DNA from: Alphaproteobacteria bacterium
Lineage (GTDB): Bacteria > Pseudomonadota > Alphaproteobacteria > GCA-2731375
Assembly (NCBI GenBank): GCA_030752605.1
Contig: JASMDX010000034.1
Span: 6,608 to 70,607 of the forward strand
Direction of reading: 5' to 3'
Length of the DNA: 64,000 bases
A program made the translations under genes and the position numbers. The notes under the pieces are model-generated. The model saw nothing but the letters and a program-made list of their open reading frames with translations, ran no database searches and was not told where the DNA came from. Of the stretch, positions 1 to 64,000 are shown in pieces. Within the stretch, counting starts at the first letter, position 1. Every line of letters begins with the position of its first letter.

Positions 1-4
1 CCGG

Positions 5-1495
5 TCACCAGATTTGCCCCCGCAACAGCAATTCGGCGGCATTCTCTGCTATGGCTACGGGCACGCGGGTATCAACGCCGAAATAGATGTTTGCCCCCGC
101 CAGCAGCAGGGTCGGCAATAGCATGGACAGGGGCGCCTCGGTCACGGCCTCCGTACCCGGTGCCGGCTCTTTGAAATACAATGCCTCCACCAGTCGCCAG
201 ACGTAGACCAGCGCCAGCATGGAGCTGAGGGCGATCAGAATGACCAACCACCATAAATCCGACTGCATGGCCGCCTGCACCAGATACCATTTAGAGATGA
301 AGCCGGCTGTCAGGGGCACGCCCAGTAGACTAAGGCCGCCGGCGACGATGGCGGTCATGGTCCAGGGCATCTGCCGGCCCAGCCCCGTCATGGCATCGAT
401 CCGGGTGGAGGAGATGCGGTAGAAGATGCAGCCCATGGCACAGAACAGCGCCGCCTTCATCAGGCCATGATTGAAGATGTGGATCAGAGCGGCGGTTACG
501 CCGGCGGAGGAGGCCAGGGAAATCGCCAGGGTGATGTAACCGATCTGCGCCACCGAGGAATAGGCCAGCATACGTTTGATATCGCGCTGAAAAATCGCGC
601 TGAAGGAGCCGGCGAACATGGCGAGAACAGCGGGCACCAGCAACATCCAGTGCAGGGGCAGGTTCCCAAAAGCATATTTGGCGCCAAAAACGGTAAAGGT
701 GAAACGCAGCAGCACATAAAGCGATACCTTGGTGGCGGTTGCCGCCATGAAGGCGGAAACTCCCGACGGCGCGAAGGCATAGGCATTGGGCAGCCACAGA
801 TGCATGGGGAACAGCGCCGCTTTCAGGGCCAGGCCGACGGTAATGAAGGCGAAGGCGGCGAGTACCGGGCGGCTATCCTGGATACCGGGTATGCGGGTTT
901 GCAAATCCGCCATGTTCAAGGTGCCGGTCATCATGTACAGCAGCCCGACGCCGATCAGGAAAAAGGTCGCACCAATAGTGCCCATGACCAGATATTGAAA
1001 TGCCGCCGTCAGGGCCTTCCGCTGCCGGCCCATGGCGATCAGGGCGTAGCTGGAGAGCGATGAAATCTCCAGGAAGACAAAGACGTTGAAGGCATCGCCG
1101 GTAATCGCGATGCCCAGCAACCCAGTCAAGCACAAAACATACATACAATAGTACAAATGGCCGCGTCCGGGCCGGATTTCCTTAGCCACGCTGGCGGGGC
1201 TGTAGATCAGCACAATGGTGGCGATGGAGGATACCAACAGCAGGATAAAGGCATTGGCGGTATCGACCACGTATTCGATGCCCCATGGCGGGGCCCAGCC
1301 GCCCATTTGATAGCTAATGACGCCGTTGTGGTAGGTCAAATAGGCCAGGGCCACGGCTGTTACCGTAGTGGCGGACGAGGCGGCCAGGGCAATGATCCAG
1401 GCCAGCCCGGTGCGGTCCGCCAACAAACACAATGGTGCCGCGAACAAAGGTATGACGATCTGTAGGGCCGGCAGCTGGGGGATCAAGTTGCTCAC
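5..1495 (-). CDS. mrpD: Mrp/Mnh Na+/H+ antiporter subunit D
   Basis: 496 aa multi-TM protein with GDAFNVFVFLE, KAALFPMHLWLPNAY and KRMLAYSS motifs (NuoL/M/N-like); lies among other mrp genes. Confidence 0.93.
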   Translation of the reverse strand: MSNLIPQLPALQIVIPLFAAPLCLLADRTGLAWIIALAASSATTVTAVALAYLTYHNGVISYQMGGWAPPWGIEYVVDTANAFILLLVSSIATIVLIYSPASVAKEIRPGRGHLYYCMYVLCLTGLLGIAITGDAFNVFVFLEISSLSSYALIAMGRQRKALTAAFQYLVMGTIGATFFLIGVGLLYMMTGTLNMADLQTRIPGIQDSRPVLAAFAFITVGLALKAALFPMHLWLPNAYAFAPSGVSAFMAATATKVSLYVLLRFTFTVFGAKYAFGNLPLHWMLLVPAVLAMFAGSFSAIFQRDIKRMLAYSSVAQIGYITLAISLASSAGVTAALIHIFNHGLMKAALFCAMGCIFYRISSTRIDAMTGLGRQMPWTMTAIVAGGLSLLGVPLTAGFISKWYLVQAAMQSDLWWLVILIALSSMLALVYVWRLVEALYFKEPAPGTEAVTEAPLSMLLPTLLLAGANIYFGVDTRVPVAIAENAAELLLRGQIW

Positions 1496-1851
1496 ATTTC
1501 ACCGTCCAGAAAATCCAGCTCGTCTTCCTCGATGGTGCCGTAACTTTCCTTGATCCGCACTACCAGGGCCAGGCCCAGGGCGGTGGTGGCGACACCAACC
1601 ACGATGGCGGTCAGAATCAACACATGCGGAAGTGGGTTCGAGTACAGCGTGAAGCGCTCATCCAGGATCGGCGCCGTGCCGCCCGTAACCTTGCCCATTG
1701 TGATGTACAGCAGAAAGACGGAGGTCTGGAAGATGTTTAAACCGACCAGTTTCTTGACCAGATTGCCCCGCGCCACCACAATATACAGGCCGATCATCAT
1801 CAATAGGATGGCGATCCAGTAATTGTAATGATCCAGAATGACTTGCAGCAT
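1492..1851 (-). CDS. mrpC: Mrp antiporter subunit C
   Basis: 119 aa; NLVKKLVGL and NPLPHVLILTAIVVGVA motifs; 4-nt overlap with mrpD. Confidence 0.93.
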   Translation of the reverse strand: MLQVILDHYNYWIAILLMMIGLYIVVARGNLVKKLVGLNIFQTSVFLLYITMGKVTGGTAPILDERFTLYSNPLPHVLILTAIVVGVATTALGLALVVRIKESYGTIEEDELDFLDGEM

Positions 1852-2268
1852 TCAGCGATCCCTTCCGGCGAAGAGGAAAAAGATCGTAATCATCGCCGCC
1901 GCCACCGTGGTGCCGACACCGAATTCAATCGCCAAAATGCCCAGATGCTGCCCCGCCACCGGATCCTTGCTCAGGGCACCGTAATCAAGGAAGTTGGCAC
2001 CCTTGAACAAGCCCATGTAACCGGTGCCGGCGTAGATTAGCACGCCGGCGGCGACCAGCTTGGTAACCACGGCGGGTGGGGCTACCCTGCGGGCATTTTC
2101 CAAGCCAAAGATCAAGCCGTACAGAATAAACGCCGAAGCCATGATTACGCCGGCCTGAAAGCCGCCGCCTGGCCCGAAATCGCCATGGAACTGTACATAC
2201 AGGGCGAACAGCATGATGAAGGGGATCAATAGCTTGGAGATGACGCGCAGGACGCGGTGGTGCCTCAT
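1852..2268 (-). CDS. mrpB: Mrp antiporter subunit B (MnhB domain)
   Basis: HGDFGPGGGFQAGV motif; 4 TM segments. Confidence 0.92.
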   Translation of the reverse strand: MRHHRVLRVISKLLIPFIMLFALYVQFHGDFGPGGGFQAGVIMASAFILYGLIFGLENARRVAPPAVVTKLVAAGVLIYAGTGYMGLFKGANFLDYGALSKDPVAGQHLGILAIEFGVGTTVAAAMITIFFLFAGRDR

Positions 2269-2885
2269 GCGGTGCCCCCTTCATCCTTGCTGTTCCCATT
2301 GCTGGAGTCCGTATCGTCAACCGCGTCATCGTCCGGTTCGTTCTTGATGCCGGCGTCATCGCCCTTGCGCCCGCCCATCAACAGCATCACCGCCACGGCG
2401 GCGGTGAAAATCACTGTCACCTCACCCAAGGTGTCATAGCCGCGATAGCTGGCCAGCACCGAGGTGACCACGTTGGGCAGGCCCACTTCGGCAAAGCTGT
2501 CATTCAGATATCTTGGCGCAACGTGCTGGTTAACCGGCGCGTCGGCATCGCCGAACGCCGGCATATCGAAGGTGGCATAGATCAGGGCGGCACCGGTCAA
2601 AACCACCACCGCCATGGGCAGCCACCTGGAATGGCTGGGCGCCCGTTCCCGTTCACCGGTCAGGGCCAGGACCGCGATCATCAGTACGGTGGAGATGCCG
2701 GCGCCCACGGCGGCCTCGGTAAATGCCACGTCGACCGCATCCAGGGCGACGAACATGGAGGCCGCTAACAGGCTGTATATGCCCGACAGCATGACCACGG
2801 CAAACAGGCTGCGTAGGCGCAATATGGCGAACGCCGTGGCGCCCATGAAGGTCAACAGGGCGATATCGATCAGGGTAATGATCAT
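2265..2885 (-). CDS. Mrp subunit B-related protein (DUF4040-type, equivalent to the MrpA C-terminal part)
   Basis: DVAFTEAAVGAG and NVVTSVLASYRGYDTLGE motifs. Confidence 0.88.
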   Translation of the reverse strand: MIITLIDIALLTFMGATAFAILRLRSLFAVVMLSGIYSLLAASMFVALDAVDVAFTEAAVGAGISTVLMIAVLALTGERERAPSHSRWLPMAVVVLTGAALIYATFDMPAFGDADAPVNQHVAPRYLNDSFAEVGLPNVVTSVLASYRGYDTLGEVTVIFTAAVAVMLLMGGRKGDDAGIKNEPDDDAVDDTDSSNGNSKDEGGTA

Positions 2886-3244
2886 GTGGCCCCGTCCTTC
2901 TTGCCACCCTTGATTTCATCAGCCTGCTTCTTGGGCTCTTCCGGCGCCCGCCAGGGCGGCAGGCCCGCCGCCAAGGCCGCGCGCGCTGTGGCGTGGCCCG
3001 AGGTTGGCGAGGTGAACAGCAAAAAGATCGCTATGATCACCAGTTTAATGCCAACTATGAAGGCTTCCGATTGCAGCAGTAGTCCGATCAAAATCAGCCC
3101 CGCGCCCATAGTGTCGGTCAGGCCGGCGGGATGCAGGCGGCTGTAAAAATCCGGCAAACGCAACATCCCAAAGGCGCCGATGATAACAAAGATCGATCCA
3201 CCGATGAGAAATAGCCAGCTTAAACCGTCGAGAAAAAACGCCAT
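2882..3244 (-). CDS. mrpG: Mrp antiporter subunit G
   Basis: Start at MAFFLDG (ATG 3244) inside the longer listed ORF; GMLRLPDFYSRLH and FTSPTSGHA motifs. Confidence 0.9.
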   Translation of the reverse strand: MAFFLDGLSWLFLIGGSIFVIIGAFGMLRLPDFYSRLHPAGLTDTMGAGLILIGLLLQSEAFIVGIKLVIIAIFLLFTSPTSGHATARAALAAGLPPWRAPEEPKKQADEIKGGKKDGAT

Positions 3245-3246
3245 GA

Positions 3247-3528
3247 TCAACCGTCCCCATCCACACCCGGATGGGCCACGTCGCCATATTTGACGTATTT
3301 CAGCACCGCCACCACGCCGATGAAATTGATCAAGGCGTAAACGATGGCGATGTCGAGAAAATCGGGCCTGCCGGTGAGGAAACCCAGCACCGCGATCAAC
3401 AGGACCGTCTTGGTACCCACCGAATTCACCGCCAGGATGCGGTCGAACACCGTCGGGCCCATGAAGGCACGGGCCAGGGCGATGCCCAGGGCGATCAGCA
3501 CGGCAAAGGCGGTGACGGCGAACATCAA
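3247..3528 (-). CDS. mrpF: Mrp antiporter subunit F
   Basis: GPTVFDRILA and DIAIVYALINFIG motifs. Confidence 0.92.
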   Translation of the reverse strand: MMFAVTAFAVLIALGIALARAFMGPTVFDRILAVNSVGTKTVLLIAVLGFLTGRPDFLDIAIVYALINFIGVVAVLKYVKYGDVAHPGVDGDG

Positions 3529-4064
3529 TCCTGCCCCTCCACCTGCGACACGCGCTTGTCCATCTCCCCCTCCAGAACACCATCGGCGGCACCATCGTGC
3601 AGGGCATGCACCAGGATCACGCCAGGGTCCAGATTGACCGACACCGTACCCGGCGTCAGGGTGATGGAATTGGCGTAAATTACCTGGCCCAAATCGGTTT
3701 TCTGGCTAACGGAGGCGTTGAAAAGGCTGGGCGAGATGGGCAGGGAAGGGGCGATGACCCGCCTAGCCACATCAATATTCGCCTTCACGATCTCCCACAA
3801 CAACCAGGGCAGATAGCGCAGGCCGGCCCAAGTAATGTGCAGCGGTACGCCTTCATGGTCGATCAAATCCATGCGCACGGCAATCCAAACGCAGAACAGA
3901 ATGGAGGCGGCGCCCAAGCCCAACAGCAGAATTTGAAAATAGCCCGACAGCAACAGCCAGCACACCGTCAGGGCAAGGCAAAGCCCCACGCCATGGATCA
4001 CCGGGCGGTAGCCTGATCCAGCCCCACCGTCGTTCTCGCTGCCCACGTTACCTAATTCTGTCAC
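3525..4064 (-). CDS. mrpE: Mrp antiporter subunit E
   Basis: EIVKANIDVA and ANSITLTPGT motifs; exact start uncertain. Confidence 0.9.
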   Translation of the reverse strand: MTELGNVGSENDGGAGSGYRPVIHGVGLCLALTVCWLLLSGYFQILLLGLGAASILFCVWIAVRMDLIDHEGVPLHITWAGLRYLPWLLWEIVKANIDVARRVIAPSLPISPSLFNASVSQKTDLGQVIYANSITLTPGTVSVNLDPGVILVHALHDGAADGVLEGEMDKRVSQVEGQD

Positions 4065-4259
4065 CGTGATCCTATTCCGAAACAGATTCGAAGTATCGAA
4101 AGGGTAGTATGCCCCACCCCCAGAAGGCCAGCGGAAAGCGCGTTTTTATGCGTTCAAGGTAATAAATTCGGCCAATTAATTTCTTTTTGCCGACTGTTTC
4201 AGAAAAAATATAATGTGTGCAAATGATAAGGACTTGTTTGTTGTGCGGGGCGCAATATG

Positions 4260-4275
4260 TTAAACTTCTGCTAAC
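4260..4275 (+). promoter_or_regulatory. CtrA-box-like site upstream of the cold-shock gene
   Basis: TTAA-ACTTCTG-CTAAC, one mismatch to TTAA-N7-TTAAC, in the AT-rich divergent mrpE/csp intergenic region. Confidence 0.35.
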
Positions 4276-4341
4276 TCGTAATTGCAAAGTGAGTAGTCGG
4301 CTTGTTTATAGGGCGAATGCTCGCAAGGGGAAGCGAGTAAG

Positions 4342-5001
4342 ATGGCTTTAAACATAAAAAACCTAGATGTTGTAAAAGACGCCAAAAGCGACACGACGAA
4401 CGTCAAAGAACTGAATATAGATCATCATGGCGTGGATACAGCCGCTGATGGCTCTGTCAATGCGCCGGTTAGCGCTACGGTCAGTGAACCAGTCGATATT
4501 GAGAGCGATGTCAAGAATGGCACCGTGAAATGGTTCGACGCCGTCAAGGGATATGGCTTTTTTGTTCCAGGCGACGATTCGGGCGATGTTCTGATCCATA
4601 AATCGATACTCCGCGATGCCGGCATAGAGATTGTTTATGAAGGCACCGTGGTGGTTTGCGAGATTGTCCAGGGTGAGCGGGGACAGCAGGCCTCCCGTGT
4701 CATATCGGCTGATAACAGTGGTGCGCTGGTGCCGCCGCCCCGGTCCGCCCGCCCGGCGGGCGAGGAGCGTCCGGCCCTGGTCGAAGGCGAGGGCGACTTC
4801 GTCGATGCCACGGTGAAGTGGTTCAACCGGGTCAAGGGCTATGGCTTTGTCACCCGTGGTGAAGGCACCGACGATGTCTTCATCCATATCGAGACATTGC
4901 GCCGCTTCGGCTCCGATGATCTGCTGCCGGGCCAGGCCCTGCAGATCCGTATCGGCAACGGCCCGAAAGGGCCGCTGGTGGCGGAGATCGTCTTCGTCTG
5001 A
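4342..5001 (+). CDS. Cold-shock protein with two CSD domains
   Basis: Two RNP1-type motifs ([14 protein letters not shown] and [14 protein letters not shown]), each followed by DV(L/F)IH. Confidence 0.92.
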
Positions 5002-5094
5002 CCTGGAAGCTCCAGCGCCACAATGGCAGCGAACCAGCGATCAATAATTCGTGATGGCCGGCTGTCTGTTCGCAAATCCTCAGGCTGATTTCTT

Positions 5095-6063
5095 CTACCG
5101 CAATTCGACTGCATATTTGTCGATGCTGAGGACGCGTTTAATCAAACCCTGATCTTTCAGGAATTGCGCCATGCGCCGATAGCGCCCCTGATCCAAGGCG
5201 GCGGGGCGCAGGGCAAAGCGTGGCAGGGTGTCCCGAAAGGCGCGCTTGTTCAATTCGTTGTTTAGCTCCTTGTTGCCCTTGATGAATAGGGTCCAGCCTT
5301 CTTTCGGGTGATTGACCAGGAACTGCGCGGCGGCCTCGAGAGCATCAACGAACCGCTTCAGGCGGGCATCGCCCAGGCGCTCGGCATGGGCCACGACGAT
5401 CAGTTCGTCATAGGCGGGCACGCCTTCTTCCTCCACGTAAAAGGCGCGTCCGGGATGTTCGACGATATCCATCTGATTTAGTTCGAAATTTCGGTAAGCG
5501 CCGATCACCGCGTCCACCTGGCCGGAAATCAGCGAAGGTGAGAGCGAGAAATTAACGTTGATCAGGGTCACGTCGGACAGTTTCAGGCCGGCCTTTTTCA
5601 ACATCGCCCCCAAAATGGCGTCCTCGAAGCCACCGACCGAGAAACCGACTTTCTTACCCTTCAGATCCGCGATAGATTTTATCGGGCCGTCTTCCAGAAC
5701 AACCAGACTGCTCAGGGGCGTCGAGACCAAGGTGGCGATGCGGCGCAGTGGCAGGCCCTGGTCGACCTGACGATGTAATTGCGGCTGGTAGGATATGGCC
5801 AGATCGGCTTTCCTGGCGGCCACCAGCTTGGGCGGGTCGTTAGGATCGGCGGGCGCGATCATCTCTACATCCAGGCCGGCCTGGGCGAAAAAGCCCTTTT
5901 CCTTGGCTATAATCAGGGTGGTGTGATCGGGATTGATGAACCAATCCAGCATCACCGTCAGTTTATCGGCGGCCTGGGCGGACGGGACCATCTGGGCGCC
6001 TAGGCAATAGGTCAGCGCCAGCAGGGCTGCAATACGTCGCATGGTCTTTAGTCTCCTAGTCAT
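5095..6063 (-). CDS. thiY: ThiY/NMT1-family ABC substrate-binding protein (thiamine/HMP precursor)
   Basis: Signal peptide; LDWFINPDH, AISYQP and GAYRNFE motifs; lies downstream of a TPP riboswitch. Confidence 0.88.
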   Translation of the reverse strand: MTRRLKTMRRIAALLALTYCLGAQMVPSAQAADKLTVMLDWFINPDHTTLIIAKEKGFFAQAGLDVEMIAPADPNDPPKLVAARKADLAISYQPQLHRQVDQGLPLRRIATLVSTPLSSLVVLEDGPIKSIADLKGKKVGFSVGGFEDAILGAMLKKAGLKLSDVTLINVNFSLSPSLISGQVDAVIGAYRNFELNQMDIVEHPGRAFYVEEEGVPAYDELIVVAHAERLGDARLKRFVDALEAAAQFLVNHPKEGWTLFIKGNKELNNELNKRAFRDTLPRFALRPAALDQGRYRRMAQFLKDQGLIKRVLSIDKYAVELR

Positions 6064-6835
6064 GAGCGAGGGAATCCGGCTGCCACGGCAACAAGCGCCG
6101 CAGCAACCAATCGAGGGTGAAATAAATCGTCACCGCTATGACCGCGAGAACGAACAGGGCGGCGAACAGTAGATCGATCTGCATGCGCCCGTTGGCATGC
6201 AGCATCAGGTATCCCAAACCAGCGGAGGAGCCGACCCATTCGCCGACCACGGCGCCGATGGGCGCCACCGAGGCGGCGACCCGCAGGCCCGAGGCCAGCG
6301 CCGGCAGGGCGGCGGGAATGCGGATATGGCGCAACATGGCCCAGCGCCCGGATTTCGCGGCTCCGGCCGTTGTTGCGGTCATGGTTTGGGCAAGGTCAAG
6401 CCAGCCTGGCTCCGTCTGCCGCAGACCATCCAGGAAGGCGGCGGTGACGGGAAAAAAAATGATCAGGCTGGCCATCATCACTTTCGAGGCCAGACCGTAA
6501 CCCAGCCACAACACCAGTACTGGCGCCAGGGCAAAAACGGGGATCGCCTGGGTCACCACCAACAGGGGCAGCAGCCAGCGGCGCACGTGGGGAAACCAGC
6601 TCAGGCTGACGGCGCTAAGGATGCCGAAAACGCTGCCGAAAAACAGGCCGAGGAGGATTTCCAATAATGTGACTGCCGCATGTTCGCCGATCAGGTCCAG
6701 ATGCCCGGCCAAACTGACAAGGACAAGCCAGGGGCCGGGCAGGATGAACGGTTCAACATTCGTGATCCAAACCAGCCCCTGCCAACCCGTCAGCAGGATG
6801 GCAAGACTAATGATGGAACGGCGGGCAATATCCAT
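6056..6835 (-). CDS. thiX: ThiX-type ABC permease
   Basis: Start at MDIARR (6835); QAIPVFALAP and GAVVGEWVGSSAGLG motifs. Confidence 0.87.
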   Translation of the reverse strand: MDIARRSIISLAILLTGWQGLVWITNVEPFILPGPWLVLVSLAGHLDLIGEHAAVTLLEILLGLFFGSVFGILSAVSLSWFPHVRRWLLPLLVVTQAIPVFALAPVLVLWLGYGLASKVMMASLIIFFPVTAAFLDGLRQTEPGWLDLAQTMTATTAGAAKSGRWAMLRHIRIPAALPALASGLRVAASVAPIGAVVGEWVGSSAGLGYLMLHANGRMQIDLLFAALFVLAVIAVTIYFTLDWLLRRLLPWQPDSLAHD

Positions 6836-6851
6836 GATCAGTTCCCCGCTC

Positions 6852-7604
6852 TCACGCCGCCAGGTCGCGCAGAATACCGGCGGCCAGGCCATGCAAGTCC
6901 GGATCATCCGCAGGCCGCGGCACCGCGCCCGCTGGCTGCAATGGCTCGCTCATGTGCGCTGGATCGCCGCACAGGACCAGAATTCTATGGCCCAGGCGCA
7001 GGGCTTCCAACGGATCGTGAGTGACCAGCAACGTGGTTCGCCCAGCCAGCAATTCCGCCGCTAGATCCTGCAGGCGCAGCCGCGTCAGGGCATCCACCGC
7101 CGAGAACGGTTCGTCCATAAGGACGACGGCGCGGTCCTCCATCAGGGTGCGGGCTAGGGCAGCGCGCTGGCGCATGCCGCCCGATAGCGCGCTGGGCAGC
7201 GCCTGGGCCTCTTCCTCCAGACCGACTCGCGCCAGCAAGGCCATGGCTCGTTGATGATCCGGCGTCTCCCCGCGCAGGCGGGCGCCCAGGGTGACATTGG
7301 CCAGCACATTCAGCCAGGGCAGCAGCAGGTCGCGTTGATCCATATAGGAGATGCGCCCGGAGACCGGCCCGCCGTCACTGACGCTCAGATGCAGCGCCGT
7401 TGCCTCGGGCGAAATGCCGGCGATCAACCGCAACAGGGATGATTTGCCCACCCCCGATGCGCCCAGCAGACAGGTGGTCTGCCCTGCCGGAATATCCAGA
7501 TCCAAATCCTTGAATACCGCCCGTTCGTTAAATGCCAGGGCGCCGCCGCGCAGCTCGACCCCGATAGCTGGCGGGCTGCTATTATTGATTGTCTGGGCTG
7601 GCAC
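6852..7604 (-). CDS. thiZ: ThiZ-type ABC ATP-binding protein
   Basis: Walker A GASGVGKS, LSGGMRQR and LMDEPF motifs. Probable GTG start at 7604, because the listed ORF's first 32 codons are riboswitch sequence. Confidence 0.85.
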   Translation of the reverse strand: MPAQTINNSSPPAIGVELRGGALAFNERAVFKDLDLDIPAGQTTCLLGASGVGKSSLLRLIAGISPEATALHLSVSDGGPVSGRISYMDQRDLLLPWLNVLANVTLGARLRGETPDHQRAMALLARVGLEEEAQALPSALSGGMRQRAALARTLMEDRAVVLMDEPFSAVDALTRLRLQDLAAELLAGRTTLLVTHDPLEALRLGHRILVLCGDPAHMSEPLQPAGAVPRPADDPDLHGLAAGILRDLAA

Positions 7605-7610
7605 TGGACG

Positions 7611-7707
7611 CGTCCCTCCGCCGGTACGATCCGGATCAGGTTCAAGGGGTCGTCCTGGGTTTAGGAACCTCTCAGCTGCCGCGTGCAGCTCCCCCCGCAA
7701 TGAACGG
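7611..7707 (-). ncRNA. TPP riboswitch (THI element)
   Basis: Minus strand reads GGGGAGC..GCTGAGAGG..GACCCCTTGAACCTGATCCGGATCGTACCGGCGGAGGGA; P1 pairs CGTTC with GGACG; directly precedes thiZXY. Confidence 0.95.
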
Positions 7708-7775
7708 CGATCATAGCGCCGATTGACTATGACCGCAAATATGTAATGAGTATGGCGAAACTAAAGGGATAAGAA

Positions 7776-8519
7776 ATGACTACGACAGAAACCTTTTCCG
7801 AGCAATTGCGTGCGGGCTGTGAAGCGAATTGGCAAGCTGCGACCTCTCATCGTTTCGTGGCCGAGCTGGCCAATGACGAAATTTCCGATGCGGATTACGT
7901 ACGCTATCTGATCCTCGATTATGCTTTTCTTGATATACTGGTGGCGCACGTGGGCCAGGCGGTCACCACGGCGCCCAGTATGGTGGAAAAGCGCCAATAC
8001 GCCGGCTTTCTGGGCGTTCTGACCGGTGACGAGGATGACTATTTCCTGCGCTCCTTCGCCGCCATGGGTGTCGCGGAGGCGGATTGGCGCCAGCCTTATG
8101 ATCATGCGGTGGTACGTGGTTTCCACGAGATTATGCTGGGTGGGGAGAGGGTCACATACGCCAATGTGCTGGCGGCGTTATTGCCGGTGGAGTGGGTTTA
8201 TCTCAGCTGGGCCAAATCGGTCGCCGATCACGCGCCGGCGCGCTTTTATCTAAAGGAATGGATCGACCTGCACACCGATCTGGGTTTCGAGGCCTTTGTT
8301 ATGTGGATGGCCTCGGAAATGGACCGCATCGGCTCAGCGCTTTCCGCCAGTGAACGGCGGACCGTGCGGGGCATCTTCAACAAGGCAGTTGAATTGGAGG
8401 TCGCATTTTTCAATGCGGCGTATGAAACAAACTCGGGAGATGCAGGAAATGGGTCGTTTGAATGGCAAGATCGCGATGATCACCGGCGGCACCAGCGACA
8501 TTGGCGCACGCACAGTTGA
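7776..8519 (+). CDS. tenA: TenA family protein (TenA_E type, thiamine pyrimidine salvage)
   Basis: HRFVAELA, YLILDYAF, LLPVEWVY, EWIDLH and LEVAFF motifs; adjacent to the thiamine transporter. Confidence 0.88.
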   Translation: MTTTETFSEQLRAGCEANWQAATSHRFVAELANDEISDADYVRYLILDYAFLDILVAHVGQAVTTAPSMVEKRQYAGFLGVLTGDEDDYFLRSFAAMGVAEADWRQPYDHAVVRGFHEIMLGGERVTYANVLAALLPVEWVYLSWAKSVADHAPARFYLKEWIDLHTDLGFEAFVMWMASEMDRIGSALSASERRTVRGIFNKAVELEVAFFNAAYETNSGDAGNGSFEWQDRDDHRRHQRHWRTHS

Positions 8520-8841
8520 AATCTTTGTTGAGGAAGGGGCCGAGGTGGTATTTTGCGGCCGGCGCGAAAATCTGGGCCAGGCGTTGGCGGAAATGGTCGG
8601 CGTCAAGGCGGCTTTGATCAAAACTGATGTCTACGTCGAGGCGGAGGTTGCCGATCTGATGGCCCGGACGGTCGATAGGCACGGACGCATCAACATCCTT
8701 TTCAACAATGCCAGCGGCCTCGCGCCAGGGCAACGGGTCGATCATCAACAACGGTAGTGTCGCGGCGTATCAAGCCGGTAATGGACCGCCCTGCAAGAAG
8801 ACCTGTCCGGCCTGAAAAGCGCCTTCGATGCCGCCGGTTAG
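8449..8841 (+). pseudogene. Internally deleted short-chain dehydrogenase (SDR)
   Basis: MGRLNGKIAMITGGTSDIG..ILFNNA, then a frame change to GSIINNGSVAAYQAG, then a tail LQEDLSGLKSAFDAAG*; the catalytic YxxxK region is missing. Confidence 0.8.
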
Positions 8842-11129
8842 CCTGATGCATTACTGATCGCTTGCCACAGGCGTTCCTGGGTCGCCGGCATGTCGATGTT
8901 CGTGATGCCCAGGGGCTTCAGGGCATCCAGTACCGCCGACATTATTGTTTGTGGCGCCCCGATGCAGCCCGCCTGGCCGGAGCCTTTGACGCCGAGCGGA
9001 TTGTTCAACGTCGGGGTTTGGCGGAAATGCACCTCGAACGAGGGCAAGTGCGAAGCGCGGGGCACGGTGTAGTCCATCAAGCTGCCGCTCAATAATTGCG
9101 CCGTATCCGGGTCGTAGGCGACCTCCTCCCACATGGCCTGGCCGATGCCTTGGGTGACGCCGCCGTGTACCTGGCCCTCGGTCAGGCGCGGATTAATCAT
9201 TGATCCGTAGTCATCGACCATCAGATAGCGGGCCAGGCGTATCGCACCAGTGTCCCGGTCGATCTCGACCTCGGCCACATGGCTGCCGCTGGGCAGGGTA
9301 AACGGCGCATCTTCGCGCCGCTCGTAACTATCCAGGCTACCCTTCGCCTGCCTAGCGACTTCCGAGAGGGAAACCGAGCGGCTGCTGTCAGCCACGCAAA
9401 ACTCACCGTCGGTGAATTCCAAAACCGCCTCATCCGCCTGTAACATCTGCGCCGCGATGGGCCGGGCCTTGGTCAGGGCCGCTTCCAGTGCAGCAACCAG
9501 GGCGCTGCCGCCCATATGCATGGAGCGGGCGCCGCCATGGCCGTTGCCCGCACGGACCAACGTGGTGTCCGCCTGGATGTAACGGAAGCTATCGAGAGGC
9601 AGGCCGAAATGGTCGGCGGCGATCTGGCTATATGCCGTTTCGTGCCCCTGACCGTTGGATTCCGTTCCTAAGCGCAGCTCCACCGAGCCATCGTCGAGGA
9701 ATTTGACCTCCGCGCCTTCCGAGGGCGCACCGCGCGCGGTCTCCAGGAAACAGGCGATACCCAGGCCTAGCAACTTGCCCTGCTCGGCCGCCGCCGCCCG
9801 CCGCGCTTCAAAGCTCGTGCGGTCGGCCAGGCGGACCGCTTCTTTCAGGTTGCCCTTGAAATCGCCGGTATCGATCTCGATCCCCAGCGAAGAGGTGTAG
9901 GGATAGCTGTCGATGACGTTGAGTAAGCGCAGTCGCACCCCATCGATGCCTGTTTGCACCGCCGCCGCTTCGATCAGGCGCTCGATAATATAATTAGATT
10001 CGGGCTTGCCCGCACCGCGATAGGCATCCACCGGCACGGTATTGGTAAATGCGCCATGCACCTCCAGGAAGACATCGGGAATATCATAGACCCCGCCCAT
10101 CGCTGTGGAGGCGGCATTGGTCGAGACACCTGGCCCGAAGGATGACAGATAGGCGCCCATGTTGGCGGTGGTAGCCGCCGAAAGCGCAAGAAAACGGCCA
10201 TCCGTATCTAGTGCCAGACGGGCCGAGGCGTGAATGTCCCGGCCTTGGGTGCTGGAGAGAAAATCCTCGCTGCGGTCCGCTACCCATTTGACCGATCGGC
10301 CCAGGCGCCGCGCAGCCCAGAGCAGCATGACATATTCAGGATAGACGAAATTTTTCAGACCGAAACCGCCGCCCACGAAGGGTGCGGCGACGTTCAGTTT
10401 ATCCTCCGCCACCTTGAATACGGCGCTGGCCAGCTGGCCGCGAATGCCGTGTACTCCCTGGCCCGTAAGCAGCAGGTTCAGCGTATCCGTGGCCCCATCG
10501 TAGCTGCCGATGGCGGCGCGCGGTTCGGTCGGCGCCGGCGAGACCCGGTTGTTGACGATGTCGAGCTCAACCACATGGGCTGCGCCCGCAAAGGCGGCGT
10601 CCACCGCCGTCCGGTCGCCCTTTTCAAAAACATAGGACAGATTGCCAGGTGCCTCGCCCCAGATTTCCGGCGCACCGGGTGCCAGCGCCTTGCGGCTGTC
10701 GACTACGGCGGGCAGACCCTCGTAATCAACCTCGATCAATTCCAGGGCGTCGAGGGCGGCTTCATGGCTTTCCGCGACGACGAATGCCACCGGATCGCCC
10801 ACATGGCGCACGCACCCCACGGCCAGGGCGTGGCGCGGCGGAACGATGATCGGTTCGACCGTGGCCACCACGGCGGGGGCGGCGCAGGGCAGGGGGTCGA
10901 TATCATCGGTGGCCAGATCGGCAGAGGTATAGACGCCGGCGACGCCGGGCAGGGCGGCCGCTGCGCTGGTATCGATGGCGACAATCAAGGCATGTGCGTA
11001 CGGCGAGCGCAGAACCGCGGCGTGGAGCTGCCCATCCAGGTTGATATCAGCGGTATATTTCGCCGCGCCGGTCAGGAAGCCGTGATCCTCCCGCCGTTGT
11101 ATGGATTGACCTAGAAGGGCGTCGTTCAT
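8838..11129 (-). CDS. Xanthine dehydrogenase-family molybdopterin-binding subunit (form II CoxL-like)
   Basis: VLRSPYAHA, VGGGFG, AYRGAGKPE, QVHGGVTQGIGQA and NPLGVKG motifs. Confidence 0.9.
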   Translation of the reverse strand: MNDALLGQSIQRREDHGFLTGAAKYTADINLDGQLHAAVLRSPYAHALIVAIDTSAAAALPGVAGVYTSADLATDDIDPLPCAAPAVVATVEPIIVPPRHALAVGCVRHVGDPVAFVVAESHEAALDALELIEVDYEGLPAVVDSRKALAPGAPEIWGEAPGNLSYVFEKGDRTAVDAAFAGAAHVVELDIVNNRVSPAPTEPRAAIGSYDGATDTLNLLLTGQGVHGIRGQLASAVFKVAEDKLNVAAPFVGGGFGLKNFVYPEYVMLLWAARRLGRSVKWVADRSEDFLSSTQGRDIHASARLALDTDGRFLALSAATTANMGAYLSSFGPGVSTNAASTAMGGVYDIPDVFLEVHGAFTNTVPVDAYRGAGKPESNYIIERLIEAAAVQTGIDGVRLRLLNVIDSYPYTSSLGIEIDTGDFKGNLKEAVRLADRTSFEARRAAAAEQGKLLGLGIACFLETARGAPSEGAEVKFLDDGSVELRLGTESNGQGHETAYSQIAADHFGLPLDSFRYIQADTTLVRAGNGHGGARSMHMGGSALVAALEAALTKARPIAAQMLQADEAVLEFTDGEFCVADSSRSVSLSEVARQAKGSLDSYERREDAPFTLPSGSHVAEVEIDRDTGAIRLARYLMVDDYGSMINPRLTEGQVHGGVTQGIGQAMWEEVAYDPDTAQLLSGSLMDYTVPRASHLPSFEVHFRQTPTLNNPLGVKGSGQAGCIGAPQTIMSAVLDALKPLGITNIDMPATQERLWQAISNASG

Positions 11130-11306
11130 AATCGAACCTCAATCTTGGAATCTTTCAGACAAGCATCAAGCCTAGCCATATCCGGTCATTGTTGGAACCG
11201 ATTTTACTCATGCTTGCTTGTGTTACCTCGCACAGGGGCCCTATTATCCCTGCAACACCATTCATGAACCGGCATCATGATCCGGAATACCAGGGGTAAG
11301 TCAGAA

Positions 11307-13583
11307 ATGAACGATAACAGCCAGCAGTTCAAATGGATCGGTACGAGTCCAATTCGGCCGGACGGACTAGACAAGGTAACAGGCAGGGCGCTGTTCGGCG
11401 CCGATCTCAAACTGCCGGGCATGTTGATTGGCAGAATTCTGCGCAGCCCCCACGCCCATGCCCGAATTCGTGGCATCGATACCTCCAAGGCGGAGGCCCT
11501 GGCTGGCGTGAAGGCCGTCGTTACTTCGGCCGATTTTCCCGACCAGCCCTCGGTCTATGTGGGTCCGGACCGGGTGCAGTCGAATCTACATCACATCACC
11601 CGCAACGTCATGGCGCGGGAAAAGGCGCTTTATGACGGCCATGCGGTGGCGGCGGTGGCGGCGACCTCGGCCTCGATCGCCGATCAGGCCCTAAAGCTGA
11701 TCGAGGTCGATTATGAAGTGCTGGCCCATGTCACCGACGTGGCCGCGGCCCTGGCCCCCGATGCGTCCCTGTTGCACGAGGATCTGATCACCCGGGGCAT
11801 GGACCCCGCGCCTGAGAAACCCTCGAACGTTGCCAAATACGGCGAGTTCTCGGTTGGCGATGCGGAGGCTGGTTTTGCCGAGGCCGACGAAGTTGTCGAA
11901 ATGGACTTCACCACAGAGACCGTGCATCAGGGCTATATCGAACCGCACGCCTGTGTGGCGCATTATAAACAGGACGGCCAGGGGGAGATCTTCTGTTCGA
12001 CCCAGGGCCATTTCGTGGTCCGCGCCGTGACCGCCAAGCTGCTGGGCATGAAACAGGCTGATCTCAAGGTGACTGCTTCTGAACTGGGCGGCGCCTTCGG
12101 CGGCAAGACCGTTGTTTATGTGGAGCCCGTGGCCCTGGCGCTATCGCGCAAATGCTCATTGCCGGTACGGGTGGTGATGTCCCGGGTTGAGGTGTTGAAG
12201 GCTTCCGGCCCCACGGCCTGTTCCATCATGAAGGTTAAGATCGGCGCCAAGAAGGACGGTACGATTTCGGGTGCCACGGCAGAGCTGAAATTCGGTGGCG
12301 GCGCCTTTCCCGGCGCGCCGGTGATCGGCGCGGCCATGTGCGCCTTCTCCCGCTATGATCTGGCCAACGTAAAGACCACGGCCTACGACGTTGTGATCAA
12401 CCGGCCCAAGGCAGCGGCCTATCGCGCGCCGGGTTCGCCCATTGCCGCGTTCGGCGTGGAAAGCACCCTGGATGCGGTGGCCCGCAAGATCGGCATGGAC
12501 CCCCTGGAGATCCGTCTGAAGAATGCCGCCCGCAACGGCTCCACCACGGTGTTCGGCCAGACCTTCACCAATATTGGCTATGCCGAAACCATCGAGGCGT
12601 TGATGGATCACCCCAACTACAAGGTGCCCCTGGGGCCGAACCAGGGCCGTGGCGTGGCCTCAGGCTTTTGGTTCAATGGCGGCGGCGAATCCTCGGCCAC
12701 CATGCACATTAACGACGACGGTACGGCGGTGGTCGGTACGGGCAGCCCGGATGTTGCCGGCTCTCGCGCCTCCATGGCGCTGATGGCGGCGGAGACATTG
12801 GGTATCGATTACGATCAGGTCCGCGCCACCGTGGCCGATACCGCCAATGTGGGCTACACCCACGTCTCGGGCGGCAGCCGGGTGACCCTGTCCACGGGCC
12901 TGGCAGTGGTCAACTCCGCCAACAAGGTGATCGACGAACTTTGCCTCCGCGCCGCCAAGATCTGGGGCGTGGAGCCCGAGGGCATCACCTGGGAAGACGG
13001 CCATGCCAAGCCGGCCTCGTCCAATGTGGGTGAGTTCGAACCGTTGTCCCTGGCCCAGATCGCAGCGCAAAAGGCGGCGACCGGCGGGCCCATCGTGGGC
13101 AGCGCGGGCGTTAATGCCACGGGCGTGGGCCCCGGCGTGGCGACGCAGATCTGCGATGTCGAGGTTGATCCAGAAACCGGCAAGCTGACTATCCTGCGCT
13201 TTACCACTGCCCAGGACGTGGGCCGTGCCATCCAGCCCGACTCGGTGGTCGGGCAGATCCAGGGTGGCTCCGTCCAGGGTATCGGCTGGGCTTTGAACGA
13301 GGAATATGTTTATGGCGAAGATGGCTTGCTGCAAAATCCGGGTTTCCTGGATTACCGTATGCCGTTGGCCTCGGACCTGCCCATGATCGATGCGGTGATG
13401 GTGGAAGTGACCAATCCCGAGCATCCCTACGGCGTCAAGGGCGTGGGTGAGGCCAATATTGTTCCGCCCATGGCTGCTGTCGCCAACGCGGTGCGCGATG
13501 CCACGGGGGTACGTGTAACCTCGCTGCCGATCTCGCCGCCGCGCCTTTTGGCGGCGTTGGGTGCGGGGGTGATGGAGGAATAA
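11307..13583 (+). CDS. Xanthine dehydrogenase-family molybdopterin-binding subunit
   Basis: DKVTGRA, ILRSPHAHA, LGGAFGGK, AYRAPG, GQIQGG and GVKGVGE motifs; probable start at MNDNSQ. Confidence 0.9.
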   Translation: MNDNSQQFKWIGTSPIRPDGLDKVTGRALFGADLKLPGMLIGRILRSPHAHARIRGIDTSKAEALAGVKAVVTSADFPDQPSVYVGPDRVQSNLHHITRNVMAREKALYDGHAVAAVAATSASIADQALKLIEVDYEVLAHVTDVAAALAPDASLLHEDLITRGMDPAPEKPSNVAKYGEFSVGDAEAGFAEADEVVEMDFTTETVHQGYIEPHACVAHYKQDGQGEIFCSTQGHFVVRAVTAKLLGMKQADLKVTASELGGAFGGKTVVYVEPVALALSRKCSLPVRVVMSRVEVLKASGPTACSIMKVKIGAKKDGTISGATAELKFGGGAFPGAPVIGAAMCAFSRYDLANVKTTAYDVVINRPKAAAYRAPGSPIAAFGVESTLDAVARKIGMDPLEIRLKNAARNGSTTVFGQTFTNIGYAETIEALMDHPNYKVPLGPNQGRGVASGFWFNGGGESSATMHINDDGTAVVGTGSPDVAGSRASMALMAAETLGIDYDQVRATVADTANVGYTHVSGGSRVTLSTGLAVVNSANKVIDELCLRAAKIWGVEPEGITWEDGHAKPASSNVGEFEPLSLAQIAAQKAATGGPIVGSAGVNATGVGPGVATQICDVEVDPETGKLTILRFTTAQDVGRAIQPDSVVGQIQGGSVQGIGWALNEEYVYGEDGLLQNPGFLDYRMPLASDLPMIDAVMVEVTNPEHPYGVKGVGEANIVPPMAAVANAVRDATGVRVTSLPISPPRLLAALGAGVMEE

Positions 13584-13656
13584 TTTCCTCCCGCCATTTC
13601 CTTGAATGAGTTGCCTCTGCCGGCGAAAGCGTTATTTTGTGCGCCCTCGCCGGCTC

Positions 13657-13716
13657 GAGCAATTTTCAATTGCTCTGTATCTTAAGAGTCTGAGCATGTT
13701 TTGAAAAAACATGCTC
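13657..13716. repeat. Two tandem GAGCA..TGCTC palindromes
   Basis: GAGCAATT-TTC-AATTGCTC (13657-13675) and GAGCATGTTT-TGAAA-AAACATGCTC (13692-13716). Confidence 0.6.
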
Positions 13717-13753
13717 GTGGCGCTGCACATAATCGAAACGACGGAGACGCCTA

Positions 13754-14599
13754 ATGGACGCGGTATTTTTCCACGACGGTAGATGGCACGAACAGCAACC
13801 CATGCTGATCGGGCCCATGAACCATGCCTTCTGGATGGCGTCGGTGGTGTTTGACGGCGCCCGCTCCATTGGAGGACTGGTTCCGGATGTGGAGGAACAT
13901 TGCGCCCGCCTTGTCAGTTCCGCCACCAACATGCTGCTGGCGCCCAAGCTGGAACCGGGCGAGATCGCCAAGCTTTGCCGCGAGGGCGTGCGCAAGCTGC
14001 CGCGGGAGATGGAGCTTTATATCAGGCCCATGTTCTTTGCCCGCGAAGGCTTTCTGGTGCCTGATGCCGACAGCACGGAATTCGTCCTGGCCATTTACGA
14101 CAATCCCCTGCCGCCCGAGGGGCCGTTTAAGGTCTGTCTCTCCTCCCGCCGCCGTCCGGCCCGTGACATGGCGCCGACCACGGCCAAGGCGTCCTGCCTC
14201 TATCCCAACACGGCCCTGGCTCTGACGGATGCGGCCAAGCGCGGTTTTGATAACGCGGTGATCCTGGACCCGAACGGCAACGTGGCGGAGTTTCTGTCGT
14301 CGAATCTGTGGATCGTCAAGGACGGCGTCGCCATGACCCCGGCCATCAACGGCACCTTCCTGAATGGCGTGACCCGCCAGCGCACCATTCGATTGTTGCG
14401 CGCCGATGGCATCGAAGTCATCGAGAGTACCCTGACGCTGGACGACCTTATGGATGCCGACGAGATATTCTCGTCGGGCAACCACGCCAAGATCCGCCCC
14501 GTCACCCAGTTCGAGGACCGCGAACTGCAACCCGGCCCCATCGGCCGCCGGGCGAAAGAACTGTATCTGGAATATGCGCAAGGTTTCTCGGTCTTTTAG
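13754..14599 (+). CDS. Branched-chain amino acid aminotransferase (PLP class IV)
   Basis: VFDGAR, LYIRP, AKASCLY (PLP Lys), VAEFLSSN and LNGVTR motifs. Confidence 0.9.
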   Translation: MDAVFFHDGRWHEQQPMLIGPMNHAFWMASVVFDGARSIGGLVPDVEEHCARLVSSATNMLLAPKLEPGEIAKLCREGVRKLPREMELYIRPMFFAREGFLVPDADSTEFVLAIYDNPLPPEGPFKVCLSSRRRPARDMAPTTAKASCLYPNTALALTDAAKRGFDNAVILDPNGNVAEFLSSNLWIVKDGVAMTPAINGTFLNGVTRQRTIRLLRADGIEVIESTLTLDDLMDADEIFSSGNHAKIRPVTQFEDRELQPGPIGRRAKELYLEYAQGFSVF

Positions 14600-14625
14600 G
14601 ACGTCTCCATCTTCCCCAACCGCGA

Positions 14626-17361
14626 TCAATTATTCAGAAAATCACGCGTCGCCTGAATTGCCTCGGCCAGACCAACGCGTTGGATCTCCACGCCTTCGGG
14701 AAATGCCGTGGTCAGGCGGGTGGGTAGCATGGCGTCCAGCATGACGAAGACGCCGCGATCGTCGGTTCGTCGCAACAGGCGACCATAGGCCTGTTTCAGG
14801 CGCAGGCGGGCGATCATGTCGTCATAGCCCTTGCCGAAGGATTTTTTCCGTGCCCGGTGCATGATGTCGGGGCGCGGCCAGGGCACCCGGTCAAAAACGA
14901 CCAGGCGCAGCGAACGCCCCGGCACATCGACGCCGTCGCGTACCGCGTCTGTGCCCAATAGGCAGGTGTTTTCCTCGGCCCGGAAGATATCCACCAGGGT
15001 GCCTGTGTCCATGGCATCCACATGTTGCGCCAACAGGGGTATGCCGGCTTCATCCAACGGCTTGGCAATACGTTCATGGATGGCGCGCAGGCGGGCAATC
15101 GCTGTGAACAGGCCCAGGCCGCCGCCGCCCGCCGCCAGGAATAGCTCCCGATAGGCCGCCGCGACCTGGTAGGGCCGGTTGCGGTTGACGTCGCGGACTA
15201 CCAGGATCCGCGTCGCGCTGGGATAATCGAACGGCGAGGGCAGGGAGGCGCGGACACTGGGAAGCGGCAGATGCAGCGCGCCGGTGCGGACCTCCGCCGC
15301 CGACCAATCGTCCGGGGCATCTGGCGGATTGTCCCTTAAAGTGGCCGAGGTGATCAGCACGCCGTGGGCCTGGCGTAGCACCGCCTCGGCGAACGGCTGG
15401 CTGGGATCGACCCAATGGCGGTGCATGCCGATGTCACGGTCTCTTCCGGCGAAGCGTTCGATGGCGAACCAATCGACGAAATGCTCTGGCGTCTCTTGGC
15501 CCAGGTCCGACAACATGGCGCGCCAGGCCTGCACCATGTCGGCCCGGCGTTTCAGGCTACGTGCGGCGGCCTCTATGCGCAGGCGCGTGGCGGTGTCCAG
15601 ATCATCGGCCTCGTCATCCAGGCGCGCCATCAGATGACGAACCAGCTCCAGCAACGGGCGGCGCAGGGCCTCGAAGGCGGCGGTGGCTTCGGAGGCTGCT
15701 TGCAGCAATTCGGCCTCCGGTTCCTCGACCGAGACTTCCAAACCATGGGGGGAGCGGTCATTATCCACCCGCGCCAACACGATATGACGGGCCTGGGCCA
15801 GGAAGGCCTCCATTGCTCCCTGTTCGCCACCCTCCGCCACCCGTTGCAGCCAGCCCGGCGCGGCCAATGTGGTGGCGGCACGCAGGATGTTTTGTTGGAT
15901 TGCCAGGCCGTCGTCATCGCCGATCAGGTCGCCGATGCGTGCCTCCAGCCCCCTTGTTCGGCCACGGCCACCCCCTCGTCTATTGGGCCCGGATTCGTTG
16001 CCCAACAGCCAGCGGCGCAGTTCCGTTCCCTCGCTGCCCACCACGTGGGTCGCGAAGGCGCTGTCGGCAGCGTCGAACACATGGTGGCCTTCGTCAAAGA
16101 CATAGCGCAGGGGCAGTTGCCCGCTGCCCGCCTCCAACACGGCGCGGATCATCACCAGGGCATGGTTAGCGACGACAATCTCGGCCTTTTCCGATTCCCG
16201 GCGGCTGCGTTCGATGAAGCATTTGGAATAATGCCGACAGGCGGAATAGACGCATTCGCCGCGCCGGTCGGTCAGGCCCTGTATGGTGCCGCCACCGTAC
16301 ATGGTGGCCAGCCAGCTGGGGAAATCGCCGCCCACCATATCGCCGTCCCGGCTATGTTCGATCCAGCGCGCGATTAGGCCCAGGGCAACGGTGCCCCCCG
16401 GTCCCGTGGCGAGCGCCTTGGTGGCGTCCTCGAAATTCAGCAGACAAAGGTAATTTTCCCGGCCCTTGCGCACCACGACGTTGCGGCGCTTTTGCGCGGG
16501 GTCGGGATATAGGCGGTCCAGCTCACCATCGATCTGGCGCTGCAGATTACGGGTGTAGGTGGAGAGCCAGACCGTGCCGCCGTTCTTGCGCGCCCACAAC
16601 GATGCCGTTGCGATATAGCCCAGGGTCTTGCCCACACCCGTACCCGCCTCGGCCAGAACTAGGCGCGGCATATCCGCCTCCTGACGCGGAATAAACGCCT
16701 GCGAGGCGGCGGCGGCATAATCGAACTGTTGCGGCCGGCTCTCGGCCGCGGCGCCGATCAATTTGGCCAGTTGATCCCGCGCCACCTCAGGTCCGATGGC
16801 ATGATCGCTGGGTGGTGGTGGCGGGGCGCTGTCCTCGCGCTCGGGCAGGCGCTGCCAGGCTTCCATGCCGCCGCCCGTGCTATCGGTGGGCACGCCCAGG
16901 GCAGCGAGGACCGCCGGGCCCCAGCGCCAGCCACCCCGCGCCATGGTCATGGCTAGGGCGCCGATACGGTCGCGGTGTTCCAAGGTGGCGGCTAGCTCCG
17001 CCAACAGCGCGCGGGCGCCTTGTTGCAGGGTCAGAGCCGCATCCATCGCGTCACCGGGCGGAGCCAAATTCAGGGCAGCGGCTAGCCCGCCGGGCGTGGG
17101 CAGGCAGAATTGGGCCGGGCGGGTAAAGGCATAGAGCTCCAATATGTCGAAGGCGGTGAGCGAACGCGCACCCAACCGGCTGGCCGTGGCTATGGCATGG
17201 CAGACGATGGGCGTCTGCTTGCTGGCTCGCGTCAAAGCCTCGGCGCCGCTGAATTCCTCGACCTCGCCGTTGGTGCTTAACCAGGTGCTCAGGCGCGCGC
17301 CCGCGACCATGGCGGGGGCGGTGAATTCCGTGCTTTTGGAGGTTGGTGTTGATCTGTTCAT
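14626..17361 (-). CDS. DinG/YoaA-family ATP-dependent DNA helicase
   Basis: EAGTGVGKT, KGRENYLC, DEGHH, TSAT, DGVDVPG and LKQAYGRLLR motifs; start uncertain (17400, 17361 or 17310). Confidence 0.92.
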   Translation of the reverse strand: MNRSTPTSKSTEFTAPAMVAGARLSTWLSTNGEVEEFSGAEALTRASKQTPIVCHAIATASRLGARSLTAFDILELYAFTRPAQFCLPTPGGLAAALNLAPPGDAMDAALTLQQGARALLAELAATLEHRDRIGALAMTMARGGWRWGPAVLAALGVPTDSTGGGMEAWQRLPEREDSAPPPPPSDHAIGPEVARDQLAKLIGAAAESRPQQFDYAAAASQAFIPRQEADMPRLVLAEAGTGVGKTLGYIATASLWARKNGGTVWLSTYTRNLQRQIDGELDRLYPDPAQKRRNVVVRKGRENYLCLLNFEDATKALATGPGGTVALGLIARWIEHSRDGDMVGGDFPSWLATMYGGGTIQGLTDRRGECVYSACRHYSKCFIERSRRESEKAEIVVANHALVMIRAVLEAGSGQLPLRYVFDEGHHVFDAADSAFATHVVGSEGTELRRWLLGNESGPNRRGGGRGRTRGLEARIGDLIGDDDGLAIQQNILRAATTLAAPGWLQRVAEGGEQGAMEAFLAQARHIVLARVDNDRSPHGLEVSVEEPEAELLQAASEATAAFEALRRPLLELVRHLMARLDDEADDLDTATRLRIEAAARSLKRRADMVQAWRAMLSDLGQETPEHFVDWFAIERFAGRDRDIGMHRHWVDPSQPFAEAVLRQAHGVLITSATLRDNPPDAPDDWSAAEVRTGALHLPLPSVRASLPSPFDYPSATRILVVRDVNRNRPYQVAAAYRELFLAAGGGGLGLFTAIARLRAIHERIAKPLDEAGIPLLAQHVDAMDTGTLVDIFRAEENTCLLGTDAVRDGVDVPGRSLRLVVFDRVPWPRPDIMHRARKKSFGKGYDDMIARLRLKQAYGRLLRRTDDRGVFVMLDAMLPTRLTTAFPEGVEIQRVGLAEAIQATRDFLNN

Positions 17362-17483
17362 GCTGGCTGCACTATAGGCCTGGACGAAATAGGCCGCCAC
17401 CGGTTGACGTGGCGCGATTTTTGCCTAATGTCCCACCGCCGCAAAGCTCGGTAGGGGCGAGTGGCACGTAAGGAGTTGGTAGC

Positions 17484-19070
17484 ATGGCAAAGAACACTGA
17501 AATCGCGATGGAAAGTAAGGCTTGGCCTTTTCAAGAGGCCCGCTCCCTGTTGAAACGTGTAGGCGGCAAGACGCCGGCCAAGGGTCATGTGCTGTTCCAA
17601 ACCGGCTATGGCCCCTCGGGCCTGCCCCATATCGGCACTTTTGGCGAGGTGGCGCGGACCTCCATGGTGCGCCGGGCCTTCAATGAATTATGCGATATCC
17701 CAACCCGCCTGGTGGCTTTTTCCGACGACATGGATGGCCTGCGCAAGGTGCCCGACAACGTGCCCAATCAGGAACTGTTGGCCGGGCATCTGGAAATGCC
17801 CCTGACCAAGGTGCCAGATCCGTTCGGTACCCATGACAGCTTTGGCGCCCACAACAACGCGCGCCTGCAGGCATTCCTGGATCAGTTCGGTTTTGACTAT
17901 GAATTCGTCTCGTCGACGGAGTGTTACCAATCGGGCCTGTTCGACGATGCCCTGCTGGCGGTGTTGGCGAAATATGACGAGGTGATGAACGTTATTCTGC
18001 CCACCCTGGGTGCGGATCGTCAGGCTACCTATAGCCCGTTCTTGCCCGTCTGCCCGGACACGGGGCGCGTTTTGCAGGTGCCGATCATCGAGCAGAATTT
18101 AGATTCTGGAACGGTGGTCTACGAAAACGAGGTCGGTGCCAGGGTCGAGGTGCCGGTGACGGCGGGCCATTGCAAACTGCAATGGAAGGCGGACTGGGCC
18201 ATGCGCTGGTTCGCCCTGGATGTCGATTACGAGATGTCGGGTAAGGACTTGATCGAGTCCGTGCACCTGTCCTCCAAGATCTGCCGTATCCTGGGCTCCC
18301 GTCCACCCGAGAGTTTTACCTACGAATTGTTCCTGGACGAGAATGGCGAAAAGATTTCCAAGTCCCGTGGCAATGGCCTCTCGATCGAGGAATGGCTGCA
18401 CTACGCAACGCCAGAAAGCCTTTCGCTCTATATGTTCCAACAGCCGCGCCGGGCCAAGCGCCTGTTTTTTGATGTCATCCCCCGGGCAGCGGATGACTAT
18501 CTGCGCTTTCTCGATAGCTTTCATGACCAGGAAGCAGTCGAGCAGATGTCCAATCCGGCCTGGCATATTCATGCCGGCCAGCCGCCGCAGGAAGACGTCC
18601 CGATCACATTCGCCTTGCTGATGAACCTGGCCGGTGCCTGTCACTCGGAAGATCCGGATGTCCTGTGGGGCTTCATCTCCCGCTATGCGCCGGGTGCCAC
18701 AGCGGAAAACCATCCCCTGCTGGATACCCTGGTTGGCTATGCCATCAACTACTACCAGGACTTCGTGAAACCCAACAAGGTCTATCGCCAGCCAACCGAT
18801 CAGGAGCGGGCAGCGATGCAGGATCTGCAGGCGGTGCTGGAGGGCATGGATGCGGGACTGTCGGGCTCGGACATTCAGAACCATGTCTACGAGATTGGCA
18901 AGGCGCATGAATTCGAGAACCTGCGCGATTGGTTCAAGGCCCTTTATGAGGTGCTGTTCGGGCAAAGCCAGGGGCCGCGCTTTGGTTCATTCGCCGCTCT
19001 CTACGGCGTGGCCGAAACAGCTACTCTTGTACGCCGAGCCCTGGCGGGCGATGATCTAGCCGCGGAGTAA
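17484..19070 (+). CDS. lysS: Lysine--tRNA ligase, class I
   Basis: [21 protein letters not shown] and QGPRFGSF motifs. Confidence 0.96.
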
Positions 19071-19096
19071 AAAAACAAAGCGGGAGGATGCGGTAA

Positions 19097-19948
19097 ATGG
19101 AAAATCTGGCTACGGGATACGGCCTGATCGAGGGACCTGTTTGGGATGAAGACCGGGGTTTGATTTTCTCCGATGTGATCAACGGCGGGGTTTTTTGTCT
19201 TGGGCCGGACGACGGTATCAGCCAGATAATCGAACATCGCCGGGGCATTGGCGGAATGGCCCTGCACGAAAACGGTGGCATCGTGGTCTCGGGCCGCAAC
19301 ATCTCGCTAAAGCCCGCTGGCGGCGGCGATACGGTGTTGTTGTTGCCGGATGACCCGGACGGCGGCCGGATCGGCTTCAACGATATCACCACCGATGCCA
19401 AGGGCCGTATCTATGCCGGTGCGTTGTCGTTCCGTCCGGTTGGCCATGACGAAACGCCGAAACCGGCAAGCCTTTATTGTATTGATCTGGATGGTAGCGC
19501 CAGGGTCGTCGGTGAGGATGTCATGTTGACCAACGGCCTGGGCGTCTCACCCGATGGCAGCAAGCTTTATCATTCGGAATCCCTGCGCAACCGGGTCCGT
19601 GTCTACGATGTCGCGGCGAATGGCGATCTTGGGCCCCATCGTACCTTCGCCACCATCGAAGGCGGTATTCCCGATGGCCTGGCGGTCGCCGTAGACGGCA
19701 GCCTCTGGGTAGCCATCGCCGATGGTGGCTGTATCGAGGTGTTCGAACCTGATGGCCGCCTGCGCTGTACAATTCCGTGCGAGCAGCCCATGGTCACGTC
19801 CGTCTGCTTCGGTGGCGTGGATCTGATGGATTTCTATATCGTTACCGGTTCGCGCGGCGCCGGCCGGGATAATGCCGGTACGGTCTTCCGCATGCGCGCC
19901 GACGTGGCGGGTCTGCCCCTGGCACTAGCCAAGGTGGCACTGCCTTAA
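19097..19948 (+). CDS. SMP-30/gluconolactonase/LRE family protein
   Basis: EGPVW, FND, NGLG and PDGL motifs. Confidence 0.9.
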   Translation: MENLATGYGLIEGPVWDEDRGLIFSDVINGGVFCLGPDDGISQIIEHRRGIGGMALHENGGIVVSGRNISLKPAGGGDTVLLLPDDPDGGRIGFNDITTDAKGRIYAGALSFRPVGHDETPKPASLYCIDLDGSARVVGEDVMLTNGLGVSPDGSKLYHSESLRNRVRVYDVAANGDLGPHRTFATIEGGIPDGLAVAVDGSLWVAIADGGCIEVFEPDGRLRCTIPCEQPMVTSVCFGGVDLMDFYIVTGSRGAGRDNAGTVFRMRADVAGLPLALAKVALP

Positions 19949-19958
19949 GGAATAAGAC

Positions 19959-20180
19959 CTAATCCAGTCCCTCGGACGTTTGTGTGACCACGTGGGTAAT
20001 TTCGCCGCTTACATCCAGTAAGGGCATCCGAAGGTGTGTGTAGGTCACGACCTCGACACCCACGGCGCCGGAAATAATATGGAAGGCGGGTTTCTTCTCC
20101 TTGGCCAAGTCCGAGAAAGGATTCAGCGCGATGTCAACCATGGGGGCATAGCCGCGCAGCTCGCCCAATTCCCGAGGCAA
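19959..20180 (-). pseudogene. Possible C-terminal remnant of a stand-alone PAS-domain protein
   Basis: 73 aa ending TYTHLRMPLLDVSGEITHVV, similar to the final strands of alphaproteobacterial PAS_5 proteins; no good start. Confidence 0.35.
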
Positions 20181-20185
20181 CCGCC

Positions 20186-20368
20186 CTAACGCAGGCGAAT
20201 AATCATATACTTGATAAAGGCCCGATCCACGGTGGCTTGGGCAGCGCCGCGCCAGATATTAAAGGCCTCGTCGTAACTGGGATAGATGCCCTTTATATCC
20301 AAGGCCGATAGGTCGGTGAATTCGGCCCCACGTGGGTCATGAACTTCTCCGCCCACGACCATGAACAT
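20186..20368 (-). CDS. DUF4170-like small protein
   Basis: 60 aa MFMVVGGE..FTD..GIYPSYDEA..WRGAAQATVD; GAAGG upstream. Confidence 0.8.
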   Translation of the reverse strand: MFMVVGGEVHDPRGAEFTDLSALDIKGIYPSYDEAFNIWRGAAQATVDRAFIKYMIIRLR

Positions 20369-20457
20369 GGGCTGACCTTCCTGATCGAACTCACGCTCAT
20401 CTGATTTTGTTACTGCCATCATTATGGCGGGCGTTATAGCAGGAAATAGTTTCTTGT

Positions 20458-21675
20458 CTATGAAGATCGCCGGCTTAACGTCGGTCTTTCGCGGCGCGGC
20501 AAAATCGATAGAGCCGCGAGGAAAATGCAGCCCGCGATGACGTAGTAGGGCAGTACATAACCGTTGCTTAGCGTCACCAGGACGGAAAAAACCGCCGGCC
20601 CCACGACCAGCCCAAAATAGGTGAAGAAAATACTGCCGCCCGTTGCCGCGCTGACCTGATCGGCGGGCGCGACGCGGGTAATCTCGGCGATGAAGACGCC
20701 ATTCCAGCCGGCGGCTGTGGCACCAGCGGTGGCGGAGACGGCGGCGATGCCCCATAACGGCCAGGAGGCATCCATGTGCGCCAGCATGATGACAAAGCTG
20801 GCGGATGCCATGCCCAGTAGAGCCAGCACCATGGCGGCGCGGACAAACCGGCCGGCCAGCCAACCCCAGGCAATGCGAGCGCCGACGCCGATGCCGTGCA
20901 TGCAGGAATAGGCAACCCCGGCGCTGACCAGATCTAGGCCTACATGGTTCACCAGATATGTGACCAGAAACGCGAACATGCAGGACTGTATGCAGGCGAA
21001 GATAAAGCCGGCCAAGGTCAAACGGCGCAGCCCGGCATGGCCGGCCAGTAGGCGCAACTGGCACCAAACGCCGCCGGCGGATAGGGGCCGGCCCGGTTCG
21101 CGGTCATCGTCCGATTTGGCGCGCAAGGGTTGTACCATGAGAACCGTGACCACGCCCAGGGTGGCGGAGACCATCAGGGCCTCGCGCCAACCAGCGCCGA
21201 CGACGACCCAGGGGATCAACAAGCCGGCCACGAAGCCCCCCAGGGGGGCGCCACTTTGCTTGATGGAGAAGACCAGCGGGCGATCCTTGGGCTGGGTCAC
21301 GCGGGCCAGGATATGGGCCGCGCCTGGCGTGTTGGGGCCATAGCCCATGCCCAATACAAAGCCGCAGGCCAAAATGAGTGGCAGCAGGGTGGTAATGGAC
21401 AGAAACAGGGCGGCGGCGGAGGCCAGGATGCCGATCTGCATCGTCCGCATGGCGCCAAAGCGGGCGGTCAGGGCGCCCATGAACAAGGATACGGGCATGG
21501 CGCCCAGAAACACCAGCGAGGTATACAAACCCACATGTGAGGCGGTGAAGCCGACCTCGTCGAGGAGAGCCGGGGCCAGTACGGGCACGGTCAGGAACAT
21601 CACAGAGGTGATTGTCTGCATCCAGGTGGTGCCGGCGAGGGGCCAGAAAACGTCGCGCATGATGCCGGATACCAA
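20458..21675 (-). CDS. MFS transporter
   Basis: 12 TM segments; FSIKQSGAPLGG and GWNGVFIAE motifs. Confidence 0.9.
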   Translation of the reverse strand: MVSGIMRDVFWPLAGTTWMQTITSVMFLTVPVLAPALLDEVGFTASHVGLYTSLVFLGAMPVSLFMGALTARFGAMRTMQIGILASAAALFLSITTLLPLILACGFVLGMGYGPNTPGAAHILARVTQPKDRPLVFSIKQSGAPLGGFVAGLLIPWVVVGAGWREALMVSATLGVVTVLMVQPLRAKSDDDREPGRPLSAGGVWCQLRLLAGHAGLRRLTLAGFIFACIQSCMFAFLVTYLVNHVGLDLVSAGVAYSCMHGIGVGARIAWGWLAGRFVRAAMVLALLGMASASFVIMLAHMDASWPLWGIAAVSATAGATAAGWNGVFIAEITRVAPADQVSAATGGSIFFTYFGLVVGPAVFSVLVTLSNGYVLPYYVIAGCIFLAALSILPRRERPTLSRRSS

Positions 21676-21745
21676 TACGAAGAATGGGGATGGGTCGATC
21701 GGACGAGCGGACTATAATAGCCTGAAAATCATGAAGGAGAACATC

Positions 21746-22747
21746 ATGAGCGCGGATAATATAGGTGCGGAATACTTCCACCTGAAACCCAGCGGTCTTG
21801 GCTATTACGGCGATGGTTTGACCCGGCCCGAATGCGTGCTCTGCCTGGCCGACGGCACGGTCATTGCCTCGCAGGCCGAGGGCGGGGTCAGCGTGATTGC
21901 TACGAATGGCACCCGCCGCGATATTCTGGGCCAGCGTGTGGACGGCTTACCCCCGGTGATGACCAATGGCTTTGCCCTGAGCCAATCCGGCGACTTTCTG
22001 TTGGCCGATCTGCATGGCGATGGTGGCGGCGCTTGGCGCCTGTCGCGAAATGGCGAAGTGATGCCGTTGTTGGTGGAACTGGATGGCCAGGCCCTGCCGT
22101 CGGCGAATTTCGTCGGCGTTGATCATGCCGGACGCATCTGGATTACCATTTCCACCCGGCACGATCCCCGCGCCCTGGCCTATCGCGCGGACATTGCCGA
22201 TGGTTTCATTATTTTGATCGATCAAAAAGGCGCTCGTATCGTGGCCGACGGTCTTGGCTATACCAACGAGGCCATCGTCGATCCCTCGGGCGATTGGTTG
22301 TACGTCAACGAGACCATGGTCCGGCGAACTTCACGTTATTCCATCAACGCCGACAATAGTCTTAGCCCGCGTCAGACCTTCGTGGAATACGGCCATGGCA
22401 CCTATCCCGACGGCCTGGCCTTTGACGAGGAAGGCGCCTTCTGGATGACCTCAGTGGTTTCAAACCGGGTTGTGCGGGTTACGCCGGACGGGGAACAGCG
22501 CGTCGTGATCGAGGAAAATGATCCCGAACAGTTGGAGATTGTCGAGAAAGCCTATCTGGCCGGCGAAATGGGCCGCTCTCATATGGACAATATCCAGACA
22601 GATGTTATGCAGTCGATCTCGTCCATCGCCTTCGGCGGCCCGAACCGGCGCACGGCTTATCTGGGCAATCTGCTGGATACGAGGCTGTACACCTTTCAAA
22701 GCCCGGTTGCCGGCTTCGCGCCATCGCATTGGGGAGTTCGTTTGTGA
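21746..22747 (+). CDS. SMP-30/gluconolactonase/LRE family protein
   Basis: Start at MSADNIG after AAGGAG; RPECV, ANFV, YTNE and YPDGL motifs. Confidence 0.85.
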   Translation: MSADNIGAEYFHLKPSGLGYYGDGLTRPECVLCLADGTVIASQAEGGVSVIATNGTRRDILGQRVDGLPPVMTNGFALSQSGDFLLADLHGDGGGAWRLSRNGEVMPLLVELDGQALPSANFVGVDHAGRIWITISTRHDPRALAYRADIADGFIILIDQKGARIVADGLGYTNEAIVDPSGDWLYVNETMVRRTSRYSINADNSLSPRQTFVEYGHGTYPDGLAFDEEGAFWMTSVVSNRVVRVTPDGEQRVVIEENDPEQLEIVEKAYLAGEMGRSHMDNIQTDVMQSISSIAFGGPNRRTAYLGNLLDTRLYTFQSPVAGFAPSHWGVRL

Positions 22748-22950
22748 GCAACGATAAAGATCTGAAGATAGCTGTATTTCCAGGTGATGGCATTGGCCCC
22801 GAGGTCATGGACGCGGCGCAGGCCGTGCTGGCTGCCGCCCAAGACAAGGTCGGCGGTTTCCGCCTGATCAACGACCATCACGACGCCGGCGGCAACGACG
22901 GCACGAACAAGTTTGCCAAGACGCTGATCGAATTGTTGCGGGCTGGTTGA
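22744..22950 (+). pseudogene. Internally deleted isocitrate/isopropylmalate/tartrate dehydrogenase
   Basis: 68 aa: N-terminus KIAVFPGDGIGPEV..HDAGG fused in frame to a C-terminal-type tail GGNDGTNKFAKTLIELL. Confidence 0.82.
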
Positions 22951-22953
22951 GGT

Positions 22954-23970
22954 ATGGCCTTGCGGGTCGCGGTTATTGGCGCAGGCTATTTCGCCCAGTT
23001 TCACCATGATGCCTGGGACCGCCTGTCAGGCGCCGAATTAGTAGCCATCGCCGACCAGGATGGCGCCAAGGCCAGTCAGGCGGCGGCGGGATACGGCGTG
23101 CCGGCCTTCGCCGATATTGATGAAATGCTGGATGAAACGTCGCCTGATCTGGTTGATATCGCCACTCCGCCGGCCTCGCATCTGGAATTGGTCAGGGTGA
23201 TATCCGCCCGCGGCCTGCCGGCGATCTGTCAGAAGCCCCTGGCGCCGACCTATGAAGAAGCCGTCGCGGTGGTGGAAACGGCGGAGGTCACCGGCACCTT
23301 GTTGGTGGTGCATGAAAACTTCCGCTTTCAACCGTGGTACCGCGAGATGCACCGTCTGATCGGTCTGGGTCATCTGGGCACCTTGCATGGTGTTACCTTT
23401 CGCCTGCGCCCCGGCGACGGTCAGGGCGCGCGGGCCTATCTGGACCGCCAACCGTATTTTCAGCAAATGGAACGGTTCTTGGTGCATGAGACGGCGATCC
23501 ATTTCATCGACACCTTCCGCTATCTCTTGGGCGAGGCAACCGGCGTCATGGCCCGTTTGCGCCGCCTTAATCCGGCCATCAAGGGCGAGGATGCGGGTGT
23601 CATCATGCTCGACTTCGATGGCGGCCAGACCGCGCTGTTCGACGGCAACCGCCTGAATGAGCATGTGGCCGACAATACCCGGCTGACTATGGGCGAGATG
23701 TGGCTGGAAGGTTCCGCCGGTGTCCTCCGCCTGGACGGTAGGGGAGGGCTATGGTTGAAGCCTCACGGCAGTGCGGAATCCGTTCATGACTATACTTGGG
23801 CCGATGTGGGTTTTGCTGGCGACAGTGTGTATGCCTTTCAGGCCCATGTTCTCGAGCACCTGAACGATAGGGGCGTGTTGGAAAATACGGCGCGGGACTA
23901 TCTGCGCAATCTGGCGATCGAGGAAGCGGTCTACCGCTCTTCCCGGAGCGGGTGCTATGAGGACCTGTGA
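22954..23970 (+). CDS. Gfo/Idh/MocA family oxidoreductase
   Basis: VIGAGYF, IATPP, CQKP, HENFRFQ and ETAIHFID motifs. Confidence 0.9.
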   Translation: MALRVAVIGAGYFAQFHHDAWDRLSGAELVAIADQDGAKASQAAAGYGVPAFADIDEMLDETSPDLVDIATPPASHLELVRVISARGLPAICQKPLAPTYEEAVAVVETAEVTGTLLVVHENFRFQPWYREMHRLIGLGHLGTLHGVTFRLRPGDGQGARAYLDRQPYFQQMERFLVHETAIHFIDTFRYLLGEATGVMARLRRLNPAIKGEDAGVIMLDFDGGQTALFDGNRLNEHVADNTRLTMGEMWLEGSAGVLRLDGRGGLWLKPHGSAESVHDYTWADVGFAGDSVYAFQAHVLEHLNDRGVLENTARDYLRNLAIEEAVYRSSRSGCYEDL

Positions 23971-24872
23971 AGCTTCGGCTCTAGAAAAACCAATAGCAAG
24001 GCGCCGCAGACGACGCTAAGCGCCAACAGCTCCCGCCAGCCAAGGGGATCATCCAGCATCAATACGCCGGAGAAGACCCCCAGGATGGGGATCGTCAGGG
24101 TGGCCAGGCCCGACAGCATGGCGGGATAGCGCTGTACCGCCTTGAACCAAAGGAAATACGGCACCACCTGGGCCAGTACCAGGCCGTACAGAATACTCAG
24201 CCAGGCCTCGGTGCTGATGGTAGACCAGGCCACGTGCGGCAGGGTCACGGTGGCTCCCAGGGTTATTGGGATACCACCCAGGACTAACTGCCAGCCCGCG
24301 ATCAGGGCGACGGGGAGCCGCCAGTCATGGCGCCGGACCGTCACGGTGCCGCCGGCAAAGGCAATCGCCGAAGTCAAGCACAGCACGACGCCAAGCGGTG
24401 CATTGCGCATGGCGGAAAGATCCTGCGACAGCAACACTACCATGCCAGCCAAACCCAGTGCCAGGGCTGCGATGCGCAAGGCCGTAAGACGCTCGCCCAG
24501 AAACCAGACCGCCAATAACGCGGCCCAGAGAGGCATGCTATAGACGATGATCACGGCCCGTCCGCTGTTCATCATCTGAATGCCATAGGCCAGGGAAATC
24601 TGGAAAATGGTAATGTTCAGGATCGCCGCCAGGCCCAGCGGTAGCAACAAATCCCGGGGCACCGCCAAGGAATGTCCCTGCAACCGCAGCACGGCCAAAA
24701 GAACCAAGCCCGCGGGTATCACGGTCAGGGCGCGCAAGGTCCAGGCATCAACCTCCGCCAGGGCGATGGCCAGTATGGGCCAGTTCAGGCCCCATAACAG
24801 ACAGGGAGTACCTAGCAGGATTAGGCCGGCGCCGCCTGTATCCGCTCCATCCGGAGCTTTCGGTGCGGCCAT
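23955..24872 (-). CDS. DMT/EamA family transporter
   Basis: 10 TM segments; WGLNW and FLGERL motifs. Confidence 0.88.
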   Translation of the reverse strand: MAAPKAPDGADTGGAGLILLGTPCLLWGLNWPILAIALAEVDAWTLRALTVIPAGLVLLAVLRLQGHSLAVPRDLLLPLGLAAILNITIFQISLAYGIQMMNSGRAVIIVYSMPLWAALLAVWFLGERLTALRIAALALGLAGMVVLLSQDLSAMRNAPLGVVLCLTSAIAFAGGTVTVRRHDWRLPVALIAGWQLVLGGIPITLGATVTLPHVAWSTISTEAWLSILYGLVLAQVVPYFLWFKAVQRYPAMLSGLATLTIPILGVFSGVLMLDDPLGWRELLALSVVCGALLLVFLEPKLHRSS

Positions 24873-24879
24873 ATGATGC

Positions 24880-25554
24880 CTAGTCTTCGAGGCCGTCGCT
24901 GCCGCGGATCATAGTCAGGAATTCGCGCCGGGTCGCCGCTCTTTCACGAAAGGCGCCCAGCATGCGGGAGGTCGCCAGCGCCGCGCCGGGCTTGTGTACG
25001 CCGCGCGTGGTCATGCATTGATGCGTGGCCTCGATGACCACGGCGACGCCCAGGGGTTGCAGCACTTCCTGGATGGTGTTGGCGATCTGTGCCGTCATTT
25101 TTTCCTGGATCTGCAGGCGCTTGGCATAGACCTCGACCAGCCGGGCCAGCTTGGAAATTCCAACGACCCGATGGTTGGGTAGATAGGCGATATGGGCCTT
25201 GCCGATGATCGGCGCCATGTGATGCTCGCAATGGCTTTCGAAACGGATATCCCGTAGCAGGACCATTTCGTCATAGCCTTCGACCTCCTCGAAAGTACGT
25301 TGCAGAATTTCCACTGGGTCGTCGTGGTAACCGGTGAAATATTCTTCATAAGCACGGGCCACGCGCTCCGGCGTACTGCTCAGGCCTTCCCGGTCCGGAT
25401 CATCGCCGCTCCAGCGGATCAAGGTGCGGATGGCTTCCTCCGCCTCGTCCCGGCTGGGCCGGCGTGCCAGCGAGGCTTGTCGTTCGGCGGCTAAGGTATC
25501 TGCTAGTTTCAGTTCTGACTTCAAGGACTTTTGCTCATTCATGTCATCACCCAT
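24880..25554 (-). CDS. folE: GTP cyclohydrolase I
   Basis: TPERVA, SHCEHH, GISKLAR, RLQIQE and HQCMTTRG motifs. Confidence 0.96.
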
Positions 25555-25613
25555 GTATCCCCTACGGCCAATTTAGGCATCGCGGGCGAAAGGGCAAGGA
25601 CAATGAAGGAAAG

Positions 25614-26249
25614 TTACGTCAAGCCTCCCGCTGTGGTGATGAAATCAACAACTTCGTCCAGGCCCTGATGGGTTTTTAGGTTGGTGAAGACAAACGGGCG
25701 CCCGCTTCGCATGCGCTCGGTATCGGCACGCATGACATTCAAATTCGCGCCAACCAGGGGGGCCAGATCGATCTTGTTGATCACGAGAAGGTCCGAACGG
25801 GTAATGCCGGGGCCGCCTTTGCGAGGGATCTTCTCGCCCGCTGCGACGTCAATGACATAGATCGTGATATCGGCCAGTTCGGGAGAGAAGGTAGCCGCCA
25901 GATTGTCGCCACCTGACTCGATCAAGCAGATTTCGGCCTCGGGAAAGGCCGCGCTCATCTGCGCTACGGCGGCTAGATTGATCGAGGCATCCTCGCGGAT
26001 CGCCGTGTGCGGGCAACCCCCGGTCTCGACACCCATAATGCGCTCGGCGGGCAGGGCGCCGGTCCGGGTCAGGATTTGCTGATCCTCTTTGGTGTAGATA
26101 TCATTGGTAATCACCACCATGTCCCGCCGGCCGCTCAAGCGCCGGCAAAGCGCTTCGAGAAGGGCGGTCTTGCCCGAACCCACCGGGCCGCCAACGCCAA
26201 CTCGCAATGGTCCGTGATCAGGCGATAGGGTAGTCAATTGCGTACTCAT
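25614..26249 (-). CDS. ureG: Urease accessory GTPase
   Basis: [23 protein letters not shown] and NKID motifs. Confidence 0.97.
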
Positions 26250-26929
26250 GATCGAAATAACCTTGTGTATTGGATTTCGTGCAGCATGCTAGCCCACTCC
26301 ACCATGGTGGCGGCGGAACCGAGATCCTCAATGCCGAGAGTGCTGGCCGCCATGGCCGTAGCGATGACGGCGTCTTCCAATTCGGCCTGGGCCATTTGCC
26401 CATCCGTTTGCCCCAGGGGTATCAGACGCACGGCGGCATTGATCAGGTTCGCCAACCAGGCCTGCAAATAGAGATGCAGGGCGGCATTGGTATCAATGCC
26501 GTGGGCGGTACAGGTCATGGCCGTGGCGACGGCCAGGGTGGGCGCTATGTCCGTCTTGCGCAGCAGTTCAAGGCGGGCCCGCAGGGCGGCGTTGGGCCAG
26601 GCTCGCAAGGCTGTCAACAGGAAAAATTCGCCTTGCGACAGGCTTTCCCGTGCCAGCTCTGACGTGCTGATCGAGGCCGCCGCCAACTCCGCTAGTTCAA
26701 GAAAGTTCCCATCGTCCAGCGTTGCTGCCAGGGTGAAGAAAATGGCTTCGCTGCGCCCGGTGCCATGACGTAGGTCGGCCTCGAGCCAGTTGATCAGAGA
26801 GCCCCGGTCATGCAACAATTCCGCCTCGACTGCATATTCCAGGCCGTGGGAGTAACTGAACGAGCCTATGGGGAAAGCCGGTGATAGCCAGCTTTGCAGG
26901 CGCATTAGTTGTCGTGCCTCAGTGCTCAT
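26246..26929 (-). CDS. ureF: Urease accessory protein UreF
   Basis: [18 protein letters not shown] motif and C-terminal [11 protein letters not shown]. Confidence 0.95.
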
Positions 26930-27392
26930 GGCCATTGCCGTTAGTGTGGTCGCTGGAATGATCATCATAGGCGCCGCCCTCGGGCTGAAATGGTGCGGTG
27001 ATCTCTTCCACCTCCGCGCCCATGCCGCGTACCATGGCCTCGATCACGTGATCGGGCCGGATGCGCAGACGTTCGTTGGTGAGATCCGTGGGCAGATGAC
27101 GGTTGCCCAGATGCCAGACTATGCGCAACAGGGCCAGGGGCGTGGCGCAGCGGATTTGCAACAAAGGCTCCGGCGCGGCCCGGACCGCTAGCCAACGGCC
27201 ATCGCTGATGCGCAGGCCATCGCCATGGGCCATGGCAACCGCTTTGGGCAGGTTCAGGAGAATTTCCTCGCCGCCATCTGTATGCAGGCGAATGCGCCGG
27301 CGGTGACGTTCGTCAAAGGCCAGAGTGACGGCGTCTTCGGCCTGCTCCGATGGCCAATGATCCGCATTGAAATGGGCGATTGCACTTTCCAT
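26919..27392 (-). CDS. ureE: Urease accessory protein UreE
   Basis: Start at MESAIA; RHRRR, WHLGNRH and FQPEGGAY motifs; His-containing tail. Confidence 0.94.
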   Translation of the reverse strand: MESAIAHFNADHWPSEQAEDAVTLAFDERHRRRIRLHTDGGEEILLNLPKAVAMAHGDGLRISDGRWLAVRAAPEPLLQIRCATPLALLRIVWHLGNRHLPTDLTNERLRIRPDHVIEAMVRGMGAEVEEITAPFQPEGGAYDDHSSDHTNGNGHEH

Positions 27393-27403
27393 TCTCCCGC
27401 CCC

Positions 27404-29110
27404 TCAATACAGAAAATAGCGTTGCGCCATGGCCAGAACTTCCGCCGGCTCGCAGGTCAGTAGGGTACCATCGGCGCGGACTTCGTAGGTTTCTGGGTCC
27501 ACGTCGATTTTCGGCATATGATCGTTCAGCACCATCGCGCTCTTGCCGATGCCGCCACGGGTGTTGCCCACGGCCAGTACCGGCTTGGCCAGGCCATATC
27601 CGCTGACGACTTCCTGGCCCGCCTGGGAGACGAAGGTTACGGCGGATGCCGCCTGCGCTACACCAAAGGCCGCGAACATGGGCCGGGTGTATTGCGGTTG
27701 TGGTGTGGGAATAGAGGCATTGGGATCGCCCATTTGCGCCGCCGCGATTGAGCCCATTTTCAGAACCAGATCTGGCTTGACGCCAAAGAAGGCCGGGGAC
27801 CAAACGCACAGATCCGCCAGCTTGCCGACCTCGACCGAACCAACGTGCTGGGCAATACCTTGGGCGATGGCCGGATTGATGGTGTACTTGGCGATATAGC
27901 GCCGGGCGCGCAAATTATCGTTGTCACCCGTTTCGCTATCCAGGGCGCCGAATTGCTTCTTCATCTTGTCGGCGGTCTGCCAGGTCCGGATGATGACCTC
28001 GCCAACCCGGCCCATGGCCTGGCTGTCCGAGGCGATGATGGAAAAGGCGCCTAGATCGTGCAGGATGTCCTCCGCCGCGATGGTCTCCTTGCGGATACGG
28101 CTTTCGGCAAACGCCACGTCTTCGGCAATATTTGGATCCAGATGATGACAGACCATCAACATGTCCAGATGCTCGTCCACGGTATTGCGGGTGTAGGGCC
28201 GGGTGGGATTGGTCGAGGACGGTATCACGTTAGCCTCGCCACAGACCTTGATGATATCGGGGGCGTGGCCGCCGCCGGCACCTTCGGTGTGGAAGGCATG
28301 AATTGTCCGGCCCTTGAAGGCCTTGTTGGTATTCTCGACAAAGCCGGATTCATTCAGTGTGTCCGTGTGGATCATCACCTGCACATCCATCTCGTCCGCC
28401 ACGGAAAGGCAGCAGTCAATGGCGGCGGGGGTGGTGCCCCAGTCTTCGTGTAGTTTCAAACCACAGGCGCCGGCCTCTACCTGTTCCACTAGGGCACCGG
28501 GCAGGGACGCGTTGCCCTTGCCGAAAAATCCCAAATTCATAGGGAAGCCGTCGGCGGCCTGTAACATGCGCTGAATATGCCAAGGGCCCGGCGTGCAGGT
28601 GGTGGCGTTGGTGCCCGTGGCCGGGCCCGTGCCACCGCCCATCATGGTGGTGACGCCGGAGAACAGCGCCTCCTCTATCTGCTGTGGACAGATGAAATGG
28701 ATATGCACATCCAGGCCACCGGCGGTGATGATCTTCCCTTCGCCCGCGATGGCTTCTGTCGAGACGCCGATGATAATATCCACATCCGGCTGCACATCCG
28801 GGTTGCCGGCCTTGCCGATCCCCGTGATGCGCCCGTCCGTAATACCGATGTCGGCCTTGACTACGCCCCAGTGATCCAGGATCAGGGCATTGGTGATGAC
28901 GGTATCGACGGCGCCCTGCGCCCGGCCCAATTGGGATTGCCCCATGCCGTCGCGGATCACCTTGCCGCCACCGAATTTTACTTCCTCACCATAGGTGGTG
29001 TGGTCTTTCTCGACCTCGATGAACAGGTCGGTGTCGGCGAGACGCACCCTGTCTCCCGTGGTGGGACCATACATATGGGCGTAGTCGCCCCGGTTCATTT
29101 TTGCCGGCAT
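27404..29110 (-). CDS. ureC: Urease subunit alpha
   Basis: [25 protein letters not shown] and SDSQAMGR motifs. Confidence 0.98.
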
Positions 29111-29113
29111 CGC

Positions 29114-29427
29114 TTAACCCTCCCCGCCCAGGGCGCCGGCGACGGCGCCATTGAAACCATGCACCTGGCGTGCGCCACGATATGGCACCAACGGCACCTC
29201 GCGGCGTTGCCCCGGCTCGAAGCGGATCGCGGTGCCGGCCGGAATGTCCAGGCGCCGGCCACGAGCGGCCTCCCGGTCGAAATCAAGGGCGCTATTGGTT
29301 TCGTGAAAATGATAGTGGCTGCCAACTTGAATGGGCCGATCACCCGTATTGGCGATAGTCAGGGTGATGACGTCCTGACCCTCATTCAAGGTGATCAGAC
29401 CGTCTTCGGGAATTATTTCGCCCGGAA

Positions 29428-29431
<4 letters not shown>
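29114..29431 (-). CDS. ureB: Urease subunit beta
   Basis: [26 protein letters not shown]. Confidence 0.96.
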
Positions 29432-29745
<314 letters not shown>

Positions 29746-29765
29746 GGGCGGTCTCCTCCAAATGT

Positions 29766-30614
29766 TCAACAGGCCCAGACGCGGGGTAGGGTGCGGCTTT
29801 CGCCATGGATGACGGCGCGAAAGGGAGGCAGGAATGCCTCTACATCGCGGCGCAGGATTAACCCGTCGGGAGCCAAAAAGCGGCAGATCAAAAGGCCGGG
29901 CCGTTCGCTGACGCCAGCGCGGCCGTGGCAATTTTTCAGCAGGCTGCGTGCGGTTTCCAAGTGCCCGCCCGCGTCGGGGGCGACGTAAATCAATGTGGCC
30001 AGGGCCCTGGCGCCATCCAGCAATGACCGGCGTTGGCGCAAGCTTTCGATATCACCTGCCAGCCGGAAATCATCGGCCCAAATCAGCTGGCCATCCAGGC
30101 GCAGACGCCAGCTGTCGTGGACCGCCGCGTCATCAAGCTGCTCGCCACTGGCCAAACGCCCCAGCAGCAGGGAATCCATGGCCAATAAACGGCTGCCGGC
30201 ATCTATCTCGATATAGGTTTGGCGGGCTAGGGCGGCGCCGTTGAACAAGATCGTCTCCTGGGGTAGCCACTCCAAAAGGGCGCCGTTGCTGATTTTCAGG
30301 TGGCTTCGCACCTGGCTGTCTTCGCCGCGCGAGCGGTAGACCTTTTCCGCCGCCTGGGTCGTGGCTGTGATCTGTGCACCATCGCTGGCGGATGTGGCAT
30401 AATCCAGGCGGTCACCGTCGGTAATGCCGCCTGCGGTGTTCAATAGCACCGCCTCGACCCTGCCGCCTGGTATGCGCGGCAGTAACACCCGGCACGGATT
30501 GGCCTGGTAAAGCTCGGATAACCGGGAATCCGGCCCGGTAAATCCGACACGCGCGGCGCCCTTCAGGCGCTGCAATTCTGGCGGTGTTTCAGACCGTGAG
30601 GTAGCGGCGTACAT
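29766..30614 (-). CDS. ureD: Urease accessory protein UreD
   Basis: [26 protein letters not shown] and C-terminal LPRVW motifs. Confidence 0.93.
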
Positions 30615-31287
30615 CTGTTTCCACCATTTCCGACCGTTGACCCGATAGCACCACTTCGCCCCGTTCCATGACAATATAGCTATCAGCCAGATCGCGGGCG
30701 AACTCGAAATACTGCTCCACCAGGACAATGGACATGTCGCTCCGGTCCCGCAGCAGGGCGATGATGCGCTGAATATCCTTGATGATCGAGGGTTGGATGC
30801 CTTCCGTGGGTTCGTCCAGTACTAGCAGGCGCGGCTGCATGGCCAGGGCGCGGGCGATGGCCAGTTGCTGTTGCTGGCCGCCGGACAGATCGCCACCCTG
30901 GCGCTTTAGCATGTCCTGTAATACCGGGAATAATTTGAAGGTGTCCGGCGGCAGGCGGCGCTCGCTCCTGGGTAGTGCGGCGAAGCCAGAGCGTAGATTT
31001 TCCTCGACGGTCAGGAAGGGAAAAATCTCCCGGCCCTGGGGCACGTAGGCGATCCCCGCGCGCGCCCTGGCGTGACTGGCGGCTTTCGAGATATCCCGGC
31101 CTTCCCATGTAATCTTGCCGCCCTGAATGGCCTGCTGGCCGACGATAGCTCGCAAAAGCGAGGTCTTGCCGACACCGTTGCGCCCCAGCACACAGGTTAC
31201 CTCGCCCGGCTTTGCGATCAGGGAGACGCCGCGCAGGGCCTGAGAGGCGCCATAGAAAAGATCGATATTTTCCGCTTGCAGCATCAA
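30589..31287 (-). CDS. urtE: Urea ABC transporter ATP-binding protein
   Basis: GRNGVGKT, VPQGREIF, LSGGQQQQ and DEPTEGIQP motifs. Confidence 0.94.
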   Translation of the reverse strand: MMLQAENIDLFYGASQALRGVSLIAKPGEVTCVLGRNGVGKTSLLRAIVGQQAIQGGKITWEGRDISKAASHARARAGIAYVPQGREIFPFLTVEENLRSGFAALPRSERRLPPDTFKLFPVLQDMLKRQGGDLSGGQQQQLAIARALAMQPRLLVLDEPTEGIQPSIIKDIQRIIALLRDRSDMSIVLVEQYFEFARDLADSYIVMERGEVVLSGQRSEMVETDVRRYLTV

Positions 31288-32027
<740 letters not shown>

Positions 32028-32031
<4 letters not shown>

Positions 32032-33101
32032 CGGCTCCTCGCCGCCAGTAGATTGAAGCTACCGGCTATACCTTTCGGTAGGAACAGTGTCACGGCGATG
32101 AACAGGCCGCCCAGGGCGAATAGCCAAACTTCGGGAAACGCGGCGGTCAGATAGCTTTTCGCCATGTTGACCAAAACCGCGCCCATGATCGCGCCGATCA
32201 AGGTACCGCGCCCGCCCAGCGCCACCCAGACCACAATCTCAATGGAATTGGCCGGGGCGAACTCGCCGGGATTGATAATGCCTACCTGAGGCACATACAA
32301 GGCGCCGGCGATGCCGGCCATGATGGCGGAAACGATGAAAACAAATAGTTTGTAATGCTCGACCCGATAGCCGAGAAACCGCGTGCGGCTTTCCGCGTCC
32401 CGAATACCTACCAGGATCTTGCCCAGTTTCGAGGTCACGATGCTGCGGCATATGAGTAATCCCAGCAACAGCGCGCTTCCCGAGGCAATAAACAACCCCG
32501 CCCGCATGCCCTGGCTGCGTAGATCAAAGCCCAGCAGCTCCTTGAAGTCGGTCAGGCCATTGTTGCCGCCAAAGCCCATGTCGTTGCGAAAAAACGCTAG
32601 CATCAAGGCAAAGGTCATGGCCTGGGTGATGATGGAGAGATAGACGCCGCTAACCCGGCTGCGAAAGGCGAACCAGCCAAATATGAAAGCCAATGCGCCC
32701 GGCACCAGCATGGCCATGGCGATGGCGAAGAAGAAATTGTCAAAGCCATACCAGTACCAGGGCAGCTCCGACCAGTTCAGAAAGACCATGAAGTCGGGCA
32801 ACTCGGCATTGCCATACACGCCCCTATCGCCGATCTGGCGCATCAGGTACATGCCCATGGCATAGCCGCCCAGGGAGAAGAAGGCGCCATGGCCCAGGCT
32901 GAGAATGCCGCAATAGCCCCAGATCAGATCCACCGACAGCGCCAGCAGGGCAAATGAAAGATATTTGCCGAACAAGCTGACCGCATAGGTAGGGATATGC
33001 AGAGCTGAGGATTCGGGAACCGCCAGGTTTAGGACGGGCACAATGACTGTGACGGCGGCCAGAAGGGCGGCGAAGATCCAATATGATGTCACGTACCGCA
33101 T
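32028..33101 (-). CDS. urtC: Urea ABC transporter permease
   Basis: WGYCGILSLGHG, LPDFM and GGNNGLTDF motifs. Confidence 0.94.
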
Positions 33102-33104
33102 CCC

Positions 33105-34715
33105 CTAGACTTCCACCGCGCGGCCCTTCAGGGCGAACAGGCCCCGTGGACGTTTCTGGATAAACAGAATGACTAGCACCAGAATAATGATCTTTCCCAG
33201 TACCGCGCCCGCATAAGGTTCGAGGAATTTGTTCGCCATGCCCAACGAAAGCGCGCCCACCAGGGTGCCCCACAAATTACCAACGCCGCCGAACACCACG
33301 ACGAGGAAACTGTCGATGATGTAGCCCTGGCCCAGGTTGGGGCTGACGTTGTCGATCTGGCTCAAGGCCACGCCAGCCAGGCCCGCCACACCCGAGCCCA
33401 GGCCGAATGTCATGGCATCAATCCAGGAGGAGCGGATGCCCACCGCGTTGGCCATGGGGCGGTTTTGCGTTACCGCCCGCATGCGCAGGCCGAAATCGGT
33501 GTAGCGGATGATCAATGTTAGAACCAGAAACACCAGTGCAGCGAATATGATGATGCAAATGCGGTTGTTGGTCAGGATCAGGCCGCCAGTGATCTCGATG
33601 GAGCCGCTCATCCACGATGGCGCGATGACCTCTCGGTTGGTCGGGCCAAAGATCGAGCGCACGAACTGTTGCAGCATCAGGCTCAAGCCCCAGGTCGCCA
33701 GCAAGGTTTCTAACGGCCGGCCATAGAGGAAGCGGATGACGCTGCGTTCCAGCAGTACCCCGAACAGGCCGGCGAACAGAAATGCGGCGGGAATGGAGAT
33801 CAGCAGAGATTGCGTGATCGAGTCGGGGAAATATGCCTGCATGACGACCTGAACCACATGCGTGGTGTAGGCGCCCAGCATGACCATTTCGCCGTGTGCC
33901 ATGTTGATCACGCCCATGACGCCAAAGGTGATCGCCAGGCCGATGGCGGCCAGCAGCAGGACCGAGCCCAGGCTGAGGCCCTGGAATAGATTTTGCAGAA
34001 TGTCGAAAAAGGCCAGGCGTTGTTCGATGCTCGCATCAGCTTGCCGAACCGCCGCCAGAAAATCGCCCTTTGCCGTTTGCGCTGTCTTCGCTAGCAGATC
34101 GCGGACGCCGCGGTCGGGATATCCGGTCAGGTTCTCGGCGGCGGCCAGTTTCTCCTCCGCTGTGCCGTGGCGCAGATGGGCGGCGGCCAGTGTGCGGGCC
34201 AGGGCTTCGCGGGTCTCGTCATCGGTCTCGTTCAGGTAGGCCCTGGCCAGCGCAGCCAAACTATCGGCGTCGGCGGTTTTGAACATCGATTTTGCTGCCT
34301 TGAGACGTAGCGCGGGGTCGCTGCTGAACAGGGTCAGGGAGCCCAGTGCACCGCGCAGAACGCCGCGCAGGCGGTTGTTGATACGGATTTTTTTGGAGGA
34401 GCGGGATTTCGCCTCACCCAAGGGTTCGCCGCTTAGGGCATCAAGGAAAATTTTCTTGCGGCCATCTTTTTTAAGAATGACGATGGCGCCATCAGATTTG
34501 CGGATGTGCAGGCGGCCTCGCAGCAGGGCAGTCAAGGGAGCGACAACGCTGGGGTCGCCGCTGGCCGCCAGTTTGTCGACAACGGCGATCTTGGCCGCGT
34601 AACTTTTGGCCTTCAGGCCATCCAGCAGATCCGCTGTCTCTTCAGCATGGGCGGGCAATGTAATAGCCGCCAAGGCAAGGAGCAGTAGCAGGGGGAGAAA
34701 AATTCTTCGCAACAT
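33105..34715 (-). CDS. urtB: Urea ABC transporter permease with N-terminal periplasmic domain
   Basis: GLAITFGVMGVINMAHGE and RPLETLLATWG motifs. Confidence 0.94.
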   Translation of the reverse strand: MLRRIFLPLLLLLALAAITLPAHAEETADLLDGLKAKSYAAKIAVVDKLAASGDPSVVAPLTALLRGRLHIRKSDGAIVILKKDGRKKIFLDALSGEPLGEAKSRSSKKIRINNRLRGVLRGALGSLTLFSSDPALRLKAAKSMFKTADADSLAALARAYLNETDDETREALARTLAAAHLRHGTAEEKLAAAENLTGYPDRGVRDLLAKTAQTAKGDFLAAVRQADASIEQRLAFFDILQNLFQGLSLGSVLLLAAIGLAITFGVMGVINMAHGEMVMLGAYTTHVVQVVMQAYFPDSITQSLLISIPAAFLFAGLFGVLLERSVIRFLYGRPLETLLATWGLSLMLQQFVRSIFGPTNREVIAPSWMSGSIEITGGLILTNNRICIIIFAALVFLVLTLIIRYTDFGLRMRAVTQNRPMANAVGIRSSWIDAMTFGLGSGVAGLAGVALSQIDNVSPNLGQGYIIDSFLVVVFGGVGNLWGTLVGALSLGMANKFLEPYAGAVLGKIIILVLVILFIQKRPRGLFALKGRAVEV

Positions 34716-34741
34716 TTAACTCTCTGCCTATCTTTTTTCTT

Positions 34742-34840
34742 TGTCATTGCCGGGCCTGGCTCGGCAATCCAGGGCAACAAGCTTGTATGCCTGACGCTGT
34801 GGATCCTCGGGTCTCCACTTCGCTGCGTCCAAAGACGACA
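34742..34840. repeat. CGTC-type palindromic repeat, inverted dimer
   Basis: TGTCATTGCCGGGCCTGGCTCGGCAATCCAGGGC..TGGATCCTCGGG..GACGACA; a related copy lies at 43500. Confidence 0.75.
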
Positions 34841-34855
34841 GTGTGTTGTGTGGTG

Positions 34856-34882
34856 GAGAGGCGGCGCGTCACGCCGCCTCTC
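34856..34882 (-). other. Stem-loop just 3' of urtA (mRNA stabiliser or partial terminator)
   Basis: GAGAGGCGGCG-CGTCA-CGCCGCCTCTC, an 11-bp perfect stem 11 nt after the urtA stop; no U-tract. Confidence 0.6.
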
Positions 34883-34893
34883 TCGGTAACGTC

Positions 34894-36186
34894 TTAGTTG
34901 GTGTAGGCCGGCTTCTTGCAGTTGCCGCAGACCCAGGGGTAGGTCCAATCGGCGGTCAGGGCTGCGCTTTCGGGGATGAAGTCACTCCAGGCATCGCCGA
35001 TGACTTCGCCGTCTGTCTGCCAAACCACGTCGAACTGGCCATCTTCCTGGATTTCACCGATCAGTACCGGCTTGGAGAGGTGGTGGTTGGTGTTCATCAG
35101 GGCCATGCCGCCGGTCAGGTTCTTGACCTTTTGGCCATACATGGCCTGGCGCACCGCATCCACGTTCGTGGTGCCGGCCTGCTTGACGGCCTGGGTCCAC
35201 ATCTTGAAGCCGATGTAGGTCGCTTCCATCGGGTCGTTGGTGACCCGCTTTTTGTCCTTGATGAAGGCATGCCAGGCTTTGATGAAGTCATCGTTCTCGG
35301 GTGCATCCACGGACATGAAGTAGTTCCATGCGCCTAGGTGACCGACCAAGGGCTTGGTGTCCAGACCGGCAAGCTCCTCTTCACCGACTGAAAATGCGAC
35401 CACGGGAATATCCTCAGCCTTGATGCCCTGGTTGCCGAGTTCCTTGTAGAACGGTATGTTGGCATCGCCATTGATAGTCGAGACCACGGCGGTCTTAACG
35501 CCCTGAGAGGCGAATTTCTTCACCGACGCCACGATGGTCTGCCAATCGGAGTGACCAAAGGGCGTGTACTCTTCCATGATGTCGGCATCGGTAATGCCCT
35601 TGGAATGCAGGAAGGCGCGCAGGATCTTGTTGGTCGTGCGGGGGTAGACATAGTCCGTGCCCAGCAGCACGAAGCGCTTGGCACCACCGCCATCCTCGCT
35701 CATCAGATACTCAACTGCCGGGATCGCCTGCTGGTTAGGCGCCGCGCCGGTGTAGAAGACGTTACGGGAAGATTCCTCGCCCTCGTACTGCACCGGGTAA
35801 AACAGCATGCTATTTAGTTCCTCGAACACCGGCAGCACGGATTTGCGCGATACGGAGGTCCAGCAACCGAAGACCACGTCAACCTTGTTGACCTGGATGA
35901 GTTCGCGGGCCTTCTCGGCGAACAGGGGCCAGTTTGAGGCCGGATCGACGACGACTGCTTCGACCTTCTTGCCCAACAGGCCACCGTCCTTGTTCAGTTT
36001 GTCGATCATCATCAGGACCGAGTCTTTCAACGTGGTCTCGGAGATCGCCATGGTTCCCGATAGGGAATGCAGCACGCCGACCTTGATGGTGTCCTGCGCC
36101 GCCTTGGCCGGAATGGCCGCGGCGCCGATACCTGCCGCAAGGGCGGCGGCGGCGAGCGTGTTAAGGGCTGTGCGTCTGGTAATCAT
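34894..36186 (-). CDS. urtA: Urea ABC transporter substrate-binding protein
   Basis: TRRTAL twin-arginine-like signal; LHSLSGTMAISE, FGCWTSVSRK and YPVQYEG motifs; GGAG RBS. Confidence 0.95.
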   Translation of the reverse strand: MITRRTALNTLAAAALAAGIGAAAIPAKAAQDTIKVGVLHSLSGTMAISETTLKDSVLMMIDKLNKDGGLLGKKVEAVVVDPASNWPLFAEKARELIQVNKVDVVFGCWTSVSRKSVLPVFEELNSMLFYPVQYEGEESSRNVFYTGAAPNQQAIPAVEYLMSEDGGGAKRFVLLGTDYVYPRTTNKILRAFLHSKGITDADIMEEYTPFGHSDWQTIVASVKKFASQGVKTAVVSTINGDANIPFYKELGNQGIKAEDIPVVAFSVGEEELAGLDTKPLVGHLGAWNYFMSVDAPENDDFIKAWHAFIKDKKRVTNDPMEATYIGFKMWTQAVKQAGTTNVDAVRQAMYGQKVKNLTGGMALMNTNHHLSKPVLIGEIQEDGQFDVVWQTDGEVIGDAWSDFIPESAALTADWTYPWVCGNCKKPAYTN

Positions 36187-36229
36187 CTGTTCGTCTCCAT
36201 AAGGGGTTGTCTTGCACCACTCTACGACA

Positions 36230-36245
36230 AGCAAATAGCGTGCCA
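36230..36245 (-). promoter_or_regulatory. Sigma54 (-24/-12) promoter of the urt/ure operon
   Basis: Minus strand reads TGGCAC-GCTAT-TTGCT, 44 nt upstream of the urtA ATG. Confidence 0.85.
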
Positions 36246-36332
36246 GTTTGAAATTTTTTTTTTCTATTTTTAACTAATTGAAAACATAAAGAAAAATATC
36301 ATTTTGCCGAAATGTTAGCCGGTAATTTAGAT

Positions 36333-36378
36333 TGTTTAAAAAATAGGCGATGGAGATTTAGTGCTGAAAAAATAGGCA
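36333..36378. promoter_or_regulatory. Tandem NtrC-like upstream activator sites
   Basis: TGTTTAAAAAATAGGCG and TGCTGAAAAAATAGGCA, 29 nt apart and about 90-130 nt upstream of the sigma54 site, with an AT tract in between. Confidence 0.6.
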
Positions 36379-36490
36379 AAAAAACATGGCTGCGACCCCT
36401 TGTCTCCGCCGCCAGAGAAGGCAGAATACCCCACCGGTTGGCGCAAGCCCGCCGTACGAGGTTGTCTTGCGCCAACGGACGATCTCGGGG

Positions 36491-36515
36491 CACCGTGGCA
36501 TTCACTGCCACGGTG
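36491..36515. terminator. 10-bp hairpin downstream of the histidine kinase remnant
   Basis: CACCGTGGCA-TTCAC-TGCCACGGTG; no clear U-tract on the minus strand. Confidence 0.4.
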
Positions 36516-36537
36516 TCGGCGGGTTTTTCGGCCGGCT

Positions 36538-37096
36538 CTAACCTACCGCGCGCTGGCCTTCGCCCTGGCCGCCGGAGCCGACGGTAATGGTATGGCGAAC
36601 GTGCTCTTGGGGAAAGTGCAGATGCACGACGGTGCCGATGCCGTGGCTTGATCGTCGCCGCTGGAAATTCCCAGTTTAATTAGCCGTGCAATTTCCAAAT
36701 CGCCGTTGCTTAGCCAACGTCCCGCACGGGCTTCGCACTAATCAATTTTTGGATGCCACGGCGCATGCTGGCGGCATAATCTTCCTATCCAGGCCGCGCC
36801 GCCACCACAAGGACGTCGGCGCCTTTTCCTCCCGCATCAAGAACGATGCCGGCGGCGCGGATATTTGCGTAATCTTGAATGATATTACGCAACAGCTGCC
36901 GTAACTAATTCTCTCCATGAGGTGTCAGCAGAACATAATTAACCGTCGTCGCTAGAATTTGGCCGCGGGCCGCTGGCTGCGCCTAGAACAGGGTTGTGAT
37001 GGAATGCTGAATTACCAATAGGCCAACGATGACCACGACCAAGCCGATGGCCAGCATGGGTATCAGGAATTTGCGCCGCAGTGTTGGTTCACGCAC
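36538..37096 (-). pseudogene. Decayed membrane sensor histidine kinase
   Basis: VREPTLRRKFLIPMLAIGLVVVIVGLLVI (TM), three in-frame TAG stops and a TAA, then HATPase-end pieces LHG / KLGISS / HGIGTVVHLHFPQE in shifting frames. Confidence 0.65.
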
Positions 37097-37185
37097 AGTA
37101 TGTCCAATCAGAGATGGCTGACCGGCGCATGATCACACCACCCGGCACTTAACCAATCCAGTTGGCCATATTACAGTCCTGATGC

Positions 37186-37201
37186 TTAAAGTGGTGTTAA
37201 C
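37186..37201. promoter_or_regulatory. Perfect CtrA consensus box
   Basis: TTAA-AGTGGTG-TTAAC about 90 nt upstream of the kinase remnant; a TTAACC half-site lies at 37149. Confidence 0.6.
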
Positions 37202-37226
37202 CGAAACTTTTGACCGACCTGCGCGT

Positions 37227-39137
37227 TTATCCGCCCTTGCCCGCGTAGCCAATGGTCTGCAGGGCCTCGGTAATCTCGTCCAGGATCACCGGATCTTCAA
37301 TCGTAGCGGGCATCTTCCATTCCTTGCCATCGGCGATTGCACCAATGGTACCGCGCAGGATCTTGCCAGACCGGGTCTTCGGCAGGCGGGCTACAACGGC
37401 GCAGGCCTTAAATGCCGCCACGGGGCCTATTTCTGCCCGTACCTTAGCTACCAGTTCCTGGCAGATGGTACCTTCATCCCGGTCCACGCCGGCCTTGAGC
37501 ACGACAAAACCAACTGGGGCCTGGCCTTTCAGATTGTCGGCGACGCCAACAACGGCGCATTCGGCGACATCGGCGTGACCCGCCAGAACTTCCTCCATGC
37601 CACCGGTCGAGAGGCGGTGCCCGGCGACGTTGATGATGTCGTCGGTGCGGGACATGATGTAGAGGTAGCCGTCTTCGTCCTGGTAACCGGCATCGGCGGT
37701 TTTGTAGTAACCGGGAAATTCCGCCATGTAGCTTTCCACGTAACGGTCGTCGGCCTGCCACAGGGTTGGCAGGCATCCAGGCGGCAGGGGCATCTTGACC
37801 ACGATGGCGCCGGTCTCGCCGCGCGGGATCTCGTTACAGCTTTCATCCACGACGCGGACGTCGTAGCCGGGCACCGCCTTGGTGGGCGAGCCGTATTTCA
37901 CCGGCAATGGACCCAGGCCCATGCAGTTGGAGGCAATAGGCCAGCCCGTCTCGGTTTGCCACCAATGGTCGATCACCGGTTTCTTCAGCTGTTGTTCGGC
38001 CCACTGAATAGTGTCGGGATCGGCCCGCTCGCCCGCCAGAAACAGGGTGCGGAATTTCGATAGATCGTATTTTGACAATAGCGCCCCGTCCGGATCATCG
38101 CGTCTGATCGCGCGGAAGGCGGTCGGCGCGGTGAACAGCGCCACACAGTTATGTTGTTGGATCACCCGCCAGAAGACACCCGCATCCGGCGTGCCCACGG
38201 GCTTGCCCTCGAACAAAATGGTGGTGGCGCCATGGAACAGCGGCGCATAGACGATGTAGGAGTGGCCGACCACCCAGCCCACATCCGAGGCAGACCACCA
38301 GACCTCGCCCGGATTCACGTCGTAAATGTTTTTCATGGACCATTTCAGGGCCACCAGATGCCCGCCATTGTCGCGTACCACGCCCTTGGGAATGCCGGTG
38401 GTGCCAGAGGTATAGAGGATATACAGCGGATCCGTGGCCAGCACGGGAACACAATCGGCTGGCTGCGCCCCAGCCATGACATCGTTCCAATCATGATCCC
38501 GACCTGGGACCAGTGTCGCGGTTTCCTGTTCCCGTTGCAGGATTACGCAGGCATCCGGGTCGTGGCTGGATATCTCGATGGCGCCGTCGAGCAACGGCTT
38601 GTAGGGAACTATGCGGCCCGGCTCGATCCCGCAGGAGGCCGAGAGGATCACCATCGGCCGGCAATCATCAATACGGGTCGCTAGTTCGTTCGGGGCAAAG
38701 CCGCCAAAGACCACGGAATGCACGGCGCCGATGCGGGCGCAGGCTAGCATGGCGACCGTGGTTTCGGGTACCATAGGCATGTAGATAATGACCCTGTCAC
38801 CCTTGTCGACGCCCAGGCCACGCAGCATGCCGGCGCATCGGGCAACCTGGGTTTTCAGCTCGTTGTAGCTAATGGTGCGGCCGCTTTCCGTGATCGGCGA
38901 ATCGTAAATGATCGCGGCCTGTTCGCCGCGCCCGGCCTCAACATGGCGGTCGACTGCGTTATAGCAGGTGTTGGTCTGGGCCCCGGGGAACCAGCGGTAA
39001 AAGGGCGGCTTGTCATCATCCAGCACTCTGTCCCAGGTCTTAATCCAATGAATATCCTGGGCCGCCTCGGCCAAAAACGCCTCTGGCTCGCGCAGCCAGG
39101 CGCCATATGTTTCGTCATATCCATTGGCCATGGTCAT
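37227..39137 (-). CDS. prpE: Propionyl-CoA synthetase
   Basis: YTSGTTGIPKGVVRDNGG, DHWWQTETG and LPKTRSGKILR motifs. Confidence 0.9.
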   Translation of the reverse strand: MTMANGYDETYGAWLREPEAFLAEAAQDIHWIKTWDRVLDDDKPPFYRWFPGAQTNTCYNAVDRHVEAGRGEQAAIIYDSPITESGRTISYNELKTQVARCAGMLRGLGVDKGDRVIIYMPMVPETTVAMLACARIGAVHSVVFGGFAPNELATRIDDCRPMVILSASCGIEPGRIVPYKPLLDGAIEISSHDPDACVILQREQETATLVPGRDHDWNDVMAGAQPADCVPVLATDPLYILYTSGTTGIPKGVVRDNGGHLVALKWSMKNIYDVNPGEVWWSASDVGWVVGHSYIVYAPLFHGATTILFEGKPVGTPDAGVFWRVIQQHNCVALFTAPTAFRAIRRDDPDGALLSKYDLSKFRTLFLAGERADPDTIQWAEQQLKKPVIDHWWQTETGWPIASNCMGLGPLPVKYGSPTKAVPGYDVRVVDESCNEIPRGETGAIVVKMPLPPGCLPTLWQADDRYVESYMAEFPGYYKTADAGYQDEDGYLYIMSRTDDIINVAGHRLSTGGMEEVLAGHADVAECAVVGVADNLKGQAPVGFVVLKAGVDRDEGTICQELVAKVRAEIGPVAAFKACAVVARLPKTRSGKILRGTIGAIADGKEWKMPATIEDPVILDEITEALQTIGYAGKGG

Positions 39138-39396
39138 ATCCTTTGCATGCTTTGTTATGCTTTGTAGCCCTACCTATTATGAAGGTTCACCTTGGGCAAG
39201 TCATGATCCGCAATAGTAACATTGGCGAAAATTAGATGCCCGAGATCAAGGTGGGATTGCGGGCCGAGGAACTTGCCGGCCTGCGCCTGGCCATCAAAGT
39301 CGGGCCGCCGTCACTGATTTCGTGGCCTTTCAACCGGCACCGGCCCAAACTTTGCGAACCCGGGCCCAGCCGCTGGATTTGTTGTGCCGGCCTCGC

Positions 39397-39876
39397 TCAA
39401 CTGTCGGGAACATACAGCGGCGGTAGGCTTTCCGTCAGATCGAAGTCATCCAGGTTCCTTGGAACTTTCAGGACGGCGTTGGCGCGTAGCACGATCTCGC
39501 CATCGGCCAACAGGCGGCCTTCGGCGAAAACCAGGCTGCGGGTCTGCTTGACCACGCTGCCATGGGCCTCGACCCATTGCCCGTCCATCACCGATGCCAC
39601 GAAGTCCGACGTCATGGAAACCGTGACCAAAAAGCCGGGGATGCCGGTTTCAACATTGGCGTTGAAACCCAACTCGATATCCATCAGGGTAAACAGCATG
39701 CCGCCATGGCAGATCCTGGCTGCATTGATATGCTTCTCGCTGCAGCGGAAGCCAAATACCGCCTTGTCGCCAAGGTTCTTGAGAAACAGCGGCCCCACCG
39801 TGCCATAGTAGTATTGTTCCGGCTCCCAAGGATGGAAACCGGGCGGGGGATTGTACGCTTCGAATGACATGAGCAA
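39397..39876 (-). CDS. PaaI family thioesterase
   Basis: HINAARICHGGMLFTLMD hot-dog motif. Confidence 0.85.
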   Translation of the reverse strand: MLMSFEAYNPPPGFHPWEPEQYYYGTVGPLFLKNLGDKAVFGFRCSEKHINAARICHGGMLFTLMDIELGFNANVETGIPGFLVTVSMTSDFVASVMDGQWVEAHGSVVKQTRSLVFAEGRLLADGEIVLRANAVLKVPRNLDDFDLTESLPPLYVPDS

Positions 39877-39966
39877 ACCTTACGAGATGATAAAACAAGA
39901 CGCGAGCCTAACCGCTCGATTTATCGAGGCAAAGAGAGAAAATGACCCAGGGCCGGAAGGCGTATC

Positions 39967-41271
39967 TTGAGCGATAATGTCACATTGGGCAGTGCCTACC
40001 GCTTCTTCGTGCCGCTGATCCTGATGACCGAGCTCAACATGATCTCCAAATCGGTGATCAATGCGGCCTTGGCGCGCGCACCGGACCAGAACGTTATCCT
40101 GGCGGCGTTTCATGTCGCCTTCACGCTCTATTTCGCGCTTTCCTCCTCCACCGAGGTCTGCTCCCTGGTCACCCTGGCTTATCTGAAAACCAAACGCGCC
40201 ATGGGTCCGTTGCTGCGCTTCATGACGGTAATCGTGGCGGTACCCTGGGCGGTGGCCCAACTACTGGCCTTCACACGATTGGGCGATTGGGCCTTTGGCG
40301 GCCTCTTCGGCGGCTCCGACGCGGTGGTGGTGCAGGCCAAGGCAGCGATTTTTCTGCTCTCGTTCTCGGCTCCGGTGCTCCTGGTGCGCTCTATCTGTTT
40401 TGGCCTGATCTTGATGCACCAGAAGACCATATTTATTACCTATGCTACCATGGTCCGTCTGATCTCCCTGGCCGGATCGCTGTTCGTGCTGCCGAGATTT
40501 CTCGATGGCGCCGCCATTGGTGCCGCCGCGCTGTTACTCTGCATGACCATCGAGACCGTGGTCGCCATTATCTTTGCACAAAAACTGTACCGTAATTTGC
40601 CCAGCGGTGACGAGGCGGCTGGGGAGGCACCGCTAGGTTTCAGAGGGCAGTGGCGGTTTTCCTGGCCGTTAATGTTGAACACATCGTCGGAAATGGGCGT
40701 GATCACGGCGATCAGCATTTTTCTCGGCATGTTGGCGAACCCGGATCTGGCGCTGGCCGCCTTCAATATCGTCTATGGCCTCGTCAGCCTGTTGATGAGC
40801 CCCATGCGCAACCTGCTGCAAACAGCGCAGACCCTGGTCAAAAAGCTGTTCGACCGCCGGCCATTGTTCATCTTTGCCCTGCATCTGATTGGCTTTTTCG
40901 GCCTGATCGGCTTCGTGCTGTTTCATACCTCGCTTGAAAAACTCATTCTGGTCGACGCCATGGGCCTCCAAACGGAGCTACGGGCCTACTGTGCGCCCGC
41001 GTTGAAGCTGGCCTTTCTAATGTCGGCGGTCTGGGCCTATTCCGCCCTCTATCGCGGATTGTTGGCCGGCGCGCGGGATACCACCATGCTGGCGGTCAGC
41101 GGATTGTCCAGGATAGCCGTCGCGGTGGTGGTCTGTGCCGCCGGCCTGGCCTTCGCTGCCACCAACGGCGCCGTGATCGGCCTGATCGGCTGGATGGCCG
41201 GTTATGGCGTGGAAATCGCCTTGCTGGCCCTGCAACTGCGCCGCCTGGATTTACGCCGAATTAACCCCTAG
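39967..41271 (+). CDS. MATE/ANKH-like 12-TM membrane transporter
   Basis: Two repeated halves (FFVPL..LAAFHVA and FSWPL..LAAFNIV); TTG start. Confidence 0.7.
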   Translation: MSDNVTLGSAYRFFVPLILMTELNMISKSVINAALARAPDQNVILAAFHVAFTLYFALSSSTEVCSLVTLAYLKTKRAMGPLLRFMTVIVAVPWAVAQLLAFTRLGDWAFGGLFGGSDAVVVQAKAAIFLLSFSAPVLLVRSICFGLILMHQKTIFITYATMVRLISLAGSLFVLPRFLDGAAIGAAALLLCMTIETVVAIIFAQKLYRNLPSGDEAAGEAPLGFRGQWRFSWPLMLNTSSEMGVITAISIFLGMLANPDLALAAFNIVYGLVSLLMSPMRNLLQTAQTLVKKLFDRRPLFIFALHLIGFFGLIGFVLFHTSLEKLILVDAMGLQTELRAYCAPALKLAFLMSAVWAYSALYRGLLAGARDTTMLAVSGLSRIAVAVVVCAAGLAFAATNGAVIGLIGWMAGYGVEIALLALQLRRLDLRRINP

Positions 41272-41381
41272 ACCTTAACACTGGACGCAGGCCCTGGGTC
41301 GGTGTATGTCTGCGCCGCACCAGAAGCTTTGAGCCTGGCCCACCCCTATATTCGACATTTTTTGAAGATTGTGACTAAGCC

Positions 41382-43205
41382 ATGCCGCTTCGCAATATTG
41401 CTATCATTGCCCACGTTGACCACGGTAAGACTACCCTGGTTGATGCCCTGTTCCGGCAATTGGGAACGTTCAGGGCCAATCAACAGATTGCCGAGCGGGC
41501 CATGGACTCCAATGATCTGGAACGCGAGCGCGGCATTACCATTTTGTCCAAGTGCACCTCCATCGAATGGCAGGACACCCGGATCAATATCGTTGATACG
41601 CCGGGCCATGCAGATTTCGGCGGCGAGGTCGAACGCATCCTGAAAATGGTCGATGGCGTCGTCCTGTTGGTCGACGCCGCCGAGGGTCCCATGCCACAAA
41701 CGAAGTTCGTTACCGGCAAGGCGCTGGCCCTGGGTCTGCGGCCCATCGTGGTGATCAACAAGATCGACCGTGGTGATGCCCGCCCTGACGAAGTGCTGGA
41801 CGAGGTCTTTGATTTGTTCACTGCGCTCGAGGCCAACGAAGATCAGCTGGACTTTCCCTATCTCTACGCGGTTGGCCGGGATGGCTGGGCCAGCGACGAT
41901 GCGGCGGCGGGCGGCGGTGATCTTACACCGTTGTTCGAGCTGCTGCTGCGCCATGTGCCGACCCCTACCGTGGACAAGGATGCGCCGTTCTCGATGATAG
42001 CAACCTTGCTGGATGCCGATCCGTATTTGGGTCGGGTCCTGACGGGCCGGGTTGAATCCGGCCGTCTGGCCCATAACGACACTATCCGTGCCCTGCGCGA
42101 CGACGGCAGTGTGGTGGAAACCACGCGGGTGACCAAGTTGCTGGCCTTTCGCGGCCTGGACCGGGTGTCGGTGGATGAGGTCGTGGCGGGTGATATTATC
42201 GCCATCGCCGGCTTGCAGCAGGCAACGGTCGCCGACACCATTGCCGATCCAGAGGTAATCGAGCCGATCATCGCCCCGCCCATCGATCCGCCGACCCTGG
42301 CCACGCGCTTTTCCATTAATGACTCGCCCTTGGCGGGACAAGATGGTTCAAAGGTGCAAAGCCGGGTGATCCGTGACCGCCTACTTTCGGAAGCGGAAGG
42401 CAACGTGGCCATCAAGATCTCCGAGACCAGCGAGAAAGACGCCTTCGAAGTCGCGGGCCGGGGTGAATTACAGCTGGGCGTATTAATCGAGACCATGCGC
42501 CGGGAAGGTTTCGAGCTGACAATAGGGCGCCCACGGGTGCTCTACCGCTCCGATCCCCAGACGGGCCAGCGCATGGAGCCCATCGAAGAAGTCTCTATCG
42601 ACGTAGATGACGAATTTACCGGCGTCGTGGTCGAAAAGATGGCCGAGCGCAAAGGCGAGATGACCGACATGCGCCCCTTTGGCATTGGCCGAACGCGGAT
42701 TACCTTCCTCGCTCCCTCACGCGGCTTGATCGGCTATCACGGTGAATTCCTCACCGATACCCGTGGAACCGGCATCATGAATCGGCTCTATCACAGTTAT
42801 GCGCCCTTCAAGGGACAGATCAGCGGCCGCCATTGCGGCGCCATCGTCTCTGCTCAGACCGGGGAGGCGGTACCCTTCGCCCTGTGGCATCTTGAGGAAC
42901 GCGGCGTGCTGTTTATCGGCGGCGGCGAACAGGTGTACGCGGGCATGGTGATCGGTGAGAATGCCAAGCCGTCGGACCTGGAAGTGAACCCGCTGAAGGC
43001 CAAGCAGCTGACCAATATCCGCGCCTCGGGCAAGGATGATGCGGTGCGCCTGACCACGCCGCGTCGAATGAGCCTGGAACAGGCCATTGCCTATATTGGT
43101 GATGATGAGGTGGTCGAGGTGACCCCCAACCATATCCGCCTGCGCAAGGCCACACTGGATCCCCATCAACGCAAACGGGAACGCCGCGCCGCCATGGCGG
43201 GGTAG
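41382..43205 (+). CDS. typA: Translational GTPase TypA/BipA
   Basis: [29 protein letters not shown] and GRGELQL motifs. Confidence 0.97.
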
Positions 43206-43499
43206 GGCGTTGTCCACTTATCTTTTGTAACCCTTGCGACGGCTGCTAATCTATTGGACTCGCAATGACGGTGTTCAGATATCAAATGAAGCGCTCGATG
43301 ATGCCAGAAGGTCAAACTAGGTTTAAGTTTAGGCGTAGACGTGGAGATAAATGCCAAGTGTACTTGAACTGGGTCGCGAAGCCAGGGCTATCCCAACAGG
43401 ATTTCGTGGAAAAGGTCGAGAAGTTGCTGCAGGAATGACAAAATCTACAGTCAGTAATGATTGAAACTTTGCCTTAGTGCATGTGGCAGCTTCTTGTAT

Positions 43500-43533
43500 C
43501 GTCATTGCCGGGCTTGACCCGGCAATCCAGGGC
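43500..43533. repeat. CGTC-type palindromic repeat
   Basis: CGTCATTGCCGGGCTTGACCCGGCAATCCAGGGC with stem ATTGCCGGG/CCCGGCAAT. Confidence 0.8.
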
Positions 43534-43774
43534 GGAGTGATGCAATAGAAATCGAATTCGGCTCAGATCAGATGGCGTGCGCCAATGGGATAGCCGCGGG
43601 TCTTCTTGTTTTTGGCATAGGTGGCGTGCAGCATCGTGCGGTTGTCGATCACGGCGATTTCAGTGGTGCCTGCGGGTCCAAGCCGGGCGGGCATGGGCGG
43701 GCTAACGCGTTTACCCAGCAGTGATGGCGGTCTAAACTCGCCGCATCCGAAGTTGCGTCGAGGACCGGTACCGT

Positions 43775-45169
43775 ATGAACACCGCTTTCCAGGAATTGAT
43801 GACCATCCGCGACCGCCCCGACGGCGCCGAGGTGGACATTACGGGCACCGACCCGGTTTTTTCGACCCGTTTCAAGGTGGCGGAAACCGGCGCTGGAATC
43901 TTGGCGGCGGTGGGCGTCGCGGTCGCCGATATCTGGGAGATGAAGACGGGCCGACGGCAGAGCGTTGCCGTCGATGTGCGCCATGCTGGCGCCGCCCTGA
44001 ACAGTTTTAGTTTCCTGCAGGCGCGCCAGGAAGACGGCAGCTATCAAGTCATGGGCAATTCCCCCGCCGCCACGGCCAACTATCAGATCACCCAGCCGTT
44101 TGCGACCAGGGATGGCCGCTGGTTCCTGCCGCATTTCGGTATCGCGCATCTGAAAGAGCGCGTGCTGGGCGTGCTGAAGTGCGAGGGCACGCCGGACGCG
44201 GTGGCGCGGGCTGTCGCGCAGTGGGATGCCCAGGAACTGGAGGATGCCATCGCCGGGGCCCAGGCTTGCGGCGGCATGATACGGACCAGAGAGGAATGGC
44301 TGGATCATCCCCAGGGCCGGGCCCTGGCGGCCCAGGCGGTGGTGGAGATCGAGAAAATCGGCGACAGCGCGTCCGAGCCGTTTTCGCCTGGCGGGGCGGC
44401 CCTGGACGGCATCCGGGTGCTGGATCTGACCCGTATCCTGGCTGGCCCAGTGGCGGCGCGGACCTGCGCCGAACATGGCGCCGATGTTCTGATGGTGGGG
44501 GCCAGAGGCCTGCCGCAAATCAAGAATTTCGTGGTCGATCTCTCCCATGGCAAACGCAGCTGCAACCTAAACCTCAATGACGGAGGGGAGGCGGAACAGT
44601 TGCTGGCCCTGGTGCGCGGCGCGGATGTCTTCTCCCAAGGGTTCCGTCCCGGTACCTTGGCGCGGCGCGGCTTCGGCGCGGAAGAACTGGCAGCACTGCG
44701 GCCCGGCCTGGTCTATACTTCCATCAATTGCTATGGCCAAGATGGCCCGTTCAAGGATCGGGCCGGTTGGGAGCAGGTGGCGCAATCCATCACCGGCATC
44801 TGTGACGAGCATGGAGAGGACCGGCCCACCCTGTTGCCGATCCCAGCCTGCGACTACACCACCGGTTATCTAGGCGCCTTCGGTACCCTTCTGGCCCTGG
44901 CCCGCCGCGCGGTAGAGGGCGGCAGCTATCACGTCAAGGTTTCGCTCTGCCAGTCGGGCATGTTCCTGCAACGCCAGGGCAGGGTGGATTATCCACGGGT
45001 CGAAATGGGGCATACGGGCGCGGAATATGCCGCGCTGCAGATGGCTTCGGACACCGCCTATGGACCGATCCGCCATCTGGCGCCAGTTATCAAATTCTCG
45101 GAATCAAAACCCGGCTGGTCGCGGCCATCGCCAGCCTTGGGAGCGGATGCGCCAGAGTGGCTGAACTAG
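43775..45169 (+). CDS. Family III CoA transferase (CaiB/BaiF, long form)
   Basis: GIRVLDLTRILAGP, HGKRS, ADVFSQGFRPG and DYTTG motifs. Confidence 0.9.
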   Translation: MNTAFQELMTIRDRPDGAEVDITGTDPVFSTRFKVAETGAGILAAVGVAVADIWEMKTGRRQSVAVDVRHAGAALNSFSFLQARQEDGSYQVMGNSPAATANYQITQPFATRDGRWFLPHFGIAHLKERVLGVLKCEGTPDAVARAVAQWDAQELEDAIAGAQACGGMIRTREEWLDHPQGRALAAQAVVEIEKIGDSASEPFSPGGAALDGIRVLDLTRILAGPVAARTCAEHGADVLMVGARGLPQIKNFVVDLSHGKRSCNLNLNDGGEAEQLLALVRGADVFSQGFRPGTLARRGFGAEELAALRPGLVYTSINCYGQDGPFKDRAGWEQVAQSITGICDEHGEDRPTLLPIPACDYTTGYLGAFGTLLALARRAVEGGSYHVKVSLCQSGMFLQRQGRVDYPRVEMGHTGAEYAALQMASDTAYGPIRHLAPVIKFSESKPGWSRPSPALGADAPEWLN

Positions 45170-45179
45170 AGGATTAACC

Positions 45180-46181
45180 ATGTCAGAGACAAACAGCCTG
45201 GCGCAATGCGAAGTAGATTTTGACCAAGACGGCGCCCAGCACGGCTTCCTGCGCCTGCCCTATTCCGTTCACCGCTCCGCATATGGCTGGATCCCCGTGC
45301 CCATCGTGATGTTCAAGAACGGCGCCGGACCCACGGCCCTGGTTATCGCCGGCAATCATGGCGATGAATACGAAGGCCAGGTCACTCTGAGCAAATTGTG
45401 CCGGGAGTTGGTGGCGGAGGATATCCAGGGCCGTCTGATTATTCTGCCCATGGCCAATTATCCAGCCGCGCATGCCGGCATGCGGACCTCGCCCTTTGAC
45501 GAAGGTAACCTGAACCGTAGCTTTCCCGGTGATCCCGGCGGTACGCCGACGGAAATGATCGCGCATTATATCGAAGAAGTCCTGATGCCCCTATGCGATT
45601 ACTTCTTTGATCTGCATTCGGGCGGTTCATCGTTGCGTTATCCGGCCACGGTGTTGCGCAAGCGCGGCGAAACGGCGGAAAAGGAAGCCGCGTTGCAGGC
45701 CCTGCAATTGGCCTTTGATGGCACCTACGGCTTTATCTTTGGCCGCCCCGGCGACCCTCGTGTTTCCTCCGCTGCCGCGCGCCGAAAAGGCGTCCTGGGC
45801 CTGACCACGGAACTGGGTGGCGCGGGCACGGTGACGCCGGATATCCTGGCCCTGGCCGAACGCGGCGTGCGGCGGTTGTTGCATCACATCGGCCTGCTAC
45901 CCGGCTATCAGCCCGATGCCGTACGCGGCACCCGCCTGATGGAACTGACCAGCACTGATCTGTTCGTATACGCCCGCGACGAGGGCCTGTTCGAGCCTTA
46001 TGTGGATCTATTGGCCGAGGTCAAAAAGGGCCAGCCAGCGGGCGCGATCCACCAGCCCGAAACGCCCTGGCTACCGCCTACCGAATGTTTTTTCGACCAC
46101 GACGGCCTGGTAATCTGCGAACGCATCCCAGCCCGTGTCCAGCGTGGCGATTGCCTGTTTCATCTGGCGACGGACATTTGA
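45180..46181 (+). CDS. Succinylglutamate desuccinylase/aspartoacylase-family deacylase (DoeB-like)
   Basis: AGNHGDEYEG, NLNRSFPG, DLHSGG and TELGG motifs. Confidence 0.88.
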   Translation: MSETNSLAQCEVDFDQDGAQHGFLRLPYSVHRSAYGWIPVPIVMFKNGAGPTALVIAGNHGDEYEGQVTLSKLCRELVAEDIQGRLIILPMANYPAAHAGMRTSPFDEGNLNRSFPGDPGGTPTEMIAHYIEEVLMPLCDYFFDLHSGGSSLRYPATVLRKRGETAEKEAALQALQLAFDGTYGFIFGRPGDPRVSSAAARRKGVLGLTTELGGAGTVTPDILALAERGVRRLLHHIGLLPGYQPDAVRGTRLMELTSTDLFVYARDEGLFEPYVDLLAEVKKGQPAGAIHQPETPWLPPTECFFDHDGLVICERIPARVQRGDCLFHLATDI

Positions 46182-46191
46182 CGCTGTCAGG

Positions 46192-47616
46192 TTATTGTAC
46201 CGCTGTCTTGAAACCGGAGTATTTCGGCTGATCGATGGCGATTTGATTGACCACCGTTTGGCGCAGGTGTTTGGCAAGGCCGGGATGGTCTAAGGCGATC
46301 TCGGCGTTGCGAAGACCTTCGACCAGGCGCCAGCGCAATTCATCAAGGCCACCTTTGGTGACGAACAAGGCCTCCAGGCGCTGGTGTTCCCTTCGGCGCT
46401 GTTCCGGGCCCAGAGCATGATCACGCAATACAATGTCTAGGGAATTGCCCGCCACCCGCGCCATGAAGTTCGTGCGGCCCCGAGTCTCGGCCATGACGTC
46501 GCCGTGCAGGAAATCGCGCACGCTGGCCAACAGCTCGCCGATCCTGGGCATCTCCTGGCTACTCTCGCCGGTGGCCTGGACCGGCTCGACGTCGCCGGGG
46601 ATCAGCAGGTTGACGCAATCCACCTGACATTCCGAACTGCGCCTCCCGATGGCCGGGCGCTCCACCGTCGCGTCGGGACCGTTGCGGTAGTGTTCCGCCA
46701 TGCCCAGACAGCCGATGGCCCACCAGAACGAACCGAAGACTTCCCAGAACTTCACATGGTCGGGATCGACGGTTTGCCCCGAGACCGCTTCGTAGCCGGC
46801 GAACAGGTCTTCGTAGGTGCCGAAACCACCCACCGGCAGTTCGCTACCAAACCGCCATGAATTGGTGCAGATCCAGCCTAGATCGCGCATGGGATCGCCG
46901 ATATGGGCGACCTCCCAATCCAGCACCGCCACCACGCCGTCCGGCGAAATCATCAGATTGCCATTACGGAAATCGTTATGCACCAGGGCTGTTTCCACGC
47001 CTTGTGGCAGATGATCCAGCAACCAGCGCCCAGCATAGTCAATCATCGGCTGCGGCGTTCTGAAAGCCTTGTAGCGGTCCCAGGTGGTGTGCACATAGTC
47101 TGCCGGTGTCATGGTTTTCAGCCATTGATCCAGGCTGGTGGCTTGTAGATCGATGGCATGGATACGGGCCAGGATCTGGCCGCATTCATAGGCCAGCTTG
47201 GGCCGAATCGCCGCCAACTCCGGCGAACGGACAATGCGTGCGCCCAGGGCCTCGCCCTCCAGCCAGGACATGATGAAACCTTCGCCCAGGCCGTCATCTC
47301 CGGCCAGAATATAATAGACCTCCGGCTCCGGCACGCCGACCGCCCTGGCCGACTGCATCAACAGGGCCTCCGCCGCCAGGCCGGGATTGTAGGAGATACG
47401 GCTCTCTTCGTGGCCGCCGCCGTCTGCACTGGCTCCGCCGCCAGGCGCCCGGCGCAGGGCCAACAGGCGCTCAACTCCATCTGCACCTGCGATGGTCAGA
47501 CGATAAGTTTCCTGGCTGGCCCCTCCAGACAGGCGTTCAGCCGAAAGCAGTTTCCGGCAATCAGCCAGCTGCCGTATTAGCACTGTTTCCAGTTTTGCCT
47601 CAAAGCTCTCTGTCAC
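46192..47616 (-). CDS. APH-family phosphotransferase with C-terminal helical extension
   Basis: LSGGASQET, LVHNDFRNGN, LDWE and GDPMRDLGW motifs; C-terminal LAIDQPKY-type motif (IAIDQPKY). Confidence 0.85.
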   Translation of the reverse strand: MTESFEAKLETVLIRQLADCRKLLSAERLSGGASQETYRLTIAGADGVERLLALRRAPGGGASADGGGHEESRISYNPGLAAEALLMQSARAVGVPEPEVYYILAGDDGLGEGFIMSWLEGEALGARIVRSPELAAIRPKLAYECGQILARIHAIDLQATSLDQWLKTMTPADYVHTTWDRYKAFRTPQPMIDYAGRWLLDHLPQGVETALVHNDFRNGNLMISPDGVVAVLDWEVAHIGDPMRDLGWICTNSWRFGSELPVGGFGTYEDLFAGYEAVSGQTVDPDHVKFWEVFGSFWWAIGCLGMAEHYRNGPDATVERPAIGRRSSECQVDCVNLLIPGDVEPVQATGESSQEMPRIGELLASVRDFLHGDVMAETRGRTNFMARVAGNSLDIVLRDHALGPEQRRREHQRLEALFVTKGGLDELRWRLVEGLRNAEIALDHPGLAKHLRQTVVNQIAIDQPKYSGFKTAVQ

Positions 47617-47648
47617 CTGAACCCTGCCTTACTCGTACCGCGCGGCGA

Positions 47649-48647
47649 TCAATCGTCCAAAATATCCATGCCGTCGAACAGGATTGAGGACATATAACGC
47701 TCTGCGAAATCAGGCACGATGGCGACCACGGTCTTGCCCTTCATGCCGTCGCGGGCGGCAACGCGCAGGGCGGCGGCCACCGCCGCGCCGGAGGAAATAC
47801 CGCAGGGGATGCCTTCCGAGGTCGCCATCGATTTCGCCGCATCGATGGCGTCATCATTGCTGATCTGCTCGATGCCGTCGATTAGATCCGTATCCAGCAC
47901 CGGGGGTATGAAGCCGGCGCCGATGCCCTGGATCATATGGGGGCTGTGGCTGCCGCCCGATATCACGGGGCTGTCTTCCGGTTCCACGGCGACAATCTGG
48001 ACGTCCGCCTTTTTGGCCTTCAAGCTGCACGCGACCCCGGTCAGGGTGCCGCCCGTGCCAACGCCCATGACTACCGTATCCACGTTACTGGCGGTATCGA
48101 CCCAGATTTCCTCGGCCGTGGTGCGGCGGTGGATTTCCGGATTAGCGGGATGACCGAATTGATAGGGCATCACTGCCTTGTCGATGCCTTTGACCAGTCC
48201 CTCGGCCTTTTTAGTGGCGCCGTTGATACCTTCGGCCCGTGGCGTCAGTTCCAGCTCCGCCCCTAGGGCGATGAACATTTTACGCCGTTCGACGGAAAAA
48301 CTGTCAGGCATTGTCAGGATACAACGGTAGCCCTTGGCGGCGCAGACAAAGGCCAGGCCGACGCCGGTATTTCCCGAAGTGGGTTCGATGATGGTGGAGC
48401 CAGGGCCGATACTGCCGTCCGCCTCCATAGCCGCGATCATGGCAACGGCCAGGCGGTCCTTGACCGATGACATGGGATTGAAGAATTCCAGTTTGACCAA
48501 AACCTCCGCCTTGGCGCTGGCCTTCTCGGCGATATCGTTCAGCCGCACCAAGGGCGTGTTGCCGATGGTCTCGGTAATATCGCCATAAATGCGGCCACGG
48601 CCAGGCGGGTCCAGGTTCAGATCGGTGTTATCCAGCGGATTGTTCAT
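47649..48647 (-). CDS. cysK: Cysteine synthase A
   Basis: IGNTPLVRL, SSVKDR, EPTSGNTG, GVGTGGT and IQGIGAG motifs. Confidence 0.94.
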   Translation of the reverse strand: MNNPLDNTDLNLDPPGRGRIYGDITETIGNTPLVRLNDIAEKASAKAEVLVKLEFFNPMSSVKDRLAVAMIAAMEADGSIGPGSTIIEPTSGNTGVGLAFVCAAKGYRCILTMPDSFSVERRKMFIALGAELELTPRAEGINGATKKAEGLVKGIDKAVMPYQFGHPANPEIHRRTTAEEIWVDTASNVDTVVMGVGTGGTLTGVACSLKAKKADVQIVAVEPEDSPVISGGSHSPHMIQGIGAGFIPPVLDTDLIDGIEQISNDDAIDAAKSMATSEGIPCGISSGAAVAAALRVAARDGMKGKTVVAIVPDFAERYMSSILFDGMDILDD

Positions 48648-48741
48648 GATTGTTTTCCCCCATTAGTAATGCTGTTTCCTGCAACCCATCCTGACAAAGT
48701 TGCAAATTTTCAGCAATCATTCTGTCCTTCAACACAGCCAT

Positions 48742-50250
48742 TTAGGCTTCTGCTTTCGCATCTGGGCTTTTTCGGATTACGAACAGAAATGCCACGGGCG
48801 CGGCCAGGGCTGAGGCCAGGGTGAGCAGGTGGAAGGCATTGATATAGCCAATCATCGAGGCCTGATGGCGTACCTCCTCGAGCAGACGCGCGTGTAGGGG
48901 CGGCGTGCCCGGTTCGCCCAGGATGGTGATCCAGAGGCTCAGGTTGCGCAGATCAAAGGCATCGATCATGGCGTTCAAATTGACAGTGGCTTCGGCGGAT
49001 GTGCGGAAAAATACCACCAGGGTCAGGGCGATGAATATAGAGCTGCCCAACAGACGGCACAGCGAGAAGATGGCATTGCCCTGGGTCAATAGGTGTTTGG
49101 GTAGGGTGGAAAAGGTCAATACCGCCATGGGGGTATAGGCGGTGCCGAAACCGATGCCGTGGAGGATATTGGTCCAGAATACATCCGCCGTGGTGATATT
49201 GATATCCAGCGAGGACATCCAAAGTCCCGCCACTGATTGCAAGGTCAGTCCGGTGAACAGGCAAAGCCGGGCGTTGAAGCGGGTAAACTGAACAACGATG
49301 AAGAAACTGAGGAAGTTGCCCATGCCGCGGGCTGAAATCAGATAGCCTACGATAGAATCGGGATAGCCGCGCAAATCTTGCAGCAAGGGCGGAAACAACA
49401 CCATGGGTGTAAATTGCAGCATGCCCATGATCAGGGCCAAGGTAATGCCGATAGTGAAGTTACGGTCCCTGAAAGTCACCGGGTCGAACAAGGCATGACG
49501 TGAAGTCAGAATATGAACGATGAACAGATAAAAGAACACGATGGCGAGAAGCAATTCCAGCTGGATTTCATAACTCTCCAGCCAGTCCAGCTGCTGTCCC
49601 CTATCGAACATCAATTGCGTGGCGCCGATGGCGATGGCGATCAGCACGAAACCCAGATAGTCGAACCGCCGCGCCCTGCCTTTTTCTTGATTGGAGAGCG
49701 CGGCGAAGGCTAGCAGGCCGGCGACCAGGCCTGCGGGCAGGATCATGAAAAAGGCCCAGCGCCAGTTGACCAACTCGGCCATCAGGCCGCCGAACAACGG
49801 CCCCAGGATCGGCCCCATGACGCCGCCCACGCCCCAGGCCATCAAAATGAACGGATGTTGCGCCTTGGAAAAACTGGCAAGCAGAATGGCCTGGCCCAAG
49901 GGAAAGATCGGCGCTCCGAACAGGCCTTGCAGAACGCGGGCCAGCAACATGGTTTCCAGGGAATCCGCCGTCCCTGCCAGCACGGAAAATGAGGTGAAGC
50001 CGGCGATCGCACCGACCATCAGATTGCGCCAGCCCAGTTTCGAGGCCAGCCATCCGGTCAGGGGTGTGGCGATGGCGGTGGCGACGAGATTGAAGGTAAT
50101 TATCCAGGAAACTTGTTCCTGGGTCGCCGACAGCGCCCCCTTCATCTGTGGCAGGATCACCGCGACCGAGGTCATGGTGGCGCCAAACAGCAGGGTGGCA
50201 AACTGCACCGTCAGCAGGATCAGCCATTGCCGCAATGTTAAATGGCGCAT
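48742..50250 (-). CDS. DHA2-family (EmrB-like) MFS efflux permease
   Basis: 14 TM segments; SWIITFNLVATAIATP, GPILGP and FDRGQQLDW motifs. Confidence 0.9.
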   Translation of the reverse strand: MRHLTLRQWLILLTVQFATLLFGATMTSVAVILPQMKGALSATQEQVSWIITFNLVATAIATPLTGWLASKLGWRNLMVGAIAGFTSFSVLAGTADSLETMLLARVLQGLFGAPIFPLGQAILLASFSKAQHPFILMAWGVGGVMGPILGPLFGGLMAELVNWRWAFFMILPAGLVAGLLAFAALSNQEKGRARRFDYLGFVLIAIAIGATQLMFDRGQQLDWLESYEIQLELLLAIVFFYLFIVHILTSRHALFDPVTFRDRNFTIGITLALIMGMLQFTPMVLFPPLLQDLRGYPDSIVGYLISARGMGNFLSFFIVVQFTRFNARLCLFTGLTLQSVAGLWMSSLDINITTADVFWTNILHGIGFGTAYTPMAVLTFSTLPKHLLTQGNAIFSLCRLLGSSIFIALTLVVFFRTSAEATVNLNAMIDAFDLRNLSLWITILGEPGTPPLHARLLEEVRHQASMIGYINAFHLLTLASALAAPVAFLFVIRKSPDAKAEA

Positions 50251-50467
50251 GCTCCCGGCGTCCTATGGCAAGCCGGCTTCATGAAGGGGGAAGCCACCGT
50301 TAGAGTGCGCCGAATTGCCCGGCCATGCCAGGCCGCGATCCGGCAATGATATGAAGCGCCCCATGGACATCGTGAAAGATCACCCTCGTCAAACAAGGCT
50401 GAAGTGTATAGGGCATGGGCGGACCTGGATATGGCCAAGGCGGCGGTACGCCATTTGGCGGGTGATT

Positions 50468-51691
50468 TCAAGTTACCGAAACAGGTAGTTTGTCAAATCC
50501 GCGAAAACGCACACGGGGGCTTAGCTGGGCGTCGCCATTTCTTTTGAGATTTGGAAAGCGCTGAATGAATTTTCCGATCGCGACTCTGCCCTCAATGCGC
50601 CCCAGGGTGTTACCCATGCAGATATGCTTGCCAAGGCCAAAGGCGATCTGGCGGTTTGGATTGCGCGCGATATTGACATTTTCCGGATCGTAAAACTGTG
50701 CCGGATCACGGTTGGCGGCGGCGATGCAGCAATGAATGAACGATCTGGCGGGAATGGTGGTTTCGCCAAACACCACGTCTTCCATCGCCTTGCGGTTGCC
50801 GATCTGCAGCGGTGATTGATAGCGTAGGGATTCTTCGATTGCGCCATGGATCAATTCCGGGTCATCCCGCAGCCGTTGCAATTGATCAGGCGCCCCCAAC
50901 AACATATCGATACTGTTGCCAATCAGATTGGCCGTCGTTTCATGGCCGGCATTGAGAAGGAAGATGCAGTTTTGCACCAATTCCACCGGGCTTAGGCGTT
51001 CACCATCGACTTCGCCGAAGATCAGTGCGGAAAGTACTTCGCCGATCTGACTACTATCGGGATTTTCCCGGCGTTTGGCGATCAGCTCGTTCAGCATCTC
51101 CTCGAATTCTAGGACCGCCCCTTCGCCGGCGCGGAGGCCCTCGGGCGAAACCACGGGATCGAGCGCGCCAAGAATAAGGTTGGAATATCCGCGCAGCAAA
51201 TGCCGCTGCCCTTCGGGCACGCCCAACATGTCCGAAATCACCTGGGTCGGCAGAGCCAGGGCATAGTCTTCGATGATTTCAAAATCGCCCAAGGCCTCTA
51301 GCTTGTCCAACAGCTCATCGATCACCCTTTCGACCACCGGCTCCAACTCGGCCAGTTTGCGCGGCGTGAAGGCGGCGGCCAGCAGTTTGCGGACCCGGGT
51401 ATGAATGGGCGGATCATTGAACACTAGGCTAGTGGTGTGATGGGTATATAGGGGCCCATCGCCAAATCTGGGTTTGAAGGCGATTTTCTTGTCGGAACTC
51501 ATGGCGGGATGCTTGAACGATTGCACGACGTCGTCGTAGCGGGTCAGGAAGTAGGAACCATCCGCGTTCCGGTGCACGGGGTCGTTTTCGCGCAACATCC
51601 GATAGGTGGGAAAGGGGTCGCGTGCCGCCACGTTGTCAAAATCGCTTAGATTGAAGGCTTTCGCCATTTCAAGATTGGACATGTTCGCCAT
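50468..51691 (-). CDS. Cytochrome P450
   Basis: DPPIHTRVR, AGHETT, ESLR (ExxR) and FGLGKHICMG heme motifs. Confidence 0.95.
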   Translation of the reverse strand: MANMSNLEMAKAFNLSDFDNVAARDPFPTYRMLRENDPVHRNADGSYFLTRYDDVVQSFKHPAMSSDKKIAFKPRFGDGPLYTHHTTSLVFNDPPIHTRVRKLLAAAFTPRKLAELEPVVERVIDELLDKLEALGDFEIIEDYALALPTQVISDMLGVPEGQRHLLRGYSNLILGALDPVVSPEGLRAGEGAVLEFEEMLNELIAKRRENPDSSQIGEVLSALIFGEVDGERLSPVELVQNCIFLLNAGHETTANLIGNSIDMLLGAPDQLQRLRDDPELIHGAIEESLRYQSPLQIGNRKAMEDVVFGETTIPARSFIHCCIAAANRDPAQFYDPENVNIARNPNRQIAFGLGKHICMGNTLGRIEGRVAIGKFIQRFPNLKRNGDAQLSPRVRFRGFDKLPVSVT

Positions 51692-51692
51692 T

Positions 51693-52553
51693 TTATTCCA
51701 GCCCCTTCAATTGCGCGCGGCCATCCGCCAATACTAGCTTGTCCCGTGCCAGAACCCAGGTCTCGAATTGTACCGCCGCGCCATCGCGCCAAAGATAGGT
51801 CGTCAGCGCCTCGCCAGGATAAACTGGTGCCGCGAAGGCAGCCGAGAAGTGTTTCAGGCGTTGCCCGTCATCGTCGCCGGCTGTCTGCAAGACCGCCCTG
51901 CAGGCATGCCCCCAGGTCGACAAGCCATGCATGATCGGTCCGGAGAAACCCTGCTGCCGGGCTACGGATGGCGTGGAATGGATTTTTGCCCGCCCACCCA
52001 GCAAACGGTAAATCAGGGCGACCTGGGGCGATGTCGCGATTGATACGGTGGCATCCGCGGCCCGTTCTGGCCTTGCCTGGCCGGCCGGGCGCCGCCCCGT
52101 GGGCGCGCCATCAACGCGGAACTCTCGGGCCAGGTAGCTGGCTTGCAAACGTGCCAGTACGGCGCCGCCGTCGGCGTTTCTGATCGTGGTCTCGGCGGCC
52201 AATATGGTGGCGTTCTGTTTCGGTTTATCCATTGCGCCGACGATACGGTTGTCCGCCCGCAGCTGGGCTGAAAGGGGAAGCGCCTGATGAATTTCCATGC
52301 CTTGTGACAAATGGATCAGTTTCGGCCACTCGATGCCCAATTCCAGGACAAAGGCAATATCCCACGCCGCGACCGAGGCGAAGGTAGGGAACACCGCCAG
52401 GTTGTCTTCCAAGACGAATTGCAGCTGCCGCTCATCAACTGGATCCAAGCCCAGCCCGATACCTAGTGCATATAGAATTATCTGGTCCTGGCCATAGCTA
52501 AAAGATTTGTCCAGGCTTTGGTGTTGCAGCAGATCTCGATACGTCAATGTCAT
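51693..52553 (-). CDS. MaoC double hot-dog (hydratase-2-like) protein
   Basis: ILYALGIG, VFPTF, PIMHGL and PVYPGE motifs; catalytic motif is atypical. Confidence 0.85.
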   Translation of the reverse strand: MTLTYRDLLQHQSLDKSFSYGQDQIILYALGIGLGLDPVDERQLQFVLEDNLAVFPTFASVAAWDIAFVLELGIEWPKLIHLSQGMEIHQALPLSAQLRADNRIVGAMDKPKQNATILAAETTIRNADGGAVLARLQASYLAREFRVDGAPTGRRPAGQARPERAADATVSIATSPQVALIYRLLGGRAKIHSTPSVARQQGFSGPIMHGLSTWGHACRAVLQTAGDDDGQRLKHFSAAFAAPVYPGEALTTYLWRDGAAVQFETWVLARDKLVLADGRAQLKGLE

Positions 52554-52689
52554 GGTCAGGTGTCGATTTTGCTCTCAGATTGTCGCCTGGTTCGTATGCT
52601 GAAGGATAGCGGCAAATCTTGGCGCCAGGTACACATAGTTGCTGCCCCGCCACATTGCCCCCCACGAATTCTTCCAGAAATCGCCGCGT

Positions 52690-52955
52690 GCCGGTCTAAC
52701 CGCCGCCCATCGGGACACGCATTTTGCTTCGCTGGGCGGACTGGCGCCGGGTCAAGTCATCACGCTGCGCCGGGTCGATGGGTGCGGCATCGTTTCCGCA
52801 TAACCAAAGGACGGATCATGGATGCCCGAATGGCGCGTCCGAATGTCCGGAGCAGGCCGCCGCGCTTGGCCCTGGTCACCTGCTGGCCTCTTGATAGCCC
52901 GGTCCCGGGTGGGCCATTGCGCTTCGTGCTTTTTGCCGATCTCATAGCAACTTCG
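52690..52955 (+). pseudogene. Frameshifted, 5'-truncated proteobacterial sortase
   Basis: AAHRDTHFASLGGLAPGQVITL, a frameshift at about 52780, then LALVTCWPLDSPVPGGPLRFVLFA (His/Cys/Arg triad). Confidence 0.8.
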
Positions 52956-53106
52956 TGCCAACATCACCAGAACACCATTCCAACAGGTTTGCGCCAACAT
53001 TCCCGAACACAAAATCGTCACAATTGGGTCCTTGAACCGTCATCATTCCAGAACAATATTAGACTGAAATGCATCCTGGGGACCCGGGCGAGGGAGGAAA
53101 AGGCAG

Positions 53107-53358
53107 ATGAGGATCTATCGCTATTCGGCGCGGGCCGCCCAATTTGATCGGGATGCTTTGTTCCCGGCGGTTCTGGCCGGCCTGTTGGGCCTGTGGGCTT
53201 TGATCGCCATGGCCGTTGACTGTAATCCGAAATTGTTGACCGAGGGCAAAAATCAAGCCGCGGCGTCCTATGTCCCCTGCGAACCGACTGAAGCCAGGGC
53301 GCCGGGAAAGCTGCTGCGTTGCACGCTTGCGACCGCTACGAAGCCCAGGGATATTTAG
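53107..53358 (+). CDS. Small hypothetical membrane protein
   Basis: 83 aa with one TM segment; GGAGG/AAGG upstream; ends 3 nt before the next ATG. Confidence 0.55.
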   Translation: MRIYRYSARAAQFDRDALFPAVLAGLLGLWALIAMAVDCNPKLLTEGKNQAAASYVPCEPTEARAPGKLLRCTLATATKPRDI

Positions 53359-53361
53359 AGC

Positions 53362-54087
53362 ATGCGCCTCCGAATTCTGCTGCTGGGCCTAATTCTTGGC
53401 CTGATCGCGGCACCGGCGTGGGCCGGCGAGAGTCCCCGGCACGGTGCACATCACAATTATGCCATGGGGCGCAGCATCGCCGTCCAGGGCCTGGGCGTGG
53501 TCAGTGTGCGGCCCGACGTCGCGGTCATTCAGGCCGGTGTCACGACCCAGGCGGCTAGCGCCAAGGCGGCCTTGGCCGAGCATCACAAGGTGATGTCCAA
53601 TCTGTTGGTGGAATTGGATAAATTCGGTTTGGCTGCGCGCGATGTGCAGAGCCAGCAGGTCAATCTGCGGGCCATTTATCCCCACCGTAAGAACAATCAG
53701 GACGCCGCGCCGGTGCCAAGCGCATTCCGGGCCATGGGCAATCTGCGTGTACGGTTGCGGCAGGTCGACCGGCTGGGCGATTTGTTGGACCAGTTGACCA
53801 ACGCCGGCGCCAACAGCATCTCGGGCCTGCATTTTGCCATTAGCGAACCTGGGCCCTTGCAGGACAAGGCCCGCAAGCTGGCGGTCCAGGATGCCCGCCG
53901 CCGGGCGCTGCTCTATGCGGGCGAGGCCGGCGTGCATTTGGGCGAAGTGCTGCGGATCAGGGAGGGCGGCGCCTCAGGCCCGGTCCGGGAATTCAGGGTT
54001 ATGGCGGCCAGCGGTTCACAGAGCTCGACCGCGCCGGGCGAGAAGGAAATCCGCATGGCGGTTGGGGTCGTTTTCGCGATCAAATAA
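53362..54087 (+). CDS. SIMPL (DUF541) domain periplasmic protein
   Basis: Signal peptide; VQGLGVVSVRPD, AGANSISG and AVQDARRRA motifs. Confidence 0.9.
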   Translation: MRLRILLLGLILGLIAAPAWAGESPRHGAHHNYAMGRSIAVQGLGVVSVRPDVAVIQAGVTTQAASAKAALAEHHKVMSNLLVELDKFGLAARDVQSQQVNLRAIYPHRKNNQDAAPVPSAFRAMGNLRVRLRQVDRLGDLLDQLTNAGANSISGLHFAISEPGPLQDKARKLAVQDARRRALLYAGEAGVHLGEVLRIREGGASGPVREFRVMAASGSQSSTAPGEKEIRMAVGVVFAIK

Positions 54088-54091
54088 GCGT

Positions 54092-56035
54092 TTAGCTATC
54101 GATATTCACGGGCAGCGGTAGACGGCCCTTGATGATCTTGCGCGTCGGGGTCAAGGGCATTTCATCCAACAGCACAAGATGCTCGGGCAGCTTGGTCTTG
54201 GCGATGCCGTGGCTCAATAGATAGTCACACAGCATATCCAATTCGATCTCCGGATCGGAAGAGACCGCGAAGCAACAGGCTCGCTCACCCAGGGCTTTGT
54301 CGGGCATGGGCACGATGGCGGATTGCGAGATGGCAGGATGGCTGTCGAGCAGATCTTCGATTTCACGGGGATTATATTTTACGCCGCCACGGTTGATGAT
54401 TTCCTTGATCCGGCCCGTGATGGCGAAGTTACCGTTGCCGTCCTGGCTGGCCAGATCGCCGCTGCGGAACCAGCCGTCGGGAGTGAAGGCGGCGGCGTTG
54501 GCATCCGGATTATCGAAATAGCCGGGAAACAGCATCGAGCCGCGAACCTGCAATTCGCCGTCCTCACCGATCCGCGCCTCGGCGCCCGGCGCGGGCTGGC
54601 CAGCGGAAGTAGCGGAGATTTCAATGCCGTCGCCGGGCCGGCAGTACAGTCCGCCCTGGGTCTCCGTCATGCCCCACAGCTGGGTAATCTCACAATTTGG
54701 CAGCTTGGCGGAGGCCGCCCGCGCCATATCCTCAGGCACCGCGCTACCCGAGAGTATGGCCAGTTTAAGGGTGCTACAATCATGCTTGTCAAACAGCCCC
54801 ATAACCAGGCAGGCGGCCATGTGTGCCGGTGCCGCCAACAGGGCGGTGGCCCGGCCGGCCTCTATCGCTGCGGCCAGATCGGGCGGCGTGAAGTTGGGCA
54901 GCAATAGATTTGCCGCGCCGATATGGAACGACATATGCAGGGCATAAAGGCCGAATAGATGCCCGAAGGGAGGCGCCGACATGATTACATCGTCGGGTCC
55001 CAGTTGATGCGCGCCGACGCCCAGGCGGCCGTTACCCAGCATCGTGTGTGAGTTATGCGGTACCGCCTTGGGCGAGGCCGTGGTGCCGGAGGTATAAAGC
55101 AGCAACATCGGGTCCGCCGCTACGGGTTGCGGCAATCCCAGCGCATCGGCGCCGGTATCCGTTCCGGCCAGATCCGCGAAGGGCACAGCGCCCGTCACTG
55201 GTACGCCGATGGCGATCACGCTTTGTAGTTTCGGCAGGTCTAAACTCAGGGCCGCCTGGGCGGCAGGGAAACCGCCCGCATCCGCCAGACAGATCAGCGC
55301 CCGGGCCCGGCTGTGGCCCAACAAGGTTTCGAATTCCCGCTCTCTGTGCGGCATGTAGAGCGTCGTCATCACGGCGCCCAGGCGGGCGATGGCCAGATAG
55401 CTGATGACATATTCGGCCACGTTGGGCAATTGCACCGCGATGACATCGCCCCGGCCCAGGCCAAGGCCGTGTAGGCCGCCCGCCAGGCGGTCCACTCGGG
55501 CCCATAGATCGGCGTAGCTGATCATGGTTTTGTCCTGAATGAGCAGCGCCGGCGCATCGCCGCGTTCTGCCGCATGGCGGGTGAGGAGGCCAGACAAGGT
55601 ATCGTTGTTCCACCAGCCCTGTTCGCTGTAATGATGGGCCCGCCCGGGATCGAAGGCCATGGCATCGCGCAAGGCGAGGGCGTCGTCGTGATATTGAAAG
55701 CGTTCCTCATGGGGCATGAAGCGTTCCTCGCGAAAACGTTTGCCGCCGCCCAGGTCCAGCAGGCGTTGAAAGTGATTTGTGTGAAAGCGCCGCCGTTCCA
55801 TCATGGTGCGGATATAAATCACCTGAATTTCACTCAGGCCGATCCGTTCGGCGATTTGGCCGTCGCTCATGCCCCGTTCATGGCGGCTTGCCGCGATGGC
55901 GTCGAAATCCAACTCGCGGATTGGATCGCCGCGGCGGCTTTGTTTGTTGTGGCTAATCTCGAAGATCAGCTCGCCATAGCTCTCGATCATGGCGGCGGTG
56001 ACGCCGATCTGCCGGCGGTTTAGACCCTGTGCCAT
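54092..56035 (-). CDS. Acyl/aryl-CoA ligase (AMP-binding) with N-terminal HTH-like extension
   Basis: Start at MAQGLN after GGAGG; YTSGTTASPK, WGMTE, FRSGD and TPTRKI motifs; N-terminal GMSDGQIAERIGLSEIQV. Confidence 0.88.
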   Translation of the reverse strand: MAQGLNRRQIGVTAAMIESYGELIFEISHNKQSRRGDPIRELDFDAIAASRHERGMSDGQIAERIGLSEIQVIYIRTMMERRRFHTNHFQRLLDLGGGKRFREERFMPHEERFQYHDDALALRDAMAFDPGRAHHYSEQGWWNNDTLSGLLTRHAAERGDAPALLIQDKTMISYADLWARVDRLAGGLHGLGLGRGDVIAVQLPNVAEYVISYLAIARLGAVMTTLYMPHREREFETLLGHSRARALICLADAGGFPAAQAALSLDLPKLQSVIAIGVPVTGAVPFADLAGTDTGADALGLPQPVAADPMLLLYTSGTTASPKAVPHNSHTMLGNGRLGVGAHQLGPDDVIMSAPPFGHLFGLYALHMSFHIGAANLLLPNFTPPDLAAAIEAGRATALLAAPAHMAACLVMGLFDKHDCSTLKLAILSGSAVPEDMARAASAKLPNCEITQLWGMTETQGGLYCRPGDGIEISATSAGQPAPGAEARIGEDGELQVRGSMLFPGYFDNPDANAAAFTPDGWFRSGDLASQDGNGNFAITGRIKEIINRGGVKYNPREIEDLLDSHPAISQSAIVPMPDKALGERACCFAVSSDPEIELDMLCDYLLSHGIAKTKLPEHLVLLDEMPLTPTRKIIKGRLPLPVNIDS

Positions 56036-56036
56036 G

Positions 56037-56942
56037 TCAGGCCTCCGCTTTCGCTTTAGACCGGCGAATGGGATCGGCCAATGAGGCCTTGGTGGCGATG
56101 GGGCAGACCCGCATGCATTCAAAACACTGCGCCAGCAAGCCGCCGGAACCCACCGACATTTTGTACCAGAGCATCTTGTTGTCGGGATCGAACAGTGCTT
56201 CTTCCCGGCCCTGGCCGTCTTCCGCGGCCATGGCCCGCTCCAACAACGCGGGCACGGCCTCGTACTGTTGACTCATCTCGGCGCAGGCAGCCATGTCGTA
56301 GTGCATTTCCGCCTGCTTGCCGGCCTCGTCGATCCCACCAGAGAGGCATTGCACGGGGCAGAATTTCTGGCACGGGGTGCGCCCGGCTTGGCGGTACATG
56401 GAAACACAGGACGGCGCCGGGCATGGGTTTTGGGCCATGGGCCGGTCGGGGGGTAATTCCAGCTCGGTAAAGATCGAGGCGAAATACATGTAGCCAAATT
56501 CAGGATGCAGCAGGATATCGCCAGCCAGTGACCGCGCCCCGATGCCGGCGACTTCCGCGTGCAGTTTCAGGCTTTGCAGCGGCACGCGGGGGCCTTTTTC
56601 GTTGTCCATGTCGGGCGGGCAATAGATCGCCGGTGTCTGGTATTTGCTCTCAATGAAAAAGGCGGCGCCATAGGAAATGGTATAGGCCCGCGTTTCGGTG
56701 GAGCCGAAATAACCCATGGCCTTGGCTGGCACAGCCCAGGCTCCCTGGGTCTGACCGCCGACGCCAAGAGAGATTACCGATTTGATCTTTGGCATGATAT
56801 CCGAGGGGCGGTGGCCGGGTGGTGCGATTAGCTCCAACGCGTCCAAATCGGCCACACCAGCCGCCAGAGCACCCTTGCGCAGGCAATAGTCCAGGACCGT
56901 CTGTTTCGCTTCGGTTGCGTCGAATTTCGTCCCGTTGGCCAC
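56037..56942 (-). CDS. QueG/reductive dehalogenase-like Fe-S protein
   Basis: AGVAD..HRPSDIMP..KSVIS, AEVAGIG..LHPEFG..IFTELELPPDRP, CPAPSC..CQKFCP and CFECMRVCP motifs; GTG start after GGAGA (alternatives 56957, 56969). Confidence 0.78.
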   Translation of the reverse strand: MANGTKFDATEAKQTVLDYCLRKGALAAGVADLDALELIAPPGHRPSDIMPKIKSVISLGVGGQTQGAWAVPAKAMGYFGSTETRAYTISYGAAFFIESKYQTPAIYCPPDMDNEKGPRVPLQSLKLHAEVAGIGARSLAGDILLHPEFGYMYFASIFTELELPPDRPMAQNPCPAPSCVSMYRQAGRTPCQKFCPVQCLSGGIDEAGKQAEMHYDMAACAEMSQQYEAVPALLERAMAAEDGQGREEALFDPDNKMLWYKMSVGSGGLLAQCFECMRVCPIATKASLADPIRRSKAKAEA

Positions 56943-57093
56943 GTTGTATTCTCCCATATTACCAGGCAATCCTACGGCGCTTCGTCATGCTTGGAAAGAT
57001 GAACCTAGGATAAACGGCCCTCTCAGATCCTATTCAGGCGGGCGATGGCATGGTGCGGACATTGATGACGAAAAACCGGAATTGGAGACCGCT

Positions 57094-57605
57094 ATGAAGA
57101 CCGCCAAGCCCGTTGGCCGCCGCACAACCGCTGTCACGGCAGCTCCCATTGCCGCTCTGACAGCCACCGCCATACTATTAAGTGCTTGTATCACGACCGA
57201 GGCCCCGAAACAGGGCGCGGGTACGCTCTTGGGCCGGTTGGCGGCGCCTTGGCGGGCTCGCAGGTGGGTAAGGGCCGTGGCCGGCTCGTTGCCGTGGCCG
57301 CCGGTACCATTCTGGGCGCCTTCGGCGGCGCCGAGATTGGCCGTTCGTTGGATCGGGCCGACCGTATCGCCCTGGCCAATGCCCAGGAGCAAGCCCACTT
57401 CGCACCTGTTGGCGAGACCATTGAATGGTCCAATCCCGACAACGGCCATCACGGCGAAATTCTTGCCACCCGCGAGGGCCGGTCCAGCAGTGGACGTTAT
57501 TGCTGGGAATATCAATACGGTGTGGTGATCAACGATCAGGTATAGCAAGCCTATGGCACCGCCTGCCGGCAACCTGATGGTAGTTGGCAGGTGATCGACG
57601 GTTAA
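57094..57605 (+). pseudogene. Disrupted glycine-zipper lipoprotein (17 kDa surface antigen-like)
   Basis: Lipobox LSAC, a frameshift near 57230, a glycine zipper, WSNPDNG, a premature TAG at 57543, then AYGTACRQPDGSWQ. Confidence 0.85.
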
Positions 57606-57698
57606 TGTGTCACACAACAACATGGTGAAAATTAGTGGCCAAATCGTTTCGATTTTCGTATGAGTGTTGCAGCGTATGAATGAGGAGCCTGTGGTCCC

Positions 57699-58031
57699 GT
57701 GACGACAGTAATGGTCGCAAAATTCCAGATCGGTGATGTCGTTAAGCACCGTATCCACCCCTTTCGGGGCGTGGTGTTTGATGTGGATCCGGTCTTCGCC
57801 AATTCCGAGGAATGGCTGATGTCCATTCCTGAGAAAGTCCGACCCCGGCGCGAGCAGCCGTTCTATCATCTGCTGGCGGAGAACGCGCAAACCACATATG
57901 TAGCCTATGTCTCGGAGCAGAATTTACTGACTGATGACAATGGCGATCCGGTGCGTCATCCGGAGGTCGATGAGTATTTCACGGGTATCGAGGACGGCCG
58001 CTACGTCCGGCGGGATTTGCCAATAAATTAG
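57699..58031 (+). CDS. hspQ: Heat shock protein HspQ
   Basis: AKFQIGDVVKHR, RGVVFDVDP, QPFYHLL and AYVSEQNL motifs. Confidence 0.93.
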   Translation: MTTVMVAKFQIGDVVKHRIHPFRGVVFDVDPVFANSEEWLMSIPEKVRPRREQPFYHLLAENAQTTYVAYVSEQNLLTDDNGDPVRHPEVDEYFTGIEDGRYVRRDLPIN

Positions 58032-58079
58032 GTTGTTTTCGATATTCATCGAAGCGCCGGGCCGGGGGAGCGGCACGCT

Positions 58080-59594
58080 TTAGCGCGCCTTGATTCTGAC
58101 GAATAGTAGGAACGGCGCGGCGCCGAGGCAGATCAGCGCGTACAGCAGAAATGCGTTTGAATAACCGATCATGGTGGACTGGCGGCCGACTTCGGAACTA
58201 ATCGCGGCCAGACCCCGCACGGTATCAGGGTTCCAAAATCCCAGACTGGATGGGAAATCCAATATTTTATTGAGGGGGCTGATGTGTTCGGTCAGCTCGG
58301 CGTAATTGACCTTGGAAGTCCGGACCACCGTCATCACGCTTAGGGATATAAAAATGGAGGAGCCGAAATTGCGCAGTAAATGGAACAGCGCCGAGCCTTC
58401 CGCCAGCCTGCTGGCCGGCAGCGAGGCAAAGGTCACGACGGAAAGCGGCACCCACATCACGCCGGTGCCAATACCCTGAATAACGCCTGCCACGCCAACG
58501 GCAAGCGGCGAGACGTCGAGATTGAAACCCGACATCTGCCAGCCGCTCCAGCCGATCAGGCCCAGGCCCAGGAACAACCCCACCCTGGGGTCGAAACGGC
58601 CCATCAATGCGGCGGTGAAAAAGCCGATCACCATGCCGGCGCCGCGCATCGCCAACAGCATGCCGATCAGGGAGTCCGGATAGCCTTTCAGATTTTGCAG
58701 CATTGAGGGAAACAGTACCGTCGGCGTGACATTCAAGAGTCCGTATACGAAAACTAGGAACAGACCGACGTTGAAGTTCCGGTCGGCGAATATCACGGGA
58801 GAGATAAACGGTTCGGGGTGGCTCATCATCTGTACTATGAAAAGATAGAACCCCACGGCCATCAATGCGGCGACGATTATTATTTCGCCGGATTCAAACC
58901 AGTATTCCCGCTCGCCCCGGTCCATCATTAACTGCAGGCAGGTCACGGCGACGGAGAGGGCCAGAAAACCTGTCCAATCCAGGCGAAGTTTACGCTTGGG
59001 GCCTGAATCGTGAATGAAGGCCACCAGGCCGATCAAGGCCGCGACGCAGAGCGGCAGGATCAGGATAAAGATCCAGCGCCAATTGTATTCCTCCGCCAGA
59101 TAGCCGCCGATCATCGGTGCGATGGCTGGTCCAATGACCACGGACATGCCGAAAATGCCCTGTGCCATCGCCCGCTGGCTGGGGGGATAGGCAGCAACAA
59201 TGATGGCCTGCGACAGAGGTACCAGCGGTGCGCCGAAGATGCCCTGGCCGATCCGATACAGCAGCAATGGCGCCAAGGTGGTCGCGGTGGCGCACAGCAT
59301 TGAGGACAGGCCGAAACCGATGACCGCGACGATCAAGACCCGGCGCTCGCCAAAGCGGGCGACGATCCAGCCGGTCATTGGCGTGGCGACGGCGGTGGCG
59401 ACCACATTCAGCGTGATTACCCAGGAAACCTGATCCGGCGTTGCCGAAAGCGCGCCCTGTAACTGCGGCAGGGCGACGTTGACGATGGTTAGCGTCAGGG
59501 CATAGAGCATGGTGCACAGCGACATGGTCAGCAGAATGATCGCCCGCTGATAGGCTGTCCGCGCCACTACCTCTTCGGCCGCTGTGGTACTCAT
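58080..59594 (-). CDS. DHA2-family MFS efflux permease
   Basis: VNVALPQLQGALSA, GPAIAPMIGG and MDRGEREYW motifs. Confidence 0.9.
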   Translation of the reverse strand: MSTTAAEEVVARTAYQRAIILLTMSLCTMLYALTLTIVNVALPQLQGALSATPDQVSWVITLNVVATAVATPMTGWIVARFGERRVLIVAVIGFGLSSMLCATATTLAPLLLYRIGQGIFGAPLVPLSQAIIVAAYPPSQRAMAQGIFGMSVVIGPAIAPMIGGYLAEEYNWRWIFILILPLCVAALIGLVAFIHDSGPKRKLRLDWTGFLALSVAVTCLQLMMDRGEREYWFESGEIIIVAALMAVGFYLFIVQMMSHPEPFISPVIFADRNFNVGLFLVFVYGLLNVTPTVLFPSMLQNLKGYPDSLIGMLLAMRGAGMVIGFFTAALMGRFDPRVGLFLGLGLIGWSGWQMSGFNLDVSPLAVGVAGVIQGIGTGVMWVPLSVVTFASLPASRLAEGSALFHLLRNFGSSIFISLSVMTVVRTSKVNYAELTEHISPLNKILDFPSSLGFWNPDTVRGLAAISSEVGRQSTMIGYSNAFLLYALICLGAAPFLLFVRIKAR

Positions 59595-59826
59595 ACTTGA
59601 GGCTATCGTCTTTTCATGATCGTTTGGCGGCGCTCTGACCGCTGTTTAGTCCGAGCGGCTTGTGTTGCCCTCGTCCATCACTAACTGCGTGAGAACCGGC
59701 TGTTCCGGGGATCAGAGTAGCGGCTTGGCTTTGCCATGGCAATCAGACGCCAAGCGGCGCCGGCGCGATAACGGACGATGGGTAAACGACGGTTTGCACC
59801 GCGACATGGTCAAGAACGAAAACGCT

Positions 59827-60318
59827 CTAGTTGAAGGTGGCTTTTACCAATTGGTAGTAGGGCCAGCCGGCCAGAACAGTTTGGACCACCTTGGTGACGA
59901 TGGAACTGCCTGTTATGGGCTCTTCCAACTGGTGCTCTGCCCAATGACGAAAGCGGCCCCGTTCCGTTAACACGTATTTGCCAGCGGGCAGTTCCTTGGA
60001 CGGGCCATGGAGCTGTTTCAAATACGACCGCCAGGCGCTGTTTTCAATAGTGAAGGGCAGGGGCCCAAGGTCCGTGGGCAGTTCCAGAAAAATCTTGGAT
60101 CCACGCTCCAAGATCTGGCAGAAAATGGCCATGCCTTGCCAGTCGAAACGAAAAGCAATGGGCAGATTGGCGGACATGTCGCCGATGGCCGAGCCGGCCT
60201 TGTCCTGGGCTTCATTCAGATTGGAATAATTCGCCGCGTCGTTCTCGGCATGCATGTCCGGCATCGCGGCCGCCATGTTCCAATCTTCCGAAAAGTCTTC
60301 CTGATAATCCACCGGCAT
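59827..60318 (-). CDS. Hypothetical protein
   Basis: 163 aa with a GGAG RBS; no recognised motif. Confidence 0.65.
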   Translation of the reverse strand: MPVDYQEDFSEDWNMAAAMPDMHAENDAANYSNLNEAQDKAGSAIGDMSANLPIAFRFDWQGMAIFCQILERGSKIFLELPTDLGPLPFTIENSAWRSYLKQLHGPSKELPAGKYVLTERGRFRHWAEHQLEEPITGSSIVTKVVQTVLAGWPYYQLVKATFN

Positions 60319-60525
60319 AGACCCGCTCTCCGTTATCTCGGCGATTACAACGCGATGGAGTTAACTTCATGTAAACGAAACGCTTTTTAGCGCCTACTTT
60401 TCCCCAAAGCGGGCCATTAAGAGGTTTGCGACGTACGCATGGGTTTCTAATTGCCCAGTTTGATACTACATATCTCTCTAATGGCGCAGTGGCGTGGCGC
60501 ATTTGATTTGGGATGAAGGATTAAC

Positions 60526-62424
60526 ATGCCGGGCAGTTTCGATCCCACGGCGGAAGGGCCAGGCCGCAGCCATTGGCGGACCCTGGCAACCTTGATGCCG
60601 TATCTGTGGCCCCAGGGACGCTGGGACCTGCGGTTCCGGGTTATCGTGGCCATGACCCTGCTGGCCTCGGCCAAGGTGGCTATCGTCTTTATTCCCTTCG
60701 TCTACAAGGAAGTCGTCGACAGCCTGAACATCACCGGTGCAGACGGCAAGATCAGCGCGGCGGTCACCATTCCCGTTCTGATGATCCTGGCCTTTGGCGC
60801 TGCACGTTTGGCGGGTCAGGCTTTCGGCGAGTTGCGGGATGCGGTCTTCGCGAAGGTTGGCCAAAATGCGCTGCGCACGGTCGCCTTGCAGGTCTTTCGC
60901 CATCTGCATCATCTTTCCCTGCGCTTCCATTTGGACCGGCGCACCGGCGGGTTGAGCCGCGCCATTGAACGCGGCACCAAGGGGATCGATTTTCTGCTGC
61001 GTTTCTCCCTGTTTAACATTCTGCCTACCCTGTTGGAGCTGTCCCTGGTCTGCGGCGTCTTGTTGATCAATTATGGCGCGGACTATTCTGGCATCACCTT
61101 GTTCGCCGTGGGTATCTATATCGTCTTTACCCTGACGGTCACGGAATGGCGCCTGAAACACCGGCGCGAGATGAACCGTACCGATAGCGAGGCCAATACT
61201 CGGGCCATCGACAGTCTGTTGAACTTTGAAACCGTGAAATATTTTGGCAATGAAGCCCACGAGGCCAGCCGTTTCGACCAATCCATGGCGCGCTATGAAA
61301 GTGCCGCCGTGCGCAGCCAGACATCGCTGGCCATATTGAACATTGGCCAAGGGGTGATTATTGCCTTTGGTATGTGTTCAGTGATGCTGTTGGCGGCCAA
61401 CGGCATTATCAATGGCGAGCTGACAATCGGCGATTTCGTCCTGATCAACACCTTCATGATGCAATTGTATCAGCCCCTGGGCTTTCTCGGCTTCGTCTAC
61501 CGCGAGATCAAGCAGAGTCTGGTGGACATGGACAAGATGTTCGAGTTGATTGAGGTGCATACGGAAGTTGCCGATGCGCCGGATGCAGCACCCCTGCAGG
61601 TGCGCGCCGGTGACGTTGAATTCGAGCATGTCGATTTTGGCTACGAGGGCAACCGGCGGATACTGCAAGATGTTAGTTTCCGGGTGCCGGCGGGGCATAC
61701 GGTGGCCATCGTCGGGCCGTCGGGGGCGGGTAAATCGACCATATCGCGCATTTTGTTCCGCTTTTATGACGTCCAGGGCGGGCGCGTCCTAATCGATGGC
61801 CAGGATGTCCGCGGCGTCAGCCAGCAGTCCCTGCGCGCCAGCGTGGGCATCGTACCGCAAGATACGGTGCTGTTTAACGACAGCATCCGCTACAACATCC
61901 GCTATGGCCGGGTTGATGCCACGGACGCGGAGATCGAGGCGGCGGCGAAACTGGCCCAGATCCATGATTTCGTGGCCAGCCTGCCCGATGGTTACGACAC
62001 GGCGGTGGGTGAACGTGGCCTGAAACTGTCCGGCGGTGAAAAACAGCGCGTGGCGATTTCCCGGACGATCCTGAAGAACCCCTCGATCCTGCTGTTCGAT
62101 GAGGCCACCTCGGCCCTGGATTCGCAGACCGAGAAGGAAATCCAGGCGGCCCTTCGTCTGGTTTCCCGCGACCGCACCACTTTGGTTATCGCGCATCGTC
62201 TTTCGACCATCGTTGATGCCGATGAAATCATCGTTCTGGAAGCCGGACAGATTGTCGAAAGGGGCCGGCACGAGGCGCTGTTGGCGGCAAGTGGTATCTA
62301 TGCCGCCATGTGGCAACGGCAGCAGGAACAGGCAGAGGCCTTGCAACGGCTGGAAAGGCTGGATAAGGATGAGCCGCGGACGCTGGTGGAAAGTTCGGAT
62401 GCGGACAGGGAACCGGTAACTTAG
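60526..62424 (+). CDS. Atm1-type ABCB exporter (fused permease/ATPase)
   Basis: LSLRFHLDRRTGG, DSLLNFETVKYF, GPSGAGKS and LSGGEKQR motifs. Confidence 0.93.
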   Translation: MPGSFDPTAEGPGRSHWRTLATLMPYLWPQGRWDLRFRVIVAMTLLASAKVAIVFIPFVYKEVVDSLNITGADGKISAAVTIPVLMILAFGAARLAGQAFGELRDAVFAKVGQNALRTVALQVFRHLHHLSLRFHLDRRTGGLSRAIERGTKGIDFLLRFSLFNILPTLLELSLVCGVLLINYGADYSGITLFAVGIYIVFTLTVTEWRLKHRREMNRTDSEANTRAIDSLLNFETVKYFGNEAHEASRFDQSMARYESAAVRSQTSLAILNIGQGVIIAFGMCSVMLLAANGIINGELTIGDFVLINTFMMQLYQPLGFLGFVYREIKQSLVDMDKMFELIEVHTEVADAPDAAPLQVRAGDVEFEHVDFGYEGNRRILQDVSFRVPAGHTVAIVGPSGAGKSTISRILFRFYDVQGGRVLIDGQDVRGVSQQSLRASVGIVPQDTVLFNDSIRYNIRYGRVDATDAEIEAAAKLAQIHDFVASLPDGYDTAVGERGLKLSGGEKQRVAISRTILKNPSILLFDEATSALDSQTEKEIQAALRLVSRDRTTLVIAHRLSTIVDADEIIVLEAGQIVERGRHEALLAASGIYAAMWQRQQEQAEALQRLERLDKDEPRTLVESSDADREPVT

Positions 62425-62449
62425 GCGATGATTTGGATGTGATGACGTA

Positions 62450-63142
62450 ATGGATGCATTAAAGGCCGTGATGGTGCCGATCAACCGCGAGGGTTACCGC
62501 TTTATCGCGATCTTCGCGTTGGCGGCGGTTATTCTGTTCTGGATTGCCGATCCCCTTGGCTGGCTTGGCGTGATACTGACCTGCTGGTGCGTCTATTTCT
62601 TCCGTGACCCAGAGCGCACGACGCCAAGCCGGGACGGTCTGATCATTTCCCCCGCCGATGGCGTGGTGCAGTCCATCGAAATGGCTGTGCCGCCGGCCGA
62701 ACTTGGCATGGGTGAGACGCCGCGCCAGCGTATCGCCGTTTTCATGAATGTCTTCAATGTGCATGTGAACCGCATCCCCATAGATGGTGAGATCACCGCC
62801 GTGTCCTATCGCCCGGGCAAGTTTCTCAATGCGTCCCTGGACAAGGCCTCGATTGACAATGAGCGCCAGGCCATCCGGATGACCACATCGTTGGGCCAGG
62901 ATATCGCCTTTGTGCAGATCGCTGGCCTGGTGGCGCGGCGCATCCTCTGCGGCCTGTACGAAGGACAGCGGGTCCGCGCAGGCGAACGTTTCGGCCTGAT
63001 CCGTTTCGGCAGCCGGGTCGATGTCTATCTCGATGATGGCACCCAGCCTTCGGTGGCGGTGGGGCAGTTGGCGGTGGCGGGCGAGACCGTATTGGCCGAT
63101 TGCGACAGCGATGAAGCAAGACGGGTGGGAGAAGTACGATGA
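62450..63142 (+). CDS. psd: Phosphatidylserine decarboxylase proenzyme
   Basis: [19 protein letters not shown] and RFGS cleavage-site motifs. Confidence 0.95.
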
Positions 63143-63957
63143 AGATCGGACGGCGTAACCGGCGGCTGCGGGAGTTGCCCGTTAACAGCCTGATCCCAAA
63201 TATCCTAACGGTTCTGGCGCTATGCGCGGGGATGTCAGCGATCCGTTTCGCCATGCAGGAAAAGTGGGAGCTTGCCGTCGCCGCGATCCTGGTCGCGGGC
63301 GTGCTGGATGGCCTGGATGGGCGCATGGCGCGATTGCTGAAAGGCGCGACGAAATTCGGTGCCGAGCTGGACTCGCTCTCCGACTTCATTGCCTTCGGCG
63401 TGGCGCCCGCGATGGTGATCTATTTGTGGAGCACCCAGGCCTTGGGCGGCATCGGCTGGATCGCCGGGCTGGCCTACAGCACCTGCATGGCCTTGCGTCT
63501 AGCGCGCTTCAACACCGCCCTGGATGATCCGGACCGCCCGGCCTGGTCCAGCTATTTCTTCACCGGTATAGCCGCGCCCGCTGCTGCCTGCGTCACCCTG
63601 CTACCCATGGCGGTCAGCTTCCAGATTGGAGAAAGCTTTCTACAGCAACCTATCTTCATGGCGCTGTGGCTGTTGTTCGTGGCTTTCATGGCGATCAGTC
63701 GGATCCCCACGTACTCCTTTAAACGGGTGCGTATTCGCCGGGAATATGTGTTGCCCATGTTGCTGGTGGTGGCCCTTGTCGCGGCCATTTTGGCCAGCTA
63801 TCCCTGGTTCGTACTCTCGGCTATGGGCTTGGCGTATCTTGGCTCCATCCCGTTTAGCTACCGCGCGCAACAACGGTTTGCCGAAGCGGCGGATGAGGGG
63901 GCGACGGAAACGGCTGCCAGTCGCGAAAGCGAGGACGACAAGGCGCCCTTGCCGTAG
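63139..63957 (+). CDS. pssA: CDP-diacylglycerol--serine O-phosphatidyltransferase
   Basis: [19 protein letters not shown] and LRLARFN motifs; overlaps psd by 4 nt. Confidence 0.94.
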
Positions 63958-64000
63958 AACCTCACTGGGTGGCACGCCCGCCAGAAATATCGATAGTCGA

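Follow-up and report, generated by a model that had tools for sequence, protein, structure and literature searches.

A conserved gene pair encoding a compact putative class-III cobalamin/[4Fe-4S] reductase and a predicted adenylate-forming ligase

The gene pair

The window analysed here is a stretch of 64,000 nucleotides from an alphaproteobacterial contig. It contains two genes on the minus strand, the first encoding an Fe-S protein and the second a ligase, with 1 nt between them. The Fe-S gene occupies 56037..56942 in the list of open reading frames and in translation (301 aa, stop codon included in the coordinates). The ligase gene occupies 54092..56035 and encodes 647 aa from its ATG, again with the stop codon included. 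The shared orientation and the one-base gap, at 56036, are as first described, and the genes flanking the pair on both sides are on the opposite strand.

The GTG start of the Fe-S gene at 56942 is preceded by GGGAG. Alternative starts on the same strand are an ATG at 56957 (306 aa) and a TTG at 56969 (310 aa), the latter giving the longest open reading frame, 56037..56969. The protein is a 100% match to cluster P0003, which is recorded in the 306 aa form. The junction of the two genes (56036..56046, minus strand) has the order GGAGG-N2-TGA-C-ATG, with GGAGG at 56046-56042, the TGA stop codon at 56039-56037, the single base at 56036 and the ligase ATG at 56035. This places the ribosome-binding site of the ligase gene inside the 3′ end of the Fe-S gene, an arrangement that makes translational coupling likely. 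Among 67 related loci, the gap between the Fe-S gene and the gene downstream is -4 to +8 nt in 56.

A direct repeat, GTTTATC-CTAG-GTTCATC (56998..57015, minus strand), lies upstream of the GTG start at a distance of approximately 56 nt. Fifteen closely related loci keep it, with the rest of the spacer varying, and it has one exact site and one with a mismatch in the whole genome, where a control pattern has one. No upstream motif is shared by 32 distant loci, and the repeat is absent there. Within the close clade, the repeat is a candidate for the site at which a regulator of the operon binds. A promoter scan returned 0 sigma-70-like sites, and terminator-like sites were not in excess (6, against 3.3 +/- 2.0 in shuffles).

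Conservation of the locus and its neighbourhood

A search with the family profile of the Fe-S protein recovered 426 representatives of 1.84 billion at E<=0.001, and 881 homologues were found at the same threshold among 8000 candidates scored. The 67 loci fetched are from Alpha- and Gammaproteobacteria, Immundisolibacterales and one Gemmatimonadales MAG, and the pair turns up in numerous bacteria from the sea and from soil. In all 67, the gene directly downstream of the Fe-S gene encodes the N-terminal domain of the window's ligase. The pairing is thus conserved beyond the window and, because of the 881 homologues and its presence in 67/67 loci, is far beyond chance. In 52 loci this domain is fused to a complete ligase and in 10 to a truncated one, while in 2 it is encoded by itself; the remaining 3 loci are cut by a contig end. 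The original prediction of an Fe-S protein paired with a ligase therefore stands for the N-terminal domain, which is constant, but not for the ligase core, which 12 of the 67 loci have only in truncated form or not at all. Adenylation in cis is therefore not essential. The Fe-S family is strongly conserved though patchy: of 301 genomes sampled from the class, 11 have it, and the median identity to the window's Fe-S protein is 78% (53 of the 67 loci, those with long alignments).

No third gene is conserved across the fetched loci, nor is the pair accompanied in a conserved way by genes for an electron donor, a transporter or downstream catabolism. Genes for HspQ, a glycine-zipper protein and a SIMPL-like protein are syntenic in close relatives only (at most 13 loci). 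P450, MaoC and MFS genes lie 1.5-5 kb from the pair and are not syntenic elsewhere, with one weak P450 match at locus L069. As predicted, there is no RdhB-like anchor adjacent to the pair, nor is any small membrane gene conserved beside it, and no queuosine genes were found among the 50 window open reading frames scanned, save folE approximately 30 kb away. An MTHFR-family gene is near the pair in 10 of the 67 loci, which belong to two divergent subgroups; the other 57 lack it, the loci closest to the window among them. A Pfam ‘Dehalogenase’ protein and a second ligase are encoded upstream of the pair in 10 loci, and locus L029 contains further Fe-S paralogues and ligases in tandem. The genome of the window encodes CobN and a B12-type QueG; CobS was not found in this 94.65%-complete assembly.

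The Fe-S protein

The N-terminal part of the Fe-S protein (residues ~1-170; 56433..56942, minus strand) is a predicted cobalamin-binding core, delimited by structure alignment, profiles and invariant columns. In the structural model it takes the nitroreductase-like alpha/beta fold of class-III B12 enzymes. The core contains the superfamily motif A132-G133-x-G135, and its Y87 and D113 are invariant in the family. It is followed by a putative module for two [4Fe-4S] clusters (residues 174-281; 56100..56423, minus strand), defined by a narrow (A1) and a wide (A3) alignment. The first Cys motif, C174-x4-C179-x11-C191-x3-C195-P, carries an 11-residue insert and is followed by C220 and by C273-x2-C276-x3-C280-P. 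In the wide alignment (40 sequences, down to 21% identity), C174, C179, C191, C220, C273, C276 and C280 are invariant and C195 is nearly so; C199 is invariant in the narrow family only. Distant relatives have a canonical CxxCxxCxxxCP at the site of the first motif. The module is colinear with the ferredoxin motifs of QueG and RdhA in profile alignment, and the eight Cys conserved in the wide family fit two [4Fe-4S] clusters.

The motifs AEVAGIG, LHPEFG and IFTELELPPDRP and the two Cys clusters named in the original prediction are all found in the translation. The spacing of the first cluster is indeed unusual, but the x10 given for it is wrong, the correct form being C179-x11-C191. The protein is acidic (pI 5.5), and its last Cys motif is followed by 21 residues. 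Inspection by eye of the N-terminus, MGEYNVANGTKFDATEAK, bore out the absence of a twin-arginine signal; it has no RR motif and no hydrophobic stretch.

The best NCBIfam match of the Fe-S protein is QueG, far below the cut-off: with TIGR00276 it reached 22.8 bits where 200 are required, the match being limited to positions 137-197 of the 337 in the model. This places the protein outside true QueG. TIGR02486, the RDH model, gave 16.5 bits (cut-off 160.35), and PF13486 (Dehalogenase) had no match to the protein at E<=1. A PF13486 search of the genome itself also found no match, although control genomes were equally silent. A true QueG (414 bits) is encoded elsewhere in the genome (G000:C33:20737-21732), so the Fe-S gene is not the sole queG. 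Several homologues have been labelled ‘epoxyqueuosine reductase QueG’ by JGI; this automatic label is probably wrong.

Significant homology to known structures was reached only with the wide alignment. A search of the PDB with the single sequence gave only chance RING-finger matches (E 0.5-1.1), and the narrow profile reached QueG at E 0.049 only. The wide profile matched QueG (5d08, E 2.6e-19), RdhA (8q4h, 5e-19), PceA (E 7.4e-14) and NpRdhA (E 5e-10), and its significant matches were to QueG and RdhA only. The family aligned to the genome's own QueG by hhalign with Prob 98.5% and E 2.6e-15. The AF2 model of the protein is mediocre (pLDDT 61.3, with the Fe-S half below 50), and all of its VIA-align matches span model residues 1-183. 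These gave Z 15.1 for NpRdhA, Z 11.3-12.7 for PceA-type chains, Z 14.2-14.7 for QueG (rmsd 2.9-3.4 over ~160 aa), Z 8-9.5 for MMACHC and Z <=7.6 for flavin nitroreductases. The top Foldseek matches were all RdhA, QueG or MMACHC, with E down to 6.3e-7 overall and 8e-4 for MMACHC/CblC. The predicted cobalamin-binding fold is thus supported at the level of the model, in which the core fold of RdhA, QueG and CblC was recovered. The three points set beforehand as able to overturn the prediction (QueG clustering, pairing and fold) all came out in its favour. The prediction as a whole is supported in part, its functional side (bound cobalamin, a CoA-thioester substrate, reductive removal of a halide or epoxide, a catabolic role) being a proposal.

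QueG has a conserved D-Y-H active-site motif and a catalytic Asp, as described in PMC4646009. When the Fe-S family is aligned by hhalign to the QueG of the same genome, the DYH motif lies opposite a gap in the family; in the HMM alignment to 5d08, it falls within one position of the invariant Y87. An Asp (D111/D113) is in the loop equivalent to the catalytic-Asp loop of QueG. By these alignments, Y87 and D113 would correspond to the catalytic Tyr and Asp of QueG/RdhA, though only approximately.

Comparison with QueG, RdhA and CblC

Judged by these sequence comparisons, the Fe-S protein is neither QueG nor a canonical RdhA, and its family is a subfamily of its own, about equally distant from both. 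With QueG (TIGR00276; 5d08, 5d0a, 5d6s) it shares the core fold, the AGxG motif, the order of the two-[4Fe-4S] module and a cytoplasmic location without a Tat signal. Unlike QueG, it has the insert in the first Cys motif, and it coexists with a true QueG and is always paired with a ligase-domain gene. It also lacks the part beyond QueG model position 197, which we take to be the tRNA-binding region.

With RdhA (respiratory PceA 4uqu, 8q4h; catabolic NpRdhA 4ras, 6zxu) it shares the core fold, two predicted Fe-S clusters and homology at the profile level. Like NpRdhA, it is cytoplasmic and occurs in aerobic marine Proteobacteria (for NpRdhA, in part after the abstract of PMC10463259). It differs in its size of ~300 aa, compared with 413-503 aa for PceA-type chains and ~700 aa for NpRdhA, and in its obligatory ligase-domain partner. 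It also has no PF13486/TIGR02486 membership, Tat signal, RdhB or fused reductase. CblC/MMACHC (3sc0, 3som) has the same B12-binding core, of similar size, but is more distant than QueG and RdhA, and is described as being without a ferredoxin module in PMC4646009.

The ligase

The second protein is an adenylate-forming (ANL, AMP-forming) ligase by its sequence. It matches PF00501 with 230 bits (cut-off 29.9) over residues 152-507 and PF13193 with 36 bits (cut-off 24.5) over residues 558-633, and the ANL core motifs are visible by eye in the translation. Its nearest solved structures are aryl-acid adenylating enzymes, namely DhbE (215 bits, E 1.7e-62), BasE and the salicylate-AMP ligases; 4-chlorobenzoate CoA ligase gave 146 bits. 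Matches to solved ligases, among them EntE, begin at residue ~122 and align with the core end to end (~122-641). In NCBIfam, every match of the ligase is far below the cut-off and no substrate is assigned, the fatty-acid, cyclohexanecarboxylate and aryl-acid ligase families scoring alike. The ligase differs from the aryl-acid adenylating enzymes in reaching no family cut-off, in having no carrier-protein partner nearby and in an extra N-terminal domain that is absent from them.

This domain is a conserved all-helical domain (ligase residues 1-120; 55676..56035, minus strand), as delimited by alignment A2 and the AF2 model (pLDDT 66.7). Residues 1-105 are basic (pI 9.9), with a conserved core at 11-105. 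The invariant residues are S28, N30, Q32, R34, G36-D37-P38 and R40, followed by a later block of L95-G96-G97, R100, R102 and R105. No known family in Pfam or the cluster searches matched the domain above cut-off. An Atlas search returned unnamed clusters and one HTH cluster at 0.85, where the lead level is 0.9. All 66 of the longer proteins that contain the domain are ligases or ligase remnants.

The original prediction described the ligase as HTH-fused. The extra domain is real, but the HTH label is weakly supported and the domain is HTH-like at best. A helix-turn-helix-like stretch (GMSDGQIAERIGLSEIQVIYIR) at ligase residues 51-72 (55820..55885, minus strand) was identified from sub-threshold HTH matches and weak folds. 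HTH_23 gave E 0.11-0.21 on the domain (11.9-12.8 bits, cut-off 24.6), and among 33 members sub-threshold matches to HTH_23 and HTH_3 were found in 15 and 12, respectively. The best VIA-align Z of the domain is 4.9, within noise, and Foldseek gave no match at E<=0.001. The weak fold matches are almost all to HTH domains of sigma region 4, LuxR, DeoR and SorC.

A carrier-protein reading of the domain, with the invariant S28 as the phosphopantetheine site, was rejected: there was no PP-binding match, and none of the structures matched has a carrier fold. Nor is a Rosetta-stone fusion counted as evidence. Two distant relatives, P0162 and P0170, have a C-terminal extension with an HTH-like stretch, but hhalign aligned it to A2 with Prob 53% over only 27 columns, and Pfam found nothing.

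Proposed function and alternatives

The pair is read as a bicistronic, probably coupled, two-protein cytoplasmic unit, in which a reductase of a new class-III cobalamin/[4Fe-4S] subfamily works with a dedicated acid-activating ligase. The chances that this is correct are put at about even. The basis of the reading is homology, fold, Cys pattern, gene coupling, conservation and distribution; cobalamin binding, the substrate class, the order of the steps and the docking role are what we infer. The Fe-S protein would be a minimal member of the class-III cobalamin superfamily, consisting of an N-terminal B12-binding core and an eight-Cys two-cluster module. The ligase would activate its substrate, probably an aromatic or alicyclic carboxylic acid, as an acyl-adenylate or CoA thioester. 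A ferredoxin-type donor encoded elsewhere would give electrons to the Fe-S protein, from which they would pass through the two clusters to cob(I)alamin. The Fe-S protein would then reductively remove a leaving group, such as a halide or epoxide oxygen, from the activated acid. Since the N-terminal domain stays with the Fe-S gene where the ligase core is lost, it would be the element that ties ligase to reductase, as a docking piece or subunit. CoA activation precedes dehalogenation in the 4-chlorobenzoate pathway. A more tentative proposal, of distinctly lower probability, is that the pair adds a fourth functional branch to RdhA, QueG and CblC within the class-III B12 enzymes. Here a minimal cob(I)alamin/[4Fe-4S] reductase would act only on a carboxylic acid bound as acyl-adenylate or thioester by its dedicated ligase, whose unique N-terminal domain would be the second subunit or docking element. 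No literature on the Fe-S/ligase pair was found.

It is possible, though unlikely, that the N-terminal domain binds DNA as an HTH and that the ligase is a trigger enzyme, the operon's regulator, sensing its own acyl-adenylate. BirA is such an enzyme doubling as a transcription regulator. Constant adjacency to the Fe-S gene would then reflect shared regulation and not a complex, and what is proposed above for the Fe-S protein could still hold. The HTH-like residues 51-72, the recurrence of sub-threshold HTH_23 and HTH_3 matches, the near-exclusive likeness of the weak folds to DNA-binding domains and the conserved, close to unique repeat upstream of the operon all favour this. Every one of those HTH matches is nevertheless below cut-off and the best fold score within noise. 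Moreover, the repeat is confined to the close clade, yet the domain's invariant residues are common to all, and the invariant SxNxQxRxGDPxR and LGGGxRxRxER lie outside the HTH, where a plain HTH would not need them. Less probable still is an Fe-S protein without cobalamin, either a flavin-binding or cofactor-less redox protein of the nitroreductase fold or a ferredoxin-like carrier for the ligase or another enzyme. FMN nitroreductases have the same fold, no sequence motif is known to be diagnostic for corrinoid binding, QueG's DYH motif appears not to be kept and the protein is smaller than any characterised QueG/RdhA structure matched. Against this, B12 enzymes reach about double the score of flavin enzymes (Z 12-15 vs <=7.6), the profiles match only QueG and RdhA significantly, and the AGxG motif, the core and the adjoining two-cluster redox chain are kept as in RdhA/QueG.

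It is improbable that a corrinoid is the substrate, through CblC-like dealkylation, decyanation or reduction or, as a variant, Co(I)-mediated O-demethylation of methoxylated acids with transfer of the methyl group to tetrahydrofolate. The likeness to the MMACHC/CblC fold and the MTHFR-family gene in some loci point this way, but CblC is clearly more distant than RdhA and QueG, most loci lack MTHFR, and the obligatory ligase-type partner is left unexplained. A second, divergent epoxyqueuosine reductase acting on tRNA, a QueG paralogue beside the ligase by accident, is close to refuted. The JGI labels and the best NCBIfam match are what speak for it. The low TIGR00276 score over a short part of the model, the lack of a counterpart beyond position 197, the short tail after the last Cys motif, the unaligned DYH motif, the true QueG in the genome, the ligase-domain partner in every locus and the acidic pI all stand against it.

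Significance

Only three functional types of class-III cobalamin enzymes, RdhA, QueG and CblC, are described (PMC4646009). The compact relative of ~300 aa adds a strongly conserved subfamily of its own beside them. If the Fe-S protein binds B12, the pair would represent an unrecognised B12-dependent step in carboxylic-acid turnover by aerobic ocean bacteria, with halogenated or otherwise substituted aromatics as possible substrates. The protein would in that case be a small, soluble, Tat-free model for class-III enzymes. Should the pair prove to be a fourth branch, it might perform reactions that are new for B12. Examples would be aerobic reductive dehalogenation, dehydroxylation, de-epoxidation or demethylation, with aryl-CoA esters as substrates, in marine heterotrophs and sponge symbionts.

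Environmental occurrence and RNA-library contigs

The stretch is present in seawater and marine metagenome runs from at least 10 studies, some of which may be the source of the DNA. Parts of the stretch are without cover by RNA-library contigs, which is not evidence of anything. Both genes of the pair are covered by such contigs at >=95% identity, one of which bridges the junction.

Organization of the gene pair

The Fe-S protein and the ligase are encoded by adjacent genes on the minus strand of the window, and the original prediction of a co-oriented pair is confirmed. From its ORF and translation, the Fe-S protein gene has its stop end at 56037 and three candidate starts, GTG at 56942, ATG at 56957 and TTG at 56969. 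The GTG start is preceded by GGGAG and gives a protein of 301 aa, while the ATG start gives the 306 aa form on record. The gene for the 647 aa ligase, read in the same way, runs from 56035 to 54092. The 1-nt gap noted originally could be read directly in the junction, GGAGG-CC-TGA-C-ATG, where a ribosome-binding site lies within the 3′ end of the Fe-S gene. Since both flanking genes are encoded on the other strand, the pair has the look of a self-contained operon of just these two genes. A 286 aa ORF at 57030-57890 (minus) overlaps an opposite-strand glycine-zipper gene (57186-57545) and hspQ (57699-58031), and is probably not a gene.

A direct repeat, GTTTATC-N4-GTTCATC, is located at 56998-57015 (minus), approximately 56 nt upstream of the Fe-S gene start. 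It is kept inside a variable spacer in 15 close loci, one of which (L013) has three copies, and is absent from 32 distant loci, a distribution which argues for a clade-specific regulator. Its architecture recalls the sites of direct-repeat-binding regulators. The own genome holds one exact occurrence of the pattern and one with a mismatch, compared with one for a control pattern.

Affiliation of the Fe-S protein

No Pfam match above cut-off was obtained for the Fe-S protein. Against NCBIfam it gave a local match to QueG of 22.8 bits (cut-off 200) and a score of 16.5 bits for RDH (cut-off 160), and it was accordingly assigned to neither family. The check for a canonical queG that had been suggested found a QueG scoring 414 bits on another contig of the own genome (4.43 Mb, 94.65% complete); the Fe-S protein is not the cell's QueG. 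It was also correct that no queuosine genes lie near the pair, folE being about 30 kb away within the window.

Solved structures were barely detected by the single sequence or by the narrow family profile. An exhaustive profile search, in which only 426 representatives among 1.84 billion were found at E ≤ 0.001, supplied a wide alignment (A3) of 40 sequences with identity down to 21%. Searched against solved structures, the A3 profile detected QueG (E 2.6e-19), the RdhA of the membrane complex 8q4h (E 5e-19), PceA (E 7.4e-14) and NpRdhA (E 5e-10), and nothing else significant. Alignment of the family with the genome's own QueG by hhalign gave a Prob of 98.5%. The AF2 model is of moderate quality overall (pLDDT 61.3), with a good N-terminal half and a poor Fe-S half. 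Among the Foldseek matches listed for this model at E ≤ 0.001 (26 of 47), all were RdhA, QueG or MMACHC chains. VIA-align gave Z 15.1 for NpRdhA, 14.2-14.7 for QueG (rmsd 2.9-3.4 over ~160 residues), 11.3-12.7 for PceA-type enzymes, 8-9.5 for MMACHC and ≤7.6 for flavin nitroreductases. These profile and structural results place the Fe-S protein in the class-III cobalamin enzyme superfamily (RdhA/QueG/CblC), and cobalamin binding is predicted. It is about equally far from QueG and from RdhA.

The motifs quoted in the original prediction were found in the translation, but the first Cys motif is spaced C-x4-C-x11-C-x3-CP, with x11 in place of the x10 described. Across A3, C174, C179, C191, C220, C273, C276 and C280 are invariant and C195-P196 nearly so. 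This eight-Cys pattern is the one predicted for two [4Fe-4S] clusters. Distant relatives have the canonical CxxCxxCxxxCP, whereas the family carries an 11-residue insert at the equivalent place. In PMC4646009, QueG is described with a D-Y-H motif and a catalytic Asp. In profile alignments Y87, invariant in the family, and one Asp of the PPDMD loop come close to the catalytic residues (Tyr and Asp) of QueG/RdhA, and the DYH motif of QueG falls opposite a gap, in a region that aligns poorly. Two distant relatives, P0162 (401 aa) and P0170 (391 aa), have a C-terminal extension of ~100 aa with an HTH-like stretch, which bears a weak likeness to that of the ligase N-terminal domain (hhalign Prob 53%).

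A third superfamily member of the own genome, a 394 aa Fe-S protein scoring 84 bits against A3, is encoded on contig C64 (6675-7859, minus, of locus L075). Its gene is clustered on the same strand with those for an enoyl-CoA hydratase, a GATase-like protein, an amidase and a weakly DehI-like protein, making it another B12-fold protein adjoining CoA-ester enzymes.

Conservation of the pairing

Species-representative genomes were scanned and yielded 67 loci. The majority are from uncultured Alphaproteobacteria (Rhodospirillaceae-type, marine, sponge-associated), the remainder from Gammaproteobacteria, Immundisolibacterales, Hyphomicrobiaceae and one Gemmatimonadales MAG. Conservation of the pairing, a check set out with the original prediction, was found throughout: a homologue of ligase residues 1-105/140 opens the gene directly 3′ of the Fe-S gene in 67/67 loci. 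The two genes are separated by -4 to +8 nt in 56 loci and by 30 or 46 nt in another 2; in 9 the distance is not exactly readable because the domain starts ~10 residues later there. The downstream gene encodes a full ligase of 643-700 aa in 52 of the 67 loci, a shortened ligase of ~440-565 aa without the C-terminal part in 10, and the domain alone (~110 aa) in two (L027, L029); in three it is cut by the contig end. ORF clustering over all 67 loci revealed no third conserved gene. What is strictly invariant is therefore the combination of the Fe-S protein with the N-terminal domain, to which a ligase core is usually joined.

A database search found 66 longer proteins with this domain. PF00501 is present in 65, and the 66th is a decayed ligase in which the P-loop is gone and the domain is 55% identical. 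Short forms of the domain numbered only 10, and several of these are partial. The Fe-S protein is the slowest evolving part of the module: its median identity to the window is 78%, compared with 61% (domain) and 56% (ligase core), over the 53/67 loci with long alignments.

Loci L060-L068, together with second copies in genomes G050, G252 and G261, form a paralogous subgroup of ~55% identity, in which the N-terminal domain of the downstream gene is retained and its ligase is shortened. In L062, L063 and L065-L067 a full-length ligase is encoded separately upstream. Both subgroups are present together in some genomes.

Ligase core and N-terminal domain

In its core, the ligase is an ordinary ANL enzyme (PF00501, 230 bits; PF13193, 36 bits). 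It reached the cut-off of no NCBIfam model, and models for fatty-acid, cyclohexanecarboxylate and dihydroxybenzoate ligases score alike. Among solved structures, the closest are those of aryl-acid adenylating enzymes, namely DhbE (215 bits), BasE and salicylate-AMP ligase, ahead of 4-chlorobenzoate CoA ligase (146 bits). In each case the alignment starts at residue ~122, and residues 1-120 were assigned to no family.

With a pI of 9.9, residues 1-105 are basic, and the domain is helical in the AF2 model (pLDDT 66.7). Two invariant blocks, SxNxQxRxGDPxR and LGGGxRxRxER, flank an HTH-like stretch at residues 51-72. Matches to HTH_23 (15/33 members) and HTH_3 (12/33) were below cut-off, Foldseek gave no match at E ≤ 0.001, and the best Z of an exhaustive structural search was 4.9, within noise, although nearly all of these weak matches were DNA-binding domains of the sigma region 4, LuxR, DeoR and SorC types. 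The term ‘HTH-fused’, used in the original prediction, is thus fair as a description of appearance and is not an established fact. A role for the domain as a sequence-specific autoregulator is counted against, mildly, by the upstream repeat, which is limited to the close clade whereas the domain is universally conserved. The Fe-S protein is best filed as a putative new subfamily, or variant, among the class-III B12/Fe-S reductases, with the ligase domain as its obligatory partner.

Occurrence in genomes and sequence libraries

Even sampling of the class showed the Fe-S gene at E ≤ 1e-30 in 11 of 301 genomes, the own genome included; the carriers are spread over several families and three have two copies. 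Strongly conserved as it is, the family is accessory and patchy. Fourteen DNA runs from marine or seawater metagenomes of at least 10 studies contain the exact stretch, and some of these runs may be the source of the window. In RNA libraries of two studies, contigs at ≥95% identity match parts of both genes. One of 182 nt (55923-56104) spans the junction, which is no proof of a single transcript or of transcription.

Genomic context and proposed mechanism

Ten loci (L045-L054; e.g. L048, 3117-8876) contain a same-strand array of an RdhA-like protein, a ligase, the Fe-S protein and a domain-ligase. The RdhA-like protein (PF13486 and Fer4_16, 420 aa) is of the cytoplasmic kind, with no Tat signal by eye. 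An MTHFR-family gene is found near the module in 10 loci of two divergent subgroups, and lies just upstream of the four-gene array in most of L045-L054. A tandem set in L029 (874-6995) has further Fe-S proteins upstream of the Fe-S gene and extra ligase genes, in the order ligase, 372 aa protein, 324 aa paralogue, partial AMP-binding protein, Fe-S protein and stand-alone 109 aa domain gene. The 324 aa protein is clearly, if distantly, paralogous to the Fe-S protein (hhalign Prob 100, E 7e-39), and the 372 aa protein has sub-threshold Fer4 matches only. A further AMP-ligase gene is located upstream on the same strand in 20/67 loci; in L019 it is accompanied by a gene for malonyl-CoA decarboxylase and may have nothing to do with the module. 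The own genome encodes CobN (1648 bits), and CobS was not found in this 94.65% complete assembly. The neighbourhoods and CobN fit a catabolic, substrate-diversifying system of B12-type reductases and acid-activating enzymes, and none of them fixes the substrate.

Homology, fold, the pattern of Cys ligands, the coupling of the genes and their conservation were observed for the module. To these a mechanism can be added, for which we infer the cofactor, substrate, order of steps and docking. The ligase would activate a carboxylic acid. An external low-potential donor would pass electrons through the two clusters of the Fe-S protein to give cob(I)alamin, which would reductively strip a leaving group from the activated acid. 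The N-terminal domain would tie the ligase to the Fe-S protein. A catabolic unit of CoA activation followed by B12-dependent reduction had been suggested originally; that interpretation passed every computational test proposed with it and, as to function, is still a proposal. The full-text literature searched, which includes few subscription journals, yielded no publication describing a ligase-coupled protein of the QueG/RdhA type, and an earlier description elsewhere is possible.

Within the window, genes for a cytochrome P450 and a MaoC-like dehydratase lie back to back at 50468-52553 (minus), 1.5 kb from the module, and adjoin a DHA2-type MFS transporter gene (48742-50250); these three showed no synteny with the module in other loci. 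Two divergently transcribed genes at 8841-11129 (minus) and 11277-13580 (plus) encode molybdenum-hydroxylase large subunits, with best, sub-threshold matches to glyceraldehyde dehydrogenase/aerobic CO dehydrogenase and 4-hydroxybenzoyl-CoA reductase alpha/xanthine dehydrogenase. An ORF at 4342-4998 (plus) contains two tandem cold-shock domains (residues 58-121 and 156-217).
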